DNA from: Chloroflexota bacterium
GTDB taxonomy: Bacteria; Chloroflexota; Dehalococcoidia; JACQUO01
Direction: 5' to 3'
Length of the DNA: 64,000 nt
Assembly (NCBI GenBank): GCA_016210205.1
Contig: JACQUO010000029.1
Coordinates: 11,197-75,196, forward strand
This document shows positions 1 through 64,000 of this stretch, piece after piece. Made by a program: the position numbers and the translations under genes. The notes beneath the pieces were generated by a model. That model was given only the letters and a program-made list of their open reading frames with translations, was not told where the DNA came from and searched no databases. Positions within the stretch are counted from its first letter, which is position 1. Each line of letters starts with the position of its first letter.

Positions 1-114
1 CTGCACCAGAACGAGCACGCCGCCGGCCGGGACCTGACGGCGGCGCTGCGGGATGCCCCCCACGGCGAGGAGGTGCTGCAGGACCTGCCCATCGCGGGCG
101 AGCTGGGGGACTAG
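1..114 (+). CDS. 3' end of an unidentified protein-coding gene (partial, enters from the left edge)
   Basis: The frame is open from position 1 with GC3-rich codons (ctg cac cag aac gag cac gcc ...). It ends at TAG 112-114 and is followed by a hairpin terminator. No family was recognised from the 37 residues. Confidence 0.4.
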   Translation: MHQNEHAAGRDLTAALRDAPHGEEVLQDLPIAGELGD

Positions 115-191
115 GGGAGCGAGACCCGGGGCGGCGCGGCCTAGACGCCCACCCACGGCGCAAGCCAGCCACATCCGCCCCAGGACGCGAA

Positions 192-222
192 AGAGGCCCC
201 CGAGGGGGGGCCTCTCTGTTTT
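192..222 (+). terminator. Rho-independent terminator-like hairpin
   Basis: agaggccccc / gag / gggggcctct forms a 10-bp GC stem, followed by ctgtttt. It lies between the left-edge gene and the displaced dnaN tail copy. Confidence 0.6.
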
Positions 223-235
223 GGGCTTAATGTCT

Positions 236-258
236 ACCACTGCACGAACATGGGCATG
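236..258 (-). repeat. Displaced exact copy of the dnaN 3' terminus (att-like direct repeat, copy 1)
   Basis: accactgcacgaacatgggcatg is identical to 2942-2964. Read on the minus strand it gives MPMFVQW plus a TAG stop (cta 234-236). It marks the boundary between GC-rich DNA on the left and AT-rich DNA on the right. Confidence 0.8.
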
Positions 259-469
259 TTATTCAAGCCAGAGCGTTAACGATGACTGCGGGCTGGGTTT
301 CTGTAATCAGATTTCATCGAGCCTTGAACCTTTCAGACAACAAGCGTTCTGCTCCCAGCCTCGGGTAAAAGTTTGACGCTACAAATCATACTCCGCACGT
401 CCGCTTAATTCAATTGCTGCCTCGTATACGTGGAACAATAGTCATTAGGTAAAGGACATCCTTAATCCT

Positions 470-2278
470 TTATTGTGCCATTTCTACAGCTTTATAGATA
501 CAATTTCTTAAGCATTCAGGAACGTCACTCGGATCTGAAAGGTTCTTTGCTAAGGCCAAACCCAATTTGGGTTTATTTGGTATACCTGATTCCCTCAGTA
601 ATTTGTCAACGAACCCTTGTGGAGGAGCCCTCAGTGAAGCAACCTTTTCTGGCGTCCAGCCATCATATTTCGTCTCCGCACGCAATACTTTAGCCCAGAC
701 TTCATCTGAAAACGAATACTCAAAATGGTCCGGGCAGACGAAATATACTTGCTGCGGAATATTAAAGCCAGCCCTATTCAGAGCATCTTGAGTAAGATGA
801 CGGGCAACTCCTTTGTTGCGAGTGGTGTCCTGGTCAACTGCGAACACGACTTTCCTTTTATGTTTATGTAAGAACTTGGCAAATACAACGGCGCCGTAAT
901 TGTCATATGAATTAACGAGCCTTACCCCTTTTGTATATGTGTCCTGACCGGTACACAGCTTGAATATTATCGGAATCGCGGTTTCTTCTGTTTTCCCTTC
1001 GAACAATAGAAAACAGCGTTCGTAAAACATGAGCGCATGATGCAACCCTAATCCATCTCCGAGACGATGCAAAAAGAATTCCACCTCTTCAAGATTGGTC
1101 GAATCAGGAACGAAAGACTCGACACTCGACTTAGTCCTGGACGGGTCAAGAGCATAATAGTTGAGTTTCTCAACAGGCACCCGATTTATTAGATTCACGG
1201 AATGCGTACAAATAACGATCTGGACCAACGGGCTGACAAATCCCTGGATGATGTCAAACAACTTTCTCTGGGATTGATAGTCAAGGGACGTATCGGGTTC
1301 ATCAAGTGCCAGAATCAGAGGTCTCGCTCCTTCGTTTTGACGCTTTTTCAAGATTTCCGAACTCCATTCATACACGGCCAATGTGATGTGCTTCTGAACG
1401 CCTGTGCCCCGTTTTTTAAGCAATATAGGGCGGTCATTTTGGTCTCGGAGTCGCAATTCTATTGTCTTGAAACCGGATTCGAAATTGAATTCCGTGTCGA
1501 CTGAGACGGATTTCACTTCAGGCCGATACTTCCGGACAAACGGGTTCAATGCAGCAGCTTCTTCGCGGAGTTTGGTGGTGATATTCTCCTGGACTTTTAA
1601 CAAGTGCCCTGAGTTTTCTGGTTTTTCGATCTCTTGCTTAAATATGGTACGGAGAACTCCGCTCACTACTGATGTTGGATCGCTTGCACTAGAAAACCGC
1701 GTAAATTCGGGTAATAGAGGCTTTATCGAGTTAGGGAAAGCAACTGTTCCTTGGGTCGTTGGTTGCCCATCCTTGTATTTTCTTATGGCGTCGACAAACG
1801 GCTGCTTGGACTGGCCTCCGATTCCTAATCCCAATTCACCCGCGAGGGTTCTCAAGGTGGCAATGTTCTCTGATTCAAAATCGATGCGCAGACGTTCATC
1901 GACTGGAACCTGACCAACTACGAGGATTTTGGGTTGTTCACCAGAGTTGAAACTCTTTTGAATATGTAGGCAGTCATCCTCCAAAGGTGCGGACTTTGTT
2001 ACTTCTGTCTTCTCGGTCTCCGTAGGCCTGAACTTGCCTTCGATTAGCATATATTGTTCGTGCGGTATCACGTCATGTTCGTCAGGCGTGCTGCCGGGCA
2101 TGTACGAGAAGTCTTCTGTGTCGGGTTGCCTGCTACCCAGAAGGATTTCCAATGCATCTAGAGTTGCGGTCTTCCCACCGTCGTTCTCGCCAATCAAGAC
2201 ACTCAAATCGCGGAATTGGATCCATTCCGTTTGATAGAGCGACCTGAAATGTGTTACTCGAATACTAGTCAACTGCAT
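470..2278 (-). CDS. OLD-family ATP-dependent nuclease (ABC-type ATPase fused to Toprim)
   Basis: 602-aa ORF. ATPase motifs: Walker A GENDGGKT, signature-like RGTGVQKH, Walker B LILALDEPDTSLD, H-loop CTHS. C-terminal Toprim motifs: LLFEGKTEE and FAVDQD. The gene and its flanks (about 259-2436) are clearly AT-richer than the rest of the window. Confidence 0.85.
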   Translation of the reverse strand: MQLTSIRVTHFRSLYQTEWIQFRDLSVLIGENDGGKTATLDALEILLGSRQPDTEDFSYMPGSTPDEHDVIPHEQYMLIEGKFRPTETEKTEVTKSAPLEDDCLHIQKSFNSGEQPKILVVGQVPVDERLRIDFESENIATLRTLAGELGLGIGGQSKQPFVDAIRKYKDGQPTTQGTVAFPNSIKPLLPEFTRFSSASDPTSVVSGVLRTIFKQEIEKPENSGHLLKVQENITTKLREEAAALNPFVRKYRPEVKSVSVDTEFNFESGFKTIELRLRDQNDRPILLKKRGTGVQKHITLAVYEWSSEILKKRQNEGARPLILALDEPDTSLDYQSQRKLFDIIQGFVSPLVQIVICTHSVNLINRVPVEKLNYYALDPSRTKSSVESFVPDSTNLEEVEFFLHRLGDGLGLHHALMFYERCFLLFEGKTEETAIPIIFKLCTGQDTYTKGVRLVNSYDNYGAVVFAKFLHKHKRKVVFAVDQDTTRNKGVARHLTQDALNRAGFNIPQQVYFVCPDHFEYSFSDEVWAKVLRAETKYDGWTPEKVASLRAPPQGFVDKLLRESGIPNKPKLGLALAKNLSDPSDVPECLRNCIYKAVEMAQ

Positions 2279-2439
2279 TGTTTAACCTCAAATAGATCGC
2301 AGTTGTATTGGCAAAAGCTATCCAGAAGCTTGATGGTTCAGCTTCGAGGACAAGCGCCTTGCTTTGAAAGCCCTTCAGGTCAAAGTGGTAGTCGGCAAAT
2401 CTGGGGTAAAGCTATCTGGCTTAATTCCAGATTTTAACG

Positions 2440-2498
2440 CTACCACTGGACGAACACGGGCATGACCCCAGGGACGAAGTTGCCCACCCCCACGGGCC
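2440..2498 (-). repeat. Degenerate copy of the dnaN 3' terminus (copy 2)
   Basis: 2442-2498 aligns to 2942-2998 at an offset of exactly 500 bp, with 51/57 identical by hand alignment. It translates as GPVGVGNFVPGVMPVFVQW-TAG, against RPVGVDNFVHVVMPMFVQW-TGA in the functional gene. Confidence 0.75.
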
Positions 2499-2721
2499 TA
2501 CCCGTAAAACTCCTCTTCTGCTATCCCGCTCCCCTCGATAATGCTCCTCAGGGTGCCCAGTGGCAGTTGCTTCCCTTTGTGGTAGGGAACAACCACCTGC
2601 TTCCCCGTATCGCTGTCGCGCCACTTCTGATGACTGCCCCGCTGGGAGACGAGTATGAAACCGTGCCGTTGGAGAATCTCGTGACTTGGTCAGCCCTGAG
2701 CCGAGGCAACTTTGGTGCCAT
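2498..2721 (-). pseudogene. hicA: HicA-family mRNA interferase toxin, disrupted by a 1-nt frameshift
   Basis: The ATG at 2719-2721 overlaps the hicB stop (ATGA). Frame 1 reads MAPKLPRLRADQVTR and then becomes nonsense. The adjacent frame reads (E)ILQRHGFILVSQRGSHQKWRDSDTGKQVVVPYHKGKQLPLGTLRSIIEGSGIAEEEFYG-stop, a canonical HicA core. The span is 224 nt, not a multiple of 3, and a missing base near 2676-2678 would restore the frame. Confidence 0.7.
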
Positions 2722-2927
2722 CAGGCGGGCACTTCCACCTCGAAGACTCTCCCTTCAGGTCTGATATTGACAGCGGACGGCTCTAGATAGAGGGCTATAG
2801 CCTCTTTGATGTTCTCTAGGGCCTCTTCTTCCGTATCGCCCGCGCTGGTGCACCCCGGCAGCTCAGGACAGTAGACAGCATAGCTACCTACTTCTGCATC
2901 GTATTCAACGACCACTCGTAGCTTCAT
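2721..2927 (-). CDS. hicB: HicB-like antitoxin (short, N-terminal HicB fold only)
   Basis: 68 aa: MKLRVVVEYDAEVGSYAVYCPELPGCTSAGDTEEEALENIKEAIALYLE. This is typical of the HicB/UPF0150 family. Its stop overlaps the hicA start. Confidence 0.8.
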   Translation of the reverse strand: MKLRVVVEYDAEVGSYAVYCPELPGCTSAGDTEEEALENIKEAIALYLEPSAVNIRPEGRVFEVEVPA

Positions 2928-2939
2928 TTGACCCTCCCC

Positions 2940-4073
2940 TCACCACTGCACGAACATGGGCATGACCACATGGACGAAGTTGTCCACGCCCACGGGCCGG
3001 ATGACCCCGGGGCTGGTGGGCGAGGTGGTCTCCAGGGCCACCTGCTCGCTGTCCAGGACCGAGAGCACCTCGGTGAGATACTTGGCGTTGAAGGCGATTT
3101 TGCCCGCCTCGCCGGTCACCGCGGCGTCCAGCTCCCCCAGGTTCTCGCCCAGCTCCTCGGCCCGGGCGGAGACGGCCAGCTTCCCGGGGCCCAGCTCGCC
3201 CGCCGGGGTCACCTGCAGGCGGATGATGCCCGAGCCGTCTCGGGCGAAGATGGCGGCGGCCTTGGTGGCCCGCAGGAACTCGGCCCGGTTCACCACGGCC
3301 CGGCTCTGGGAGGACTGGGGGATGAGCTGGCCGTAGTTGGGGAAGGTGCCCTGAACCAGCTGGGAGACCATCTCCGCATTCTTCAGCTTGAAGAGCGCCT
3401 GGCTGCGGGCGGCATTCACCGTGACCTGCACCGGCTCCTCCTGGCCGTCCAGGAGGCGGTTCAGCTCCTGCAGGGAGCGGGCGGGGATAATCACGGCCAC
3501 CTTCTCCGCCACGGGCTGGTCTAAGGCCAGCTTGTGCACCGAGAGGCGGAAGCCGTCGGCGGCGGCCAGGGTGACGGTGGAGCCTTCGAAGCTGGCCTGG
3601 ACGCCGGTGAGCACGGGGCGGGACTCGTCGGTGGCGGCGGCGAAGGCCACCTGGTCGATGGCGGTATGCAGGGCGTCGCCGCCCACGGGAATGGCCACCC
3701 CCTCCCCGATGGTGGGGATGGGGGGGAAGTCCGCGGCGGCCTGCCCGGTGATTTTGGCCTCGTTGCGGCCGCAGGCGAGGTGGATGGTGTGGCTGCGAAG
3801 GGGCTGGCTCAGGTCCATGCGCTCGTTGGGCAGGGAGGAGACCAGGTCCGTGAGAAGCCGGGCGGGCACAGTGGTGGTGCCCTCCTCCTCCACCTTGGCC
3901 CCAATCCAGCAGGTGATGGCAATCTCCAGGTTGGTGGCCGACAGCTTCAGACGGCCCCCATCGGTGGCCAGGAGCACATTGTTGGTGATGGGCAAAGTCG
4001 TGCGGGTGGCCACCGCCCTCCCCACGATGCCGAGTCCCCGACTCAGGTTCTCCTGCAGGCACGAAAGTTTCAT
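2940..4073 (-). CDS. dnaN: DNA polymerase III beta subunit (sliding clamp)
   Basis: 377 aa, with length and sequence typical of a beta clamp (MKLSCLQENLSRGL..., ...TSPTSPGVIRPV...). An AGGGGGAGAG RBS lies upstream. Confidence 0.95.
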   Translation of the reverse strand: MKLSCLQENLSRGLGIVGRAVATRTTLPITNNVLLATDGGRLKLSATNLEIAITCWIGAKVEEEGTTTVPARLLTDLVSSLPNERMDLSQPLRSHTIHLACGRNEAKITGQAAADFPPIPTIGEGVAIPVGGDALHTAIDQVAFAAATDESRPVLTGVQASFEGSTVTLAAADGFRLSVHKLALDQPVAEKVAVIIPARSLQELNRLLDGQEEPVQVTVNAARSQALFKLKNAEMVSQLVQGTFPNYGQLIPQSSQSRAVVNRAEFLRATKAAAIFARDGSGIIRLQVTPAGELGPGKLAVSARAEELGENLGELDAAVTGEAGKIAFNAKYLTEVLSVLDSEQVALETTSPTSPGVIRPVGVDNFVHVVMPMFVQW

Positions 4074-4123
4074 CTCTCCCCCTTAAAAAGCCTTCGGCGG
4101 CGTTCTGGAAATTTTGTTGCCCC

Positions 4124-4152
4124 AGTATACAGCACCCCACAGGGCGGGACAA
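4124..4152 (-). promoter_or_regulatory. Putative sigma70-type promoter for dnaN
   Basis: The minus strand reads TTGTCC - 17 nt - TATACT, about 45 nt upstream of the dnaN ATG, inside the hemL-dnaN spacer. Confidence 0.45.
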
Positions 4153-4173
4153 GGAGATGAGCCGCGGTTTCGC

Positions 4174-5457
4174 TCAGAGGACAGAGAGCGCGCGGGCGGC
4201 GGCGGCGATGGTAGCCTCCACATCCTGCTCGGTGTGGGCCAGGGAGAGGAACCAGGCCTCGAACTGGGAGGGCGGGAGATAGACCCCGGCCTCCAGCATG
4301 GCCCGGAAGAAAGCGCCGTAGCGGGCAGTGTCGCAGCGCAGGGCGGAGTTGTAGTCGGTGACCTCGCCGGGGGTGAAGAAGAGGGTGAGGACGGAGCCGG
4401 CGCGGACGATGCGGGCGGGGATTTTGGCCTGGCGGCAGGCCGCGGCCAGGCCGGCCTCCAGGGTGCGGCCCAGGGCCTCCAGCTTCTCGTAGGCGCTCGG
4501 GGACTTGAGGGCCTCCAGGGTGGCGATGCCCGCGGCCATGGCCAGGGGGTTGCCGGAGAGCGTCCCCGCCTGATACACCGGCCCCTGGGGGGCGACTCGC
4601 TCCATGATGTCCCGCCGTCCGCCGTAGGCCCCCACGGGGAGGCCGCCGCCGATAATTTTCCCCAGGCAGGTGAGGTCGGGCTTTATCTGATAGTGTCCTT
4701 GCGCGCCGCCCCAGCCGAGGCGGAAGCCGGTGATGACCTCGTCGAAGATAAGCAGAGCGCCGTGCTCCGCCGTCAGTCGCCGCAGGCCCGGGAGGAAGCC
4801 CGGCCGGGGGAGAACCACCCCCATGTTGCCCGCCACCGGCTCCACGATGACGGCGGCGATGTCGCCCCCCTGGGCCTGGAAGATGCGCTCCAGGGCGCCC
4901 AGGTCGTTGTAGGGGGCCACGATGGTGTTCTGGGCATAGGAGGCGGGGACGCCGGGGCTGCCGGGGATGCCCAAAGTCGCCACGCCGGAGCCGGCCTCAG
5001 CTAATAGGCCATCGGAGTGGCCGTGGTAGCAGCCGGCGAACTTCACGATGAGGTCGCGCCCGGTGTAGCCCCGGGCCAGGCGCAGGGCGCTCATGGCGGC
5101 CTCGGTGCCGGAGGAGACGAAGCGCACCAGCTCCACCGAGGGCAGGGCCTCGCAGATGAGCTTGGCCAGGGTCGTCTCCTGGAGGCAGGGCGCGCCGAAG
5201 GTGGTGCCGTCCCGCAGCGCCTCCTGGATGGCCCGGGCCACCTTGGGGTGGGCGTGGCCCAAAATCAGGGGGCCCCAGGAACAGACATAGTCGATGAGCT
5301 CGTTGCCGTCCACATCGAAGATGCGGGCGCCGGCCCCGCGGCGGATGACCAGGGGCTCGCCGCCCACGGCCCCAAAGGCGCGCACGGGGCTGCTCACCCC
5401 GCCGGGTATGTAGCGCTGGGCCTCGGCGAAGAGCTTGCGGGAGAGGTCTCGCTTCAC
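4174..5457 (-). CDS. hemL: Glutamate-1-semialdehyde 2,1-aminomutase
   Basis: 427 aa class-III aminotransferase. The N-terminus ...[16 protein letters not shown]... and the PLP-lysine context CLGKIIGGG are typical of HemL. Confidence 0.95.
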
Positions 5458-5807
5458 GGGGCGGGCTTGGCCCCGTCCACGGGAAAGCCGCGCTCGAGCC
5501 AGGCGTCCATGCCGCCCTGGAGGTTGTAGAGCCGCTTGCGCCCGGTGGAGGCGGCCATCTCCGCCGCCAGGGCCGAGCGCACTCCCGCGGCGCAGACGAA
5601 GATGATGGGCTGGGTCTGGCTCAGCTCCCGGGAGCGGGAAAGCACATCGTCCACGGGGATGTGGCGGGCGCCGGCGATGACGCCCGTCTCCGCCAGCTCC
5701 TTGGCGGTGCGCACATCCACCACCTGGACGCCGCCCCGGTCTATCATATTCCGGGCCCGCACCACTCCGATGCGGCGGAAGGGCTCTTTGGGTTCGCTTC
5801 TGGGCAT
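5454..5807 (-). CDS. Rhodanese-domain sulfurtransferase
   Basis: 117 aa, single rhodanese domain with active-site loop FVCAAGVRS. Its stop overlaps the hemL start by 4 bp. Confidence 0.85.
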
Positions 5808-5844
5808 GGGGTGCTCCTCAATCTAGCTCGCTCAATGCCAACTT

Positions 5845-6008
5845 GTCATTCTGAGACCGCCGTAGGCGGACGAAGAATCTACAGCGATGTTCCCTCACTA
5901 ACCAACCATCCCCCTGGCACCCTTCCTTTTCCGGAAGGGGGGAGAAGAGGGAACTGGGGGACACCCCCAGACCCCCGCCAGAGAGGCACAGCCCCTCTGG
6001 GCTCCCCT
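5845..6008 (+). repeat. GC-rich composite palindromic repeat element (copy R1)
   Basis: A series of hairpin modules: gtcattctgagaccgccgtaggcggacgaagaatc; ccttttccggaagggg; gggggacaccccc; ccagagagg..cccctctgg. The core recurs at 7730-7800, 13860-13925, 19538-19592 and, inverted, at 29860-29900. Confidence 0.6.
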
Positions 6009-6009
6009 T

Positions 6010-6402
6010 TTACACGGCCTGGAGGTTTGCTATCAGTTCCTTGACCTTTCCCTCTATTATATCCCGAACCTCGCGGTATTTCCCGCTCGGCTGGCCCACG
6101 GGGTCCTCGAGGTCCCACTCCTCGGCGTCGGCGCGCGAGGCGGGGCAGGCGTCCAGGCCGCAGAGGGTCACCACCCGCTCGGCGTGGTCCAGCACCTCCC
6201 AGTCCAGGCCCTTGGGGCGGTGGCGGGAGATGTCGATGCCCCGCTCCCGCATGGCGGCGATGGCCCCTGGGGCCACGGCGGCGGCGGGGCTGCTGCCGGC
6301 GGACACCGCCCGCCAGCCGGGGGGCGCGAGATGGTTGAAGAAGCCCTCCGCCATCTGGGAGCGGCAGGAGTTGCCGATGCAGACGAAAAGCACGCGCCTC
6401 AT
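6010..6402 (-). CDS. arsC: Arsenate reductase, thioredoxin-coupled LMW-PTP type
   Basis: 130 aa. It has the P-loop CIGNSCRSQMAEG and the downstream Cys pair TLCGLDAC, as in the pI258 ArsC family. Its ATG overlaps the stop of the upstream 333-aa gene (ATGA). Confidence 0.85.
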   Translation of the reverse strand: MRRVLFVCIGNSCRSQMAEGFFNHLAPPGWRAVSAGSSPAAAVAPGAIAAMRERGIDISRHRPKGLDWEVLDHAERVVTLCGLDACPASRADAEEWDLEDPVGQPSGKYREVRDIIEGKVKELIANLQAV

Positions 6403-7400
6403 GGTTGGGCTTTCTTCCTACGGGGCGGCCCTAAATAGAGGTGTGCTTTTTCTTCACAGTGCTTCCGGACCATTTTCACCCACGGCTCGTACCAGTACCA
6501 AGTCTTTCCAAGTGGGGTGCCAAACCCTTTTCCCGGGTTTTTGGCATCCATGCCTTTCCATAGCTGGGCATGATGGTAGTAGTTGAACTGCCCATAGCCC
6601 TCATCCTCCATTAATTTGATTATCTGGTTGGGGAGGAACTTAGGGCGTTCCACATCTTTGAGAACCCAGTATTGTTTGTCTATCTCCTTTGCGGCATCGG
6701 AGTTGGGGTCAACAAACTCGATAACCTTATCCGCATGGCCCTTTCGGTTGGCCGTCTTTCTGGTGAATAGGAGCCGGTAGGCGTATTTAGGGCTATTGAA
6801 CTCCTCCTCCGAAAGTTTGTTGTCGAACTCCGCGACGTAGGCTTTCAGCCGCGGCGGCACATCCTCCTCACTCGGTATCGCCTCAATCTGTTCCCGCGAC
6901 AGCTCCATGAACTGCAAACTATACGTGAGTTGCTCGTCGAGGCCATACTTAGACCCGAACAACTGTCTGATATACATGTTGTAGTTGAGGGCGCATGCCT
7001 GGTAGCGTCCGCTGAGCCAGTTGTCCAGGTTAAGCGTCATCTGATGCTCGATCTCATGGCGCAGACCTATGAGAAACATGAGGTTGTTCTTGGCGTATCT
7101 ATCCACAGGACAGGCGCCGTCATTCAAACACCGTTCAAGCTCCCAATACTTGTAGGCTCCATGTTTGGTGCGGTGGAAACGCCGTCGTATTGGTCCCGGG
7201 TAGAAGTATCGGTACTCAATCCTCTTTTGTCGGTAATATGCATGGAGAAGATATGTCCAGGCGATGACCATTAGGATGATGAAAGTTTCCGATTTGAATT
7301 TCACCAGCGGGTTGTTGAAGACCTGAACCGCTGACAAAACCGCTTCCCGCGACTTGGCCAGTAGCTCTTGGCGCCACGAGAAAAGGCGGCGCTTTCCCAT
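6399..7400 (-). CDS. Hypothetical protein with an RHEIEH (Rx4H / HExxH) motif; possible HEPN-like or DUF3644-like protein
   Basis: 333-aa ORF with a GGAGG RBS 9 nt upstream. It is AT-richer than its neighbours. The N-terminal helix AVLSAVQVFNNPLVKFKSETFIILMVIAWTYLLHAYY resembles what I recall of DUF3644 (unverified). The motif GLRHEIEHQ is encoded at 7041-7067. Function is unknown. Confidence 0.8.
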   Translation of the reverse strand: MGKRRLFSWRQELLAKSREAVLSAVQVFNNPLVKFKSETFIILMVIAWTYLLHAYYRQKRIEYRYFYPGPIRRRFHRTKHGAYKYWELERCLNDGACPVDRYAKNNLMFLIGLRHEIEHQMTLNLDNWLSGRYQACALNYNMYIRQLFGSKYGLDEQLTYSLQFMELSREQIEAIPSEEDVPPRLKAYVAEFDNKLSEEEFNSPKYAYRLLFTRKTANRKGHADKVIEFVDPNSDAAKEIDKQYWVLKDVERPKFLPNQIIKLMEDEGYGQFNYYHHAQLWKGMDAKNPGKGFGTPLGKTWYWYEPWVKMVRKHCEEKAHLYLGPPRRKKAQP

Positions 7401-7436
7401 AGCTACACCTCCGTCTCCACCATCGTATCGCCACCC

Positions 7437-7637
7437 CTACCGGAACCGGCCCTGGCGCGTCAGGAAGTCGCCCACGGCCAGGCGCACCACGGCGCCCCGG
7501 CTCCAGCGCTGGCGGTAGGCCTGGGTGAACTCCCGGGCCAGCTGCTCCAGGGCCTCCACCTGCTCCTCCTCCAGATAGATGGTGAGGGGCCGCAGCTTCT
7601 CTTCCTGGTGGGATGCTCCGGGCTGTGCTTTCGCCAT
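7437..7637 (-). CDS. Ribbon-helix-helix (CopG/Arc-like) small DNA-binding protein
   Basis: 66 aa from an internal ATG with an AGGAGA RBS: MAKAQPGASHQEEKLRPLTIYLEEEQVEALEQLAREF... The pattern is a beta-strand followed by a helix. The longer 145-aa ORF version runs into repeat DNA and was not used. Confidence 0.7.
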   Translation of the reverse strand: MAKAQPGASHQEEKLRPLTIYLEEEQVEALEQLAREFTQAYRQRWSRGAVVRLAVGDFLTRQGRFR

Positions 7638-7685
7638 GGGTTGTCTCCTGTCGTGGGTTCTTGATGGGTTGAGGCTTGGGCTGAC

Positions 7686-7877
7686 ATTATACCTCACCCC
7701 CTGTGTCCCCCTCTCCTGCAGGAGAGGGGGAGAAGAAGGAGAGTCGGGGGACACCCCCGGACCCCCGCCAGAGGGGAGGTTCCCCTCTGGACTCCCCTTC
7801 GTGGCTGCGAGGGGGATATTACCGTAGCCTGGGGGACACCCCCGAACCCCTGGCAGGGGGCTTGTCCCCTGCACCCC
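7686..7877 (+). repeat. GC-rich composite palindromic repeat element (copy R2, two tandem modules)
   Basis: Contains a perfect hairpin, ccccctctcc-tgca-ggagaggggg (7707-7730), followed by gggggacaccccc, ccagagggg-aggtt-cccctctgg, and a second gggggacaccccc...gcagggg-cttgt-cccctgc module. It is in the same orientation as R1. Confidence 0.6.
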
Positions 7878-8888
7878 TTATTCCTTGAGCCAGCGGGCGG
7901 CCTCTTTGGCGTGGTAGGTGATAATCATATCCGCTCCAGCCCTTTTTATGGCGGTGAGGGCCTCGAGGGTGGCCAGGCGCTCGTCCAGCCAGCCTTTGGC
8001 TGCGGCGGCCTTGAGCATGGCATATTCGCCGCTGACATTGTAGGCGGCCAGGGGGTGGTCGCAGGCGGCCCGCACCCGGGCGATGATGTCCAAATAGGGC
8101 AAGGCGGGCTTGACCATGACCATGTCCGCCCCCTCGGCGAGGTCCTGGGCCACCTCCCGCAGGGCCTCGCGGGCGTTGGCGGGGTCCATCTGGTAGCCGC
8201 GCCGGTCCCCGAACTGGGGGGCGGAGCCGGCGGCCTCGCGGAAGGGGCCGAAGAAGGCGGAGGCATACTTGGCGGCGTAGGACATGATGGGGGTTGCGGC
8301 GAAGCCGCGCTCGTCCAGGGCGGCGCGGAGGGCCGCCACCCGGCCGTCCATCATGTCCGAGGGGGCCACGATGTCGGCCCCGGCCTCGGCGTGGCTGAGG
8401 GCGGTCTGGGCCAGGAGCGGCAGGGTCTGGTCGTTGTCCACCTCGCCGTCCACCACGACGCCGCAGTGCCCGTGGGAGGTGTACTCGCAGAGGCAGATAT
8501 CGGTGATGACCAGGAGGTCGGGGACGGCCTTCTTGATGGCCCGCACCGCCCGCTGGACGATGCCCTGGGCGGCGTAGGCCCCGGAGCCGACCTCGTCCTT
8601 GGACTCGGGGAGGCCGAAGAGGAGCACGGCGGGGATGCCCAGAGCGGCCACCTCCGCGGCTTCTTGGGCCAGGGCGTCGGGGGAGAGGTGGTAGCAGCCG
8701 GGCAGGGAGGGTATCTCCCGCCGGAGGCGGCGGCCGGGGACGGCGAAGAGGGGGTAGATGAAGTGGGCGGCGGAAACGTCTGTCTCGCGCACCAGGCGGC
8801 GCAGGGCGGGGGTGCGGCGCAGTCGCCGCAGGCGGGCGGCGGGGAAGGGGGACTGGGCCTCGGCCTTGCTCTCTCTTAGGGTATCCAC
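7878..8888 (-). CDS. hemB: Porphobilinogen synthase (delta-aminolevulinate dehydratase)
   Basis: 336 aa, collinear with the ALAD family (..FIYPLF.., ..[14 protein letters not shown].., ..[11 protein letters not shown].., ..[10 protein letters not shown]..). Confidence 0.95.
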
Positions 8889-8892
8889 TATA

Positions 8893-10446
8893 TCATTCCC
8901 TCCCCGCTTTTTTCTCCCGATAGTATTCCCCCAGCGCCGCCACCAGCCCCGGTATGGTGTGCTCGGCGGCCACCACCTCCGCCCGCAGGCCGGCCTCCCG
9001 GGCCGCCTGGGCCGTCACCGGCCCGATGCAGGCGATGACGGGCCGCTCCAGCAGGGCCAGGTCGCCGTCCAGCAGGGACAGCAGGCCCGCCACGGTGGAG
9101 GCGCTGGTGAAGGTGATGGCATCGAGGTCGCCCCGCCCCAACAGCTCCCGGACCATCTCCTGGGAGCCAGGGGCGGGGACGGTGCGGTAGGCGACCACCT
9201 CGGTCACCTCCACACCCAGGCCCCGCAGGCCCTGGGCCAGTTCCGGGGGCACGGCCTCAGCCCGGGGCAGGAGCGCCCGCTGGCCCGCCAGACCCTGGCC
9301 CCGGAAGGACGCCAGCAGCCCCTGGGCCTGGAAGTCGGCGGGCACCAGGTCGGCCCGGAGACCCCGCTGGGCCAGGGCCTCGGCGGTGGCGGGGCCGATG
9401 GCGGCGAGCTTGGCCCCGGCCAGGACGCGGGCGTCGCCCCCGCGCTGGCCCAAGCGGCGGCAGAAGGCGGCCACCCCGTTGACGCTGGTGAAGATGACCC
9501 ACTGGAAGTCTCGGATGTCCGCGAGGGCCTGGTCCAAGGCCGCGGTGTCGGCAGGGCCTTGAATCTCAATGGCGGGCAGCTCCACCGGCTCGGCCCCCTC
9601 GGCGGCCAGCAGGGCGGAGAGCCGCCCCGCCTGGGCCCGGGCGCGGGTGACCAGGATACGCCGTCCGAAGAGGGGCCGGCTATCGAACCAGCGCAGCCTG
9701 TCCCGTAGGGTCACCACCTCCCCCACCACGATGACCGCGGGCGGGGCGGGCTGTTTGGCCTGTAGCTTCACCAGGATGTCGCCCAGGGTGCCGGTGACGG
9801 TCTCCTGGCGGGGGGTGGTGCCCTGGCCGATGACGGCGATGGGCGTCTGAGGCGGCCGTCCCCGGCGGAGGAGCTCGCCCACGATGCTGGATAAGTTTTC
9901 CACTCCCATTAAGAAAACCAGGGTGCCGGGGGCGGCCGCCAGAGCCCCCCAGTCGATTTGGGATGACGGCTTGGTGGGGTCTTCGTGGCCGGTGATGGCC
10001 GAGAAAGACGCGGCCAGCCCCCGATGGGTCACGGGGATGCCGGCGTAGGCGGGCACCGCCACCGCCGAGGTGACGCCGGGGATAATCTCGAAGGGGATGC
10101 CAGCGGCCACCAGGGCTTCCGCCTCCTCGCCGCCGCGCCCGAAGACGAAGGGGTCGCCTCCCTTGAGGCGGGTCACCAGCTTGCCCTCGCGGGCCTTGGC
10201 CACCAGCAGGGCGTTTATCTCCTCCTGGGACAGGGTGTGGTGGGAGGAGGCTTTGCCCACATAGATGAGCTCTGCCCCCGGCCTGGCCCGGGCCAGGAGC
10301 GGCTCGGGGATGAGGCGGTCGTAGATGATGACATCGGCCCGGCGCAGCCCCTCCAGCCCCTTGACCGTGATGAGGCCCGGGTCGCCGGGCCCGGCCCCGA
10401 TGAGCAGGACCTTGCCCTGGCCCGAATCCGCTTCGGGGCTGCTCAT
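8893..10446 (-). CDS. cobA-hemD: Bifunctional uroporphyrinogen-III C-methyltransferase / uroporphyrinogen-III synthase
   Basis: 517 aa. The N-terminal half is SUMT-like ([18 protein letters not shown]..., [13 protein letters not shown]). The C-terminal half is HemD-like ([19 protein letters not shown]...). Confidence 0.9.
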
Positions 10447-11348
10447 GCCTGGTGGCCCTCCAGGATTTGCTGGCCCCCCATCTGGAGGATGCGGCGGGCC
10501 AGCTCTTGGCCCAGGGCCTCGGCCTCCTGACGCTGGCCGTTAGCCGCCAGGCGCAGCAGATGCCGTCCGTCGGGGCTGGCCACCAGGCCCTCCAGGTGGA
10601 GCGTGTTGCCCTCGATGCGCGCCAGGGCGGCGATGGGCACCTGGCAGCCTCCACCCAGGCCCTGGAGGAAGGCCCGCTCGGCGGTGACGGCAGCGCGGGA
10701 TGGCCCGTGGTCGATGGCCGCAACCACCTCTGCGGTCTCTTTGTCTTCCTCGCGAATCTCCACGGCCATGGCCCCCTGGCCGACGGCAGGGAGGCAGATT
10801 TGCGGGTCGAGGTATTGGGTGATTTCAGCCTGCCGTCCCAGGCGCTCCAGGCCCGCCGCGGCCAGGACGATGGCGTCGAACTCGCCTCGGGCGGCTCGCC
10901 GCAGGCGGGTGTCCACATTGCCGCGCAGGTCTCGGGTGACCAGGTCGGGGCGGTAGGCCCGGAGCTGGGCCACCCGGCGCGGGCTGCCCGTGCCCACGCT
11001 GGCCCCCTGGGGGAGCTTATCCAGAGTCAAGCTCGCGGGGCAGATGAGGGCGTCCCGGGTCTCGCCCCGCTCCACGATGGCCCCCAGGGTCAGCCCAGGG
11101 GGGAGCTGGCCTGGCATATCCTTGAGGCTGTGCACCGCCAGGTCGATTTCCCCCTCCAACAGGGCGGACTCCAGCTCCTTGACGAAGACGCCCCGCCCGC
11201 CGATGCGGCTCAAGGAGACGGCCTTGGCCTTGTCGCCGGCGGTCTTGACCAGCTTGAGGGTAAACTCTCGGCCGGGATGGGCCTGCCGCAGCAGAGCCTG
11301 AACCTGATGGGTCTGTTGGAGGGCCAACGGGCTGTCCCGGGTGCCCAT
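10443..11348 (-). CDS. hemC: Hydroxymethylbilane synthase (porphobilinogen deaminase)
   Basis: 301 aa. GTRDSPLALQQT..., SLKDMP and GTGSPRR are typical of HemC. There is a 4-bp overlap with the downstream gene. Confidence 0.95.
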   Translation of the reverse strand: MGTRDSPLALQQTHQVQALLRQAHPGREFTLKLVKTAGDKAKAVSLSRIGGRGVFVKELESALLEGEIDLAVHSLKDMPGQLPPGLTLGAIVERGETRDALICPASLTLDKLPQGASVGTGSPRRVAQLRAYRPDLVTRDLRGNVDTRLRRAARGEFDAIVLAAAGLERLGRQAEITQYLDPQICLPAVGQGAMAVEIREEDKETAEVVAAIDHGPSRAAVTAERAFLQGLGGGCQVPIAALARIEGNTLHLEGLVASPDGRHLLRLAANGQRQEAEALGQELARRILQMGGQQILEGHQA

Positions 11349-11366
11349 GACGATGCTTTTGATGGC

Positions 11367-12011
11367 TCACCGGCCCTTGGCCGGCGACTCCTGCAGGAGC
11401 CGGGCCCAGAGATATTCCGCCGCCTCTTTCTCCGCCCCGCGCAAGGCCAGGGCCTCCAGCTCCGGGGTGAGGGCCTCCTGCCAGCGCTCGGGGGGGATGT
11501 GCACCCGGTTCTGGCGCAGTTCATCCCGCACCGCGGAGATGAGAGCCAGGAGGTGCTCATAGCCCGCGGGGAAGCGCGCCTCCAGCTCCACGCGCAGCCT
11601 CTTGGCCAGGGCGGGGCTTCTTCCCCCCGTGGAGATGGCCACCAGGAGGTCGCCCCGCCTCACCACGGAGGGGACGATGAAGCTGCAAAGCCGGGGGTTG
11701 TCGGCCACATTGGCCAGGATGCCCTGCTCCTGGGCCTCCTGGGACACCGCCTCGTTGACGGTAGGCTCATCGGTGGCGGCCATGACCAGGAAGGCGCCCT
11801 GGAGGTCCCCGGGGCGGTACTCGCGCTGGTGGGCTACGATGCCGCCGTCCCTGGCCAGACGCTGCAGACCCGGGCAGAGCTTGGGGGCGATGACGGTCAC
11901 CAGGGCGCCCGCCTCCAGGAGGGAGCGAGCCTTGCGCTCGGCCACCACCCCACCGCCGACGACTATGCCCCGGCGGCCCTGCAAATCCAGAAAGGCCGGG
12001 TAGTAGGGCAT
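11367..12011 (-). CDS. sirC: Precorrin-2 dehydrogenase / sirohydrochlorin ferrochelatase (siroheme synthase N-terminal type)
   Basis: 214 aa. YPAFLDLQGRRGIVVGGGVVAERK (Rossmann fold) and ISTGGRSPALAKRLR are typical of CysG-N/SirC/Met8. Confidence 0.85.
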   Translation of the reverse strand: MPYYPAFLDLQGRRGIVVGGGVVAERKARSLLEAGALVTVIAPKLCPGLQRLARDGGIVAHQREYRPGDLQGAFLVMAATDEPTVNEAVSQEAQEQGILANVADNPRLCSFIVPSVVRRGDLLVAISTGGRSPALAKRLRVELEARFPAGYEHLLALISAVRDELRQNRVHIPPERWQEALTPELEALALRGAEKEAAEYLWARLLQESPAKGR

Positions 12012-12020
12012 CCTGGCTCC

Positions 12021-12998
12021 TCAAGTGAAATATGATACCCGCTGCTTCTTGTATTCTTTAGTGCTGAAGAGCAGGAGGTAGTCCTTCAGGCCTATCTTCT
12101 CGGCCATGGTGGCGGCCAAGGCGTGGCACTCCTTCCGAGTGCGGGCGTGAATCATAGTATAAACCCCGTAGGGCCAGTCCGGGTAGGTGGGACGCTGGTA
12201 GGCATGGGTGACCTGGGGGAAGGCCGCCAGGGCCTGGCCCAGCTCCTCCACGCGCGCGGGGTCGGCGCGCCAGCAGACCATGGCGTTGGCGGCGAAGCCA
12301 GCCTCGCGGTGGTAGAGGACCGCCCCGAAACGGCGCATGAGACCCCGCTCCCTGAGGCCCCGGGCCTGGGCCAGCAGGGCTTTCTCGGACAGGCCCAACT
12401 GTTGGGCCAGGGGCAGGAAGGGGCGGCTGGCCACGGGCAAGGACTGCTGGAGGGCTTGAACTAAAGCTATATCCCCCTCGTTTAAGGCGCTGGGGGCGCT
12501 GGGAACAGGGGAAGAAGGAGCCGCCTTGGGGGTCTGGCTGTCCCCGGTCATATCGAAGAAGACCCCCAGCTTGAACTGGCGCAGGGCGGGAAGATACAGG
12601 GCGGATTCTGCCTCCACCTCCCGGGCCAGGCGGTGGGCCGTGGCCTCGGGGTCCTCCCCCGGGGGCACGGTTAGGGTGAACCAGAGGTTGTAGGTGTGAT
12701 TGCGCCGGTAGTTGTGGCTGACGCCGGGGTGCTGGCTGATGCGCCCCGCGGCGGCGTCAATGCGCTTCGGGGGCAGGCGCAGGGCCACCAGGGTGGCGCG
12801 ATAGCCCAGGCGGCGGCTGTCGAAGATGGCGTTTATCTGGCGCAGAACCTGGCCCTCCTGCAAGGCCCGCACCCGGGCCATGACCTCCTCCTCGGGTACG
12901 CCCAGGCGCGCCCCTAGCTCGGCGTAGGGCTGCGACACCAGGGGGAAGTCCCCCTGGAGGAGGTTGAGGAGCTGGCGGTCGGTGTCGTCAAGATTCAT
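12021..12998 (-). CDS. Fused AsnC/Lrp-like siroheme decarboxylase (AhbA/AhbB or NirDL-like)
   Basis: 325 aa with two tandem Lrp/AsnC-like halves (DRQLLNLLQGDFPL..., DIALVQALQQSLPV...). This matches the siroheme decarboxylases of the alternative heme pathway, and the gene sits next to sirC and hemC. Confidence 0.75.
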   Translation of the reverse strand: MNLDDTDRQLLNLLQGDFPLVSQPYAELGARLGVPEEEVMARVRALQEGQVLRQINAIFDSRRLGYRATLVALRLPPKRIDAAAGRISQHPGVSHNYRRNHTYNLWFTLTVPPGEDPEATAHRLAREVEAESALYLPALRQFKLGVFFDMTGDSQTPKAAPSSPVPSAPSALNEGDIALVQALQQSLPVASRPFLPLAQQLGLSEKALLAQARGLRERGLMRRFGAVLYHREAGFAANAMVCWRADPARVEELGQALAAFPQVTHAYQRPTYPDWPYGVYTMIHARTRKECHALAATMAEKIGLKDYLLLFSTKEYKKQRVSYFT

Positions 12999-13012
12999 AT
13001 GCCTTCAAAGGG

Positions 13013-13041
13013 ATTTTAAGGCATGGACTAGGAGGTGTCAA
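13013..13041 (-). promoter_or_regulatory. Putative sigma70-type promoter of the ahbAB-sirC-hemC operon
   Basis: The minus strand reads TTGACA - 17 nt - TAAAAT. The -10 ends only 14 nt before the ATG at 12998, which implies a very short leader. Confidence 0.6.
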
Positions 13042-13130
13042 AGGTAGCGGCTGGACCAGGGTGAATGCCGGCATGTTCGCAACATGTTTTTTCATGAGTG
13101 CAGGCCTCATCCCCCAGACCGCCGGCGGGG

Positions 13131-13796
13131 CTACCCCCTCAGTCGCCGCCAGGCCGCCGCCAGCCGCCCCCGCCAGCCCGCCTGGGCGGGCCGCCCTCCC
13201 CCCGAGGTAGCGACGGGCGGGGCCAGGCCCGGAGGGAAGCGCGCCTCCCCCTGGAAGGCCACCCCCTCGAAGTCCACCGGCCCCCGAAAAGCCGCCTGCG
13301 CGAAGTCGGCCCTCCCCCCGAAGGAGGCCTCGCCGAAGCGGGCCGGGCCGCGGAACTCCGCCCCCTGGAAATCGGCCTCACCCTGAAAAGCCGCTATCTG
13401 GAAGCCCGCCTCCCCGTGGAAGACGGCGCCGGAGAAATCGGCCTCTCCGCAAAAGGCGGCATCCCAGAAGGAGGCCTCGGCCTGGAAGACCGCCCCGGCG
13501 AAGCGGGCCTCCTGCGCGAAGACGGCCCCGAAGAAGTGGGCCTCCCCCAAAAAGCGGGCGCCACCCCAGTCCACGGCCTTGGGGAAGACGCGGCGATACC
13601 AGACCAACGGCCCGGGGGCGACCATGCCCCTCAGATCCACCGCCGCCACCGCCGGGTCGGCCTCTTGCCGCGCCATCTCTCGCTCCAGCGTCTCCTGAAA
13701 GCTGGCGGCGTCCTTGGCCGGGCTGGGGTCGTGGAGGAGGCAGAGGCCGGAGTCGCCGGCCTCCCGGCCGCAGCCGTCCCGCGGGCACTTCATCAT
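13131..13796 (-). CDS. Pentapeptide-repeat protein with an N-terminal Cys/His motif (short paralog, no membrane domain)
   Basis: 221 aa. N-terminus: CPRDGCGREAGDSGLCLLHD. It is followed by about 20 pentapeptide units (ARFLGEAHFFGAVFAQEARFAGAVFQAEASF...). It is GC-rich. The N-terminal 90 aa align with those of the 481-aa paralog. Confidence 0.8.
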   Translation of the reverse strand: MMKCPRDGCGREAGDSGLCLLHDPSPAKDAASFQETLEREMARQEADPAVAAVDLRGMVAPGPLVWYRRVFPKAVDWGGARFLGEAHFFGAVFAQEARFAGAVFQAEASFWDAAFCGEADFSGAVFHGEAGFQIAAFQGEADFQGAEFRGPARFGEASFGGRADFAQAAFRGPVDFEGVAFQGEARFPPGLAPPVATSGGGRPAQAGWRGRLAAAWRRLRG

Positions 13797-13810
13797 GGGG
13801 AACCCCGCAT

Positions 13811-14330
13811 CCTTCGTTATACCTCATCCCCCTGGCCCCCTTCTCCTGCAGGAGAAGGGGGAAAGCGTATTGGCTTGGGGGGACACCCCCCAAGCCCCCT
13901 GGCAGGGCACAGCCCTGCACCCACGATGGGCCGGTGGTCTGTCACCCTGAGCGCAGCGAAGGGTCTCGCCCCCTGGCCCCCAGCGAGCGAATGGGGAGGC
14001 TCATCTCATACCCCAAGCTCAAGCCTGGGGGTATCAACCTTACGCTTGCCCTGCACCCCCTCACACCGCACCCGTGGCCCACCCCCTCCCGGCGCGCCCG
14101 GGGCGGGCGGGACAACCGCCGCCGCACACCCCGTCCCGCCGGGGCCGGAAGCGCCACAAGGGAACCCAGGGGAGTCTAGAGGGGCCTCGCCCCCCTGCCG
14201 GGGGTTCGGGGCCTGCCCTCCGCACCGACCGCCCGGGGGTGCAGGGGGCCAGGCCCCCTGCCGGGGTCTGGGGCATCCCCAGTAATCTTATTCCCCCCTT
14301 CCTGGCGAGGAAGGGGGGCCAGGGGGGATG
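13811..14330 (+). repeat. Cluster of GC-rich palindromic repeat modules (R3)
   Basis: Perfect hairpins cccccttctcc-tgca-ggagaaggggg (13836-13861) and ccccccttcc-tggcga-ggaagggggg (14293-14318). It also contains ggggggacacccccc, gcaggg-cacag-ccctgc, and the widespread-looking module gtcaccctgagcgcagcgaagggtc (about 13942). Confidence 0.55.
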
Positions 14331-14340
14331 GCCGCACCCC

Positions 14341-15786
14341 CTAGCGCTTGAACCGACGCCGCACGGCCACGCCGATGGCTGCCAGTAGGATGACGTTAGA
14401 GAATGAGTTGAAAATACGCAGCAACCCACCAACCCAATCAAGGGGACGGAAGTCCGCGGCAAATGCAGCCAGGGGATTAAGGGAATTCCTCAGCGCCAGC
14501 AAGAAATCATAAACAAAACCCTGCTCAGAAGGAGCCAACCAATAAAAGTCTCTCACATTGGGGACATTGAATCCCCTCGCTAAATACACCAGAGCAAATG
14601 CCGCCCCCAACAACAAATATATAGCTAAGGGACGGAAGAACGATTCCCCGTAGCTGGCCGCAACCCAGTAGATATTCAGCAACGCCTTATTAACCCATCG
14701 GAAGGGGCTGGGGCCCCAGAGGATAGGGCCGGGGTTCTTGCGGCGCATTTCCATCTCCCCCACATAGAAGCTCCCTGCCTCCACCTCCTGCTTCTCCCGC
14801 TCCAGGTTGATGCGCAACTGGCGGTAGAGAAGTTCCACCTCTTGGTAGGCCTCTTTGGTGCCCGCTGAGGATGAGGAATTGTGCCGCAAATCCAAACTTC
14901 GCTCATCATGGAGGACGATGCGCTGGAACTGAGGATGCCGCCACCCGGGGCGTGGGGGCGGCCCCCACGCCACCCCCACCAAGCGCACCCGGCTCATGTC
15001 CGTGCGGAGGAAGGAGGCGCGGGAGAGATTGACTTGCTCAAAGGATGCTGTTTCGGGTTGTTCCAGGGTTACATTTGTGAAGTCCAGGGCGAGGGATTCT
15101 AAAGACAAGTTAAAGCCAGTGCGTAGGAACCGCAAAGGCCCCTTAAAAGTGACATCAAAAAAAAGTGCCTCTTGGCAGAAGTCGGCCCTGTCGAAACGAA
15201 CTTCCTCCTTAAAGGTAATATCATCAAAGACAACCGCGTCTTTGAAAGCGGCGTCCAAAAAGCTGACCTCTCCCTTAAAGGTAGTATTCCAAATGTTGAA
15301 CATCTTTTTAAAGATTGCGTTTGCGAAGGTAGTCCACCCTTGGAAAGTAGAATTGTGAAAGTAGGCTTCACCCAGAAAATTGGCCTGCTCGAAGCGGAAC
15401 TCGCCCAGGCAATTGGCCTCGACGAATCGAGCCTCTCCCTGGAAGGTGGCCCCCCAGAAGCTGATGGCCTTGGGGAAGGTTCGTCCCATCCAGTCCATCG
15501 GCCCGGGGAAGACCACACCCGCCAGGTTCACCATCCTCACAGCGGCGTCCGCCTCCTCCCGCGCCATCTTTGCGTCCAGCGCCTGCTGGAAGCGGGCAAC
15601 ATCCTTGTCCGGGTTGGGGTCATGCAGGACGCAGAAGGAGCCTTCTTCATTCTGGCGCTTCAGCGAGAAGTGGTAGGGGATGCCCCGGGGTCGGGCGGGC
15701 GGGGACGCGGGCATGGTGGCGTGGGAGCCAGCTTCGGCGGGCAGGGTGCAGCCGGGGTAGGCACAATTTTCGGGTGGGTCGGCCAT
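14341..15786 (-). CDS. Pentapeptide-repeat protein with an N-terminal Cys/His motif and a C-terminal transmembrane domain
   Basis: 481 aa. It contains CAYPGC...FCVLHD, about 22 pentapeptide units, then ...FYVGEMEMRRKN..., and hydrophobic segments (YGESFFRPLAIYLLLGAAFALVYL, ..VILLAAIGVAVRRRFKR). The central part is AT-richer than the flanks. It starts 13 nt after the ABC gene stop. Confidence 0.85.
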   Translation of the reverse strand: MADPPENCAYPGCTLPAEAGSHATMPASPPARPRGIPYHFSLKRQNEEGSFCVLHDPNPDKDVARFQQALDAKMAREEADAAVRMVNLAGVVFPGPMDWMGRTFPKAISFWGATFQGEARFVEANCLGEFRFEQANFLGEAYFHNSTFQGWTTFANAIFKKMFNIWNTTFKGEVSFLDAAFKDAVVFDDITFKEEVRFDRADFCQEALFFDVTFKGPLRFLRTGFNLSLESLALDFTNVTLEQPETASFEQVNLSRASFLRTDMSRVRLVGVAWGPPPRPGWRHPQFQRIVLHDERSLDLRHNSSSSAGTKEAYQEVELLYRQLRINLEREKQEVEAGSFYVGEMEMRRKNPGPILWGPSPFRWVNKALLNIYWVAASYGESFFRPLAIYLLLGAAFALVYLARGFNVPNVRDFYWLAPSEQGFVYDFLLALRNSLNPLAAFAADFRPLDWVGGLLRIFNSFSNVILLAAIGVAVRRRFKR

Positions 15787-15798
15787 GTCTTCTTCCCC

Positions 15799-17649
15799 CT
15801 ACTTCCCGGCGGGGGCGGCGTAGTTCATGGTGTAGAGATGCGCATACAGCCCGCCCCGGGCCAGCAGCTCCCCGTGCGTCCCCTCCTCCACCACCCGCCC
15901 CCCCTCCAGCACCACGATGCGGTCGGCGCCCCGGATGGTGGACAGCCGATGGGCAATCACCACGGCGGTGCGCCCCGTGAGCAGCTTCGCCAGGGCCTTT
16001 TGTATCAGCAGCTCCGTCTGGGTGTCGATGTTGGCGGTGGCCTCGTCCAGGATGAGGATTTGCGGGTCCGCCAGCACCGCCCGGGCCAAGGAGAGCAGCT
16101 GCCGCTGCCCCACGGAGAGGTTGACCCCCCGCTCCTGGACCGGGGTGTCGTAGCCCCGCTCCAGCCTCATGATGAAGTCGTGGGCGCCCACCGCCTGGGC
16201 CGCCGCCTCCACCTCGTCCGCGCCGGCGCCGGGCCGCCCGTAGCGGATGTTGTCCCGCACGGTGCCGGTGAAGAGGAAGGGGTCCTGGAGCACCATGGCG
16301 ATGTGCCGCCGCAGGCTGCCGAAGGAAAGGTCCCGCACCTCGTGGCCGTCCAGGCTGAGGCTGCCCCGGGTGACATCGTAGAAGCGGGCGATGAGGTTCA
16401 CCAGGGTGCTCTTGCCCGCGCCCGTGGGCCCCACCAGGGCCACCGTCTCCCCCGGGCGGATGTGCAGGTCGAGGTCCTGGAGCACCGGGAGGCCCGGGAG
16501 ATACTCAAAGGAGGCCTGGCGGAAGCGGATTTCGCCCTTGAGCTTCACCTCCTGGGCCTGGGGCGACTCCGCCACCTCCACGGGGGCGTCCAGCACCTCG
16601 AAGACCCGCTCGCCCGAGGCCATGGCCCGCTGCATCTGGGTGTACTGCTGGGTCAGGCTGCGGATGGGGTCGAAGAAGCGCTGGATGTAGAGGGTGAAGG
16701 CGATGAGGGCGCCCACCTTGAGCTCGCCCGCCAGCACCTGGGCCCCGCCGAAGACAATCACCAGGGCCGTGGCTAGGGCCACCAGGATTTCCACCACTGG
16801 CTGGATGGCCGCCCCCAGCCGGCCCGCGGAGAGGTTGGCCTCCAGGTGCGCCTCGTTCACCGCGTCGAAACGCTCCAGGTTCACCCGCTCCCGGGTCAGG
16901 CTCTGGATGACCCGCACCCCGGAGATGTTCTCCTGGAGGCCGGCGTTGACCACGGCGATGGCCTGCCTCACCCGCAGGAAGACGCCCCGGGCCCGGGTCT
17001 GCCACCAGACCACCACCAGGGCCAGCAGAGGGATGACGCTCATGGTAATCAGGGCCAAGCGCAGGTTCATGGAGAGCAACACCACCACCACCCCCACTAA
17101 AACCAGGGAATCCCCGACGGTGGCGAGGATGCCGTTGGAGATGAGATCCTGGAGCTGCTCCACATCGTTCTGCACCCGGGACATGATGCGCCCCACCTCG
17201 TTGCGGTCGTAGAAGGACAGGGAAAGGCGCTGGAGATGCCCGAACATCCGGGCCTTGAGGGTGAAGAGCACCCCCTGCCCGATATGGGCGATGGCCCGGA
17301 GCTCCATATACTGGGAGGCCCAGCCCAGGAGGGCATTGCCCACGAAGACCAAGGCGATGAAGTCCAGCCCCGCCAGGTCCCCGGTGGCGATGAAGCGGTC
17401 GATGGCTACCCCCACCAGCCAGGGCGTGATGAGGGACGAAGCAGAGGAGACCACCATCCCCACGAAGCCCAGCACGAGCAGGAGCTTGTAGGGGGCCAGA
17501 TAAGCCACCAGGCGGGAGAAGACCTTGGGGTCATAGACCCGGCCCAGCTCCCGGTCGTCCAGGGCGCTGCCCAGCCGTCCAGCCCCGGCCCCCACCCCGG
17601 GGCCTCCCCCGTGATAGGGCCCGCCGAAGCCACCGCCGCCGTGATACAT
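15799..17649 (-). CDS. ABC exporter, fused permease/ATPase (half-transporter B)
   Basis: 616 aa with six predicted TM helices followed by an NBD: Walker A GPTGAGKST, signature LSVGQRQ, Walker B ILILDEAT. Confidence 0.9.
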   Translation of the reverse strand: MYHGGGGFGGPYHGGGPGVGAGAGRLGSALDDRELGRVYDPKVFSRLVAYLAPYKLLLVLGFVGMVVSSASSLITPWLVGVAIDRFIATGDLAGLDFIALVFVGNALLGWASQYMELRAIAHIGQGVLFTLKARMFGHLQRLSLSFYDRNEVGRIMSRVQNDVEQLQDLISNGILATVGDSLVLVGVVVVLLSMNLRLALITMSVIPLLALVVVWWQTRARGVFLRVRQAIAVVNAGLQENISGVRVIQSLTRERVNLERFDAVNEAHLEANLSAGRLGAAIQPVVEILVALATALVIVFGGAQVLAGELKVGALIAFTLYIQRFFDPIRSLTQQYTQMQRAMASGERVFEVLDAPVEVAESPQAQEVKLKGEIRFRQASFEYLPGLPVLQDLDLHIRPGETVALVGPTGAGKSTLVNLIARFYDVTRGSLSLDGHEVRDLSFGSLRRHIAMVLQDPFLFTGTVRDNIRYGRPGAGADEVEAAAQAVGAHDFIMRLERGYDTPVQERGVNLSVGQRQLLSLARAVLADPQILILDEATANIDTQTELLIQKALAKLLTGRTAVVIAHRLSTIRGADRIVVLEGGRVVEEGTHGELLARGGLYAHLYTMNYAAPAGK

Positions 17650-17661
17650 CTACCTCAGCCC

Positions 17662-19452
17662 TCAGGAAGGCGCATGAAATTCGTGGGCGTCCCGACCCAC
17701 CCCGGCCTCCGTGGGGCCCAGGGCCTCCTCCTGGTCCCGCAACTGGAGGTCATATATCTCCCGGTAGCGCCCGCCCTGGGCCAGGAGCGCCTCATGGCGG
17801 CCTCGCTCCACAATCCTCCCCTGGTGCAAGACCAGGATTTGGTCGGCTCGCTTCACCGTGCGCAGCCGCTGGGCCACGATGAAGGTGGTGCGGCCCCGCA
17901 TCAGCTCCTCCAGGGCCAGGTGGAGGTAGTACTCCGTCTCCGTGTCCACGCTGGAGGTGACGTCGTCCAGGATGAGGATGCGGGGGTCGGCCAAAAGGGT
18001 GCGGGCGATGGCCAGGCGCTGCTTCTGGCCCCCGGAGAGGGTGATGCCCCGCTCCCCCACCCAGGTGTCGTAGCCCTGGGGCAGGCTCTCGATGAAGTCG
18101 TGGAGGCGGGCCACCTTGGCCGCAGCCTTTATCTCCTCCAGGCCGGCGCCGGGGACGCCGTAGGCGATGTTGTCCCGGATGGTGGCAGAGAAGAGGAAGA
18201 CATCCTGCTGGACGACGCCCACGGCGCCGCGGACGGAGGCCAGGGTCGCCTCCCGGAGGTCCGTGCCGTCGATGGTGATGCGCCCCGCGCTGACATCGTA
18301 AAAGCGGGGGAGGAGGCTCACGATGGTGGTCTTGCCGCTGCCGGTGGCCCCCACTAGGGCCACCACCTCCCCGGGCCTGGCCTCGAAGCTGACATCGGCG
18401 AGCACGGGGGCCCGCTTCTCGTAGGAGAAGGACACCTCCTCGAAGCGGACCAGCCCCCGAACTGTGCCCAGGGGCCTGGCCCCGGGCCTGTCTCGGACCT
18501 CGGGCATCGCGTCCAGAATCTCGAAGACGCGCTGCCCGGCGGAGGTGGCCCGGGAGAAGAGGTTGACGATGAAGCCCAGCATGCGCACCGGCATGGAGAG
18601 CATAACCAGATACAGGAAGAACTGGGTGAGCTGGCCCGGGGTGAGGTTTCCCCCCACCACATCCCTACCCCCATACCAGAGGACCAGGGCCGTGGCCAGG
18701 GCCAGGAGAAAGGACATGAAGGGGGTGTTGAAGGCCTGAATGCGGTTGGCCGCCAGGTTAAGGTCATAGACCTTGCGGTTCTTGACCTCGAACTTGGCGC
18801 TCTGGGCCGCCTCCTGGCCGAAGGCCTTGACCACCCGCACGCCGGAGAGGCTCTCCTGGAGCACCACCCCCACCTCCGCGGTGGTCTGCTGGATGGCCAG
18901 CCAGATGGGGCGCAGACGGCGGGCCACCACCGCGGCCCGGACGGCCACGAAGGGCAGGATGGCGAAGGACACCAGGGCCAGCCGCCAGTTCAGGGAGAGC
19001 AGGAGGAAGGAGACCGCCCCCAGGAGCACCACCAGATTGACGGTCCGCTGGAGCCCAAAGCCAACAAACCATCGCACCCCCTCCACATCGGAGGTGGCCC
19101 GGGACATGAGCTGCCCCGTCTGGGCCCGGTCGTGGAAGGAGAAGGACAGGTGCTGGATGCGGTCGTAGAGGGCGTTGCGGAGGTCATAGGCCACCTTCTG
19201 GGAGATATACTCCACCAGATAGGCCTGGGCGTAGGCGAAGCCGCCCCTCAGGGCGCTGGCCAGGAGGATGGCCAGGGCCAAGAGCAGCAACAGGCGCGGC
19301 TCCCCCTGGGAGAGGACACTGTCCACCGCCTGCCCCACCAGCCGCGGCACCAAGAGCGAGAACGCCGTGGCCGCCAGGAGGGAGAAGTAGGCCCCCAGGG
19401 TGGCCAGCCAGTATTTCCTCTGGAAGGAGAGCAGCCGCAGCAGAATGCCCAT
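17662..19452 (-). CDS. ABC exporter, fused permease/ATPase (half-transporter A)
   Basis: 596 aa: Walker A GATGSGKTT, signature LSGGQKQR, Walker B ILILDDVT. It is adjacent to its partner, suggesting a heterodimer. Confidence 0.9.
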   Translation of the reverse strand: MGILLRLLSFQRKYWLATLGAYFSLLAATAFSLLVPRLVGQAVDSVLSQGEPRLLLLLALAILLASALRGGFAYAQAYLVEYISQKVAYDLRNALYDRIQHLSFSFHDRAQTGQLMSRATSDVEGVRWFVGFGLQRTVNLVVLLGAVSFLLLSLNWRLALVSFAILPFVAVRAAVVARRLRPIWLAIQQTTAEVGVVLQESLSGVRVVKAFGQEAAQSAKFEVKNRKVYDLNLAANRIQAFNTPFMSFLLALATALVLWYGGRDVVGGNLTPGQLTQFFLYLVMLSMPVRMLGFIVNLFSRATSAGQRVFEILDAMPEVRDRPGARPLGTVRGLVRFEEVSFSYEKRAPVLADVSFEARPGEVVALVGATGSGKTTIVSLLPRFYDVSAGRITIDGTDLREATLASVRGAVGVVQQDVFLFSATIRDNIAYGVPGAGLEEIKAAAKVARLHDFIESLPQGYDTWVGERGITLSGGQKQRLAIARTLLADPRILILDDVTSSVDTETEYYLHLALEELMRGRTTFIVAQRLRTVKRADQILVLHQGRIVERGRHEALLAQGGRYREIYDLQLRDQEEALGPTEAGVGRDAHEFHAPS

Positions 19453-19489
19453 AGCCTTAACTTGCGCCTTTCGCCATCCTCTAAACCAG

Positions 19490-19518
19490 ATTATAGCCTA
19501 GCTACGAACGAAAGTAAA
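19490..19518 (-). promoter_or_regulatory. Putative promoter of the ABC exporter operon
   Basis: The minus strand reads TTTACT - 17 nt - TATAAT, about 35 nt upstream of the ATG at 19452. Confidence 0.5.
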
Positions 19519-19537
19519 AATCCTTAATTGAATGAAT

Positions 19538-19592
19538 CTGGGGTACACCCCCAGACCCCCGACCAGGGGACAGCGCCCCCTGGTAACCCCCC
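19538..19592 (+). repeat. GC-rich palindromic repeat element (short copy R4)
   Basis: ctggggtacacccccagacccccgaccaggggacagcgccccctggtaacccc contains the same core as R1 and R2. Confidence 0.5.
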
Positions 19593-19675
19593 TTGCTAAG
19601 CAATCGGCTATGGAGAGTAACCTTATGGAGTTTAAGGAAACGAGGGGCTGGGGGAAGAAAAAAGCTGGGAAGGAG

Positions 19676-20218
19676 CTAGCGGACGAACAGGGGGGCGCCC
19701 AGGGCCTGGGAGAGCTTCTTGCCCACCTTCTCGGCCTTCTTGGAGGCATAGGTGTTGATGACCCCCACGGAGCCGCCGGCCCTGGTCTCCAGGGAGACAT
19801 ACCACCGTTTGGGGTCCAGGCCCGCCTTGAGACGGCTCCGCTTGCGCTTGCGTGAGGGGTTGGAGACCCGCACCCGGGCCAACTGGGCCAGGGGCACCCG
19901 GTTGGAGGCCCGCACCCGGTTCCAGCGCATGAGATATACCCCCACCACCTTGTCTTGCCGGTCCAGGATCACCACCATCGCGCTGTGCATGGCCCGGAAA
20001 ATCATATAAATGCTGTAGCCCCCCATCAGGGCCACGGAGACCGCGGGGATAATGACAAATAAGAGGAGATTGCCCTCCTGGTACCTCTCCCAGGTCAGGG
20101 CAATATACCCGCCCATGGCCGCAGAGAGGACGAGGAATAAGCCCTGCTTGAGGGCCTCACCCAGACCGCCCGAGGAGAAGATAATCTCCCTGCCTCGGCG
20201 GGATGACCGGCTGAACAA
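19676..20218 (-). CDS. Hypothetical membrane protein (two TM helices plus a basic cytosolic tail)
   Basis: 180-aa ORF with GC3-rich codon usage. Hydrophobic segments are LFLVLSAAMGGYIAL and LLLFVIIPAVSVALMGGYSIYMIF. No family was recognised. Confidence 0.5.
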   Translation of the reverse strand: MFSRSSRRGREIIFSSGGLGEALKQGLFLVLSAAMGGYIALTWERYQEGNLLLFVIIPAVSVALMGGYSIYMIFRAMHSAMVVILDRQDKVVGVYLMRWNRVRASNRVPLAQLARVRVSNPSRKRKRSRLKAGLDPKRWYVSLETRAGGSVGVINTYASKKAEKVGKKLSQALGAPLFVR

Positions 20219-20555
20219 GCTAAAAAGGCTCCCGAAAGGATACTTGCGGCCCCATTATAGGCCAAGGGGCAGGCGCGGGCAAGGCGGACCTCCCTGCCGA
20301 AAACCCTTGCCTCTGGCCATGCCACAAGCAGGCCGGCAGCAGCCTCAGGGCTAAAGCCCCTGCCTTTTCCCCACCCTCACGCCAAGCGTCCGCTGACATA
20401 AGAACCTTTCTTGCACTATTTGCAAGTTTTGGGTAAAATCTTGTGGGCGCCCGAACTACACCCCGCCGGGCCTCTTGATTGCTGAAAGCGTAGCAGTTCG
20501 CCCTGTCACCCGCTACCCACACGGTCCACTTAACCTCGCGATAGGAGAAGAAGGG

Positions 20556-21146
20556 ATGCAACAGACACAGGAGATAGCCAAGCCACCTGTAGCCAGCCGC
20601 GGGGGTGCGCCACAGCAGCCCCCGGCAGAGGGAGCCAACTGGCTGAAGGCCGCCAAAAGCCGCCTGAAGCTGGAGCTACAGGGTATTGCATTCGCTATCT
20701 CCCACGGCGCCAGTCCCCAGGAATATGCCCATTTCCTCTGGGCCCGAGGGGCGGTGGCCTGGATGGGCACCATGTCGCCCAGCGCCGACAGCTACCTGCT
20801 CAAGGAGATGACAGCCATGGCGACTTTGTTTCCCTGGGTGCGCATCGAGCCAGGAGAGCTGACGGCGGAGCGAGGCGTGATTACCATGCGCGACGGCTGC
20901 TGCGGCGGCTATGGGAATAACCGCTGGCGATTGGCCCGCAGCCTAGGGCTGGATAAAACCCAGGTGTGCCGCTACTGTGGCGAGGCCTTCAAGGTTTGGG
21001 GAAGCCAGTTGAAGCTAAAGGTGGCCCCCCATCCCCAGCGGGATGAGTCCTGTAAACTCCGCGCCGCCAGGATAAACAGTGCTACTTTGAGCCAGACGAA
21101 ACTTTTTCCGCCCCCAGGGACGCAGCAAACGGCACCACGAGGTTAG
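20556..21146 (+). CDS. Hypothetical protein (Cys-containing, unknown function)
   Basis: 196 aa from an ATG preceded by GGAGAAGAAGGG. Its motifs include DGCCGGYGNNRW and VCRYCGEAF. No family was recognised with confidence. Confidence 0.5.
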   Translation: MQQTQEIAKPPVASRGGAPQQPPAEGANWLKAAKSRLKLELQGIAFAISHGASPQEYAHFLWARGAVAWMGTMSPSADSYLLKEMTAMATLFPWVRIEPGELTAERGVITMRDGCCGGYGNNRWRLARSLGLDKTQVCRYCGEAFKVWGSQLKLKVAPHPQRDESCKLRAARINSATLSQTKLFPPPGTQQTAPRG

Positions 21147-21398
21147 AGGTGTGAGTGGCTGGGGCTGTCCTCATGAGATAAACTACCGTTGCCTGCGCCT
21201 TCAGCGCGATTGTGCACCTGGAATCAAAGGCTGTATCCTTTATGGTTTGGTAAGCCGGCTCATGGAACAGACCAGGAGAGGGAAGACCCCAACCCCACCA
21301 CTCAAGCTGCCGACCCTCAGACGCATCCAGTCTCGGGTTGACCGCCCCAGTGTTTACACCCGCCAGTCAACTCGGGCGACAAGGACAGACATTCTCCT

Positions 21399-21653
21399 TC
21401 AGACGCAGCAGTTAGAGATGGTGGCCACCACCACCACATCCCCCGCGGCGGCCGCGGCCCCATAAGCCGTCCGCAGGGCCCGGAAGATAGCCTCCTGGTC
21501 GGGGGCGACCATCTCGGTGCTCATGTCCCCCACCTTATGTTCCACCCCCGCCGCGGCCAAGGCAGCGATGGCGGCCTTGATGGGGCCACCGTAGTCCTTC
21601 ACCCCCAGGGGATAGACGGCCAGCTGGCAGGAAATCACGGGGAGCCTCCTCAA
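21399..21653 (-). CDS. MTH1187/YkoF-family (thiamine-binding-like) small protein
   Basis: 84 aa. VISCQLAVYPLGVKDYGGPIKAAIAALAAAGVEHKVGDMSTEM matches the characteristic beta-alpha pattern of this family. There is a 4-bp overlap with the upstream peroxiredoxin. Confidence 0.75.
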   Translation of the reverse strand: MRRLPVISCQLAVYPLGVKDYGGPIKAAIAALAAAGVEHKVGDMSTEMVAPDQEAIFRALRTAYGAAAAAGDVVVVATISNCCV

Positions 21654-22111
21654 ATGCGACTTACATAAGCCAGTAAGTCTTCCACACTGGGCCGGCCCAG
21701 GGAGGTGCTCATAATTACCTCATAAGCTATAGTGCCATCGGGATACAAGATGAAGATGGCAGGCTCGTTGTGGCGGAACTGCTCGTTATAAAACAAGTCA
21801 TAGGCCTTAATAATCTCCGTGGTCAGCCCCGGGAGGACCGGAAAGGAAAGGTTCAGCCGGCTGTGAAAACTCAGCGCCTCTTCGGGGCCATCAGTGCTGG
21901 CGGCAATTATCTGGGTGTTATTTTCTGCAAACTGAGGAACCCGACTCTGCAGGTTGACAAGATAAAGGTTGCAAATAGGACACCACGCCCCCCGATAAAA
22001 GACCAGCATGGTCTTTTTGCCGCCGAGATGCTCCGAGAGACGAAAGGGCCGCCCCTGAACATCCCTGAGACTGAAGTCTGGGGCCTTGTCTCCGAGCTTA
22101 AGCTTGGGCAT
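21650..22111 (-). CDS. Peroxiredoxin / AhpC-TSA family thiol peroxidase
   Basis: 153 aa with a thioredoxin-fold motif, FYRGAWCPICN. Confidence 0.85.
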   Translation of the reverse strand: MPKLKLGDKAPDFSLRDVQGRPFRLSEHLGGKKTMLVFYRGAWCPICNLYLVNLQSRVPQFAENNTQIIAASTDGPEEALSFHSRLNLSFPVLPGLTTEIIKAYDLFYNEQFRHNEPAIFILYPDGTIAYEVIMSTSLGRPSVEDLLAYVSRI

Positions 22112-22294
22112 GGGGCCTGTTTCTCCAGGGCGCGCTTAGGCGATGCCTTTCTTACTCCTTTTGAAGAGATGATATGGCTGGGACGCCCAAATGTCAAGCT
22201 AGCCAGAACCCCAGGGAGGAGGTTCCAGCATCAACTATCTGCCGCTTCAAGGGAAGCCGCTCACTAGAAAGGGAAAGTGAGAGGCAGGTTGCCT

Positions 22295-22495
22295 TCAGCC
22301 CAGGCGCAGAGCCCGCTGGGGGCAGGCCCCCAGGCACTTGGCGCAGCCGTTGCAGAGGCCCCCCAGGAAGGGGCGCTCGTAGGTGGCCTCCTGGTAGATA
22401 GCCTTGATGGGGCAGCGCCGCCGCGCCTGGCAGCGGCCCTGAGGGCAGAGGCCGGGACGGCAGCGAGCGGGGTCGAGGACGATGACCTGGGGCAT
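22295..22495 (-). CDS. Small 4Fe-4S ferredoxin-like protein
   Basis: 66 aa. It has the canonical CNGCAKCLGACP motif plus an atypical first Cys group, CRPGLCPQGRCQARRRCP. Confidence 0.65.
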   Translation of the reverse strand: MPQVIVLDPARCRPGLCPQGRCQARRRCPIKAIYQEATYERPFLGGLCNGCAKCLGACPQRALRLG

Positions 22496-22502
22496 AGCGC
22501 TC

Positions 22503-22841
22503 CTAAAAGGCCCCCAGCGCCCGGTCGTGGCGCTCCATCAGGTGCTCCACCAGCTCGGGATAGCCCGCGATGCCCACCCCGGGGAGGAGGTCCCCCTCCC
22601 CGTAGCCACGCAGGGCCAGGTCCTCGGCCAGGCAGGAGCAGCCCCACCCCTGGGCCAGGCCCTGCTCCAACAGCTGCCGAGATTCCTGGCGGGAGCCTTT
22701 CAGGGAGGCCAGGACGGCGTCCTGAAGCAGGAACAGGGTAATCTGGTGGCCCTGGCCCCCAGCCTGGGACGCCAGCCGCAGCGCCGACTGGGCCTGGCTG
22801 GAGGCAGGGGGGCTGGAGATGAGGAAGAGCAAGGATGCCAT
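22503..22841 (-). CDS. DsrH/TusB-like sulfur-relay protein
   Basis: 112 aa with a DsrE/F/H-fold N-terminus (LLFLISSPPASS...TLFLLQDAV). It is the third gene of a DsrE-F-H-like triplet. Confidence 0.65.
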   Translation of the reverse strand: MASLLFLISSPPASSQAQSALRLASQAGGQGHQITLFLLQDAVLASLKGSRQESRQLLEQGLAQGWGCSCLAEDLALRGYGEGDLLPGVGIAGYPELVEHLMERHDRALGAF

Positions 22842-22849
22842 GATGCCTC

Positions 22850-23236
22850 CTAAAAGAGCAGAGTGGCCCCGGCCTCGGCCAGGAGCCGGGCCGCCCCGGC
22901 ATCGTCCACGACCTGGATGCCCGGAGCCAAAGCCCCTGGCTCCAGGCCCCGAGCCGCCAGAGAAGGGCCGTGGGCGCAGAGCCGGGCCCGGTTGGTGGAG
23001 CCATCGGGCATGGTGGTGGTGAGCTTGAGGGCCATGCCCAGCTTCTCCTCCAGGGACTCCATGCCGCTGCCCCCGGGGGTCTGCCCCCGCCGCAGGACAT
23101 AGACGCCATCCTCCATAAAGAGACCCGCCGTGGGCATGAGGTTGGCCACCCCCCCGTTGAGGTGGCGCAGGGCCTCCGAGGCGTTAATGCTCCCGTAAGG
23201 GGAGCTGCGCAGCAGGATGAGGACAGATTTAGCCAT
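22850..23236 (-). CDS. DsrF/TusC-like sulfur-relay protein
   Basis: 128 aa: SVLILLRSSPYGSINASEALR...FMEDGVY, typical of DsrF/TusC. Confidence 0.7.
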   Translation of the reverse strand: MAKSVLILLRSSPYGSINASEALRHLNGGVANLMPTAGLFMEDGVYVLRRGQTPGGSGMESLEEKLGMALKLTTTMPDGSTNRARLCAHGPSLAARGLEPGALAPGIQVVDDAGAARLLAEAGATLLF

Positions 23237-23246
23237 GTCGCTCCTT

Positions 23247-23591
23247 TCAGCCCAGGTTGATGACGGTGTGGCTGTCGGCGACGATGGCGAAGAGGTTCTT
23301 GAGGGAGGAAGGCTCCGCGCCGGACGCCAGGGCCCCCCGGTCGATGTCCCGCAGGGTGAGGCAGGAGCCGCAGAGGTCCACCCGCATCCCCCGGGCGATG
23401 AGGGCCTCCAGAGGGTTGGGTAGCCCGGCTATCTTCTGCCCCAGGGTGAAATTGTGGACGCCGTCGGCGGTGGCAAACAGCGTCACCCCATAGCCCTGCT
23501 CCAGGGCCGCCGCCGCCATCCTGGCCGCGGTGTGGGAGCTCTCCTTGCCGTGGGGCGTGGAGCCCAGGATGATGGCCAGAGTCTTAGCCAT
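23247..23591 (-). CDS. DsrE/TusD-like sulfur-relay protein
   Basis: 114 aa: LAIILGSTPHG...TLFATADGV...DLCGSCL (conserved Cys region). Confidence 0.75.
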   Translation of the reverse strand: MAKTLAIILGSTPHGKESSHTAARMAAAALEQGYGVTLFATADGVHNFTLGQKIAGLPNPLEALIARGMRVDLCGSCLTLRDIDRGALASGAEPSSLKNLFAIVADSHTVINLG

Positions 23592-23616
23592 AGCGCCTCC
23601 TCAGCTTGATTAAAGG

Positions 23617-23949
23617 CTAGGCCCCCCGCACCAGAGCCCCATCCTGGCGGAGCTGCTCCAGGAGTATCTCCCGCAGGGTGTCGAAGGCCAGGAGCAGCTT
23701 GGGGCTGGCCAGGCGGTAGAAGACGGCATTCCCCTCCTTGCGGGAGGCCAGGATGTGCCGCTGGCGCATGAGGGACAGGTGCTGGGAGAGATTGGCCATG
23801 GGGGTGTGCAACCGCTGGCTCAGCTCCGAGACCGAGAGCTCCTGCTCCCGCAAGGCGTTGATGATGCGCAGGCGCTTGGGATGAGCGAAGACCTGGCACA
23901 TCTCCGCATGGTAGGCGTAAAGCTGTTCTTGCAGGTCCAAACCGTCCAT
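23617..23949 (-). CDS. ArsR/SmtB-family transcriptional regulator
   Basis: 110 aa with a wHTH: HPKRLRIINALREQELSVSELSQRL...NLSQHLSLMRQ..ILASRKEGNAVFY. Confidence 0.85.
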   Translation of the reverse strand: MDGLDLQEQLYAYHAEMCQVFAHPKRLRIINALREQELSVSELSQRLHTPMANLSQHLSLMRQRHILASRKEGNAVFYRLASPKLLLAFDTLREILLEQLRQDGALVRGA

Positions 23950-23963
23950 CCTTAGGGTGATTA

Positions 23964-24013
23964 AGAATATTCTAAAGTAACTACACTATAACCTCACGCT
24001 ATCTTCCTGTCAA
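23964..24013 (-). promoter_or_regulatory. Putative promoter plus palindromic operator of the arsR-dsrEFH-like operon
   Basis: The minus strand reads TTGACA (24008-24013) - 17 nt - TATAGT (23985-23990). A perfect 10-bp palindrome, AGAATATTCT (23964-23973), lies between the -10 and the ATG. Confidence 0.6.
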
Positions 24014-24311
24014 CCCGCCTGGCCCCGGCGGCACTCGCCTCCCTTGCGGCCCCCCGACTGCCGCGAGACTCTTGGGGCGCGAAGAAAGCCCCCTTTGATA
24101 ACGATAAATGTGGTCCATGAGAGAGCGACGACACATCGGGCGGGAGTGGGGCCTGCCGTCTATGCCTGCCGGCCGAAGGGAAGAGGCGATGGGACGCTCC
24201 CCTTGTCGTTGCGGGAGTTGGCTGAGGGGCGGCGCCGTTCGGCAACCCGAGGCGGCACGTCATGCTGCGCTGAGAAGGGCTGGGGGTCAACCAGCAGCGG
24301 ACGGAGAGGTT

Positions 24312-25289
24312 CTAGTTCTGTGGGGCCATGCCCATTAGACAGCCTATCGTTCGCAGTGTCACCAGCAACTCGTCGGAGCACCAGCCCGGCTCAGGCCCAA
24401 CGATACTGAGCACCCCATGCACGCGGTGGTCCCTCAGGATAGGAACAGCCACAAAGCAAGGAGCATGTATCTCACGGAGGAGCAGCCCCAGGGGGGTAGC
24501 ATCCGGGGGAAAATCCCCGGTTTTCACCACATGCCCCTGGGTCGCCACCAACGCCAGTGGCCCCTCCCGGTCATAGAGGAGATTGACCCCCTGCATCTGC
24601 TCCGGAGTCAGGCCGAGATAGGCGGCCAGGAACAAAGCACCAGCGTCAGCATGGTAGAGATACATCATCCCTTGCTTAGCCTTCAGAGCGGGCAGGACCA
24701 CCTCCAGGACGAGATTGGTGATAGTAGCCATGTCCCGGTGCTGGCTCACTGCCTCCACTACCCTGCCCAAGGCGGAGAAGTATTCCGTTTGTCGTTCCAA
24801 CGAGGTCGCGTGCGCCCCTAGGGCTTGGTGGGCCGACATCAACTCGCCGAAGGCCAGCGTCCGCTGGTGCATGGCCTGCTCATAGGACCGGGCCAGGGCG
24901 CTGATTATCAGGCCCAGGCCCAGAACGCCCATTAAGGCCAGCATGGAGATTAGGTTCGTGTGAAAGAGAACCTGGGAAAGGGCTTGGAGCCCCACCACGG
25001 CTACGGTGGTCGCCAAGCCATATCGCCAGCCCAAGACAAAGGCGGCGTAAGTGGGAGGCAGCAGGCTGAGCACCCAGTGGACCGGGTGATAGGCGTCACC
25101 GAAGAAGGGGGGGGAGACAACCCAGGAGCCGGGAAAGAGCTCATGGGCCTCGTGGGCGAAGAAACCCAGAAGGATGAGGACGACCAGGGCCCACAAATGA
25201 AAGTTTACCCAGGGCTGCCTCACAGCCTGCACCTTTCCGCCCAATGCAGTAGATATCCCGGTTGCCATAGAAAGCCTCCTCTTCACCAT
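24312..25289 (-). CDS. Membrane protein with a cytoplasmic GAF domain (no recognisable output domain)
   Basis: 325 aa with about four N-terminal TM helices, a coiled linker and a GAF-like C-terminus (...MMYLYHADAGALFLAAYLG...FVAVPILRDHRVHGVLSIV). Confidence 0.75.
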   Translation of the reverse strand: MVKRRLSMATGISTALGGKVQAVRQPWVNFHLWALVVLILLGFFAHEAHELFPGSWVVSPPFFGDAYHPVHWVLSLLPPTYAAFVLGWRYGLATTVAVVGLQALSQVLFHTNLISMLALMGVLGLGLIISALARSYEQAMHQRTLAFGELMSAHQALGAHATSLERQTEYFSALGRVVEAVSQHRDMATITNLVLEVVLPALKAKQGMMYLYHADAGALFLAAYLGLTPEQMQGVNLLYDREGPLALVATQGHVVKTGDFPPDATPLGLLLREIHAPCFVAVPILRDHRVHGVLSIVGPEPGWCSDELLVTLRTIGCLMGMAPQN

Positions 25290-25459
25290 TCTTAAGAGAG
25301 GTGGACGAGGGAGGTGTTCATGCCGATTCCCGTAATCTCTCCCCGGCCCGCAAGCGTGCTCCGCCCGGGAACAGACTTCTGGCTGCGCTGCGGGGTCTTA
25401 TCATGGAACGGCGGGCTGGGACTAAAGTGTGAAAGGCCCGCTTGGGCAGCGGCAAATTG

Positions 25460-26047
25460 TCAATCCACATCAGGCTGGATGATGGAGCTGGGCGATGCCA
25501 ACCCCATCCGTCGCTTCCTCCTGGGCTCTGAAACTCGCCTGGCTATTTCGCTCAACACCAGCCCAAGCAACATCAGGACGACTCCCAGGACCACCAAAAT
25601 GTCGCCCATACTGAAGACCCTTGGGAACGGAGAACGAAGGGAAAGGATGTCCGAAAGAAACCAGAGGCGTATTTGGGACTTCTCCAATAGCATAATCGTG
25701 GTCTGGGGGACGACATCTCCGGGCGCAAGCCCCGCTATCCGGTCGCCGAGCCCCGCGTTCATTACTGCCTCGGGAGTTGTGGGCATGAACCCACCATTGG
25801 CCAGAATGGCTGCCAAGTTCAGGATAATGCCAACGCCAAATATCAAAACAGCCGGGTTTCTGCGATTTATCGCCAGGAAGGCAAGGAGCAGCGCATAGGA
25901 AGCTACTAGGCCTGCTGGCCGCAGGTCTGCCCCCAGCACCGAGGTGACCAGGTAGCTGACCGTAACCTGGACGAACAAGGCTATGGGCGCGATAAACAGA
26001 TACCTGAGCTTCACCTGAGGGAAGTTGCTCACTATGGAATGCCTCAC
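25460..26047 (-). CDS. Polytopic membrane protein, DUF5317-like (recollection, unverified)
   Basis: 195 aa with five or six hydrophobic segments and the motif ANGGFMPTTPEAV. Confidence 0.6.
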   Translation of the reverse strand: MRHSIVSNFPQVKLRYLFIAPIALFVQVTVSYLVTSVLGADLRPAGLVASYALLLAFLAINRRNPAVLIFGVGIILNLAAILANGGFMPTTPEAVMNAGLGDRIAGLAPGDVVPQTTIMLLEKSQIRLWFLSDILSLRSPFPRVFSMGDILVVLGVVLMLLGLVLSEIARRVSEPRRKRRMGLASPSSIIQPDVD

Positions 26048-26466
26048 AGCGCTCCTTCACGCTTTTCCTCGTTCAGCGGGATTGGAGCCGCCTCACTAGA
26101 GCCATGCCTCTCCACATTTTCCGAAGGTAGCAGGAAGCACTGAGAAACCCCAGTGCTTCCTCCCCCTTCCGTCTCCCCGGCTCCTACGGGCCAATGTCGA
26201 AGCCATCGGCCTTGGCTGCCATCAGCAGCGCTGACAGGGTCAGCAAGACATAGAGAGCCGTAAAGTACTGGCTTCTCAGCCACCTCATGCCTATCACCCC
26301 CCTTCCGTAGGATGTTCACAAACTACAGGATAGAGGGGGTGGCTGACCAAATCCTCGCCATATCTGGACCTCCGCTAGCGTGAAGCTGGAGGCTCAGACA
26401 GATAACAAAAGATTAGCCCCCCTTCTGGAGGGAGGCTTTCAGCTAGCGCGAGGGATGACCGCCACT

Positions 26467-29400
26467 CTAGCTATGTTTCAAGGATACTTCCAGTATTTCG
26501 TTATAGAGTTGTGCTAGAGTGCTGGAAGGGGACAGCTGTGGGTCATCCTGAAAGAGCTCGCGGTAGCGCTGATACCATTTCAAAGCAGCCGTGGTATCCC
26601 CTATGCGAGTATAGGATTTCATGAGCTCCGCGTAGGTTTCTTCGCGGTAATTGTCTATTCCCACTATGCGTTCCAGGAAGCTTACACTCTTTGCGTAGTC
26701 GCCCCGAGCCGCGTAATAGCCACCCAAGTTGGCTAGCGCATTAATGTGGCGCTGCTCCAAGTTCTTGCGCAACGTTTCGCACCACTCGGAGTAGAATTCT
26801 TCCAGGAACGACCCTCGATAGAGGTTGACAGCTTTTTCTAACAGAGACGCCCTTTTTTCACTCCCGCGGTCCGTCTGGGAAGCCTGGCTGACCAGTTTCT
26901 CAAATTCCTCCGCATCAAACCAGACCTCTCCCTCGGGGCAAAGATAGTACCGCCCTCCTTCCTGCACCAGGCACCCGTCATATAAAGCTCTCCGTAGCCT
27001 GTAGGCCGTGGAATAGAGGGAGGAATGGCTTTGGGGCCCAGCGATATCGGGCCAAAGGGCTTCCAAGACCTGCTCCTTGGTGCCTTGCCGCCGGTGGCTG
27101 AGAAGATAGAAAAACAGCTCTCTGCTCTTCTTGCTCCGCCATTCGAGTTCACTGACTTTTCTGCCGTCCACCAGCACCAGAGACTGGCCCAAGCTGTAAG
27201 CGTCAACCTTGGGCAAAGCCTTTACTTTCTCATTCGGAGCCACCTCGGCAGCTTCTGAATAAGCTCCCTGCGGCTTTTGAACTTTCTGCCATATCTCAGA
27301 GAACCTCCCGTCTCCAACTCGTTTTGATGCTGCATAGCGAATCAGTGAGGGCATCCTGGCAGCATCAGCCACTAGGAAGGCATCATAGCCCACCCCATCG
27401 AGGATTGCCGCGACTTTTATGAGCTCTCGCAGGCACTGGGCAAAGCGCCGGTTCAGGAAAAAGGCATTCGCCAAATGCAGCCTGGCCCAGGCTTCCTTGC
27501 GCTTATTCTTGGAGCCACTGACCAGCGCGACAGACTTGTCAAGAAGCTGGAGAGACCTCTTTCGTTTTCCCTGCCAGCAGTAGAGGGCGCCCAGCCATCC
27601 CAGGTGCAGGCCCTGCTCGTATTTGCTTCCTTTCTCCTCCGCATGGCTGATGGCTTGCTTGATGAGAAGCTCTGCTTCGTCAAACTTGCCTTGGATGCCC
27701 TTGACTGTTCCGAGGCTGCAGGTCACATAGCCCACCAGTCGGGAGTCCATGACTTGTCTCGCTATCTCCAGGCTCTTCTGATAATTGGCTAGAGCCGCCT
27801 CACCATCTCCCATATCCCGGCGCACATCACCAATATTCCACAGCGCCCAGGCCTGAGAGCGCAGGTTGCCGCTCTTCTCGTCGGTATCCACGGCCTCCTT
27901 GAGTAGGGTGAGGGCTTTTACGTAGCTACCCAGCAAGTAGTGAAGATTGCCGAGATTATTGAGAGTCTGGCCCAGTTCACTCAGATTGCCCAGCTTCTGC
28001 CATCCAGCTCTAGACTGTTCCAGATAGCCCATGGCCTTGGGGAAATCCCCTAGCTCGGCGCAAGCCACACCCACGAATTCATTCAGCTTGGAAATGCTGC
28101 TGAGGTCGCCCAGCTTGGTAAAGGAATCCAGCGACTTTTTCCATTCCCTGGCGGCTTTCTCAAACTGTCCGTCTTCATACAAAATAGCTCCCAACTGCCG
28201 GCGGGCTTCCGCTACCAGGCGGAGATGGGAGTCATCGCCCTTTAGCCATTTGAGGGCCCTTTGCACATCCTTAAGGGCTGCCTTGGATTGTCCCGCCAAA
28301 CGCAGAGCGGAGGCCCGCACCAGGGACGCCTGAGCCATCCCAGAGGTTATTCCCTGGAGCTCAAACTCCCCTAACGCCTGAGCAGAAAGGCTGATGGCTT
28401 TGTCCATCTCTCCCAGGCGCATGGCGGCCTGGGCCCGCCAGACCAGCAGTTGGGGTTCCCTCGCGAGGTGCTCTGCGGGAATAACATCCGTCCACCGCGC
28501 CAGGCTCTCCCATCGCCCGGTAGCTGCCAGCTCTTCACCTGTGTGTAATAGAACCCTCAGATATTCCTTCCACCGTTGACACCTTTGGTAGTATTCAAAC
28601 GCCACTTCCCGGTTGCCCCTTTGCTCATAAAACAGGGCGGCTTTCACCATCAGGGACGTGTATTGGTCCTGGGCCTCCATCAGCTTTTTCTGTAGAAAGT
28701 CCTGAAAAAGCTGATGATACCGATAGGTTGAGCCGTCTTCTCCCAGGCGAGACACGAAAACATTCGCGCCCTCTATCTCTCTGAGAATTCGGGCGCTTCC
28801 CTTGGTGCCTAGCAGATAGTCGCAGACTTCCGGCTCGAGCTCAGAGAGAACACTGGTGCCCAGTAGAAACCTTCTCATCCGCTGGGTCTGCTTTAGAAAA
28901 ACCTCATTATTCAGGTAATCGAATAAGTGAGTGCTCTTCACTAGCTTCTGCGGGCCGGGCCGGCCGGTGCCAAGGGCAGAAATCATTAGCTGCAACGCAG
29001 TTACCCAACCCTCGCACTGGTCGTTGAGAAGCTGTGCGTCTTCCTCCCTCAGGGCCTGCCCATATCGCTCCGAGGAGAGCTCACTGGTTTCACCCACCGT
29101 AAACCGCAGGTCCTCGGTAGTGAGAACATAGGCCTGCTGTTGTGAGAGCATTTTGGCTACTGAAGGAAACGGCACGCCGGAGCGACTGGAAACTATCAGT
29201 TGACAGTTGTCGGGAAGCCGCTCGATGAGGTATTCCAGCAGGCTGTTGATAGTCGGGCTAGTTTCAACCTGGTGGTAGTCATCCAGCACCAGGGCAAAGT
29301 ACTCCGGAATGCAGCGGTGGATTTCAGCGGTGAGCAGTCTGACGAGCGCCGGCATTTCCTGCTTGAAATCGGCTACCAGGGCTATCCGCCCCCGAGTCTC

Positions 29401-29688
29401 ACTGCCGAACTGGGGGAATTTATGGGCTATGGCCTCGACCAGGGTTTCCAGAAACACCTTGGGGTCACTATCAAACCTGTCCAGGGTATACCAGCATATG
29501 GTTATATCTACATCCTGGGCAAAATCCGTGAGCAAGGTGGTCTTGCCATATCCGGCGCCGCCACTCACTATTTGAAGACGGCGGTCAATGTGTTGGTGCA
29601 GGACATCCAGAAGCCTCCGCCGGCGCACAGTTCCGGCAGGCCTCTTCGGAGCCACTATCTTGGTCAGGCAATCGAGCCTCAAGGTCAT
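26467..29688 (-). CDS. Large signal-transduction ATPase: P-loop NTPase (MalT/STAND-like) + TPR array + C-terminal SARP module (OmpR-type wHTH + BTAD)
   Basis: 1073 aa. It has Walker A GGAGYGKTT and Walker B-like LVLDDYH, with many TPR-like repeats in the middle. The C-terminus reads ...LVLVDGRKVSELEWRSKKSRELFFYLLSH..EQVLEALWPD...AYRLRRAL...WFDAEEFEKL, followed by BTAD helices. It is AT-richer than the core genes. Confidence 0.85.
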   Translation of the reverse strand: MTLRLDCLTKIVAPKRPAGTVRRRRLLDVLHQHIDRRLQIVSGGAGYGKTTLLTDFAQDVDITICWYTLDRFDSDPKVFLETLVEAIAHKFPQFGSETRGRIALVADFKQEMPALVRLLTAEIHRCIPEYFALVLDDYHQVETSPTINSLLEYLIERLPDNCQLIVSSRSGVPFPSVAKMLSQQQAYVLTTEDLRFTVGETSELSSERYGQALREEDAQLLNDQCEGWVTALQLMISALGTGRPGPQKLVKSTHLFDYLNNEVFLKQTQRMRRFLLGTSVLSELEPEVCDYLLGTKGSARILREIEGANVFVSRLGEDGSTYRYHQLFQDFLQKKLMEAQDQYTSLMVKAALFYEQRGNREVAFEYYQRCQRWKEYLRVLLHTGEELAATGRWESLARWTDVIPAEHLAREPQLLVWRAQAAMRLGEMDKAISLSAQALGEFELQGITSGMAQASLVRASALRLAGQSKAALKDVQRALKWLKGDDSHLRLVAEARRQLGAILYEDGQFEKAAREWKKSLDSFTKLGDLSSISKLNEFVGVACAELGDFPKAMGYLEQSRAGWQKLGNLSELGQTLNNLGNLHYLLGSYVKALTLLKEAVDTDEKSGNLRSQAWALWNIGDVRRDMGDGEAALANYQKSLEIARQVMDSRLVGYVTCSLGTVKGIQGKFDEAELLIKQAISHAEEKGSKYEQGLHLGWLGALYCWQGKRKRSLQLLDKSVALVSGSKNKRKEAWARLHLANAFFLNRRFAQCLRELIKVAAILDGVGYDAFLVADAARMPSLIRYAASKRVGDGRFSEIWQKVQKPQGAYSEAAEVAPNEKVKALPKVDAYSLGQSLVLVDGRKVSELEWRSKKSRELFFYLLSHRRQGTKEQVLEALWPDIAGPQSHSSLYSTAYRLRRALYDGCLVQEGGRYYLCPEGEVWFDAEEFEKLVSQASQTDRGSEKRASLLEKAVNLYRGSFLEEFYSEWCETLRKNLEQRHINALANLGGYYAARGDYAKSVSFLERIVGIDNYREETYAELMKSYTRIGDTTAALKWYQRYRELFQDDPQLSPSSTLAQLYNEILEVSLKHS

Positions 29689-29780
29689 GGCTAGCCCTCG
29701 TCGCTATTAGGTTAACCCCTGCAAGCTCTTTTGGCAAGAGCCACCGACCCAGGTCAAACAACGACTGCAGGAAGACCCCT

Positions 29781-29809
29781 TTGACAACATCAAGCCTTTT
29801 CCACATAAT
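29781..29809 (+). promoter_or_regulatory. Putative sigma70-type promoter reading into repeat element R5 and the DUF59 gene
   Basis: TTGACA (29781-29786) - 17 nt - CATAAT (29804-29809). Confidence 0.45.
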
Positions 29810-29814
29810 CCCTC

Positions 29815-30070
29815 TAGTGTGTCCCCTCAGGGTACGGGGATGCCATACGGGGGCGCCGGGGGCAAAGCCCGCCGCAGTCGGGTCTGGGGGTGTCCCCCAG
29901 TTATGCGAGACGGCCTCCGTTGGGAGGGTGCAGAGGACCGCGTTCCCTGCCGGGGTGCGGGGTGCCCCCACATACATTCTCTGCCCCCTCCCCTGCAGAG
30001 AGGGTGACACAGGAGGTGGGGCATGCCCCTCGGGAGAGGACAAGGGTAAGGTATCCTTGGGGTGACCCGA
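29815..30070 (-). repeat. GC-rich palindromic repeat element cluster (R5, core inverted relative to R1-R4)
   Basis: ggtctgggggtgtcccccag is the reverse complement of the ctgggggacacccccagacc core. It also contains ggggtgcggggtgccccc and ccccctcccctgcagagaggg modules. Confidence 0.55.
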
Positions 30071-30088
30071 CGCTAGAGGCGCCCCTAG

Positions 30089-30424
30089 ATGCGAAAACGG
30101 GAGGCTCAAGAGCCTATGGTGACCCCAGCCGCCATCCTGGAAGCCCTTAAGGGCTGCTACGACCCGGAGATACCCTTTAACATCGTTGACCTGGGCCTGG
30201 TCTACGACGTGGACATCGCCGCGGACAGGGTGAAAGTGACCATGACCCTCACCTCCCCCGGCTGCCCCCTCCATGCGGTCATCGCCCAAGAGGTGCGCCA
30301 AAAGCTGGAGCAGGTGGCGGGCGTGCGCCAGGCGGAGGTGAAAATCGTCTGGCAGCCCCCGTGGACGCCGGAGCGCATGTCCCCCGAGGCCCGCAGGAAG
30401 CTAGGCTGGTCGAAGGGAGCGTAG
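30089..30424 (+). CDS. DUF59 / MIP18-family Fe-S cluster assembly protein
   Basis: 111 aa. ILEALKGCYDPEIPFNIVDLGLVYDV...MTLTSPGCPL is typical of the family. The start could instead be the second Met (MVTPAA...). Confidence 0.8.
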   Translation: MRKREAQEPMVTPAAILEALKGCYDPEIPFNIVDLGLVYDVDIAADRVKVTMTLTSPGCPLHAVIAQEVRQKLEQVAGVRQAEVKIVWQPPWTPERMSPEARRKLGWSKGA

Positions 30425-31522
30425 CAGCATCGCCCCAAAGGCCAGGAGCGCCAACAGGGCTAGCGGGCCCGATAGCCCCACCAGCCAGGGGAGGCCGACT
30501 CCTCCCCAGGAGAGCAGCTGTCCCCCCACCCTCATCACCAAACTCAGAGTGAGCAAGGCCAAGGGGTAGTAGCCCAGCCCCTCCTCAGCCACCCGGCGCC
30601 CCGAGATGACGGGGGCGATGATGGGCGCATGGGCCATAATCATGGTGAGGACAAAACCGATGGCCAGAGCGTGGATGGCAGCATCGCTCAAGGAAGGGCT
30701 GCCTCTCCCCAAGACCAGGAGGGCCAGCCCGACGAACAGCCAGCCATAGGCCAGCAGGAGATGCCGGCCCAGATAGCGGTAAAGCCCGCCCTGTCCCACC
30801 CTGATTAAGGTCAGCTCCGCGGGGAGCAGAAGGGCCACCAGCCCCGCTATGAGGGCCGCCCATCCCACCACCAGATAGTCGCTGCCCCCGGGCAAAATCC
30901 CCACCAGGAGCAAGGCCGGGGCCACCACCGCCAGGGGCAGGCCCCACTGGGCCCGGCGACGCGCCTGAGGCGAAAGAAAGCGGCTGAGCTCCACCCGTTC
31001 CCCTAAAATGGTGAACAGGGGAAAGCCCAGTAGGAAAAGAGTGAAAGCCAGGTTGCCCCTGGGGGAGCGACTCAAGCTCAGGAGGGTTCCTCCCAGCAAA
31101 ACCAAGCCCCCCAGGGCCATGTAGTAAAAGGCCAGGGGCTGGGCGCTTTGTCTTCCCACCCCAAAAAGAATGTAGAGATAAAGCGCACTAGCTATGACAA
31201 GGGCCGCGCTGCCCCAAAGGTTCAAAGCCTCAATCCCCACCAGCCAGGATAGGGCCTTTAATATCGGCCCCACCGCCAACAAAAAGGGCATGAGGTTGAT
31301 GCTTCGATTCAGCCTGAAGCCCGCCGCCCCCAGATAACGCTCTACCAGGATGACGGGCGCCAGGAAACCAAATATCATCAACTCGCCGTGATGGGCCAGA
31401 GGAAAGTCGAGGGGAGTAGCGAGGAAAATTCCTTGCAGGGACAGAAGCCGCAGAACCCCCAATACTAGAGCCAGCAACAAAAGAACCAGGGCCACCGGCA
31501 GAGCCACCAGCTGATACCTCAT
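30401..31522 (-). CDS. NnrS-like polytopic membrane protein
   Basis: 373 aa from the ATG at 31522 (RBS GGAGGATGG), with about 12 TM helices. The His motifs AHHGELMIFGF and AIHALAIGFVLTMIMAH resemble NnrS. The ORF-track start at 31624 is probably too far upstream. Confidence 0.6.
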   Translation of the reverse strand: MRYQLVALPVALVLLLLALVLGVLRLLSLQGIFLATPLDFPLAHHGELMIFGFLAPVILVERYLGAAGFRLNRSINLMPFLLAVGPILKALSWLVGIEALNLWGSAALVIASALYLYILFGVGRQSAQPLAFYYMALGGLVLLGGTLLSLSRSPRGNLAFTLFLLGFPLFTILGERVELSRFLSPQARRRAQWGLPLAVVAPALLLVGILPGGSDYLVVGWAALIAGLVALLLPAELTLIRVGQGGLYRYLGRHLLLAYGWLFVGLALLVLGRGSPSLSDAAIHALAIGFVLTMIMAHAPIIAPVISGRRVAEEGLGYYPLALLTLSLVMRVGGQLLSWGGVGLPWLVGLSGPLALLALLAFGAMLLRSLRPA

Positions 31523-31637
31523 CAGCCATCCTCCAGGACAGACCTGACCCACCGAGCTTGGGGCGGGAACAGGTTTTTTCCCAAGCGCTACAAGGTTAAA
31601 CCATAAGACACCGGAGGACACCACCTAGAGAAAACCC

Positions 31638-31713
31638 CTGGTGGAGCTGGGGGGATTCGAACCCCCGACCTCCTCCTTGCAAAGGAGGCGCTCTCCCAGC
31701 TAAGCTACAGCCC
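31638..31713 (-). tRNA. tRNA-Ala (anticodon UGC), CCA encoded
   Basis: Minus-strand sequence: GGGGCTGTAGCTTAGCTGGGAGAGCGCCTCCTTTGCAAGGAGGAGGTCGGGGGTTCGAATCCCCCCAGCTCCACCA. It folds as a cloverleaf with a G3:U70 pair, the anticodon loop TTTGCAA and a GTTCGAATC T-loop. Confidence 0.92.
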
Positions 31714-31770
31714 CATGGTCGCCGTTATCTGGCCCTGTCCCCCAACCAATAGCCCAGTAGGACTGCCCTA

Positions 31771-32781
31771 CTACTTTTTGCCCCACTTGGCCAGGTACTT
31801 ACCCTGGACCGCCGGGTTCACCAGGCCCAGGGGCCACAGGCCCTGATAGACCCGCACGATTTCCTCGGCAGCATGGATTCCTATGTCCCTCATCGCCTCC
31901 ACCGACTGCACGGCGGTATGGGAGGTGAAAATGGCGTTCGGCAGCGAAAGCAGCGGATTGTCCGTCCGCGGCGGCTCCGGGTCGGTGACATCCAGGCCCG
32001 CGCCCCCCAGGTGGCCCGACTTCAGGGCCTCGTAGAGGGCCGCCTCATCCACCAGGCCCCCCCGGGCCGTGTTTATGAGATAGGCGCCCTTTTTCATCTT
32101 GGCGAACTGCTCCCGACCGAACAGGCCCCGGTTCTCCGGCGTGAGATTGGCATGGAGGGAGATAAAGTCCGACTGCGCCAGGAGCTCATCGAAGTCCACC
32201 CAGTCCACCTCGCTGGACAGCGGCACATCCCGCGTGATATACGGGTCATGGGTGATGACCCGCATGCCGAAGCCCTGGGCCTTGCGCGCCATGAGCCGGG
32301 AGATGCGCCCGAACCCCACCAGCCCCAGGGTCTGCCCCCAAAGCTTATGCACGCCCACCATATGAGGCCGGGCCGCCGCCATCCCGCCCTTGCCCGCCCG
32401 GGTGATTTCATTGACGGGCACGATGCGCCGGGCCAGGGCCAAAAGCAGGGCCATGGCGTGGTCCGAGACCTCGTTCATGCAGTAGTCAGGGTTGTTGGAG
32501 ACAATGACCCCGTGCTCCGTGGCTGCGGCCACATCCACCGTGTCGAACCCCACCACGGGCACCGCCACATGGCGCAGCTTGGGCAGGCTCTCGAAGAGCT
32601 TACGGGTATAGGGAGGGCTCACCCCAATAATGGCATCGGCCTCGCCACAGAGGGACACCATCTCCTCGGTGGTGGAGGCGGGCTTGACCTCAAAAGCGAT
32701 GCCGTGACGCGCCAGAATGTCACCATAGCGTCGGGGCGCCCCCGGCATCTCCGCCATGACCGACACAACCTTCCAGGACAT
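31771..32781 (-). CDS. D-isomer-specific 2-hydroxyacid dehydrogenase family protein
   Basis: 336 aa from the ATG at 32781 (RBS GGAAGAGGAGG). The NAD-binding site is GLVGFGRISRLMA, and the C-terminus ...LINTARGGLVDEAAL...DVTDPEP...HTA is typical of the family. Confidence 0.9.
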   Translation of the reverse strand: MSWKVVSVMAEMPGAPRRYGDILARHGIAFEVKPASTTEEMVSLCGEADAIIGVSPPYTRKLFESLPKLRHVAVPVVGFDTVDVAAATEHGVIVSNNPDYCMNEVSDHAMALLLALARRIVPVNEITRAGKGGMAAARPHMVGVHKLWGQTLGLVGFGRISRLMARKAQGFGMRVITHDPYITRDVPLSSEVDWVDFDELLAQSDFISLHANLTPENRGLFGREQFAKMKKGAYLINTARGGLVDEAALYEALKSGHLGGAGLDVTDPEPPRTDNPLLSLPNAIFTSHTAVQSVEAMRDIGIHAAEEIVRVYQGLWPLGLVNPAVQGKYLAKWGKK

Positions 32782-33136
32782 GAGCGACCTCCTCTTCCTA
32801 GCTCCCCCAAAAGAACTTACGCCGCTTTGGTTGACCCTTATCATCGCGGTCAGACGACAAGCTATTATACTGGCCAGGGGCTATGAGCGCAAAGATATTC
32901 GGAGAAGCCGCCCCAAAGTTGGAGCCAGGCAAATTCGAGTCCCGTTAAGGCCAGCCGGGCTGGGCAGAAGGCAGGGCGATGTGTTGCCGGTCTTGTATTA
33001 CAGGCGGTTTGGCTGGACTAAGGCAGGCGTTTGGGGTATATTTACACCCTAAAGAATAGGTGCTACCGCGATTCAGTGCCGCTTGTTTACACCTGTAAGA
33101 TAAGGCTTTGGCGTCGCGAGCGTCGCTATCCCTGGC

Positions 33137-35317
33137 GTGGGTCTGGGCAGAGGAAGTGCTATGGTAAACTCCAGCTTCTCCGACTACGAAGAGCCTCCAG
33201 CCGTCTCCGACCTGGCCCAGGAGAAGCGGGAGTCGGAGGCCATCCTGGCGGTCATCGCCGCCGCCAGCGCCTACCTGGAACTGGACAAAGTGCTGGCGAC
33301 GGCCATGGCCAAGACCGTGGAGGTTCTGGGGGCCGACAACGGCTCCATCCATCTGCTGGAAGAAGCCAGTGGCGAGCTCGTCCTCCAAACTCCCCGCTTC
33401 GTCGACCCAGCCCTGGCAGAAGTGGTAGGGCGACTCAAGCTGGGACAGAGCTTGACGGGCCTGGTGGCGCAGCGGGGGGAGCCCATCCTGACCCCAGACC
33501 TAGCCGCCGACCCCCGGAGCACCCTTCCGGCGGCGGCCACGGCAGGGATACAGTCCCTGGCGGTGGTGCCCATCAAACTCAAGGAGCGAACCTTAGGCAC
33601 CTTGGCCTGCAGCACACAAAAGGGCAAGCCCCCGCTGACGCAGCGTCATGTGAGCCTCATGCAGGCCATCGCCAACGCCATCGCCCCCGCCATTGAGAAC
33701 GCCCGCCTCTACCAGCGCGAGCGAGAGGCGACGGCGGCCCTGGCCCGGGAGAAGCAGACCCTAGAGGCCATTAACGCCGTGGTGGCCGCGGCCAGCGCCT
33801 CCCTGGAGCTGGAGCAGGCCCTGGAGCTAGCCCTGGACAAGGCCCTGGAGATGACCAGGCAGAAGATTGGCGCCCTCCATCTGGTGGATGAAGCCACGGG
33901 GGAGCTGGCTCTGGCCTGCCATCGAAACATGGCCCCGCGAATAGCAGCGGATACACAGCGCCTCAAATCTGGGGGAAGCGTGGTGTGGTGGTCCGCCGCC
34001 AATGCGGCGCCCATCCTGGTCACCAACACGCACGCAGATGAAAGAATAGCGCTCGCTTCTGTAAGGCAGCAACCCCCCTACTCCATCGCCTGCGCCCCCC
34101 TCATGGTGCAAGACAAGGTGCTGGGGACGCTGTCATTGATAAGGCGGAGGGTCGACAGCCTTACGGAACAGGACCTACAAGCACTGGTAAACATCGCCAA
34201 CGCCGTCGCCCCCGCCATCGAGCGCGCCCGCCTCATCAAGCAAGAGCGGGAGACCGCCCAAGCCCTGGCCCAGGAGAAAGCAGGCCTTGAGGCCGTGAAC
34301 TCGGTAGTGGCAGCGGCCACTGCCTCCGTAGAGCTGAATCTGGTGCTGAAGTTGGCCCTGGAGAAGACTATCTCTGCCCTTGGCACCGACGCCGGCACCA
34401 TTCATTTGCTGGAGGAAGGGAGCGGCGACCTGGTGCTCAAGGCCCACCACCGCCTACCTCTAGAAGGGGTAAGAGATGTCCAGCGCCTCAAAGTAGCCAA
34501 TAGCCTGGTGGGGATGGCGGTGGAACGAAAGGAACCCGTCCTGGTGCCCGATATGACTCAAGAGCCCAGGCTGGCCACCCAGGCCACCATACGGCAGGGG
34601 CCCCGGGCCATGGTAGTAGTTCCCATCATACTCCATGACCGGGTGCTGGGGACCTTAACCACCGCCCAGGCCGGGGCAGACTCCATAAGTCCGCAGAATA
34701 CGAAGTTGATGAAGACCATCGCCAACGCCATCGCCCCAGCCATTGAGCATGCCCGTCTCTATGAACAGATGGCATCCTTGGCTTTAACGGACACCCTCAC
34801 GGGCCTGCCCAACCTGCGCTACCTTCAGGGGGAGCTGGAGCGAGAGTTGGCCCGCAGCCGCCGCGAGCAGACGCCGCTATCCCTGCTGCTAATGGATATA
34901 GACTCCCTGAAATCGATAAACGACCAATACGGCCACCAGGCGGGAGACCGCCTCCTGAAGGAGATGTGTGGTCTCTTTAAGGGGGCTGTTAGAGCCTCGG
35001 AAATCGTGGCCCGCTACGGCGGCGACGAGTTCGTGGTCGCCCTGCCCAACGCCAACCCCACCGGGGCCGAGGTTGTAGCCCAGCGCATCCACCAGCGGGT
35101 CAATGACTATCGCCTGCAGGTGAGGGAAGGGAAGGAGATAGCGGCCCACGTGAGCATCGGCATCGCCACCTTCCCCCAGCAGGCCGCCAGCGCCGCGGAG
35201 CTCCTGGACCGGGCCGACTCCGCCGCCTACCGCAGCAAGGCCCGAGGGCGGAACCAGATTACCCTGTACCCCGACACACCGGTGGAGTCCAGCCCCGGCC
35301 CCTCTGGCCAGAGCTGA
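33137..35317 (+). CDS. Diguanylate cyclase with three tandem GAF domains (3xGAF-GGDEF)
   Basis: 726 aa. It has three GAF modules of about 175 aa, each ending in IANAIAPAIE(N/R/H)ARL. The GGDEF domain follows, with RYGGDEFVV and an RxxD-like site. Confidence 0.9.
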   Translation: MGLGRGSAMVNSSFSDYEEPPAVSDLAQEKRESEAILAVIAAASAYLELDKVLATAMAKTVEVLGADNGSIHLLEEASGELVLQTPRFVDPALAEVVGRLKLGQSLTGLVAQRGEPILTPDLAADPRSTLPAAATAGIQSLAVVPIKLKERTLGTLACSTQKGKPPLTQRHVSLMQAIANAIAPAIENARLYQREREATAALAREKQTLEAINAVVAAASASLELEQALELALDKALEMTRQKIGALHLVDEATGELALACHRNMAPRIAADTQRLKSGGSVVWWSAANAAPILVTNTHADERIALASVRQQPPYSIACAPLMVQDKVLGTLSLIRRRVDSLTEQDLQALVNIANAVAPAIERARLIKQERETAQALAQEKAGLEAVNSVVAAATASVELNLVLKLALEKTISALGTDAGTIHLLEEGSGDLVLKAHHRLPLEGVRDVQRLKVANSLVGMAVERKEPVLVPDMTQEPRLATQATIRQGPRAMVVVPIILHDRVLGTLTTAQAGADSISPQNTKLMKTIANAIAPAIEHARLYEQMASLALTDTLTGLPNLRYLQGELERELARSRREQTPLSLLLMDIDSLKSINDQYGHQAGDRLLKEMCGLFKGAVRASEIVARYGGDEFVVALPNANPTGAEVVAQRIHQRVNDYRLQVREGKEIAAHVSIGIATFPQQAASAAELLDRADSAAYRSKARGRNQITLYPDTPVESSPGPSGQS

Positions 35318-35333
35318 AATCACCCCGCTGGGC

Positions 35334-35876
35334 CTACACCCGCCCCGGTATCCCCATGAGGCCCTTGATGTAGCGTATCTCCCCCAGGTGCCACCAGCCG
35401 TGCCCCAGCACAAAGGCGTGCACCTGCCGCCCCAGGGTCATGGTGGGACGCTCCGGGTTGGTCACCTGGTTCAGCTTCTCCTCGGTCAGCTCCTTGACAC
35501 ACTCCAGGCAGCCAGCGTAGGCGCGCTCGGCGTAGGCCAGGAGCTCCACCTTAGAGGGAAACGCCATCTGGCCCACCTCCGCCACGGGGGTGCCGGTGCC
35601 CTGCTTGGTGGGGTCCATGCGCAGGCGGTCGTGCCACTTCTCCACCTCCCACACTGCGGGCTTGCCCACATAGCGGTGGCAGAAGTTGTCCAGGCTCCGG
35701 GTCATGTGCCAGAAGATGAAGTTGACGGGGTTGCCGGCCTGGCCCGCGAGGCCGGGAGGGCTTCCCGAAGGGGAGGGCTGCCAGGCCATCTGCTCCGGGG
35801 TCAGGTCCTTGACCTCGGCCAGGGTGGCCCGGGTGAGGTCGCTCAAGGCCGAATGGATGAAATCGACGGTCTTCAT
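35334..35876 (-). CDS. DinB-family (four-helix bundle, metal-binding) protein
   Basis: 180 aa from the ATG at 35876 (RBS GGAAGGAG). It shows the DinB-like His pattern (IFWHMTRSLD..., LGHGWWHLGEIR). Confidence 0.75.
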   Translation of the reverse strand: MKTVDFIHSALSDLTRATLAEVKDLTPEQMAWQPSPSGSPPGLAGQAGNPVNFIFWHMTRSLDNFCHRYVGKPAVWEVEKWHDRLRMDPTKQGTGTPVAEVGQMAFPSKVELLAYAERAYAGCLECVKELTEEKLNQVTNPERPTMTLGRQVHAFVLGHGWWHLGEIRYIKGLMGIPGRV

Positions 35877-35939
35877 GAAGCTCCTTCCTGCGGTCTCTGC
35901 GATAGCCTTTGACCAAGGCCCCACGGCCCGTGATGGCCC

Positions 35940-37574
35940 TTAGCTTACCACAACCCTGCCCTGGCTTTCCAGGCGACGCTCCCGGGCGGGGCGGCGGCTC
36001 CGAACCTGAGGGATGGCGGCGAAGTTGTAGGGCGGCGGCGGTGAGGAGGTGAGCCACTCCAGGGTATCACCCTCCCAGGGGTCGTCGCCGGCCCGCTGCC
36101 CCCGGGCCAAGCTCCTGAAGATATTGACCAGGAACACGACTAAGGACACAGCGATGGTGAAGGCACCTACGGCGGAGATGAAATTGAGGTCGTTCCAACC
36201 CATATCGGGGCGGTAATCGGCGATGCGCCGCGGCATCCCCAGCACCCCCAGCAGGAACATGGGGAAGAAGGTCAGGTTGAGTCCCACCATCATGAGCCAA
36301 AAGTGGGCCTGGCCCAGCCCCTCGCCCAGCCTCCGGCCCGTCATCTTGGGGAACCAGTAGTAAATCCCGGCGAATATCCCCAGGACACTCCCGCCCACGA
36401 TGGTGTAGTGGAAGTGGCCCACCACCCAATAGGTGTCGTGAAGCTGCCAGTCCACCGGGATGACGGCCTGGAAAACCCCAGTGATGCCGCCGATGGGGAA
36501 GAGGGCCAGGAAGCTCAGGGCGAAGAGCATGGCGGTGCGAAAGGTGAGAGCCCCACCCCAAAGGGTGGCCAGCCAGTTGAAGATTTTGACCCCCGAGGGT
36601 ATGGCCACCGCCATGGTGGTAATCATGAAGAGCGCTTGAATCTCCAGGCCCAACCCCACGGTGAACATGTGGTGCCCCCATACCATGAAGCCCAAAATGC
36701 CAATGGCCACCGTGGAGTAAGCGATGGCCTTGTATCCGAAGATGGGCTTGTGGGAAAAGACGGGTAGCACCTCGGAGATAATCCCCATGGCCGGCAGAAT
36801 CATGAGATAGACCGCGGGATGGGAGTAGAACCAGAACATGTGCTGCCAGAGGACCGGGGCGCCCCCCGCCGCGGCGAAGAATCCGGTGCCCAGCATGCGG
36901 TCCGCCAGGAGCAGGGACAGGGCCACCGCCAGCACCGGGGTGGCCACCAGGATGACCAGGCTGTTCACCATAACGGCCCAGGTGAACAGCGGCATGCGAT
37001 GCAGCCCCAGGCCCGGCGCCCGCAAGCGGAAGATGGTGACTGCAAAGTTGATGGCCCCCAGCACGGAGGAGATGCCGATGAGCAACAGGCTCAAGACCCA
37101 CAGGTCCTCGCCAACCTGCGGCGAATAGGCCCGGCTCGAAAGAGGCGGATAACCGGTCCACCCGGCATCGGCGCTTCTTCCCCACAGAAAGCCACTGTAG
37201 AGGAGCACGCCGGCGGCCAGGAAGAGCCAGTAGGAGAGGGCATTGAGGCGGGGGAAGGCCATATCTCGCGCCCCAATCTGCAAAGGCACCATATAGTTGC
37301 CCAGGCCCGCCAGCATGGGCAGCACCCACAGGAAAACCATGGTGACCCCGTGCATGGTGAAGACCTGATTGTAGGCGTCTGGGGCCAGGAACTGAAGGCC
37401 AGGGCGAGCCAACTCCGTCCGCATGACGAGGGCCAGGGACACCCCCACCAGGAAAAAGGCGAAGGCGGTGACCATGTAGAGGATGCCGATGCGCTTGTGG
37501 TCGGTGGTGGCCAGCCAGCCCCTCAGGCTCGGCTCCCGCGTCGCGCTGGCCCGAGTCCCGCCTATTATTGCCAT
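35940..37574 (-). CDS. ctaD: Cytochrome c oxidase subunit I
   Basis: 544 aa heme-copper oxidase with the His ligand contexts WFYSHPAVY and VWGHHMFTVG, and 12 TM helices. Confidence 0.95.
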   Translation of the reverse strand: MAIIGGTRASATREPSLRGWLATTDHKRIGILYMVTAFAFFLVGVSLALVMRTELARPGLQFLAPDAYNQVFTMHGVTMVFLWVLPMLAGLGNYMVPLQIGARDMAFPRLNALSYWLFLAAGVLLYSGFLWGRSADAGWTGYPPLSSRAYSPQVGEDLWVLSLLLIGISSVLGAINFAVTIFRLRAPGLGLHRMPLFTWAVMVNSLVILVATPVLAVALSLLLADRMLGTGFFAAAGGAPVLWQHMFWFYSHPAVYLMILPAMGIISEVLPVFSHKPIFGYKAIAYSTVAIGILGFMVWGHHMFTVGLGLEIQALFMITTMAVAIPSGVKIFNWLATLWGGALTFRTAMLFALSFLALFPIGGITGVFQAVIPVDWQLHDTYWVVGHFHYTIVGGSVLGIFAGIYYWFPKMTGRRLGEGLGQAHFWLMMVGLNLTFFPMFLLGVLGMPRRIADYRPDMGWNDLNFISAVGAFTIAVSLVVFLVNIFRSLARGQRAGDDPWEGDTLEWLTSSPPPPYNFAAIPQVRSRRPARERRLESQGRVVVS

Positions 37575-37638
37575 TAGACCATCCTGAACTTAATGCCGGG
37601 AATTTTGCCCCGTGCCGCCCCACCGCGCCCATTTAGGC

Positions 37639-38304
37639 TCATGGCGACCAGGCTTGTGCTCCTCTTTCAGGGGCAGAGGAGGCCCCGAGACGCGCCTGCT
37701 CAGCCTTTAGCCAGACCTCGAACTCCCCGGGCTCCAGGGCCACCACCTCCAGGAGCATGAGGCTGTGCCCGAACCCGCAGAACTCCACGCACTGCCCCTT
37801 GTAGGTCCCGGGGTGGTCAGCTTGCAGCCAGGCGGTGTTCACCGTGCCAGGGATAGCATCGGTCTTGCCGCCCAGCTCGGGGGCCCAGAAGCTGTGGATG
37901 ACATCCCTGGAAGCCACCTCCACCCGCACCATCTTGCCCACCGGGATGCGCAGGACCCGGGTGGAGGTGACCCCACCGGGATACTGGAACTCCCAGAACC
38001 AGGTTTGGCCCACCGCCCGCACCGCGAGCTCCTCCCGATGACCTTGGGCCAGAGCCGACATGGTCTGGAGCGTCAATACCGTCAACGCCGCCAAGATGAG
38101 GGTGGGGACGACAGTCCAGGTCAGCTCCAAGGGGGTGTGCCCGTGGACCTCACGTGGGACCTCCCCGCCCCAGGCCCGGTATCGCACCACAATAAAAACC
38201 AGCAGCCCCTCGACAAGCAGGAACACGGCCAGAGCCATCCAAAAGACCGCTCCGAAGAGCGCAGTAATGGCGTGGGCGTCGGGACTGGCAGGGGAAACCA
38301 TCAA
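37639..38304 (-). CDS. ctaC: Cytochrome c oxidase subunit II
   Basis: 221 aa with two N-terminal TM helices and a CuA site: HSFWAPELG...CVEFCGFGHSLM. Confidence 0.9.
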   Translation of the reverse strand: MMVSPASPDAHAITALFGAVFWMALAVFLLVEGLLVFIVVRYRAWGGEVPREVHGHTPLELTWTVVPTLILAALTVLTLQTMSALAQGHREELAVRAVGQTWFWEFQYPGGVTSTRVLRIPVGKMVRVEVASRDVIHSFWAPELGGKTDAIPGTVNTAWLQADHPGTYKGQCVEFCGFGHSLMLLEVVALEPGEFEVWLKAEQARLGASSAPERGAQAWSP

Positions 38305-38518
38305 GCCTACTCCAGTAGCGGCGAGGCTCTGCCCTCAGGCTTTGAGCAATATCGGGTTGTAGACCCAAAAGGCTGACGCCCGCGACGGGCCAGCGCTGTA
38401 TGTCTCCGTTGGCCTTGCATCGCGGGCGTCTTCACGATATTCGCTTTTCCCCGTGGCCCTATGGTCGCGGCGGGAGGCCCGCTGCTAGCATAAGGCTTTT
38501 GTCCGTCCTCTGTCAGTC

Positions 38519-39037
38519 CTACTTTAGGCTAGCGACAAAGGCGACGAGGTCTTTAATTTCGGCGTCGGTGAGGGCGATGACCGGCATGATGGGGTTGAAG
38601 CCCTTGACCACCTTGGCAGTGGGAACCTTGATGGACTCCGTTATGTAAGCATCATCCACCGTCACCGCGCTGCCCTCGGTCATGGCCTCAGGCTTGCCGT
38701 AGATGCCCACCAATTTAGGGCCTATACCGGGAGCACCTTCCCCGTTAGCGCCATGGCAGGCATTGCAACCCTTAGCTGTGTAGAGAGCTTTGCCGCGGGC
38801 AGCGTCCCCGCTAGTGGCAGCGGGCCTGGTGGCGGCGGGAGGGGCGGCCGTGGGAGCCACAGCAGGAGGCGCTGAGGTGGCCGTAGGGGCCACGGTGGGA
38901 GCACGGGTCGGGGCCGGAGGCACCGGGGTAGCCGTAGGGGGAGTGGCACCACCACAAGCCGCCAGCAGGAAAACCCCCGCCACAGGAATTAGTGCCAAAC
39001 CTCTCTTCACATTCCTCCTCCAAAATTTAGGGGGCAT
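38519..39037 (-). CDS. Class I c-type cytochrome, probable lipoprotein
   Basis: 172 aa with a lipobox-like LLAACGG, a Pro/Ala/Thr-rich linker and the heme motif CNACHG. Confidence 0.85.
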   Translation of the reverse strand: MPPKFWRRNVKRGLALIPVAGVFLLAACGGATPPTATPVPPAPTRAPTVAPTATSAPPAVAPTAAPPAATRPAATSGDAARGKALYTAKGCNACHGANGEGAPGIGPKLVGIYGKPEAMTEGSAVTVDDAYITESIKVPTAKVVKGFNPIMPVIALTDAEIKDLVAFVASLK

Positions 39038-39211
39038 GGCCCCAAATACTGGGGGGTATTATACTCGTCCCCCCTTTGGCGGTCAAGGAGTCAAAAGGCA
39101 TCTCGTTGGTTCTACCTGGCCAACCCCAGGCTCCTCCCCTCCGCTGGCCGTGGGCCCCGAGGAAAATTGTCTGCCATTTGACATCATGCTGCCCTCGTAG
39201 TATAAAACGCT

Positions 39212-40003
39212 GTGGCTCAAACCACAATTCTTCAAAAGGCCTTCATGGAGCTGCACAGCCCGGACCTTCACGACCGCATCACCTCCATCCTCCTCACCCT
39301 CTGGGCGTCCCCGGGGCGCGAGGACGCCCGGGCCTGGGCCTTAGCGGTGGCGTTGGGATACATCGTGGCCCAGAAACCTGGCGGCGTAGACCTGTCCGCC
39401 GCCTGGAAACTGCTGGAGGAGGAATATACGGCCCACATCAAACAACGCTTTCCCCAAGAAAAAGACCTGGCTGGAAGCTTCAAAGACGCCGGGGAGGAAG
39501 CCTGGGCCGGCTTCCTGGTGGACTATGTCAACCGCAGCCCGAGCCTTCGCCATGAGGGTGTCCAGGGGGTTAAGCTCACGGCTGAGGGCCTGAAATCTCT
39601 GGCCTCCAGCGCCCCAAAAGGCGTGGCGGCCCCTGGCATTGGCATCCTGGGCCTGGCGTCCGGCGGCCCCCGGCTCTTCGGCGTCCTGCTCCCTATCGTA
39701 GGCCTGGGCTCAGGCCTGCGCCCCCGGGAGACCCAAAGCCAAGCCCTGCGAGATAAGGGGCTTTGGACCGGCCTGGCCGCCCTCGACCTGGAGGGCAGCT
39801 TGGCCACCGGAGGGAGGCTGACGCCCTCAGGGCGCCGCCTGGCCGCGGGAGCCTTCAGCGCCGCCTATGTGGCAGGCGAGTTCCCCGCTGGAGGAGCCCT
39901 CAAGCCCTTGCCGGGCACGTCCAGCGCCGAAGGCTCCCCTTTAGCTGCCGACCTCCTGGCGTCCTGGGAGCAGCGCCGCCAGCCCCCCCCCGAGGCGCAC
40001 TAG
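39212..40003 (+). CDS. Hypothetical protein
   Basis: 263-aa ORF with host-like GC3 bias. It has a helical N-terminal half and a Gly/Ala/Leu/Ser-rich C-terminal half. No family was recognised. There is a convergent 4-bp overlap with the next gene. Confidence 0.45.
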   Translation: MAQTTILQKAFMELHSPDLHDRITSILLTLWASPGREDARAWALAVALGYIVAQKPGGVDLSAAWKLLEEEYTAHIKQRFPQEKDLAGSFKDAGEEAWAGFLVDYVNRSPSLRHEGVQGVKLTAEGLKSLASSAPKGVAAPGIGILGLASGGPRLFGVLLPIVGLGSGLRPRETQSQALRDKGLWTGLAALDLEGSLATGGRLTPSGRRLAAGAFSAAYVAGEFPAGGALKPLPGTSSAEGSPLAADLLASWEQRRQPPPEAH

Positions 40004-40986
40004 TCCACCTCGAAAGGCACGCAGTGGTGCTCGCAGGCGTTGCCGTGGACGGAGATGACCTTGTAGGCTGAGGTGGCGGCCAGCGCTCCCTGGGCCGCAG
40101 CAGTGATGGTCTGCTTGAGGTCCCCAGCGCCATCGCAGACATCGCCGGCGGCGAAGAAGCGGGGGACATTGGTCTCCATGAGCTTGCCCACCATGACCTC
40201 GCCCTTCTCGTTCAAGGCCACGCCCAGGGCACGAGCCATCTCGCTCCGCGGCTCCGCCCCAATCTCCACGAAGACCCCTTCCACTGCCAGCTCACGACTG
40301 CCCCCGAAGGGCTGGCTCAGCTCCAGCCCCGCCAGGGCATCCTCGCGGCTCAAGAGCCTGGTCACCCTGGTGCCCAGCACCGGGACGATGTTCTCCCTTT
40401 CCGATATTAACCTCAAGCTCACCGCCTCGGGCCGGGCGAAAGCCTGGCCCCGATAGACCACATAGACCCTGGGGCAGGCCCGGCTGAGGAGCAAAGCCGC
40501 CTTCACCGCGGAGTCCCCCCCACCGATGACGGCCACAGTCTTCCCCGCATAGAGCGGGGCGTCGCAGGTGGCGCAGTAGGACACCCCCCAGAGGCTCTCC
40601 TCCCCGGGCAGGCCCAGCTTGCGCCGCTCTCGGCCCACGGCGTAAATCAAGGTTTCGCCGTGGACCTGGCCCCCTTCGTATGTTATGTCAAATCCGTGCT
40701 CGACTTTAGCGATAGCAGACGCCTGGGCTTGGACTGTCTTCACCCCCAGGCGGTCTACCTGCTCCTTCATCCGGGACATGAGCTCAAACCCATCCACCTC
40801 CACATATCCCGGATAGTTGGCCAGGATGCTGGCGGTGGCCGTCTCCCCTCCGAAGGTCGGCCCAATCATCAAGGTCTCCAGCCGATAGCGGCCGGAGTAG
40901 AGGGCTGCCGCGTAGGCGGCAGCGCCCTGCCCCAGGATGACCGCGTCATAGGCCTCCACATCCATCTTCCGCTTCACCTCAACCAT
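40000..40986 (-). CDS. Thioredoxin-disulfide reductase-like flavoprotein with a Cys/His-rich C-terminal tail
   Basis: 328 aa. FAD site ILGQGAAAYAAALY, redox-active CATC, NADPH site VIGGGDSA. An extra tail, GNACEHHCVPFEVD, is present. Confidence 0.85.
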   Translation of the reverse strand: MVEVKRKMDVEAYDAVILGQGAAAYAAALYSGRYRLETLMIGPTFGGETATASILANYPGYVEVDGFELMSRMKEQVDRLGVKTVQAQASAIAKVEHGFDITYEGGQVHGETLIYAVGRERRKLGLPGEESLWGVSYCATCDAPLYAGKTVAVIGGGDSAVKAALLLSRACPRVYVVYRGQAFARPEAVSLRLISERENIVPVLGTRVTRLLSREDALAGLELSQPFGGSRELAVEGVFVEIGAEPRSEMARALGVALNEKGEVMVGKLMETNVPRFFAAGDVCDGAGDLKQTITAAAQGALAATSAYKVISVHGNACEHHCVPFEVD

Positions 40987-41162
40987 TTTCCCCTCCGAAA
41001 CTTCTGTGCATCTCGCTTTTAATTCTAAATTATACCATGAGGCGTAGCTTGGGACAGGATGGATAAGGAACTCGGGGGGGACACCCCCAGCATGGAATTC
41101 CTGGTGGTAAAATAGCGGGGCCGCGGCGAAAGCCAGAAGAGACCGGAAAAGGACAGATTAGG

Positions 41163-41720
41163 GTGTCACCCAGCAAGGAGTACAACCTCATCGCCCCGGG
41201 CGTGCCCCAGAAGGGGGGCCGGTGGGCCGACCTGGGCTCCGGCGCCGGCGCCTTCACCCTCCCCCTGGCCCAGCTCCTGGGCCCCCAGGGGGAAATCTAC
41301 TCCGTGGACTGGAACCCCCACTCCTTGGAGGCCCAGCGGCAGCGGTTTGAGGCCAATGACCCCCAGGCCCGGGTCCACTACCTCCCCGCCGATTTCACCC
41401 TGCCCCTGGACCTGCCGCCCCTGGACGGCATCCTCATGGCCAACTCCCTCCACTTCCAGGAGCGCAAGGAGCCGGTCTTGGCCCAGGCGCTCTCCTACCT
41501 CAAGCCAGGGGGCAGGCTCATCGTGGTGGAGTATAACACCAACCTGGGCAACCACTGGGTCCCCTACCCCATAGACCTGGCCGCCTTCCAGCGGCTGGCC
41601 TTGAGGGCCGGCTTCGTCCAGGTGAAGATGCTGGCCCGGGTCCCCTCGCGGTTCCTGGGGGAGATGTACTCCTGCCTGGGCCTGCGCCCGGAAGCGGGGA
41701 CAAGAGACCCAAGAGTATGA
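41163..41720 (+). CDS. Class I SAM-dependent methyltransferase
   Basis: 185 aa (GTG start in the ORF track). Motif I is ADLGSGAGAFTLPLA, and the post-I/II pattern is LKPGGRLIVVEY. Confidence 0.8.
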   Translation: MSPSKEYNLIAPGVPQKGGRWADLGSGAGAFTLPLAQLLGPQGEIYSVDWNPHSLEAQRQRFEANDPQARVHYLPADFTLPLDLPPLDGILMANSLHFQERKEPVLAQALSYLKPGGRLIVVEYNTNLGNHWVPYPIDLAAFQRLALRAGFVQVKMLARVPSRFLGEMYSCLGLRPEAGTRDPRV

Positions 41721-41777
41721 ACGAAGGGGCCTGCCGTAGAGCAGGCCCCGGCCTTTTTCGCTAGCTGGGGTTGGCGC

Positions 41778-42503
41778 TCACGCCCCATCCACCCCGTGCC
41801 AGGAGACTACTTCCTTCAGAGGCACGCGGGCGCTGGCGAAGTTATTCAGGGACGCCTTGGGGTCCGGGTAGCCCAGCGCCAGCGACAGCACCAGGGCTTT
41901 GCTGTCGGGGAGGCCCAGGAACTCCCGCACCATGGCTCCATAGCGCACCCCCGCCGCCAGGGGCACCGACCCCAGGCCGCGGGCGTGGGCTGCCACCATG
42001 ATGTTCTGAAACACAAACCCCAAATCCATCAGGGCATAGGGGTTGAGCTCCCGCTCCATATAGACAAAGATGGCCACCGGCGCGTCGAAGAGGCGCGACC
42101 CCCGCAGCCCTTCCAGCCGCCGACGCTCCCGGTCCTCTCGGGCGATGCCCTGGAGCTCCAGCCTCTGAGCCGCGTTCTCCTGGGAGCGCTGGCGCAGGTG
42201 CTCCGGGAAGGAGGGGAAGGGCAGGTCGGGGGCGGGCTCGGCCCTGGCCTCGGCCTGGGTCTGGAACCGCTTCTGCAGCTCCTTGAGCTTAGGGCCGCCC
42301 ACCACGGCGAACTCCCAGGGCTGGGTGTTCCCCCAAGAGGGGGCACGGACCGCGGCATCAAGAATCTCCCGGATTAAATGCCCCGGCACGGGGTCCGGCT
42401 TGTAGACACGTATGCTCTTGCGGGTCTTGATGGCTTCCAGAGCTTCCACAGTTGCCTCCTCACTTCTGGGCCTGGCCGACAAAAATTTTTCTAAATATAC
42501 CAC
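41778..42503 (-). CDS. Nitroreductase-family flavoprotein
   Basis: 241 aa. RKSIRVYKPDPV...AVRAPSWGNTQPWEF is typical of the nitroreductase fold. Confidence 0.85.
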   Translation of the reverse strand: MVYLEKFLSARPRSEEATVEALEAIKTRKSIRVYKPDPVPGHLIREILDAAVRAPSWGNTQPWEFAVVGGPKLKELQKRFQTQAEARAEPAPDLPFPSFPEHLRQRSQENAAQRLELQGIAREDRERRRLEGLRGSRLFDAPVAIFVYMERELNPYALMDLGFVFQNIMVAAHARGLGSVPLAAGVRYGAMVREFLGLPDSKALVLSLALGYPDPKASLNNFASARVPLKEVVSWHGVDGA

Positions 42504-42595
42504 TTATGGGCCATGGTTGGCAAAAAGGCCGCTGCAGCCTGGCCCGCGCCCTGGCCGGAGCATTGCTGTGGCAGGTGGCGCAGCTTGTGCCTTCC

Positions 42596-42624
42596 TTGAC
42601 AGGCTTCTGGAGCTATGCTACCTT
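42596..42624 (+). promoter_or_regulatory. Putative promoter upstream of the ilv-leu cluster
   Basis: TTGACA (42596-42601) - 17 nt - TACCTT (42619-42624). The -10 is weak. Confidence 0.35.
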
Positions 42625-42653
42625 TATGCAAACACATTGGGCAAGTTCTAGTC

Positions 42654-42680
42654 TCCGTCTCAGGGGAGGCGGATTTTTTT
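42654..42680 (+). terminator. Terminator-like hairpin + T7 tract in the ilvD leader (possible attenuator)
   Basis: An 8-bp stem, tccgtctc / gaggcgga (one G-U pair), with loop aggg, is followed by ttttttt. It ends 39 nt before the ilvD ATG. There is no upstream plus-strand gene for it to terminate. Confidence 0.45.
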
Positions 42681-42719
42681 CCTTCGCGCTAACTAATCGT
42701 AAAATCAGCGAGCGAAGCC

Positions 42720-44396
42720 ATGAGAAGCGACATCATGAAGCGAGGCCTAGAGCGAGCGCCCCACCGCGCCCTGCTTCGGGCCCTGGGGTGCACCACCCAG
42801 GAGATAGACCAGCCCTTCGTGGGCGTCATCAACACCTTCACGGAGGTGGTCCCGGGGCACCTCCACCTCCGCAGCCTGGCGGAGGCCGTCAAAGCCGGCG
42901 TTCGCAGCGCCGGGGGCACCCCCTTTGAGGTCAACACCATCGCCGTCTGCGACGGCCTGGCCATGAACCATCCGGGTATGCGCTTCTCTCTCCCCAGCCG
43001 CGAGCTCATCGCCGACTCCATCGAAATCCTGGCCCAGGCCCACGCCTTCGACGCCCTGGCCATGGTCACCAACTGCGACAAAATCATCCCCGGCATGCTC
43101 ATGGCCGCGGTGCGCCTCAACCTCCCCACCATCCTGGTCAGCGGCGGCCCCATGCTGGCGGGCCGCAGGGGAGGCGAGGGCCAAGGGGAGGCGGTGGACC
43201 TCTCCACCATGTTCGAGGCCGTGGGCAAGGTCTCCAGCGAGAAGATGACCCTGGAGGAGCTGGAGGAGCTGGAGGAGCTGGCCTGCCCCGGCTGCGGCTC
43301 CTGCGCCGGCCTCTTCACCGCCAACACTATGAACTGCCTCACCGAGGGCCTGGGGATGGGACTCCCCGGCCATGGCACCGTCCCGGCGGTGGACGCCGCC
43401 CGAATTCGTCTGGCCAAGGAAGCGGGGAGCCAAATCATGGCCCTGCTGGCGCGAGACCTCCGCCCCCGCGACATCATCACCGCGGAGGCCATCCACAACG
43501 CCCTGGCCCTGGACATGGCCCTGGGGGGCAGCACCAACTCAGTGCTGCACCTGGCGGCCCTGGCCCACGAGGCCGGCCTCCCCTTCTCCCTAGAGGCCAT
43601 CAACCGCATTAGCGAAGCCACGCCCCATCTGGCTAAAATCAGCCCCTCGGGCCACCACCACATGGAGGACCTCCACCTGGCCGGGGGTGTTCCGGCAGTG
43701 ATGAAGGAGCTGGGCGACCTGCTGCATCAGGATGTCCTCACCGTCACCGGCCGGACCCTGGGGGAGAACCTGGCCACGGCCCGGGTCAGAGACCGAAATG
43801 TCATCCGTTCCCGGAACAAGCCTTATAGCGAAAGGGGCGGGCTGGCCGTCCTCTTCGGCAACCTGGCCCCTCAAGGAGCAGTGGTGAAGCGGGGGGCGGT
43901 GGACCGAGCCATGATGGTGCACAGGGGCCCGGCCCGGGTGTATAATTCCGAGGAAGAGGCCACCCGGGGCATCATGAGCCGTCCTCCTCAGGCCGGGGAA
44001 GTGCTGGTCATCCGCTATGAGGGCCCCCGGGGAGGGCCGGGGATGCCCGAGATGCTCTCCGCCACTTCCCTTCTCAGCGGCATGGGCCGGGATGATAAGG
44101 TGGCCCTCATCACCGACGGCCGCTTCTCCGGGGCCACCCGGGGGGCCGCCATCGGACATGTCTCCCCCGAGGCCGCGGCAGGGGGGCCCATCGCCGCCCT
44201 CCAGGATGGAGATGAAATCAGCATCAACATCCCTAAAGGCGAGCTGGAGGTAGCCCTCACTAAGAGGCAGCTGGCAGAGCGCCTGGCCGCCCTGCCTCCT
44301 TTCAAGTCGCGGGCGACCAGCGGATATCTAAAACGATATGTAGAGATGGTCTCCTCCGCCAACCTGGGGGCCGTTTTTCTCAGCGAGGCCAAATAG
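42720..44396 (+). CDS. ilvD: Dihydroxy-acid dehydratase
   Basis: 558 aa. [12 protein letters not shown]..., CDKIIPGM and [12 protein letters not shown] are typical of IlvD. Confidence 0.95.
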
Positions 44397-44397
44397 A

Positions 44398-46086
44398 ATG
44401 AAGCTATCTGGGGCTAATATCTTGTGTCAATCCCTTCTCAAGGAAGGGGTGGAGGTCATCTTCGGCTTCCCCGGCGGGGTGGTGCTGCCCTTCTACGATG
44501 CGCTGCCCCAGTACCCCCAGCTCCGCCACATCCTGGTGCGCCACGAGCAGGGCGCGGCCCACGCCGCCGATGGCTACGCCCGGGTCACGGGTAAGGTAGG
44601 GGTCTGCCTGGCCACCTCGGGGCCGGGGGCCGCCAACCTGGTGACGGGGATTGCCAACGCCTACATGGACTCGGTGCCCCTGCTGGCCATCACCGGCCAG
44701 GTGGCCCGTCCCTTCATCGGCAAGGACGCCTTCCAGGAGACGGACATCACCGGCATTACCCTGCCCATCACCAAGCAGAACTATCTGGTGCTACGGGCTC
44801 AGGACATCGCCCAGGTGGTGAAGGAGGCCTTCCACATCGCCCTCACCGGCCGGCCCGGCCCGGTGCTCCTCGACATCCCCCGGGATGTCTTCTTGGAGGA
44901 GGCCGAGTTCAACTATCCGGAGAAGATAAATCTGCCCGGCTATAAGCCCACCTATCAGGGCCATCCCACCCAGATTAAGAAGGCGGCCAAGCTCATCAAT
45001 GAGGCCCAGCGCCCGGTAATCCTGGCAGGCCACGGCATCATCCTCTCCGGCGCCTACGACGAACTGAAGGAGCTGGCGGAGAAGGCCCAGATACCCGTGG
45101 TCTTCACCCTCCTGGGCCTGAGCTCCTTCCCCGGACAGCACTACCTCAGCCTGGGCATGCTGGGGATGCACGGTTTGGCCTACGCCAACCTGGCGGTGTG
45201 CGAGGCTGACCTCCTCATCGCCATAGGCATGCGCTTCGACGACCGGGTCACGGGCCGGGTGGCAGACTTCGCCCCTAAAGCCCAAATCATCCACATGGAC
45301 ATCGACCCCGCGGAGATAGGGAAGAACGTCCGGGTGCAGGTACCCATCGTGGGGGATATCAAACACATCCTCAAAGACCTCAACCCGCAAATAGAGCGGC
45401 GCGTCCGGCGGGAGTGGCTCCGCCAGGTGGACCAGTGGCGCCACGAGCACCCCTCCCTGGCCATCCGGGAGACGGACCAGGTCTTGCCCCAGTATGTGGT
45501 GAAAAGCATCCATCAGGTCACCGGGGGCAACGCCACCATCGTCACCGGCGTGGGCCAGCACCAGATGTGGGCCGCCCAGCACTATATCTATGACAAACCC
45601 AACAGCCTCGTCTCCTCTGGGGGCCTGGGCACCATGGGCTTCGAGCTGCCCGCGGCCATCGGGGCCCAGGTGGGCCTGCCCGGGGAGACCGTCTGGGCCA
45701 TCTGCGGCGACGGCGGCTTCCAGATGACCCTCCAGGAGCTGGCCACCGTGGTGCAGGAGAACCTCCCCGTGAAGCTAGCCATCATGAACAACGGCTATTT
45801 GGGCATGGTGCGGCAATGGCAGGAGCTCTTCTACAACCGGCGCTATGTGGCCACCCCCCTGGCCGGGCCCGACTTCGTGAAAATCGCGGAGGCCTACGGC
45901 ATCCCCGGCCGCCGGGTGACCAGCAAAGCTCAAGTCATCCCCGCCATCCAGGAGGCCCAGAGCCACCCCGGCCCCATGCTCATCGACTTCCAAATTGAGC
46001 CTGAGGAGAATGTCTTCCCCATGGTGCCCATGGGGGCTGCCCTCCATGAGCAGTTGCAAGGCCAGCCCCAAAAGGTGAAGAAGTGA
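44398..46086 (+). CDS. ilvB: Acetolactate synthase, large (catalytic) subunit
   Basis: 562 aa ThDP enzyme: GGLGTMGFELPAAIGA...GDGGFQMT...NNGYLGMVRQWQ. Confidence 0.95.
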   Translation: MKLSGANILCQSLLKEGVEVIFGFPGGVVLPFYDALPQYPQLRHILVRHEQGAAHAADGYARVTGKVGVCLATSGPGAANLVTGIANAYMDSVPLLAITGQVARPFIGKDAFQETDITGITLPITKQNYLVLRAQDIAQVVKEAFHIALTGRPGPVLLDIPRDVFLEEAEFNYPEKINLPGYKPTYQGHPTQIKKAAKLINEAQRPVILAGHGIILSGAYDELKELAEKAQIPVVFTLLGLSSFPGQHYLSLGMLGMHGLAYANLAVCEADLLIAIGMRFDDRVTGRVADFAPKAQIIHMDIDPAEIGKNVRVQVPIVGDIKHILKDLNPQIERRVRREWLRQVDQWRHEHPSLAIRETDQVLPQYVVKSIHQVTGGNATIVTGVGQHQMWAAQHYIYDKPNSLVSSGGLGTMGFELPAAIGAQVGLPGETVWAICGDGGFQMTLQELATVVQENLPVKLAIMNNGYLGMVRQWQELFYNRRYVATPLAGPDFVKIAEAYGIPGRRVTSKAQVIPAIQEAQSHPGPMLIDFQIEPEENVFPMVPMGAALHEQLQGQPQKVKK

Positions 46087-46649
46087 AGCACACCATCGTC
46101 GCCCTGGTGGAAGACCGGCCCGGCGTCCTCAACCGGGTGTCCAGCCTCTTCCGTCGCCGTGGCTTCAATATCGAGAGCATCGCCGTGGGCCACTCCGAGA
46201 CCCCCGGCTTCTCCCGCATGACCATGATGGTGGACGGAGACACCACGGATGTGGACCAGGTGACCAAGCAGCTCTACAAGCTCATCGATGTCCTTAAAGT
46301 CTCCGACATCACCAGGGAGGACATCGTGGCCCGGGAGCTGGCCCTCATCAAGGTTCGGGCCACCGCCGCCACCCGCAGCGAGATTATCCAGATTGTGGAT
46401 ATCTTCCGGGCCAACATCGTGGATGTGGCCCCGGACTCCCTCATCATCGAGGTCACGGGGGACGAGGACAAGCTGGACTCCCTGGTCCGCCTGCTCAAGG
46501 GCTTTGGCATCAAGGAGCTGGCCCGCACCGGCCGCATCGCCATGAGCCGGGGCCAGGCCGGCGTCCTCATCCCTGAGGAGAGACCCACGCCTTCCGCCCC
46601 GCCCCCGCGGGGCCGCAAGCTGCCCCAGTCGCGGGAGGTGACCCCTTAA
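46083..46649 (+). CDS. ilvN: Acetolactate synthase, small (regulatory) subunit
   Basis: 188 aa with an ACT domain, HTIVALVEDRPGVLNRVSSLFRRRGFNIESIAVG. It overlaps the ilvB stop. Confidence 0.92.
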   Translation: MKHTIVALVEDRPGVLNRVSSLFRRRGFNIESIAVGHSETPGFSRMTMMVDGDTTDVDQVTKQLYKLIDVLKVSDITREDIVARELALIKVRATAATRSEIIQIVDIFRANIVDVAPDSLIIEVTGDEDKLDSLVRLLKGFGIKELARTGRIAMSRGQAGVLIPEERPTPSAPPPRGRKLPQSREVTP

Positions 46650-46736
46650 CAGACTGCTGAAAAGGGGAGTGCAGAGGGGCAAAAGAGGTTTTTCAGCACT
46701 CTGCTCAAGACTGCACCCATTAAAGGACGGCTCAAG

Positions 46737-47720
46737 ATGTATTACGACCAAGACGCCGATATCAACCTCCTGACGGGCAAGACCCTGGGCATCATAGGAT
46801 ACGGGAGCCAGGGCCAGGCCCATGCCCTGAACCTCAAGGACAGCGGCCTTAAGGTCATGGTGGGGCTCAGGGAAGGAGGCCCCAGCTGGAAACGGGCCAA
46901 GGGGGCCGGGCTCGCCGTGGCCCCGGTGGCCCGGGTGACCCAAGAGGCCCAGCTCCTGGCCATGCTGCTGCCCGACCAGGCCCACCGGGAGGTCTACCTG
47001 GAAAGCATCGCCCCCCACCTCAAGGCCGGCCAAAGCCTGCTCTTCGCCCACGGCTTCAACATCCACTACGGGCAGGTCGTGCCCCCCGACGGGGTGGATG
47101 TCATCATGGTGGCGCCCAAGTGCCCCGGGCCGCTGCTCCGCCGCACCTACACCGAGGGCAAGGGCGCGCCCGCCCTAGTGGCGGTGCACCAGGATGCCTC
47201 CGGCCAGGCCCTGGCCACCGCCCTGGCTTACGCCAAGGGCCTGGGCTGCACCCGGGCCGGTGTGTTGGAGACCACCTTCGCCGAGGAGACGGAGACGGAC
47301 CTCTTCGGGGAGCAGGCGGTCCTGTGCGGGGGCGTCTCGGCCCTGGTCAAGGCGGGGTTCGAGACCCTGGTGGAGGCGGGCTATCAGCCGGAATTGGCCT
47401 ATTTCGAGTGCCTGCATGAGCTCAAGCTCATCGTGGACATGATTTACCAGGGCGGCCTCACCTACATGCGCCAGGCCGTGAGCGACACCGCAGAGTATGG
47501 GGACTACACCGCCGGCCCCCGCCTCATTGACGAGGATGTGCATGACACCATGCGCCAAATCCTGGCGGACATCCAGGACGGCACCTTCGCCAAGGAGTGG
47601 ATACTGGAGAACCAGGCGGGCCGCCCTTCGTTCAACGCCATGCGCCGCCAGGAGAAGGAGCACCTCATTGAAGAGGTGGGGGCGGAGCTCCGGGCCATGA
47701 TGCCCTGGCTCAAGGGCTAG
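46737..47720 (+). CDS. ilvC: Ketol-acid reductoisomerase
   Basis: 327 aa: [19 protein letters not shown]...[11 protein letters not shown]. Confidence 0.95.
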
Positions 47721-47743
47721 GCGGCTAGAAACGCGGCACAGCC

Positions 47744-49273
47744 ATGGATAAGGTCATCATCTTCGACACCACGCTGCGGGACGGGGAGCAGACCCCCGGG
47801 GCCGCCCTCAACATCGAGGAGAAGCTGGAGATTGCCCAGCAACTGGAGCGCCTGGGCGTGGATGTCATCGAGGCCGGCTTCCCCATCTCCTCCTCGGGCG
47901 ACTTCGAGGCGGTGCGCCGCATCGCCCGGGAGGTGCGCCGCCCCACCATCTGCGCCCTGGCCCACGCCAACGCCGAAGCCGTGGACCGGGCCTGGGAGGC
48001 CCTCCACGGCGCCCAGAAGCCCCGCATCCATGTCTTCCTCTCCTCCTCGGACATCCACCTGGTGCACCAGCTCAAAAAGAGCCGTGGCGAGATGCTGGAG
48101 CTGGCCCGCGACATGGTGGCCCGGGCCAAGTCCTATACTCCTGATGTGGAATTCTCCCCCATGGACGCCACCCGCTCTGACCCGGCCTTCATCTACCAGA
48201 TACTCCAGGCTGTGATTGAGGCGGGGGCCACCACGGTGAACATCCCGGACACCGTGGGGTATACCATGCCGGGGGAGTTCAGTCGCTTCATCAAGAGCGT
48301 CTTCCAGGAGGTGCCCAACATCGATCGCGCGGTGGTGAGCGTCCACTGCCACAACGACCTGGGCCTGGCGGTGGCCAACTCCCTGGCCGCCATCGAGGCC
48401 GGGGCCCGCCAGGTGGAGTGCACCATCAACGGCCTGGGGGAGCGGGCCGGCAACGCCGCCCTGGAGGAGATTGTGATGTCCCTGGCCACCCGGAAGGACC
48501 TCTACAACCTCACCACGGGCATCGACACCGCACAAATCTACCGCACCAGCCGCCTGGTGAGCGAGGTGCTGGGATTCGGCGTCCAGCCCAATAAGGCCAT
48601 CGTGGGCGCCAACGCCTTCCGGCATGCCTCAGGCATCCACCAGGACGGCGTCCTCAAAGAACGTACCACCTATGAAATCATCGACCCCAAGGCCGTGGGG
48701 GTCACCGGCCAGTCCATCGTCCTGGGCAAGCTCTCTGGCCGCCACGGCCTCAAGCGCCGCCTGGAGGAGTTGGGCTACAAGCTCTCGGATGAAGACCACG
48801 ACCGCGTCTATCTCGCCTTCAAAGAGCTGGCCGACAAGAAGCGGGAGGTCTTAGACCGAGACCTGGAGGCCATTGTGGGGGAGGAGATGCGCTCCTTCAC
48901 CGAAGTCTATCACCTGGACCACCTCCAGGTCTCCTGCGGCGATAAAAGCGTCCCCACCGCCACGGTGCGCCTCATCTCCCCCACGGGCCAGGTGCTGGAG
49001 GACGCCACCCTGGGCACCGGCCCGGTGGACGCCGTATATAAGGCCATCAACCGCCTGGTGGGCGTGCCCAACAATCTCATCGAGTTCAGCGTCCAGGCCG
49101 CCACGGAGGGCATCGACGCCATCGGCGAGGTCACGGTGCGCATCGAGGGCGACGGCAAGACCTTCATGGGCCGAGGCGCCTCCACAGACATCATCGTGGC
49201 CTCCGCCAAGGCCTATATGCACGCCTTAAACCGCCTGCTCACCGCCAGGGAAGCCGACAAGAAGCCCAAATAG
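47744..49273 (+). CDS. leuA: 2-isopropylmalate synthase
   Basis: 509 aa: [14 protein letters not shown]...[16 protein letters not shown]..., with a C-terminal LeuA dimerisation/regulatory domain. Confidence 0.93.
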
Positions 49274-49317
49274 GGCCCACAGGGGACGGCGGGCCGTCCT
49301 CCTAGAAAGAGTCAACC

Positions 49318-49932
49318 ATGATACGCACCACCGACCTCACCGGACTCAACCCCCAGAACTTCATCTACCCCAAGACCCTGGCAGTGATTACCGCCGCGGC
49401 GGGGGGGCGACAGAACGCCATGACCGCCGCCTGGTACACCACCATGTCCGCCGCGCCGCCCCTGGTGGGGGTGGCCATCCACCCCCGGCGCTACACCTAC
49501 GAGCTCATCCTGGACTCAGGCGAGTTCGGCGTGGCCTTCCTCCCCCTGGAGTCGGCCCATCTCTACGCCGCCCTGGGGGCCAGCCGCGGCCGGGAGATGG
49601 ACAAGCTGGCCCACTTCAAAGTGGCCCTGGACTCCCCCCTCAAGACCAAGGCGCCCATCCTCTCCGCCGCCTACGCCAGCTACGAGTGCACGGTGCGGGA
49701 CCACCAGCGCTACGGGAGCCACGAGTGGTTCGTGGGCGAGATTGTGGCCCTCCATATCAAAGACGACCTCCTCACCCCCAGCCGCATCCTGGACCTAGAA
49801 AAGGTAAGCCCCGCCCTCTATCTGGGCGGCGATACCTACCTCACCCCAGACGGCAAGACCGCCCGCCACTTGGACCGGCGGCAATTCCAGCCGCCCACAG
49901 AGGCGCCGGCCACCCCCAGGGCCAGCAGCTGA
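49318..49932 (+). CDS. Flavin reductase-like (FMN-binding split-barrel) protein
   Basis: 204 aa: ...[40 protein letters not shown]... Confidence 0.8.
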
Positions 49933-50537
49933 TGAAAAAACCACCCCCCCGAGGCCGCGATGTCCAGGAGTCCCCTGGCGTGGACCAGGGGCGTATTGCC
50001 GCCGCCGTCGCCGCCATGATTAAGGCCATCGGGGAGGACCCCACCCGCGAGGGCCTGGTGGACACCCCGCAGCGCATCGCCGAGATGTATGTCGAGCTAT
50101 TCTCGGGCCTGGAGATGGACCCGGCCCAGGAGCTCTCCGTGGGCTTTGAAGAGGGCCATAACGAGATGGTCATCCTCAAGGACATCCCCTTCTACTCCAT
50201 GTGCGAGCACCACTTCCTCCCCTTCTACGGGGTGGCCCATGTGGGCTACATCCCCAACGGCCGGGTGGTGGGAGCCAGCAAGGTAGCCCGAGCCGTGGAA
50301 ATCCTGGCCCGCCGCCCCCAGCTCCAGGAGCGCCTCACTACCCAAATCGCCGACTCCATCCTGCGGGCCCTCCAGCCCAAGGGCGTGGCCGTGGTCATCC
50401 AGGCGGAGCACCTCTGCATGACCATGCGAGGCATCAAGAAACCCGGCAGCAATGTCATTACCTCCGCCACCCGCGGGCTCTTCCGGGCCAGGTCGGTGAC
50501 CCGGGCGGAGTTCCTCTCGCTCCTCCAAGGGAAATAG
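49932..50537 (+). CDS. folE: GTP cyclohydrolase I
   Basis: 201 aa from the ATG at 49932, which overlaps the previous stop by 1 nt. [19 protein letters not shown]...[10 protein letters not shown]...QERLT is typical of FolE. The longer ORF-track start at 49686 lies out of frame inside the preceding gene (49318-49932) and was not used. Confidence 0.92.
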
Positions 50538-50539
50538 AC

Positions 50540-51544
50540 ATGTCCTACCGTGTGCGAGAGGAGACCTTCGAGAGCATCGGCGAGGGCTGGCAGGGGCTTC
50601 TCCCCAACGCCGTCACCAACACCATCTTCATCACGCCCCTCTGGGCCAAGCTGTGGTGGGACGCCTTCGGCGAGGGAAGCCAGCTGCGCCTCTGGTCCCT
50701 GTGGCGCCACGAGCAGCTCCTGGGCATCGCCCCTTTGCGCCTGTCGCACGGGGAGCTGCGCTTCCTCGGCGACCCGCGGGTCTGCGACTACGGCGACTTC
50801 ATCGTGGCCCGGGGCGCCGAGGCCCACTTCTACCGCGCGCTTCTGGACCACCTGGAGCACTCGGGGTCCCTAAACCTGCACCTGCAGTCCGTCCCCGGCT
50901 ATTCCCCCACCCTTACCCTCCTCACCCAGCTCGCCCGCCTGCGCCGCCATCCCGTCTATCTGACCGTGGAGGATGTCTGCCCCCAGGTGGAGCTTCCGCC
51001 CACCTGGGAGCAATACCTCATGACCCTGACCAAGAAAGACCGCCACGAGCTCCGGCGCAAGCTGCGCCGGCTCCACGAGGAGCGGCAGGCCAACTACACC
51101 AGCCTGGAAGGCCCCGACTGCCTGGGCCAGAACCTGGACGACTTCCTGGCCCTGATGCGGCGTAGCCGACCCGACAAGGCGGCTTTCCTGGAACCTGACA
51201 TGGAGCGCTTCTTCCGCGCCATGGCCGCGGCCACCGCCAAGGAGAGCTACCTCCGCCTCTGCTTCCTGGAGATTGACGGCATCCGCACCGCCGCCTCCCT
51301 GGCCTTCGCCTATGACCGGGACATCCTCCTCTACAACAGCGGGTTCGACCCCTCTTACAGCGCCCTCAGCGTGGGCTGGCTGCAGAAGGCCCTCTGCCTG
51401 CGGGAGGCCCTGGAGTCGGGCAAGCACAAGTTCGACATGCTGCGGGGCGCCGAGGAGTACAAATACGACCTGGGGGGCAGAGACCTGCCCATCTTCCAGT
51501 GCTGGATTGGGAGAACCCCCAGCCCGGAGGAGCGCCAGCGATGA
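50540..51544 (+). CDS. GNAT-fold acetyltransferase of the CelD/BioF2-like (FemAB-related) type
   Basis: 334 aa from the ATG at 50540. ...LTKKDRHELRRKLRRL...FLEIDG..AASLAF....LLYNSGFDP.YSALSVG matches my recollection of that family. Confidence 0.7.
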   Translation: MSYRVREETFESIGEGWQGLLPNAVTNTIFITPLWAKLWWDAFGEGSQLRLWSLWRHEQLLGIAPLRLSHGELRFLGDPRVCDYGDFIVARGAEAHFYRALLDHLEHSGSLNLHLQSVPGYSPTLTLLTQLARLRRHPVYLTVEDVCPQVELPPTWEQYLMTLTKKDRHELRRKLRRLHEERQANYTSLEGPDCLGQNLDDFLALMRRSRPDKAAFLEPDMERFFRAMAAATAKESYLRLCFLEIDGIRTAASLAFAYDRDILLYNSGFDPSYSALSVGWLQKALCLREALESGKHKFDMLRGAEEYKYDLGGRDLPIFQCWIGRTPSPEERQR

Positions 51545-52746
51545 GAATCGCCGTCTTGAGCCTCCACGGCTGCCCCCTGGGGGAGATGGACGGGCTCTAT
51601 ATGGGGGGGATGCAGCTCTACATCCGCCACCTCACCCTGGAGCTGGACCGCCTGGGGGTGGAGATGGACATCTTCACCCGCCACCATCACCCCGACCTCC
51701 CCGCCATTGAGCCGATAGGAGAGCACAGCCGCGTCATACATCTGGAGGTGGGCGGCCAGGGCCCGGTCCTCAAAGAGAACCTCTACAACCTCATCCCGGA
51801 CTACCTGCATCAAATCACCACCTTCGGCCGGGGCCAGAGCTACGACCTCATCCACAGCCACTACTGGCTCTCCGCCCACGCTGGGGAGCGGCTCAAGCGG
51901 CGCTGGGGCCTGCCCCATGTCACCATGTTCCACAGCTTGGGCAAAATCAAACGCTGGGTAGGGGGCCAGGAAGCCGAGCTGGACCTGCGCATCGCCACGG
52001 AAATGGAAATCATGGACCAGGCGGACCTCATCATCGCCCCCACGATGCAGGAGCGGTGGCTGATGCAACACAGCTATCAGGCCCCGCTGGGGCGCATCGC
52101 CGTGTTGCCCTGCGGCGTGGACCTGGGCCATTTCCAGCCGGGAGACCAGGCCCAAGCCCGCCGCGAGCTGGGCCTGCCCCCGGGCCAGCACTTGCTCACC
52201 GTAGCCGGCCGCCTGGACTCGGTAAAACGGGCGGATTTCCTCCTCCAGGCCCTGGCCCTGGTGCAGGGCCCCAAAGACCTCCACCTCACGGTCATCGGCG
52301 GCATCCCCGGCAGCCCGGAGGTCAAGAAGCTGCAGCGCCTCACCCGTTCCCTGGGGCTGGCCGAGGCCGTCTCCTTCCTTGGCCCCGTGCCCCCAGAGCA
52401 GCTCCCCCGCTACTACCAGGCCGCGGACCTCTGTGTGGTGCCCTCTCGCTACGAGAGCTTCGGCATGGTGACCCTGGAGGCCCTGGCCTGCGGCATCCCC
52501 GTGGTGGCCACCCGGGCGGGCGGACTCATGACCACCGTCCAGCACGGACAGAACGGCTACCTGTTCCCGGGTCGCAGCCCTCACTCCCTGGCGCGGGCCA
52601 TCGAGGGCATCCTCGGCTCCGACTCCCGGCACCGGCGCTTCAGGCAGCAGGCCCGAGCCTCCGCCGCCCCTTACGCCTGGGACATCATCGCCCACCAGAT
52701 GCGTGACACCTATGACCGGCTGCTCCAAACTCGCCGTTGGGATTAG
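51541..52746 (+). CDS. Glycosyltransferase family 4 (GT-B, MshA/BshA-like)
   Basis: 401 aa from the ATG at 51541 (ATGA overlap with the previous gene). MRIAVLSLHGCPL...GGMQLYI...PSRYESFGMVTLEALACGIPVVATRAGG. Confidence 0.85.
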   Translation: MRIAVLSLHGCPLGEMDGLYMGGMQLYIRHLTLELDRLGVEMDIFTRHHHPDLPAIEPIGEHSRVIHLEVGGQGPVLKENLYNLIPDYLHQITTFGRGQSYDLIHSHYWLSAHAGERLKRRWGLPHVTMFHSLGKIKRWVGGQEAELDLRIATEMEIMDQADLIIAPTMQERWLMQHSYQAPLGRIAVLPCGVDLGHFQPGDQAQARRELGLPPGQHLLTVAGRLDSVKRADFLLQALALVQGPKDLHLTVIGGIPGSPEVKKLQRLTRSLGLAEAVSFLGPVPPEQLPRYYQAADLCVVPSRYESFGMVTLEALACGIPVVATRAGGLMTTVQHGQNGYLFPGRSPHSLARAIEGILGSDSRHRRFRQQARASAAPYAWDIIAHQMRDTYDRLLQTRRWD

Positions 52747-52855
52747 GCCCCAAAGAGCAAACCAGCCTTTCCCTTTTCGAGCGAGGTGCTAACCCCAGCG
52801 CCTCTTTTTCGTTATACAAGATGGCAGCAAACCAGACCCTGAAGCCTCTGGCAAC

Positions 52856-52884
52856 TTGACATCGCCCCACGGCAGTGGTATATT
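52856..52884 (+). promoter_or_regulatory. Sigma70-type promoter of the marR-efflux operon
   Basis: TTGACA (52856-52861) - 17 nt - TATATT (52879-52884). Confidence 0.6.
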
Positions 52885-52905
52885 TTCAAACCGAAAATAT
52901 ACCAC
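52875..52905. promoter_or_regulatory. Perfect 13-bp inverted repeat (probable MarR operator) overlapping the -10 box
   Basis: GTGGTATATTTTC aaacc GAAAATATACCAC, 11 nt upstream of the marR ATG. Confidence 0.7.
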
Positions 52906-52916
52906 TATGGAATATT

Positions 52917-53444
52917 ATGGCGACGCAACACCAGCACCATGATTACAGTGCCGAGCTCCTCCACATCGTGAAGGAGCTTATTCACAGCAAGAAGTATCTT
53001 CAGGAGTTTCTTCCGGAGGGCATGACCCCTCAGAGAGGGAATGCTTTACCCCAGCGCCCCAACAGCCTTCCCCTTGGGCCAGGCTTGTCCCTCTTCTTTC
53101 GGGTTAGCGTCATCCTCTCCGATACAGACAGCCCCACCATGAGCGAGCTCTCCACGGGCCTGGGGGTGCCCACCAGCACCGCCACCAGGATGGTGGACTG
53201 GCTGGAAGCTGTGGGCTTTATCCACAGGCTGGCCGACCCCCGAGACCGCCGGGTCGTCCGCGTGGTTTTAACCGACAAGGGCCGAGAGCTCCGTCAAGCC
53301 ATGGATGCTCGCATCCTGGAGCGCATCCACCAGGCCTTGGACTGCCTGAGCCCCGAAGAGCAAGTCAACCTCGTCACCCTGCTGCAAAAAGTAGCCTCAG
53401 CCTTATTAGTAGAAAGGTCAACGGTCACCCCTCGCCTCGAATGA
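52917..53444 (+). CDS. MarR-family transcriptional regulator
   Basis: 175 aa from the ATG at 52917, with a wHTH: PTMSELSTGLGVPTSTATRMVDWLEAVGFIHRLADPRDRRVVRVVLTDKGREL. Confidence 0.85.
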   Translation: MATQHQHHDYSAELLHIVKELIHSKKYLQEFLPEGMTPQRGNALPQRPNSLPLGPGLSLFFRVSVILSDTDSPTMSELSTGLGVPTSTATRMVDWLEAVGFIHRLADPRDRRVVRVVLTDKGRELRQAMDARILERIHQALDCLSPEEQVNLVTLLQKVASALLVERSTVTPRLE

Positions 53445-53463
53445 CCGCCCCTAAGGAGTAATC

Positions 53464-55188
53464 ATGAGCCGAAGAAACCTCATCATCCTGGCTGTTGTCC
53501 TAGCGCTCGTGGCCGCGGGGAGCTACTTCCTGTTCTTCCGGAGCCGGGGCCCCTCCCCTGCTGCCACCCAACGCCAGGCCGTGGCTGTGGAGCGCGGCAC
53601 CATCCTAGTGCCCGTCTCCGCCACCGGCAATGTCTTCTTTGACACCGACGCCAAGCTCACCTTCGAGAACTCTGGCACCGTTAAAGAGGTGAAAGTGGCG
53701 CTGGGAGAACAGGTGAAGAAAGGCCAAATCCTGGCCCGCCTGGACACCGAGACCCTGGAGCGGTCGCTGGCCCAGGCCAAAGCCGACCTGGAGATTGCGC
53801 AACTGAATTTGGAGGCCACCCTCAACCTCTACGACGACTCCGACCGGGCCACGGCCCAGGCCTCCCTGCTGGACGCCCAAAACGCCCTGAACACGGCGGC
53901 AAGGAACCTCTCCAACGCCCGCATCGATGCGGAGACCGCCCTTAGCACCGCCCAGACAAATTTAGAGAACGCCAAGCGAGACCTCATCATCGACCAGGCC
54001 ACCTACGACAGCGCCGCCCGCACGGCCCATGTGGCCCTTCTGGACGCCCAGGAGACCTATCGCCTGTACGTGATTAAATATTTAGCTGGCTTCACCCAGG
54101 CCGAGGATGAGCGCCAGCTAACCCTCCGGGACAACGCCCAGGACGCCTACAACAAAGCCGTCCAAAATCGGGATAAGGTGGTAGCCACCGACAAAAACAA
54201 CATCGCCACCGCCGAGGCCACGCTGAAGAAGGCGCAGCAGGATTTGGCTGAGCTTAAGGCCGAGATTTCCCTCCCCACCATAAACACCGGCCCTGGTTCC
54301 CTGGAGCAGACCGTCAAGGACTTGAACCAGATTAATACCGCCCTGGCCAGCTCCCCCCAAAAGCTCAGCCGTTACCAACTGGCGGAGTATGCTGCCAGGG
54401 CAGCCGTAGTCAAAGCCCGGGCCAACTTGGATGATGTTCTGGCCGGAGCCAAGCCTCGGGACATCGAGCTCAAGCGGCAGTCGCTGGCCAAGTCCCAGTT
54501 AGCCCTGGACACGGCGCGCTCCAACCTGGTCAAGGCCACCATCGTCGCCCCCTTCAATGGCATCATCTCCAGCGTGGCCGTAAAGGAGGGGGACACCGTC
54601 TCCGGCAACACCGTGGCCATCACCTTAGCCAATCCTGCCACCGCCAAGGTTCGGGCCACCCTGGACGAGCTGGATGTGGCCCGGGCGGCCCTCGGCCAGG
54701 AAGTGAGCATCGCCCTGGACGCCCTGCCCGGGGTCAACCTCAAGGGCAAAGTCTCCACACTGGCCCCCGTGGCCCAGGTCCAGTCTGGAGTGGTGACCTA
54801 TCAGGTGGATATTGAGCTGGCCTCCACCAATGCCAGCCTGAAGGGCGGCATGACCGCCCTGACCACCATCTATGTGGAGAAGAAGGAGAGCGTGCTCGTA
54901 GTGCCCAGCCGGGCCATCAAGCTCAGTGGGCGCAGCCGCTATGTAGAGATTCAGCTGTCCGACGGCGCCACCGAGCAGCGCACCATCACCGTAGGCGCCA
55001 ACGACGACCTGCGCACCGAAATCCTCTCCGGGCTCAAGGAGGGAGAGAGAATCCTGATGGATGTCCCGGCCGGGACTGGGACTGGGGCAAGGCCCTCCGG
55101 CGGGGCGACTCCCGGCGCGACGCCAGCCGGCGGGGCGCGGCCCCCCGGCGGAGCGCTCCCCGGCGGGGCCCAGCCTCCGGGGCGCTAA
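53464..55188 (+). CDS. Efflux periplasmic adaptor (HlyD/MacA-like membrane fusion protein) with a Gly/Pro/Ala-rich tail
   Basis: 574 aa. It has an N-terminal TM helix, long coiled-coil hairpins, beta-barrel and lipoyl-like motifs (...APFNGIISSVAVKEGDTV...), and a C-terminal tail GTGARPSGGATPGATPAGGARPPGG. Confidence 0.85.
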   Translation: MSRRNLIILAVVLALVAAGSYFLFFRSRGPSPAATQRQAVAVERGTILVPVSATGNVFFDTDAKLTFENSGTVKEVKVALGEQVKKGQILARLDTETLERSLAQAKADLEIAQLNLEATLNLYDDSDRATAQASLLDAQNALNTAARNLSNARIDAETALSTAQTNLENAKRDLIIDQATYDSAARTAHVALLDAQETYRLYVIKYLAGFTQAEDERQLTLRDNAQDAYNKAVQNRDKVVATDKNNIATAEATLKKAQQDLAELKAEISLPTINTGPGSLEQTVKDLNQINTALASSPQKLSRYQLAEYAARAAVVKARANLDDVLAGAKPRDIELKRQSLAKSQLALDTARSNLVKATIVAPFNGIISSVAVKEGDTVSGNTVAITLANPATAKVRATLDELDVARAALGQEVSIALDALPGVNLKGKVSTLAPVAQVQSGVVTYQVDIELASTNASLKGGMTALTTIYVEKKESVLVVPSRAIKLSGRSRYVEIQLSDGATEQRTITVGANDDLRTEILSGLKEGERILMDVPAGTGTGARPSGGATPGATPAGGARPPGGALPGGAQPPGR

Positions 55189-55191
55189 GCC

Positions 55192-55884
55192 ATGATCAAG
55201 CTGGAACAAGTCGTCAAGACCTATCAGATGGGCCAGGTGGAGGTCCATGCCCTCAGGGGGGTAGACCTCCACATCGAGACAGGCGAGATGGTGGCCATCG
55301 TGGGGCCCTCAGGCTCAGGTAAGTCCACCCTGATGAACATCCTGGGCTGCCTGGACATCCCCACCAACGGCAAGTATTACCTGGACGGCATCGACACGGG
55401 GAAGCTATCGGATAACCGGCTGGCAGAGATTCGCAACAAGAAAATCGGCTTCGTATTCCAGTCCTTCAACCTGCTGAGCCGGACCTCCGCGGTGGCCAAC
55501 GTGGAGCTGCCGCTGCTCTATAGCAACGGGGGCAACCGCCGCGCCCGCGCCCTGGCCTCCCTCGAGCGGGTGGGCCTGGCGGCCCGGGCCTACCACACGC
55601 CCAATGATCACTCCGGCGGCGAGCAGCAGCGAGTGGCCATCGCCCGCTCCCTGATAAACCACCCCTCCATCATCCTGGCCGACGAGCCTACCGGGAACCT
55701 GGACACCCGCACCAGTGTGGAGATTATGGCCCTCTTCCAGGAGCTCAACGGCAGAGATGGCATCACCATCGTCCTCATCACCCATGAGTCGGACATCGCC
55801 GCCCACTGCCGGCGCATCGTGCGCATGCTGGACGGGAAAATCAGCAGCGACGAACCCGTGGCCCAACCTCTCATCGCCGTATAG
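55192..55884 (+). CDS. MacB/LolD-type ABC transporter ATP-binding protein
   Basis: 230 aa: GPSGSGKST, signature region [14 protein letters not shown], Walker [12 protein letters not shown]. Confidence 0.92.
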
Positions 55885-55887
55885 CGC

Positions 55888-57138
55888 ATGAACCCCCAGG
55901 AAAGCCTTCTAATAGCCCTGGGCGCCCTCATGTCCCACAAGCTCCGCTCCGGGCTGACCATGCTGGGCATGGTCATCGGCGTGGGGGCCGTTATCCTGCT
56001 CATGGCCATCGGCCAAGGGGTGCAGGCGGACATCACCAACCAGATAAGCAACTTGGGCTCGGACATCCTCTTCATCATGCCCGGCCGCACCCTCCAGGAG
56101 GGCTTCCGCGGGGCTCTGGGCAGCATCAACACCCTCACCTTCGAGGATGCCGAAGCCCTGGAGACCTCGGCCTCAACCCCGGCGGTGGCCGTGGCCATGC
56201 CCATCGTCTCCACCTTCGCCACGGTCTCGGCCCGGGGGGAGAACTACAACACCCAGGTCACGGGCAACACCTGGCGCTTCCTGGAGACCATGAAGATGAA
56301 CCTGGCCGCAGGCCGCTTCTTCACCGAGCAGGAGTACAACAGCCGCGAGTCCGTGGCGGTCCTGGGCCAGGACACCGCCAAAAACCTCTTCGGCGAGGCG
56401 GACCCCGTGGGGGACTTCGTCAAAATCAACGGCAGCCGCTTCCGGGTGGTCGGCCTCCTGGAGAAGCGGGGCAGCTCCTTCCTGGGCATCAGCCAGGACG
56501 ATGTGGTCATCGCCCCTGGCACCACGGTCTTCGCCAAGATACGGCCGCGTTACTCCTCCCGGGGGGGCCGGGTGGTCTCCCAAATCGCCCTCCGGGCCAC
56601 CAGCGAGGCAGAGGTGCCCACCGCCAAGGAGCAGACTACTGTGCTCCTGCGACGACTCCATCGCATCCCCTCCGACGGGAACGACGACTTCGTGGTCACC
56701 ACCCTGGAGCAGACCCTGAGTGTCATCACCAATGTCACCGGCATTCTCACCATCTTCCTGGCGGCCATCGCCGGCATCTCCCTGGTGGTGGGGGGCATCG
56801 GCATCATGAACATCATGATAGTCTCCGTCACCGAGCGCACCCGGGAGATAGGGCTGCGCAAAGCCCTGGGGGCCAAACGGCGGGACATCCTGGCCCAGTT
56901 CCTCCTGGAGGCGGTGACCCTAAGTGTCATCGGCGGGGCTGGGGGGGCCCTGTTGGGCTGGTTGCTGGCCCTGCTCATCGGCTCCGCAGCCAGCGGGTTC
57001 CTGCCGCCGCCCCTTCTCAGTGCCAACGTTGCGGCCCTGGCCATCTCGGTCTCGGTGGCCATCGGCCTCTTCTTCGGCATCTATCCCGCCTACCGGGCGG
57101 CTGGACTTCATCCCATTGAGGCCTTAAGATACGAGTAG
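55888..57138 (+). CDS. MacB-type ABC permease (FtsX-like, large periplasmic domain), paralog 1
   Basis: 416 aa with an N-terminal TM helix, a periplasmic MacB_PCD-like region and a C-terminal FtsX domain (GGIGIMNIMIVSVTERTREIGLRKALGAKRRDIL). Confidence 0.9.
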   Translation: MNPQESLLIALGALMSHKLRSGLTMLGMVIGVGAVILLMAIGQGVQADITNQISNLGSDILFIMPGRTLQEGFRGALGSINTLTFEDAEALETSASTPAVAVAMPIVSTFATVSARGENYNTQVTGNTWRFLETMKMNLAAGRFFTEQEYNSRESVAVLGQDTAKNLFGEADPVGDFVKINGSRFRVVGLLEKRGSSFLGISQDDVVIAPGTTVFAKIRPRYSSRGGRVVSQIALRATSEAEVPTAKEQTTVLLRRLHRIPSDGNDDFVVTTLEQTLSVITNVTGILTIFLAAIAGISLVVGGIGIMNIMIVSVTERTREIGLRKALGAKRRDILAQFLLEAVTLSVIGGAGGALLGWLLALLIGSAASGFLPPPLLSANVAALAISVSVAIGLFFGIYPAYRAAGLHPIEALRYE

Positions 57139-57151
57139 GAAAGGCGCAGAG

Positions 57152-58405
57152 GTGGCTGGGTTGAATCTCAGAGAAAGCATCCAGGTATCCCTCGGGGCCC
57201 TCGCGGCCCACAAGCTCCGCTCGGGCCTCACCATCCTGGGCATCGTCATCGGCATCAGCGCCGTCATCGCCCTTATGGCCCTGGGTCGCGGCGCCCAGTC
57301 CAGCATCACCGCCAACCTCCAGGGCATGGGGACGAGCGTGCTCTTTGTGCGCCCCGGAGCTCCGGTGCAGATGGGTGGGGTACGGATGCCCCAGGGCAGC
57401 GCCGCTACCCTTACCGTCGAGGACGCCCGGGCCATCGCCGAGCGCGTCCCCCAGGTGGTGACGGCGGCCCCCGAGTTCGGCCTGGTGGCCCAGGTAGTGG
57501 CGGGGGGCCAGAATGTCAACACTCGCATCATCGGGGCCACTCCCGACTATCAGACGGTGCGCAACTGGTATCCCGCCCAGGGGGAGTTCATCAGCACGGC
57601 CCAAGTGGACGGCCAGGCTATGGTGGCAGTCATAGGCTCCAATGTGGCCCTGAACCTCTTCGGCGAGGGCGACCCCCTAGGGGAGTCCATCCGCATCAAC
57701 ACCCGCACTTTCAAGGTCATCGGAGTCTTGCAAACCAAGGGCGGGGGCGGGTTCGCCCTCTTCGACGACCAGATTATTGTGCCCATCTCCCTCCAGTCCC
57801 GCCTCAACCCCCGGCGCACCGCCAGCGGGGCCAGCAATGTGTCCAACATCTCTGTCCAGGTGGACCGGGAGGAGAACCTGGAGACAGCCCGGGCGGAGAT
57901 TGAGGCGCTGCTGCGCCAGCGCCACCGCATCCAGGAGGGGCGGCCCGACGACTTTACCGTGAGCAGCCAGCAGGAGTTGACCCAGGCCTTCAGCCAGGTG
58001 GTGGGGGTTTTCACCCTCGTCCTGGGGGCCATCGCCAGCATCTCCCTGTTGGTGGGGGGCATTGGCATCATGAACATCATGATAGTCTCCGTCACGGAGC
58101 GCACCAGGGAGATAGGCTTGCGCAAGGCCCTGGGGGCCAAACGACGGGACATCCTGGTCCAGTTCATCATCGAATCGATTGCGCTCAGCTTTGCGGGGGG
58201 CGTTTTGGGATTCCTCCTGGGCTGGGCAGAGTCGCTGGTCCTCTCGGGCATCCGGGTGGGGGGCACCACCTTGCAGTCGGAGATTGCGCCGGACATCGTG
58301 GTCCTGGCCCTGGGGGTGTCGGCCGTCATTGGCGTCTTCTTTGGGATTTACCCCGCCTACCGGGCCTCTCAACTCCACCCCATCCAAGCCCTGCGCTGGG
58401 AGTAG
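57152..58405 (+). CDS. MacB-type ABC permease, paralog 2
   Basis: 417 aa with the same architecture. A stretch of about 126 bp is roughly 93 percent identical at nucleotide level to paralog 1. Confidence 0.9.
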   Translation: MAGLNLRESIQVSLGALAAHKLRSGLTILGIVIGISAVIALMALGRGAQSSITANLQGMGTSVLFVRPGAPVQMGGVRMPQGSAATLTVEDARAIAERVPQVVTAAPEFGLVAQVVAGGQNVNTRIIGATPDYQTVRNWYPAQGEFISTAQVDGQAMVAVIGSNVALNLFGEGDPLGESIRINTRTFKVIGVLQTKGGGGFALFDDQIIVPISLQSRLNPRRTASGASNVSNISVQVDREENLETARAEIEALLRQRHRIQEGRPDDFTVSSQQELTQAFSQVVGVFTLVLGAIASISLLVGGIGIMNIMIVSVTERTREIGLRKALGAKRRDILVQFIIESIALSFAGGVLGFLLGWAESLVLSGIRVGGTTLQSEIAPDIVVLALGVSAVIGVFFGIYPAYRASQLHPIQALRWE

Positions 58406-58412
58406 CAGACCT

Positions 58413-59243
58413 TTACTGCCGCAGGTTCCACGCCTCGCTGCGGTATTTAGCCTCCAGGCGGGCCGCCATAGCTCTCTCTGCCGCGGTTAGCTCTCCCGGC
58501 GCCAGCTCCACGCCCCAGGCCGCCTGGAACCCCGCCCGCAGGGCTTGGGCCGCCTCCGCCAGGCCCACCTCACGCCCCAAGAGCTCCTTCAGGGACGCCA
58601 CCCGCCCCCGCAAATAAGCGGCCACCCGCCCCCGCTCCATCCCAGAGGGCAGCTCCAGCAGCTCCAAGAGCGCGTCGGCGTCGAAGTCCAGGAGCAGGCT
58701 GCCGTGCTGGAGGAGCATGCCGCGGCGGCGGAGCTGGGCGGAGCCTACTACTTTCTTGCCTCCGGCCACCAGCTCGTAGTCCGAGGCCACCTCGAAGCAA
58801 GCCCCGGTCCAGGCCCCAGCTTTGCCCCGCCGCTCCGCCCGGGCCGCCACCCCCAGCCTCGCCAGGCCCAGGAGCAGCCCCTGGCTTATCTTGGCATAGG
58901 ACTCCTTAATCCCGCCCGAGACCAGGGGGTGGTCCGCGGGGGCCGTCAGGGCGTAGGTCAGCTCCCGATGGTGGAGCACGGCCCGGCCGCCAGTGGGCCG
59001 CCGCACCAGGTCCACGCCGCGCTGTCGGCAGGCCTCCAGATCCACATCGCCCCGGGCCGACTGGAAGTAGCCGAGGGACAGGCACGGCGGCTCCCAGCCG
59101 TAGGTGCGTAACGTAGGGACAGAAAGGCCCTGGGACTGAAGCTCCAGGAGGGCTTCGTCCAGGGCCATGTTGGCGGCGCCTGGGGCCGGGCTCATGGGGA
59201 GCCAGCGCCAGGGGCGGTGAGGGCTCGTGTCCCCTGCAGTCAA
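58413..59243 (-). CDS. Lipoate-protein ligase / octanoyltransferase family protein (BPL/LPL catalytic domain)
   Basis: 276 aa: ...NMALDEALL....PTLRTYGWEPPCLSLGYFQ...RRPTGGRAVLH..ELTY...GKKVVGSAQ. Confidence 0.85.
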   Translation of the reverse strand: MTAGDTSPHRPWRWLPMSPAPGAANMALDEALLELQSQGLSVPTLRTYGWEPPCLSLGYFQSARGDVDLEACRQRGVDLVRRPTGGRAVLHHRELTYALTAPADHPLVSGGIKESYAKISQGLLLGLARLGVAARAERRGKAGAWTGACFEVASDYELVAGGKKVVGSAQLRRRGMLLQHGSLLLDFDADALLELLELPSGMERGRVAAYLRGRVASLKELLGREVGLAEAAQALRAGFQAAWGVELAPGELTAAERAMAARLEAKYRSEAWNLRQ

Positions 59244-59256
59244 GGGCCTGCTGGCG

Positions 59257-59634
59257 CTACTTGGCGATGTAGCGCTCGAACTCCGCGGCGGACATGAGGC
59301 TGTTGAGCTCTGTCTTGTTGGCGAGGCGCACCTTGAGGAGCCATCCAGCGCCGTGGGGGTCCTTGTTCACGGTCTCGGGGGCGTTCATGGCCTCCTCGTT
59401 GACCTCCAGGACCTGGCCGCTCACGGGGCACATGACATCAGAGGTGGCCTTGTCCGACTCCACCGAGCCGCAGGGCTTGGACTGGACAACGGCGTCGCCC
59501 ACCGAGGCCAGCTCCACGAAGAGGACCGACCCCAACTCCTTCTGAGCGAAGTCGGTGATGCCGATAAGCCCCACCTCCCCCTCCACCCTGACCCAGGTGT
59601 GGCCCTTGGTGTACTTGTAGTCCTTGGGGTGCAA
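59257..59634 (-). CDS. gcvH: Glycine cleavage system H protein
   Basis: 125 aa from a TTG start (59632-59634) with an AGGAAGGGAG RBS. YTKGHTWV...GITDFAQKELG...VESDKATSDV (lipoyl-Lys). The 310-aa ORF-track version is an upstream out-of-context extension. Confidence 0.9.
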   Translation of the reverse strand: MHPKDYKYTKGHTWVRVEGEVGLIGITDFAQKELGSVLFVELASVGDAVVQSKPCGSVESDKATSDVMCPVSGQVLEVNEEAMNAPETVNKDPHGAGWLLKVRLANKTELNSLMSAAEFERYIAK

Positions 59635-59708
59635 GTTTACTCCCTTCCTGCGGCCCCGGCTTCCGTCCCTTGGGGCCGCCTGTGAAGCTATCCCTTCCAA
59701 TGGAAAGG

Positions 59709-60446
59709 TCAGGGCCCGAAGCCCAACCCTCTCTCCTTCAAGCTCACATAGCGCTGTCGCCCGATGACCAGGTGGTCCAGGACCTCGATGTCCAGGGCCT
59801 CCCCCGCTTTCTGGAGCTGGCGGGTCACCTCCACATCCTCGGCGCTGGGGGTGGGGTCGCCCGAAGGGTGGTTGTGCACCACCACGAGGGCGGGGCAGTT
59901 GGCCCGCACCGCCTCCCGGAAGACCTCGGCCACCCGGATGAGGGAGGTGTTGACGCTCCCCCGATACACCTGGGAGATGCCCATGACCTGGTTCTTGCTG
60001 TTGAGGTTCACCACCCGGAGCTCCTCCTGCTCCAGAAGCCCCATCTCCGCCAGGAGCAGGTTGGCCACATCCTCGGGGCTGGTCACCGTGGGCCGCGCTT
60101 CCGGCTGGGCGGCCAGGAGCCGTCTCCCCAGCTCCAGGGAGGCCTTGAGTTGGGCCACCTTGGCCCCGCCCAGGCCGCGCTCCTGGCACAGCTCCTCGAA
60201 GCTGGCCTGGGCCAGCCCCGGCAGCCCCTGGTAGCGCGCCAGGAGCCTGGCCCCCAAATCCAGGACGCTCTCCTCGGCGCTCCCCACCCGGAGCACGATG
60301 GCCAGAAGCTCGGCGGTGGAGAGGGCCGCGGCCCCCTTCTCCCGCAGGCGCTCCCGCGGCCGCTCCGGGGAGGGGAGGTCCCGCATCCGCGGGCGGTATT
60401 CCAGCCCCTTATCGATGGAGTCGTGGGAACTGCGCGAACTCCCCAT
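59709..60446 (-). CDS. radC: RadC-family JAB/MPN domain protein
   Basis: 245 aa: ...PRERL...[15 protein letters not shown]... and the JAMM motif [11 protein letters not shown]. The true start may be the Met at 60386 ([14 protein letters not shown]). Confidence 0.85.
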
Positions 60447-60493
60447 GGCGCCTCCTGCCCCAGGCCGTCCCGCTGCCGGCGGGCTTAGGGGTG

Positions 60494-60883
60494 CTACTTC
60501 ACCTCCACCTCGGCGCCAACATCCTGGAGCTTCTTGGCGGCGGCGGCGGCATCAGCCTTGGAAAGCCCCTCTTTGACGGTGGCGGGGGCATTGGCGGCGC
60601 CCTCCACCAGGTCCTTGGCCTCCTTAAGGCCCAGGGTGGTCAACTCCCGCACCGCCTTGATGACATTGATTTTGTTAGGGCCGAAGGCCTTGAGGAGCAC
60701 CTTGAACTCCGTCTGCTCCTCTACCGCGGGGGCGGCGGCCCCAGCGGCCGCGACGGGGGCCGCGGCCACCGCCACGGGGGCGGCGGCGCTGACGCCGAAG
60801 GCCAACTCCAGGGCCTTCACCATCTCCGCCAACTCCAGCACCGTCATGCCCTTGATGGCATCAATGACCTCTTCCTTATTCAA
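60494..60883 (-). CDS. rplL: 50S ribosomal protein L7/L12
   Basis: 129 aa from a TTG start (60881-60883), 8 nt after GAAGGAGG: (M)[25 protein letters not shown]...[26 protein letters not shown]. The 170-aa ATG-started ORF would overlap rplJ and add a non-homologous extension. Confidence 0.9.
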
Positions 60884-60944
60884 ACCCTTTGCCTCCTTCG
60901 CCTTGGGGTGTGCTTCCCTTGCTTCTTCGGAGGCGGTTTCAGCC

Positions 60945-61517
60945 TTAGCCGCTGCTCGCCGGCTGCGGGCTGGTTTCTCCTGCTCTACCATGGTCTCCTC
61001 CTTCAAGCTGCTTGACCCTCCCCTGGAGAACGGTCATCAGACCTCGTAAATTGCCATTAAGCACTATCAGCAGCGACGCTAGGGGGCCCTGCATCTGGCC
61101 CAGGAGCCGGGCGACGATGACCTCCCGCGACGGCAGGCTGGCCAGCTCCGCCACCAGCGCCCCATCCAGCAGCCGGTGGCCCAGGAGCCCGCCCCGGATG
61201 GTCATGGCGCTCCGGGCGACCCTGATATGCTCTTGAAGGCTTTGCGCCAGTTCCGGCCCGTCTCTCTTAGAGAAGGCGAAGGCCGTGGGGCCGCTCAAAA
61301 CGGGCACGAGCTCGGGCCTGCCTGCCTCCTGGGCGGCCCGGCGCGCCAGGGTGTTCTTCACCACCTGGAACCGCGCCTCCTGGGCCCGAAGCCGGCGGCG
61401 CAGCTGCTCCAGTTCGGCCATGCTCAAGCCCCGGTGGTCGGCGATGATGATGAGGGGGTGCTGCGCTATCAGCTCTTTGAGCTTGGTGACCGCCTCTATT
61501 TTCTTTGGGGTGGGCAT
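60945..61517 (-). CDS. rplJ: 50S ribosomal protein L10
   Basis: 190 aa: [44 protein letters not shown]... Confidence 0.92.
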
Positions 61518-61681
61518 ATTTTCTCCCTGCTGGGGGTCTGCCCCATAAACAAACCCTCATGCCGAGACATGAGGGCTCCGCCTGGGAAAGCCCAGGCTGT
61601 TGGCCCCGACCTCGGCAGGCTCTCGATTAAGCCCGTGGCGCCTGCTGTCTTCGGCTGGGTTGACTCTTCGGTTGTTAAGCC
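61518..61681 (-). promoter_or_regulatory. Possible structured rplJ (L10) leader
   Basis: A 164-nt GC-rich spacer between rplA and rplJ contains several hairpins (for example ccctcatgccgagacatgaggg and cctgggaaagcccagg). This position matches the known L10(L12)4 autoregulatory leader, but the structure was not verified. Confidence 0.3.
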
Positions 61682-62392
61682 TTAAGCGGCGCTCAGTGTC
61701 AGGGTGCTCCCCAAGTCCAGCTTGACCCCTGGCCCCATGGTAGTGCAGAGGACAGCGCTCTTGATGTACTGTCCCTTAGAGCCGCTGGGGCGAGCCTTGA
61801 CGATAGCATCGACGAAGGTGGTCAGGTTGTCCAGAAGCTGCTGCTCTTCGAAGCTGGCTTTCCCCAGGACGGCGTGGACGATAGCGGTGCGGTCCAGCTT
61901 GAACTCCACCCTCCCGCGCCGGGCCTCCTGGATGGCGCGGCCCAGGTCTGCCGCGGGGATGACGGTGCCCGACTTGGGGTTGGGCATGAGGCCCTTGCGG
62001 CCCAGGATGCGGCCCAAACGCCCCACCTTGCCCATCATGTCCGGGGTGGAGAGGGCCACATCGAACTCCAGCCACCCCTCTTCTATCTTCTTGATGAGGT
62101 CGTCGCCGCCGGCATATTCGGCCCCCGCCTCCCGGGCGGCCGCCGCGGCCTCGCCCTGGGCGAAGACCAGGATTCGCACCTTCTTCCCCAAGCCGTGGGG
62201 CAACACCACCACGCCCCGGAGTTGCTGGTCGGCGTTGCGGGGGTTTAGTCCCGTCCTCAGGTGCAACTCCACCGTCTCGTCAAAACGGGTGCGGCTCAGG
62301 GATTTAGCCAGCCTGATGCCTTCCAAAGGGGCATAGGAGGTCGTCCTGTCAACCTGCGCCACGATATCCCGGTATCTCTTTCCTCGCTGCAT
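61682..62392 (-). CDS. rplA: 50S ribosomal protein L1
   Basis: 236 aa: MQRGKRYRDIVAQVDRTTSYAPLEGIRLAKS...FDETVELHLRTGLNPRNADQQLRG. Confidence 0.95.
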   Translation of the reverse strand: MQRGKRYRDIVAQVDRTTSYAPLEGIRLAKSLSRTRFDETVELHLRTGLNPRNADQQLRGVVVLPHGLGKKVRILVFAQGEAAAAAREAGAEYAGGDDLIKKIEEGWLEFDVALSTPDMMGKVGRLGRILGRKGLMPNPKSGTVIPAADLGRAIQEARRGRVEFKLDRTAIVHAVLGKASFEEQQLLDNLTTFVDAIVKARPSGSKGQYIKSAVLCTTMGPGVKLDLGSTLTLSAA

Positions 62393-62437
62393 AGCTCTCT
62401 GCCTTCAGCCTCGCTTCAAAGCGCAAGGATACTAACA

Positions 62438-62866
62438 CTAGCCCTCGGAAATGTCAATTCCCATGCTCTTGGCCGTCCCCTCCACGATGCGGACGGCCCC
62501 ATCCAGGTCCAAAGCATTCAGGTCCTTTAGCTTGAGCTGGGCAATCTCCTTTATCTTGGACCGGGGCACGACGCCTATCTTCTCCCGGCGGGGAGAGCCG
62601 CTGCCCTTTTCCACCCCCAGGGCCCTCTTCAGCAAGTCTGCGGCGGGGGGGGTCTTGGTGATGAAGGAGAAGGAGCGGTCTTCATAGATGGTTATCTCCG
62701 CCGGGATGATGGCGCCCGACATGGAGCTGGTGCGCTCGTTGTACTCCTTGCAGAAGGCCATAATGTTGACCCCGTGCTGGCCCAGGGCCGGCCCAACCGG
62801 GGGTGCCGGGTTGGCCTTCCCCGCAGGAATCTGTAGCCTGATGACGGCTTTCACCCTTTTGGCCAT
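62438..62866 (-). CDS. rplK: 50S ribosomal protein L11
   Basis: 142 aa: [43 protein letters not shown]. Confidence 0.95.
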
Positions 62867-62917
62867 GGTCTACCCTTTCTCGTGGTTGCTCCCAGGGCTT
62901 TAGAAGCTGCCTTTGAT

Positions 62918-63784
62918 TCAGAAGTTGTTCCCACCAGCCATAACCCCAGCGCAGAAGGAAGCCACCGCTTGAGTCAGGCCTTGCGGGTTCTCCAGGGGCA
63001 CCAGATGCCCCGCCCCCGGGATGTCCGCCAGGCTGGCCCTGGGGATGGCATTGACCACCCTCAGAGCCTCCTCCTCCGACAGGGCCAAACTCTCGCTGCC
63101 CCGGACCACCAGGGTGGGGCACTCCACCCCAGCCAGATAAGGCCAAAGGGGCTCTACGCCCCAGCCGGCCTCCCGGGCCTGGTGGTAGAGGGCAGTGTCG
63201 TATTTGGACGCCAGCCGCCCGCTGCCGCTGGGCCGCCCTCCCCAGTGGGCCAGATGGCGGGCCACCGGCTCCGACAAGGCGGGGAAGAGGCGACGGGCTC
63301 GGGCCACCACCTCCTCCAGGCTTTCCACTTCCCTGGTGAAGGCCTCCATGGTCTCCTTCACCATCCGGGACCCCGGCTCATTGCTCTGGGGCCGGCAATC
63401 CACCAGGACCAGGGCCCGCACGCGCTGGGGGAAGCAGGCGGCAAGCATAGCGGCGTGGCGTCCCCCCATGGAGTGGCCCACCATCACCGCTGGCGGGAGC
63501 TCCAGGGCCTCCATAAACCCCAAGATGTCCACCAGGTGCTCCTCAGCCCCGTAGGCCCCACGGGCATGCCATTGGCTGTCGCCGTGGCCGCGCTGGTCAA
63601 GGGCCAGCACCCTGAAGTCCTGGATGAAGTTCGGGGCGAAAAAATCCCACACATGGGCGTGGCCAGCGAAGCCGTGGAGCAGCACCATGGGACTGGAGGC
63701 AGGCCCACCCCAGTCCAGGTAATGCAAGTTCAGCTGCCGTATTTCAAGATAAACGCTCTTAGGCGTCACTGTCAGGGCTGCCAT
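62918..63784 (-). CDS. Alpha/beta-fold hydrolase
   Basis: 288 aa with the oxyanion HG motif (LLHGFAGHAHVW), the nucleophile elbow GHSMGG and a C-terminal His (PGAGHLV). Confidence 0.85.
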   Translation of the reverse strand: MAALTVTPKSVYLEIRQLNLHYLDWGGPASSPMVLLHGFAGHAHVWDFFAPNFIQDFRVLALDQRGHGDSQWHARGAYGAEEHLVDILGFMEALELPPAVMVGHSMGGRHAAMLAACFPQRVRALVLVDCRPQSNEPGSRMVKETMEAFTREVESLEEVVARARRLFPALSEPVARHLAHWGGRPSGSGRLASKYDTALYHQAREAGWGVEPLWPYLAGVECPTLVVRGSESLALSEEEALRVVNAIPRASLADIPGAGHLVPLENPQGLTQAVASFCAGVMAGGNNF

Positions 63785-63846
63785 GCCACTTCCCTTACCA
63801 CAGAAAATCCGGGGGCTGGAGCGCCCAGGCCGCCCGGAGCTTGGTC

Positions 63847-64000
63847 TTAAAGCTTCTCCACCTGCAGGAAATCCAACTCCACCGGTGTCTCCCGCCCGAA
63901 GAAAGAGACCAGCACCCGCACCTTGCCCTTATCGGCGTTCACCACATCTACCACCCCGTGAAAGTCCACGAAAGGCCCATCAATAATCCGCACACTCTGG
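63847..64000 (-). CDS. nusG: Transcription termination/antitermination factor NusG (3' end, partial at right edge)
   Basis: The minus-strand translation [50 protein letters not shown]-stop is the NusG C-terminal KOW domain. Confidence 0.85.

Follow-up and report, generated by a model that had tools for sequence, protein, structure and literature searches.

The 3′ end of dnaN as a putative attachment site for large serine recombinase islands in Dehalococcoidia

In staphylococci, the serine recombinases of the SCCmec/Ccr islands put cargo into the last codons of rlmH (orfX) without inactivating the gene, and tandem islands, decayed islands and repeated att scars are common among them. The closest precedent to the islands considered here comes from the same bacterial class, namely the Dehalococcoides ssrA islands (DsiB; McMurdie et al. 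2011, PMC3146451). As in the dnaN islands, a large serine recombinase (LSR) gene lies on the reverse strand beside attL, direct repeats of about 20 bp, derived from the 3′ terminus of an essential single-copy gene, lie at the island boundaries, and tandem arrays occur, some of whose members have no integration module. The staphylococcal Ccr islands were discussed alongside these ssrA islands, and CIMEs, i.e., integrase-less, att-bounded segments at streptococcal ICE/IME att sites, were ascribed to deletion and tandem accretion at a gene 3′ end (PMC3146451). A mobile element integrated 3′ of dnaN is also on record, as a pneumococcal prophage-like element between dnaN and ychF with an integrase at the prophage junction (PMC6375853). 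However, this element uses an intergenic attB of 14 bp within the ychF promoter and leaves the coding sequence of dnaN untouched. A literature search turned up no report of dnaN as the target of an LSR, in keeping with the original prediction that its tail is not a well-described insertion site for defence or toxin–antitoxin cargo.

The dnaN islands differ from these systems in several ways. First, their target is a protein-coding tail, whereas the ssrA islands use the tmRNA gene, and their LSR ORF overlaps the target gene antisense, unlike that of the ssrA islands. Second, the dnaN elements examined (L079 and L083) lack the six-gene integration module of the ssrA islands. Third, host, target gene and recombinase arrangement (a CcrA/CcrB pair) differ from those of the SCCmec/Ccr islands. 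Like CIMEs, the segments described below are integrase-less and att-bounded, but CIMEs use tyrosine integrases, and junction damage argues against mobility of the present segments. We take the dnaN-tail islands to belong to a known kind of element, the LSR island at a gene 3′ end. At a probability of about 0.8, the last seven codons of dnaN are the attB of such an island family, and the locus is a fossil array with one decayed island (E1, carrying an OLD nuclease) and a hicBA segment (E2) that came by a separate event.

The window, i.e., the whole 64-kb stretch of DNA analysed, contains dnaN (DNA polymerase III beta clamp) at 2940–4073 on the reverse strand, where all tail copies lie as well. 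The gene is full length (377 aa, all three beta-clamp Pfam domains) and retains the conserved MPMFVQW end. Its functional tail of today (2940–2998, TGA stop) is the proximal copy of a 58-nt duplication. A repeat search of the window returned a family of three tails (D6: 234–258, 2440–2464 and 2940–2964), and a tail pattern with at most three mismatches matched only three times in the 64 kb, against zero matches expected from shuffles. Copy 1 (234–258) reads MPMFVQW followed by TAG and is probably the original host tail, which would make it the B′ half of the OLD-island attR; its 23-mer at 236–258 matches 2942–2964 in 23 of 23 nt, as had been claimed. Copy 2 (2440–2498), the displaced and decaying attL of E1 in our reading, consists of a 34-nt dnaN B arm (2465–2498), a CC, and an apparently element-supplied tail with TAG (2440–2464). 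Both formal alignment and the repeat search (D5: 2442–2498 versus 2942–2998, 89% identity, spacing exactly 500) bore out the earlier hand count of 51 identities in 57 nt at 500 bp to the left of the dnaN tail; including the stop codon, 51 positions match over 59 nt. The predicted in-frame reading of both displaced copies also held, as did their TAG stops against the TGA of dnaN. However, copy 2 reads (G)RPVGVGNFVPGVMPVFVQW before its stop, and the leading GPVGV given earlier should be RPVGV. Its substitutions D>G, H>P, V>G and M>V hit residues conserved across 79 relatives, and its element-derived tail encodes MPVFVQW, not MPMFVQW, which requires a later mutation or a tolerated variant. Direct repeats of the target-gene 3′ end thus lie at both edges of the island, beside an intact target ORF.

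Composition separates the segments. The GC content is 0.734 at 1–233, 0.458 at 259–2439, 0.565 at 2499–2939 and 0.689 in dnaN, so that E1 stands at 0.458 against 0.69–0.73 in host DNA. The AT-rich stretch of about 2.2 kb between copies 1 and 2, earlier judged by eye, is thereby given a value, and so is the GC-rich, host-like DNA to the left of copy 1. The hairpin in that flank (192–215, a GC-rich 10-bp stem followed by a T run) is the host terminator originally 3′ of dnaN, convergent with an upstream gene that the Logan contig L081 identifies as Cyt-b5-like. The same type of terminator follows empty dnaN ends and, in occupied relatives, the outermost (most distal) copies.

The island E1 (259–2439) encodes an intact, stand-alone OLD-family ATPase/TOPRIM nuclease (470–2278, reverse strand, 602 aa), with AAA_15 (1.2e-25) and OLD-like_TOPRIM (1.4e-6) in one polypeptide and PADLOC matches to GajA and Old (Old 2.8e-25). 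At the level of domains, an N-terminal ABC-type ATPase with an OLD-like TOPRIM resembles Class 1 stand-alone OLD and Gabija GajA. In contrast to Gabija, a GajB (UvrD-like helicase) partner is missing: 259–2439 holds no other family-matching ORF, as the original prediction had it, and a Gabija identity was rejected. From its sequence, the OLD nuclease is probably an anti-phage defence gene.

The recombinase class is indicated by what remains at the other edge of E1. An LSR C-terminal relic (2334–2465, forward strand; 43 codons and a TGA at 2463–2465) runs antisense through copy 2 and, like the LSRs of relatives, keeps its frame up to a TGA that lies in the dnaN-derived arm. A C-terminal HMM built from 13 LSR C-termini, with the dnaN-antisense residues taken out, matched 2334–2462 at E = 1.5e-9, the next-best fragment in the window reaching E = 1.1. 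Apart from this relic, the 64 kb contain no LSR gene; the earlier description of a decayed element without an integrase was correct, and the missing integrase can be assigned to the LSR class. At the distal edge, 259–285 (reverse strand) appears to be the attP-derived left arm (P arm) of the attR, since it can be aligned to the P arm conserved in 11 other distal copies (..GCAT-GG....CA.ACATS|CC); copy 1 thus joins an arm conserved in the family to a host tail. Long att identity segments are typical of tyrosine-integrase elements targeting gene 3′ ends, and the 57-nt similarity of copy 2 resembles such a segment, in a window that has no integrase of any kind. Another recombinase, e.g., a tyrosine integrase, might then have inserted both segments, with the LSR relic as incidental cargo. 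However, LSRs in fixed orientation and frame adjoin the dnaN tails of the relatives examined, where no tyrosine recombinase was seen; the boundary of the long repeat varies (−58 in the window versus −35 in L093); and copy 1 carries a P arm of the LSR-family type, all of which makes this explanation very unlikely. Largely, then, E1 appears to be a decayed LSR island with copy 1 as attR and copy 2 as attL.

The same arrangement recurs in relatives. About 33 of 79 surveyed Dehalococcoidia dnaN loci have an LSR, an LSR relic or extra tail copies, several of them with three tail copies; dnaN-tail LSR islands thus appear, from these sequences, to be widespread in the class. Twenty-four of the 26 extra copies lie downstream on the dnaN strand (of the other two, one is an artefact), although perhaps one to three matches to the relaxed tail pattern (at most two mismatches), e.g., in L022 and L057, are due to chance. 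The distal copies of every relative are dnaN-like only from the CC on, over about 21 nt, with a conserved non-dnaN arm upstream of it. The search for integrases beside dnaN-tail repeats that the original prediction had proposed found LSR genes convergent with dnaN, most of them overlapping its last 26 nt (L006, L015, L058, L059, L072, L076, L077, L078 and L079); an adjacent LSR is also present in L053 and L060. The LSR of L079 has Resolvase, Recombinase and Zn_ribbon_recom domains, and an LSR gene occupies the attL edge of the related elements L079, L083, L077, L015 and L072. L083 holds an intact homologue of E1: dnaN (1191–2321) is followed by a convergent LSR (2296–3831, reverse strand) that overlaps its last 26 nt, then cargo, an OLD gene (8001–9809, forward strand), a tail repeat (9874–9894) and a further LSR relic. 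The convergent LSR of L083 matches a phrog_95 integrase at 1e-100 and, among solved structures, SPbeta SprA. The OLD homologue is 72% identical and the last cargo gene, in position and orientation as in E1; a conserved 101-aa ORF lies upstream of the OLD homologues of L082 and L083, and the window lacks it. Another OLD homologue (74% identical) sits in an element with Mom, ParB_N and Resolvase genes, resembling the ssrA-island integration module. Twenty-one loci whose downstream flank is 3 kb or longer give no sign of occupation, several with a terminator directly 3′ of dnaN; the nearest database dnaN is 71% identical to that of the window, and empty sites are seen at class level only.

These comparisons bear on two further explanations. 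A local tandem duplication or slippage of the dnaN end, with foreign genes captured later and no site-specific element, would fit the spacing of exactly 500 bp and the host-like GC of the 58-nt copy, and it could account for E2 alone. As an explanation of the whole locus it is scarcely credible, given the LSR relic, the conserved P arm, the intact element in L083 and the recurrence in about 30 other species with identical boundaries. An assembly chimera at the repeated 23-mer of this metagenome-assembled genome is suggested by the end of the independent contig L081 inside the dnaN tail, at 2967, and by 12 of 80 relatives' contigs that end less than 400 nt after dnaN. However, up to that point L081 reproduces 1–2967 at 100% identity, including the displaced copies, E1, E2 and the junction with the TGA-type tail; the longest exact repeat (23 nt) is shorter than usual final k-mer sizes; and the same architecture lies on long contigs of other organisms (L083, 188 kb; L093, 271 kb). 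We consider a chimera extremely improbable.

The hicBA segment is of another kind. The gene hicB (2721–2927, reverse strand; 68-aa antitoxin, HicB domain at E = 2e-11) starts 12 nt past the dnaN stop, with an RBS alone in between. It is followed by a 224-nt hicA pseudogene (2498–2721, reverse strand), whose stop codon abuts copy 2 and whose HicA domain (E = 6e-18) appears only after repair of a frameshift, a 1-nt deletion near 2685 relative to an intact 225-nt homologue in L092. Both genes lie between copy 2 and dnaN as predicted, but the frameshift, which L081 also carries, had gone unnoticed; an intact HicAB type II toxin–antitoxin pair was rejected. Homologues of hicB with 85–87% identity lie directly 3′ of dnaN in L089–L095 and L099, which represent four or more further lineages with a DnaN identity of only 62–65%. 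The L089/L092 hicB loci have a canonical P-arm attR, and an exact repeat of 35 nt in L093 extends over 14 nt of dnaN arm. In the window, the distal repeat of hicBA, i.e., copy 2, lacks the P arm of the family attR and retains a 34-nt stretch of dnaN upstream of the CC crossover that 24 of 24 other distal copies appear to use. On the face of these junctions, E2 is not a canonical product of dnaN-tail LSR integration: the retained sequence indicates that hicBA was not a second insertion of the same kind and that copy 2 is the old attL of the OLD island, upstream of which hicBA would have been placed by another route. The predicted site-specific insertion with att scars is therefore upheld for the OLD segment, by its P arm, LSR relic and intact L083 homologue, and not for the hicBA segment; the copies do not bracket two equivalent elements.

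Both segments might nevertheless belong to a living cassette platform, in which LSRs from other loci excise LSR-less islets and re-insert them in trans, read-through from dnaN provides for the expression of the islets, and E1 and E2 are still mobilisable. Short LSR-less islets with canonical junctions are indeed numerous in relatives (L017, L020, L025, L037, L075 and L089/L092), with cargo mostly co-oriented with dnaN; hicB follows dnaN closely and is far more conserved across lineages than DnaN; and cis-mobilisable islands have been proposed for the analogous ssrA system (PMC3146451). However, E1 has a mutated attL that no longer adjoins dnaN, E2 has no P arm at its distal junction, hicA is frameshifted, an LSR is lacking within 64 kb, and co-orientation could merely reflect leading-strand bias near the origin. 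We regard present-day mobility in the window as improbable.

Under the preferred reading of a fossil array, crossover would take place at the invariant CC of the proline codon in the last seven dnaN codons (MPMFVQW-stop), a dinucleotide suggested by sequence boundaries alone. The element would bring a new 21-nt tail at attL, so that dnaN remains intact; the antisense of this tail would supply the last codons of its own convergent LSR gene, and the original host tail would be pushed to the far end (attR), just before the host terminator. In E1, an internal deletion would then have taken the cargo between LSR and OLD and all of the LSR except its last 43 codons. A separate event without the family crossover would have placed a new 58-nt dnaN tail and hicBA between the dnaN body and the E1 attL; candidate routes are integration of a small circle through one homology-driven crossover, a gene-conversion tract, and homology-facilitated illegitimate recombination. 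Alternatively, E2 may have come first and left a detached full attB that E1 then used. Later decay would have mutated the displaced 58-nt copy and frameshifted hicA.

A broader and unlikely proposal is that serine recombinases operate an integron-like platform rooted in the dnaN tail, with islets captured, stacked and exchanged in trans at a 21-nt coding repeat. The likeness stops short of identity, since the recombinases here are of the serine type and the repeat is a coding tail, not attC; no IntI turned up beside dnaN in the loci examined. With a stop codon located in host DNA, the recombinase would have a different C-terminus when integrated and when excised. If such a platform exists, the promoter that serves an essential replication gene would drive the expression of small, mostly promoterless, dnaN-oriented islets that carry defence genes, toxin–antitoxin pairs and even a heliorhodopsin, with hicBA as a frequent first-position stabiliser.

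The functional dnaN gene (2940–4073, minus strand) encodes a 377-aa protein with all three beta-clamp domains. The original prediction that its 3′ end is present three times was borne out almost to the letter by a repeat search, an alignment, and a mismatch-tolerant 23-mer scan of the 64 kb. The final 23 nt are duplicated exactly at 236–258 (copy 1), and a 57-nt copy, 51/57 identical and offset by exactly 500 nt, lies at 2442–2498 (copy 2); with up to three mismatches allowed, the 23-mer occurs at three sites only, versus zero expected. Both displaced copies read in frame and stop with TAG, whereas dnaN stops with TGA, also as predicted. The compositional breaks expected at the segment edges appear in the computed GC contents: 0.73 in the host flank (1–233), 0.46 in E1, the OLD-nuclease island (259–2439), 0.57 in E2, the hicBA segment between copy 2 and dnaN (2499–2939), and 0.69 in the dnaN segment (2940–4073). 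An independently assembled Logan contig (L081) is identical to window positions 1–2967 and ends within the dnaN tail. A tRNA or tmRNA as the real target was rejected, because the sole tRNA of the window sits at 31.6 kb.

An exact-protein look-up of the window DnaN, whose source is a high-GC Chloroflexi/Dehalococcoidia MAG, gave no match; in a homology search, the one identical record was that of the source MAG, and the closest database relative after it was 71% identical. The comparison set comprised 80 species-representative loci with DnaN 63–70% identical to that of the window, and the DnaN C-terminus is the invariant MPMFVQW in 79 of them. A degenerate tail pattern retrieved 26 extra copies from these loci, of which 24 lie downstream of dnaN on the same strand, none downstream on the opposite strand, and two upstream, one of these being an N-run artefact; several loci carry three tail copies. 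At every locus with extra copies, the likeness of the distal copy to dnaN begins at the CC of the proline codon and extends over ~21 nt, and 5′ of this CC stands a non-dnaN arm that is conserved between loci (..GTACGCATGGAAGGACAAACATC|CC..); the sequence beside copy 1 of the window also fits this arm. Intrinsic terminators lie directly 3′ of dnaN in several unoccupied loci and 3′ of the most distal copy in occupied ones, just as a hairpin with a 10-bp stem and a T run (192–215) follows copy 1. A tail repeat or a recombinase C-terminus (described below) is found at the site in ~33 of 79 loci, with a few more carrying a second recombinase subtype that the profile misses; among loci whose flank extends for 3 kb or more, 21 are free of any sign of occupation. 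Insertion at the dnaN tail recurs in a fixed orientation: a large serine recombinase (LSR) occupies the proximal junction, a conserved element arm the distal one, and dnaN is always restored. Separately, 12 of the 80 relatives' contigs end less than 400 nt past dnaN and L081 stops within the tail itself, a pattern that fits assemblies breaking where a site is variable or repeated.

The original prediction had proposed a search of relatives for integrases beside dnaN-tail repeats, and this search returned serine recombinases. In one relative (L079), a 572-aa ORF convergent with dnaN and overlapping its end contains Resolvase, Recombinase, and Zn_ribbon_recom domains, which together define an LSR. 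Homologous LSR genes adjoin the dnaN end convergently in ten further loci, most of them overlapping the final 26 nt of dnaN, and LSR C-terminal fragments abut the tail in another eleven. The last residues of the LSR (..TTxQTxA) are the antisense of the dnaN tail, and its TGA stop is made by the V/I-M codons of dnaN. Since this TGA belongs to the host (dnaN) side of the inferred crossover, the LSR ORF reads on at element-arm junctions, as observed on the JGI contig L083 at 9815–10072 on the minus strand (..TIGQTWGSLSSHVYGYLIPFAFSIR*); the recombinase C-terminus would therefore differ between the integrated and excised states. A scan of IMG/VR with the L083 LSR gave only 29%-identical matches, so the dnaN islands are not evidenced as catalogued viruses.

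From these alignments, the target site attB may be ~40–50 bp long and centred on ATG-CC-N-ATG, a natural quasi-palindrome (CATG CC CATG) whose non-palindromic CC would be the crossover dinucleotide; we infer this position because, flanked by arms that diverge and third codon positions that vary, CC alone forms an invariant block. An incoming element would supply its own tail and shift the host tail distally, and the empty-site junction in the window is predicted to be the dnaN tail joined to ACATTAAGCCC....

The only intact gene of E1 encodes an OLD-family ATPase/TOPRIM nuclease (470–2278), a probable anti-phage defence function by prediction. Plus-strand positions 2334–2462 translate to WFSFEDKRLALKALQVKVVVGKSGVKLSGLIPDFNATTGRTRA, followed by a stop at 2463–2465. 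Using a profile of 13 LSR C-termini from which the seven dnaN-antisense residues had been removed, a search of 1,499 six-frame window fragments matched this stretch at E=1.5e-9, with the runner-up fragment at E=1.1. This relic was detected only with the C-terminus profile, tblastn with the full LSR giving no significant match in the window, and no LSR gene was found elsewhere in the window. Because the LSR 3′ end follows copy 2 in the orientation and frame of the family, copy 2 is assigned as attL, the junction nearer dnaN. A 72%-identical OLD homologue (P0124) is located on L083, which is 188 kb long. There, dnaN (1191–2321) is followed by an LSR on the minus strand (2296–3831), HNH and unknown genes, OLD on the plus strand (8001–9809), a tail repeat (9874–9894), and another LSR relic. 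This link came from homology search and gene-context look-ups; a tblastn query of the 80 dnaN loci with OLD gave no match. The place and direction of OLD in the window match those on L083, so the most fitting reading of E1 is an island of the L083 type that would have lost, through an internal deletion, the body of its LSR and the genes from there to OLD.

The genes lost from E1 would include a conserved 101/102-aa ORF that stands immediately before the OLD homologues at 7658–7966 of locus L082 and at 7657–7962 of L083 (66% identical). The look-up tables list no Pfam family for this ORF, which is absent from the window and from L086. On L086 (2410–12218), a 74%-identical OLD homologue shares its element with Mom, ParB_N, and Resolvase genes; as this is the gene set of the integration module of Dehalococcoides ssrA islands, it suggests that OLD moves between the dnaN and ssrA island families. 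A promoter scan detected no promoter of consensus type ahead of OLD or hicB, a result that is uninformative for this phylum. The LSR relic at copy 2, the attP-derived element arm (P arm) at copy 1, and the L083 element together uphold the predicted site-specific insertion for the OLD island, and its description as a decayed element lacking an integrase also holds, with a 43-codon relic only and the recombinase family now named.

The original prediction holds for the OLD island and is incomplete for hicBA: copy 2 (2440–2498 in full) retains 34 nt of dnaN 5′ of CC, 30/34 identical. In relatives with three copies, the middle copies have the form P arm-CC-tail, which any sequence of canonical LSR integrations gives; whatever their order, such integrations do not give the middle copy an arm derived from dnaN, which rules out a canonical LSR origin of E2. 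The dnaN body and the attL of E1 must therefore have been parted by an event other than the LSR crossover, one that would have placed a new 58-nt tail and hicBA between them. The reverse order also fits, in which the E2 event came first and made a detached complete attB that E1 later used. In the displaced arm, residues that all relatives conserve have since undergone D>G, H>P, and V>G substitutions; the changes run mostly from AT to GC, which is what a relic without function should accumulate in a genome of 70% GC.

Within E2, hicB (2721–2927) is intact, and hicA (2498–2721), whose stop codon directly abuts copy 2, has a 1-nt deletion near 2685 on the minus strand. At 224 nt, and needing a frame change there to read as HicA, it is classed as a pseudogene. 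Homologues of hicB, 85–87% identical, begin 9–44 nt past the dnaN stop in L089–L095 and L099, and a 69%-identical homologue follows dnaN in L019; the DnaN of L092–L094 is only 62–65% identical to that of the window; hicBA is a habitual tenant of the dnaN site. With hicA truncated in L094 and not called in L089–L091, toxin loss with retention of the antitoxin seems recurrent here. L089 and L092 have a canonical P-arm attR, the junction far from dnaN; in L093, an exact repeat of 35 nt takes in 14 nt of the dnaN arm; and no distal tail copy was found in L094 or L099. The variable boundary of the long repeat (−58 in the window, −35 in L093) disfavours a second site-specific enzyme and favours a homology-driven route, for which a Campbell-type single crossover of a small circle, homology-facilitated illegitimate recombination, and a conversion tract are candidates. 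Away from dnaN, an 85%-identical hicB lies at ~3950–4207 of L100 within a split luciferase-like gene and beside a DDE transposase, with GTTCAGTGGTAG, the end of a dnaN tail, ~50 nt upstream.

We note several further islets and repeats. A second low-GC islet in the window (around 6010–7400) encodes an ArsC/LMWPc-like protein (6010–6402) and a DUF3644 protein (6399–7400) that matches the PADLOC candidate defence family PDC-S19 at 1e-154; its flanks (5934–6009 and 7724–7799) form a direct repeat of ~76–110 nt, ~75% identical, with only two occurrences in the window. Other exact direct repeats of at least 20 nt occur at 33666/34716 and 56800/58064, and positions 26000–29000 are lower in GC (0.54–0.56). 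In another Dehalococcoidales MAG (L075), a heliorhodopsin (5562–6362; Pfam E=6e-96) is the sole gene of a 0.9-kb islet between two dnaN-tail copies.

The nearest known counterpart is the family of ssrA-specific genomic islands of Dehalococcoides: at their attL, the reverse strand encodes a CcrB-like serine recombinase, the ssrA 3′ end is repeated over 20 bp, and the islands form tandem arrays; those without integration modules were read by the authors as cis-mobilisable (PMC3146451). The dnaN islands have a new target gene, recur notably often, and carry a recombinase gene that overlaps its target in antisense. SCCmec at rlmH is the classical analogue. Full-text searches turned up no paper linking dnaN with an LSR or placing an att site in the dnaN coding end; for a pneumococcal element located 'between dnaN and ychF', the site used is intergenic and 14 bp long (PMC6375853). 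The dnaN islands are mechanistically expected and demonstrate no new principle. The many short, co-oriented, LSR-less islets lend some support to the most novel and less likely reading, an integron-like cassette platform that would be operated in trans and driven from dnaN.

As an attachment site, the dnaN tail had not been described before and is used very frequently, being occupied in ~40% of 79 species-level Dehalococcoidia genomes sampled, and it sits within an essential replication gene; the recombinase family using it is identified, adding new LSRs with a defined short attB of potential use for genome engineering. Its occupation would explain the breaks of many MAG contigs just past dnaN, and dnaN-tail repeats with the conserved attP arm provide a simple marker for accessory and defence cargo in an uncultured class. 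The window itself most likely retains nothing able to catalyse movement, its functional remnants being dnaN, the intact OLD, and an orphan HicB, and its 'orphan' OLD nuclease and broken TA pair become a dated fossil array.
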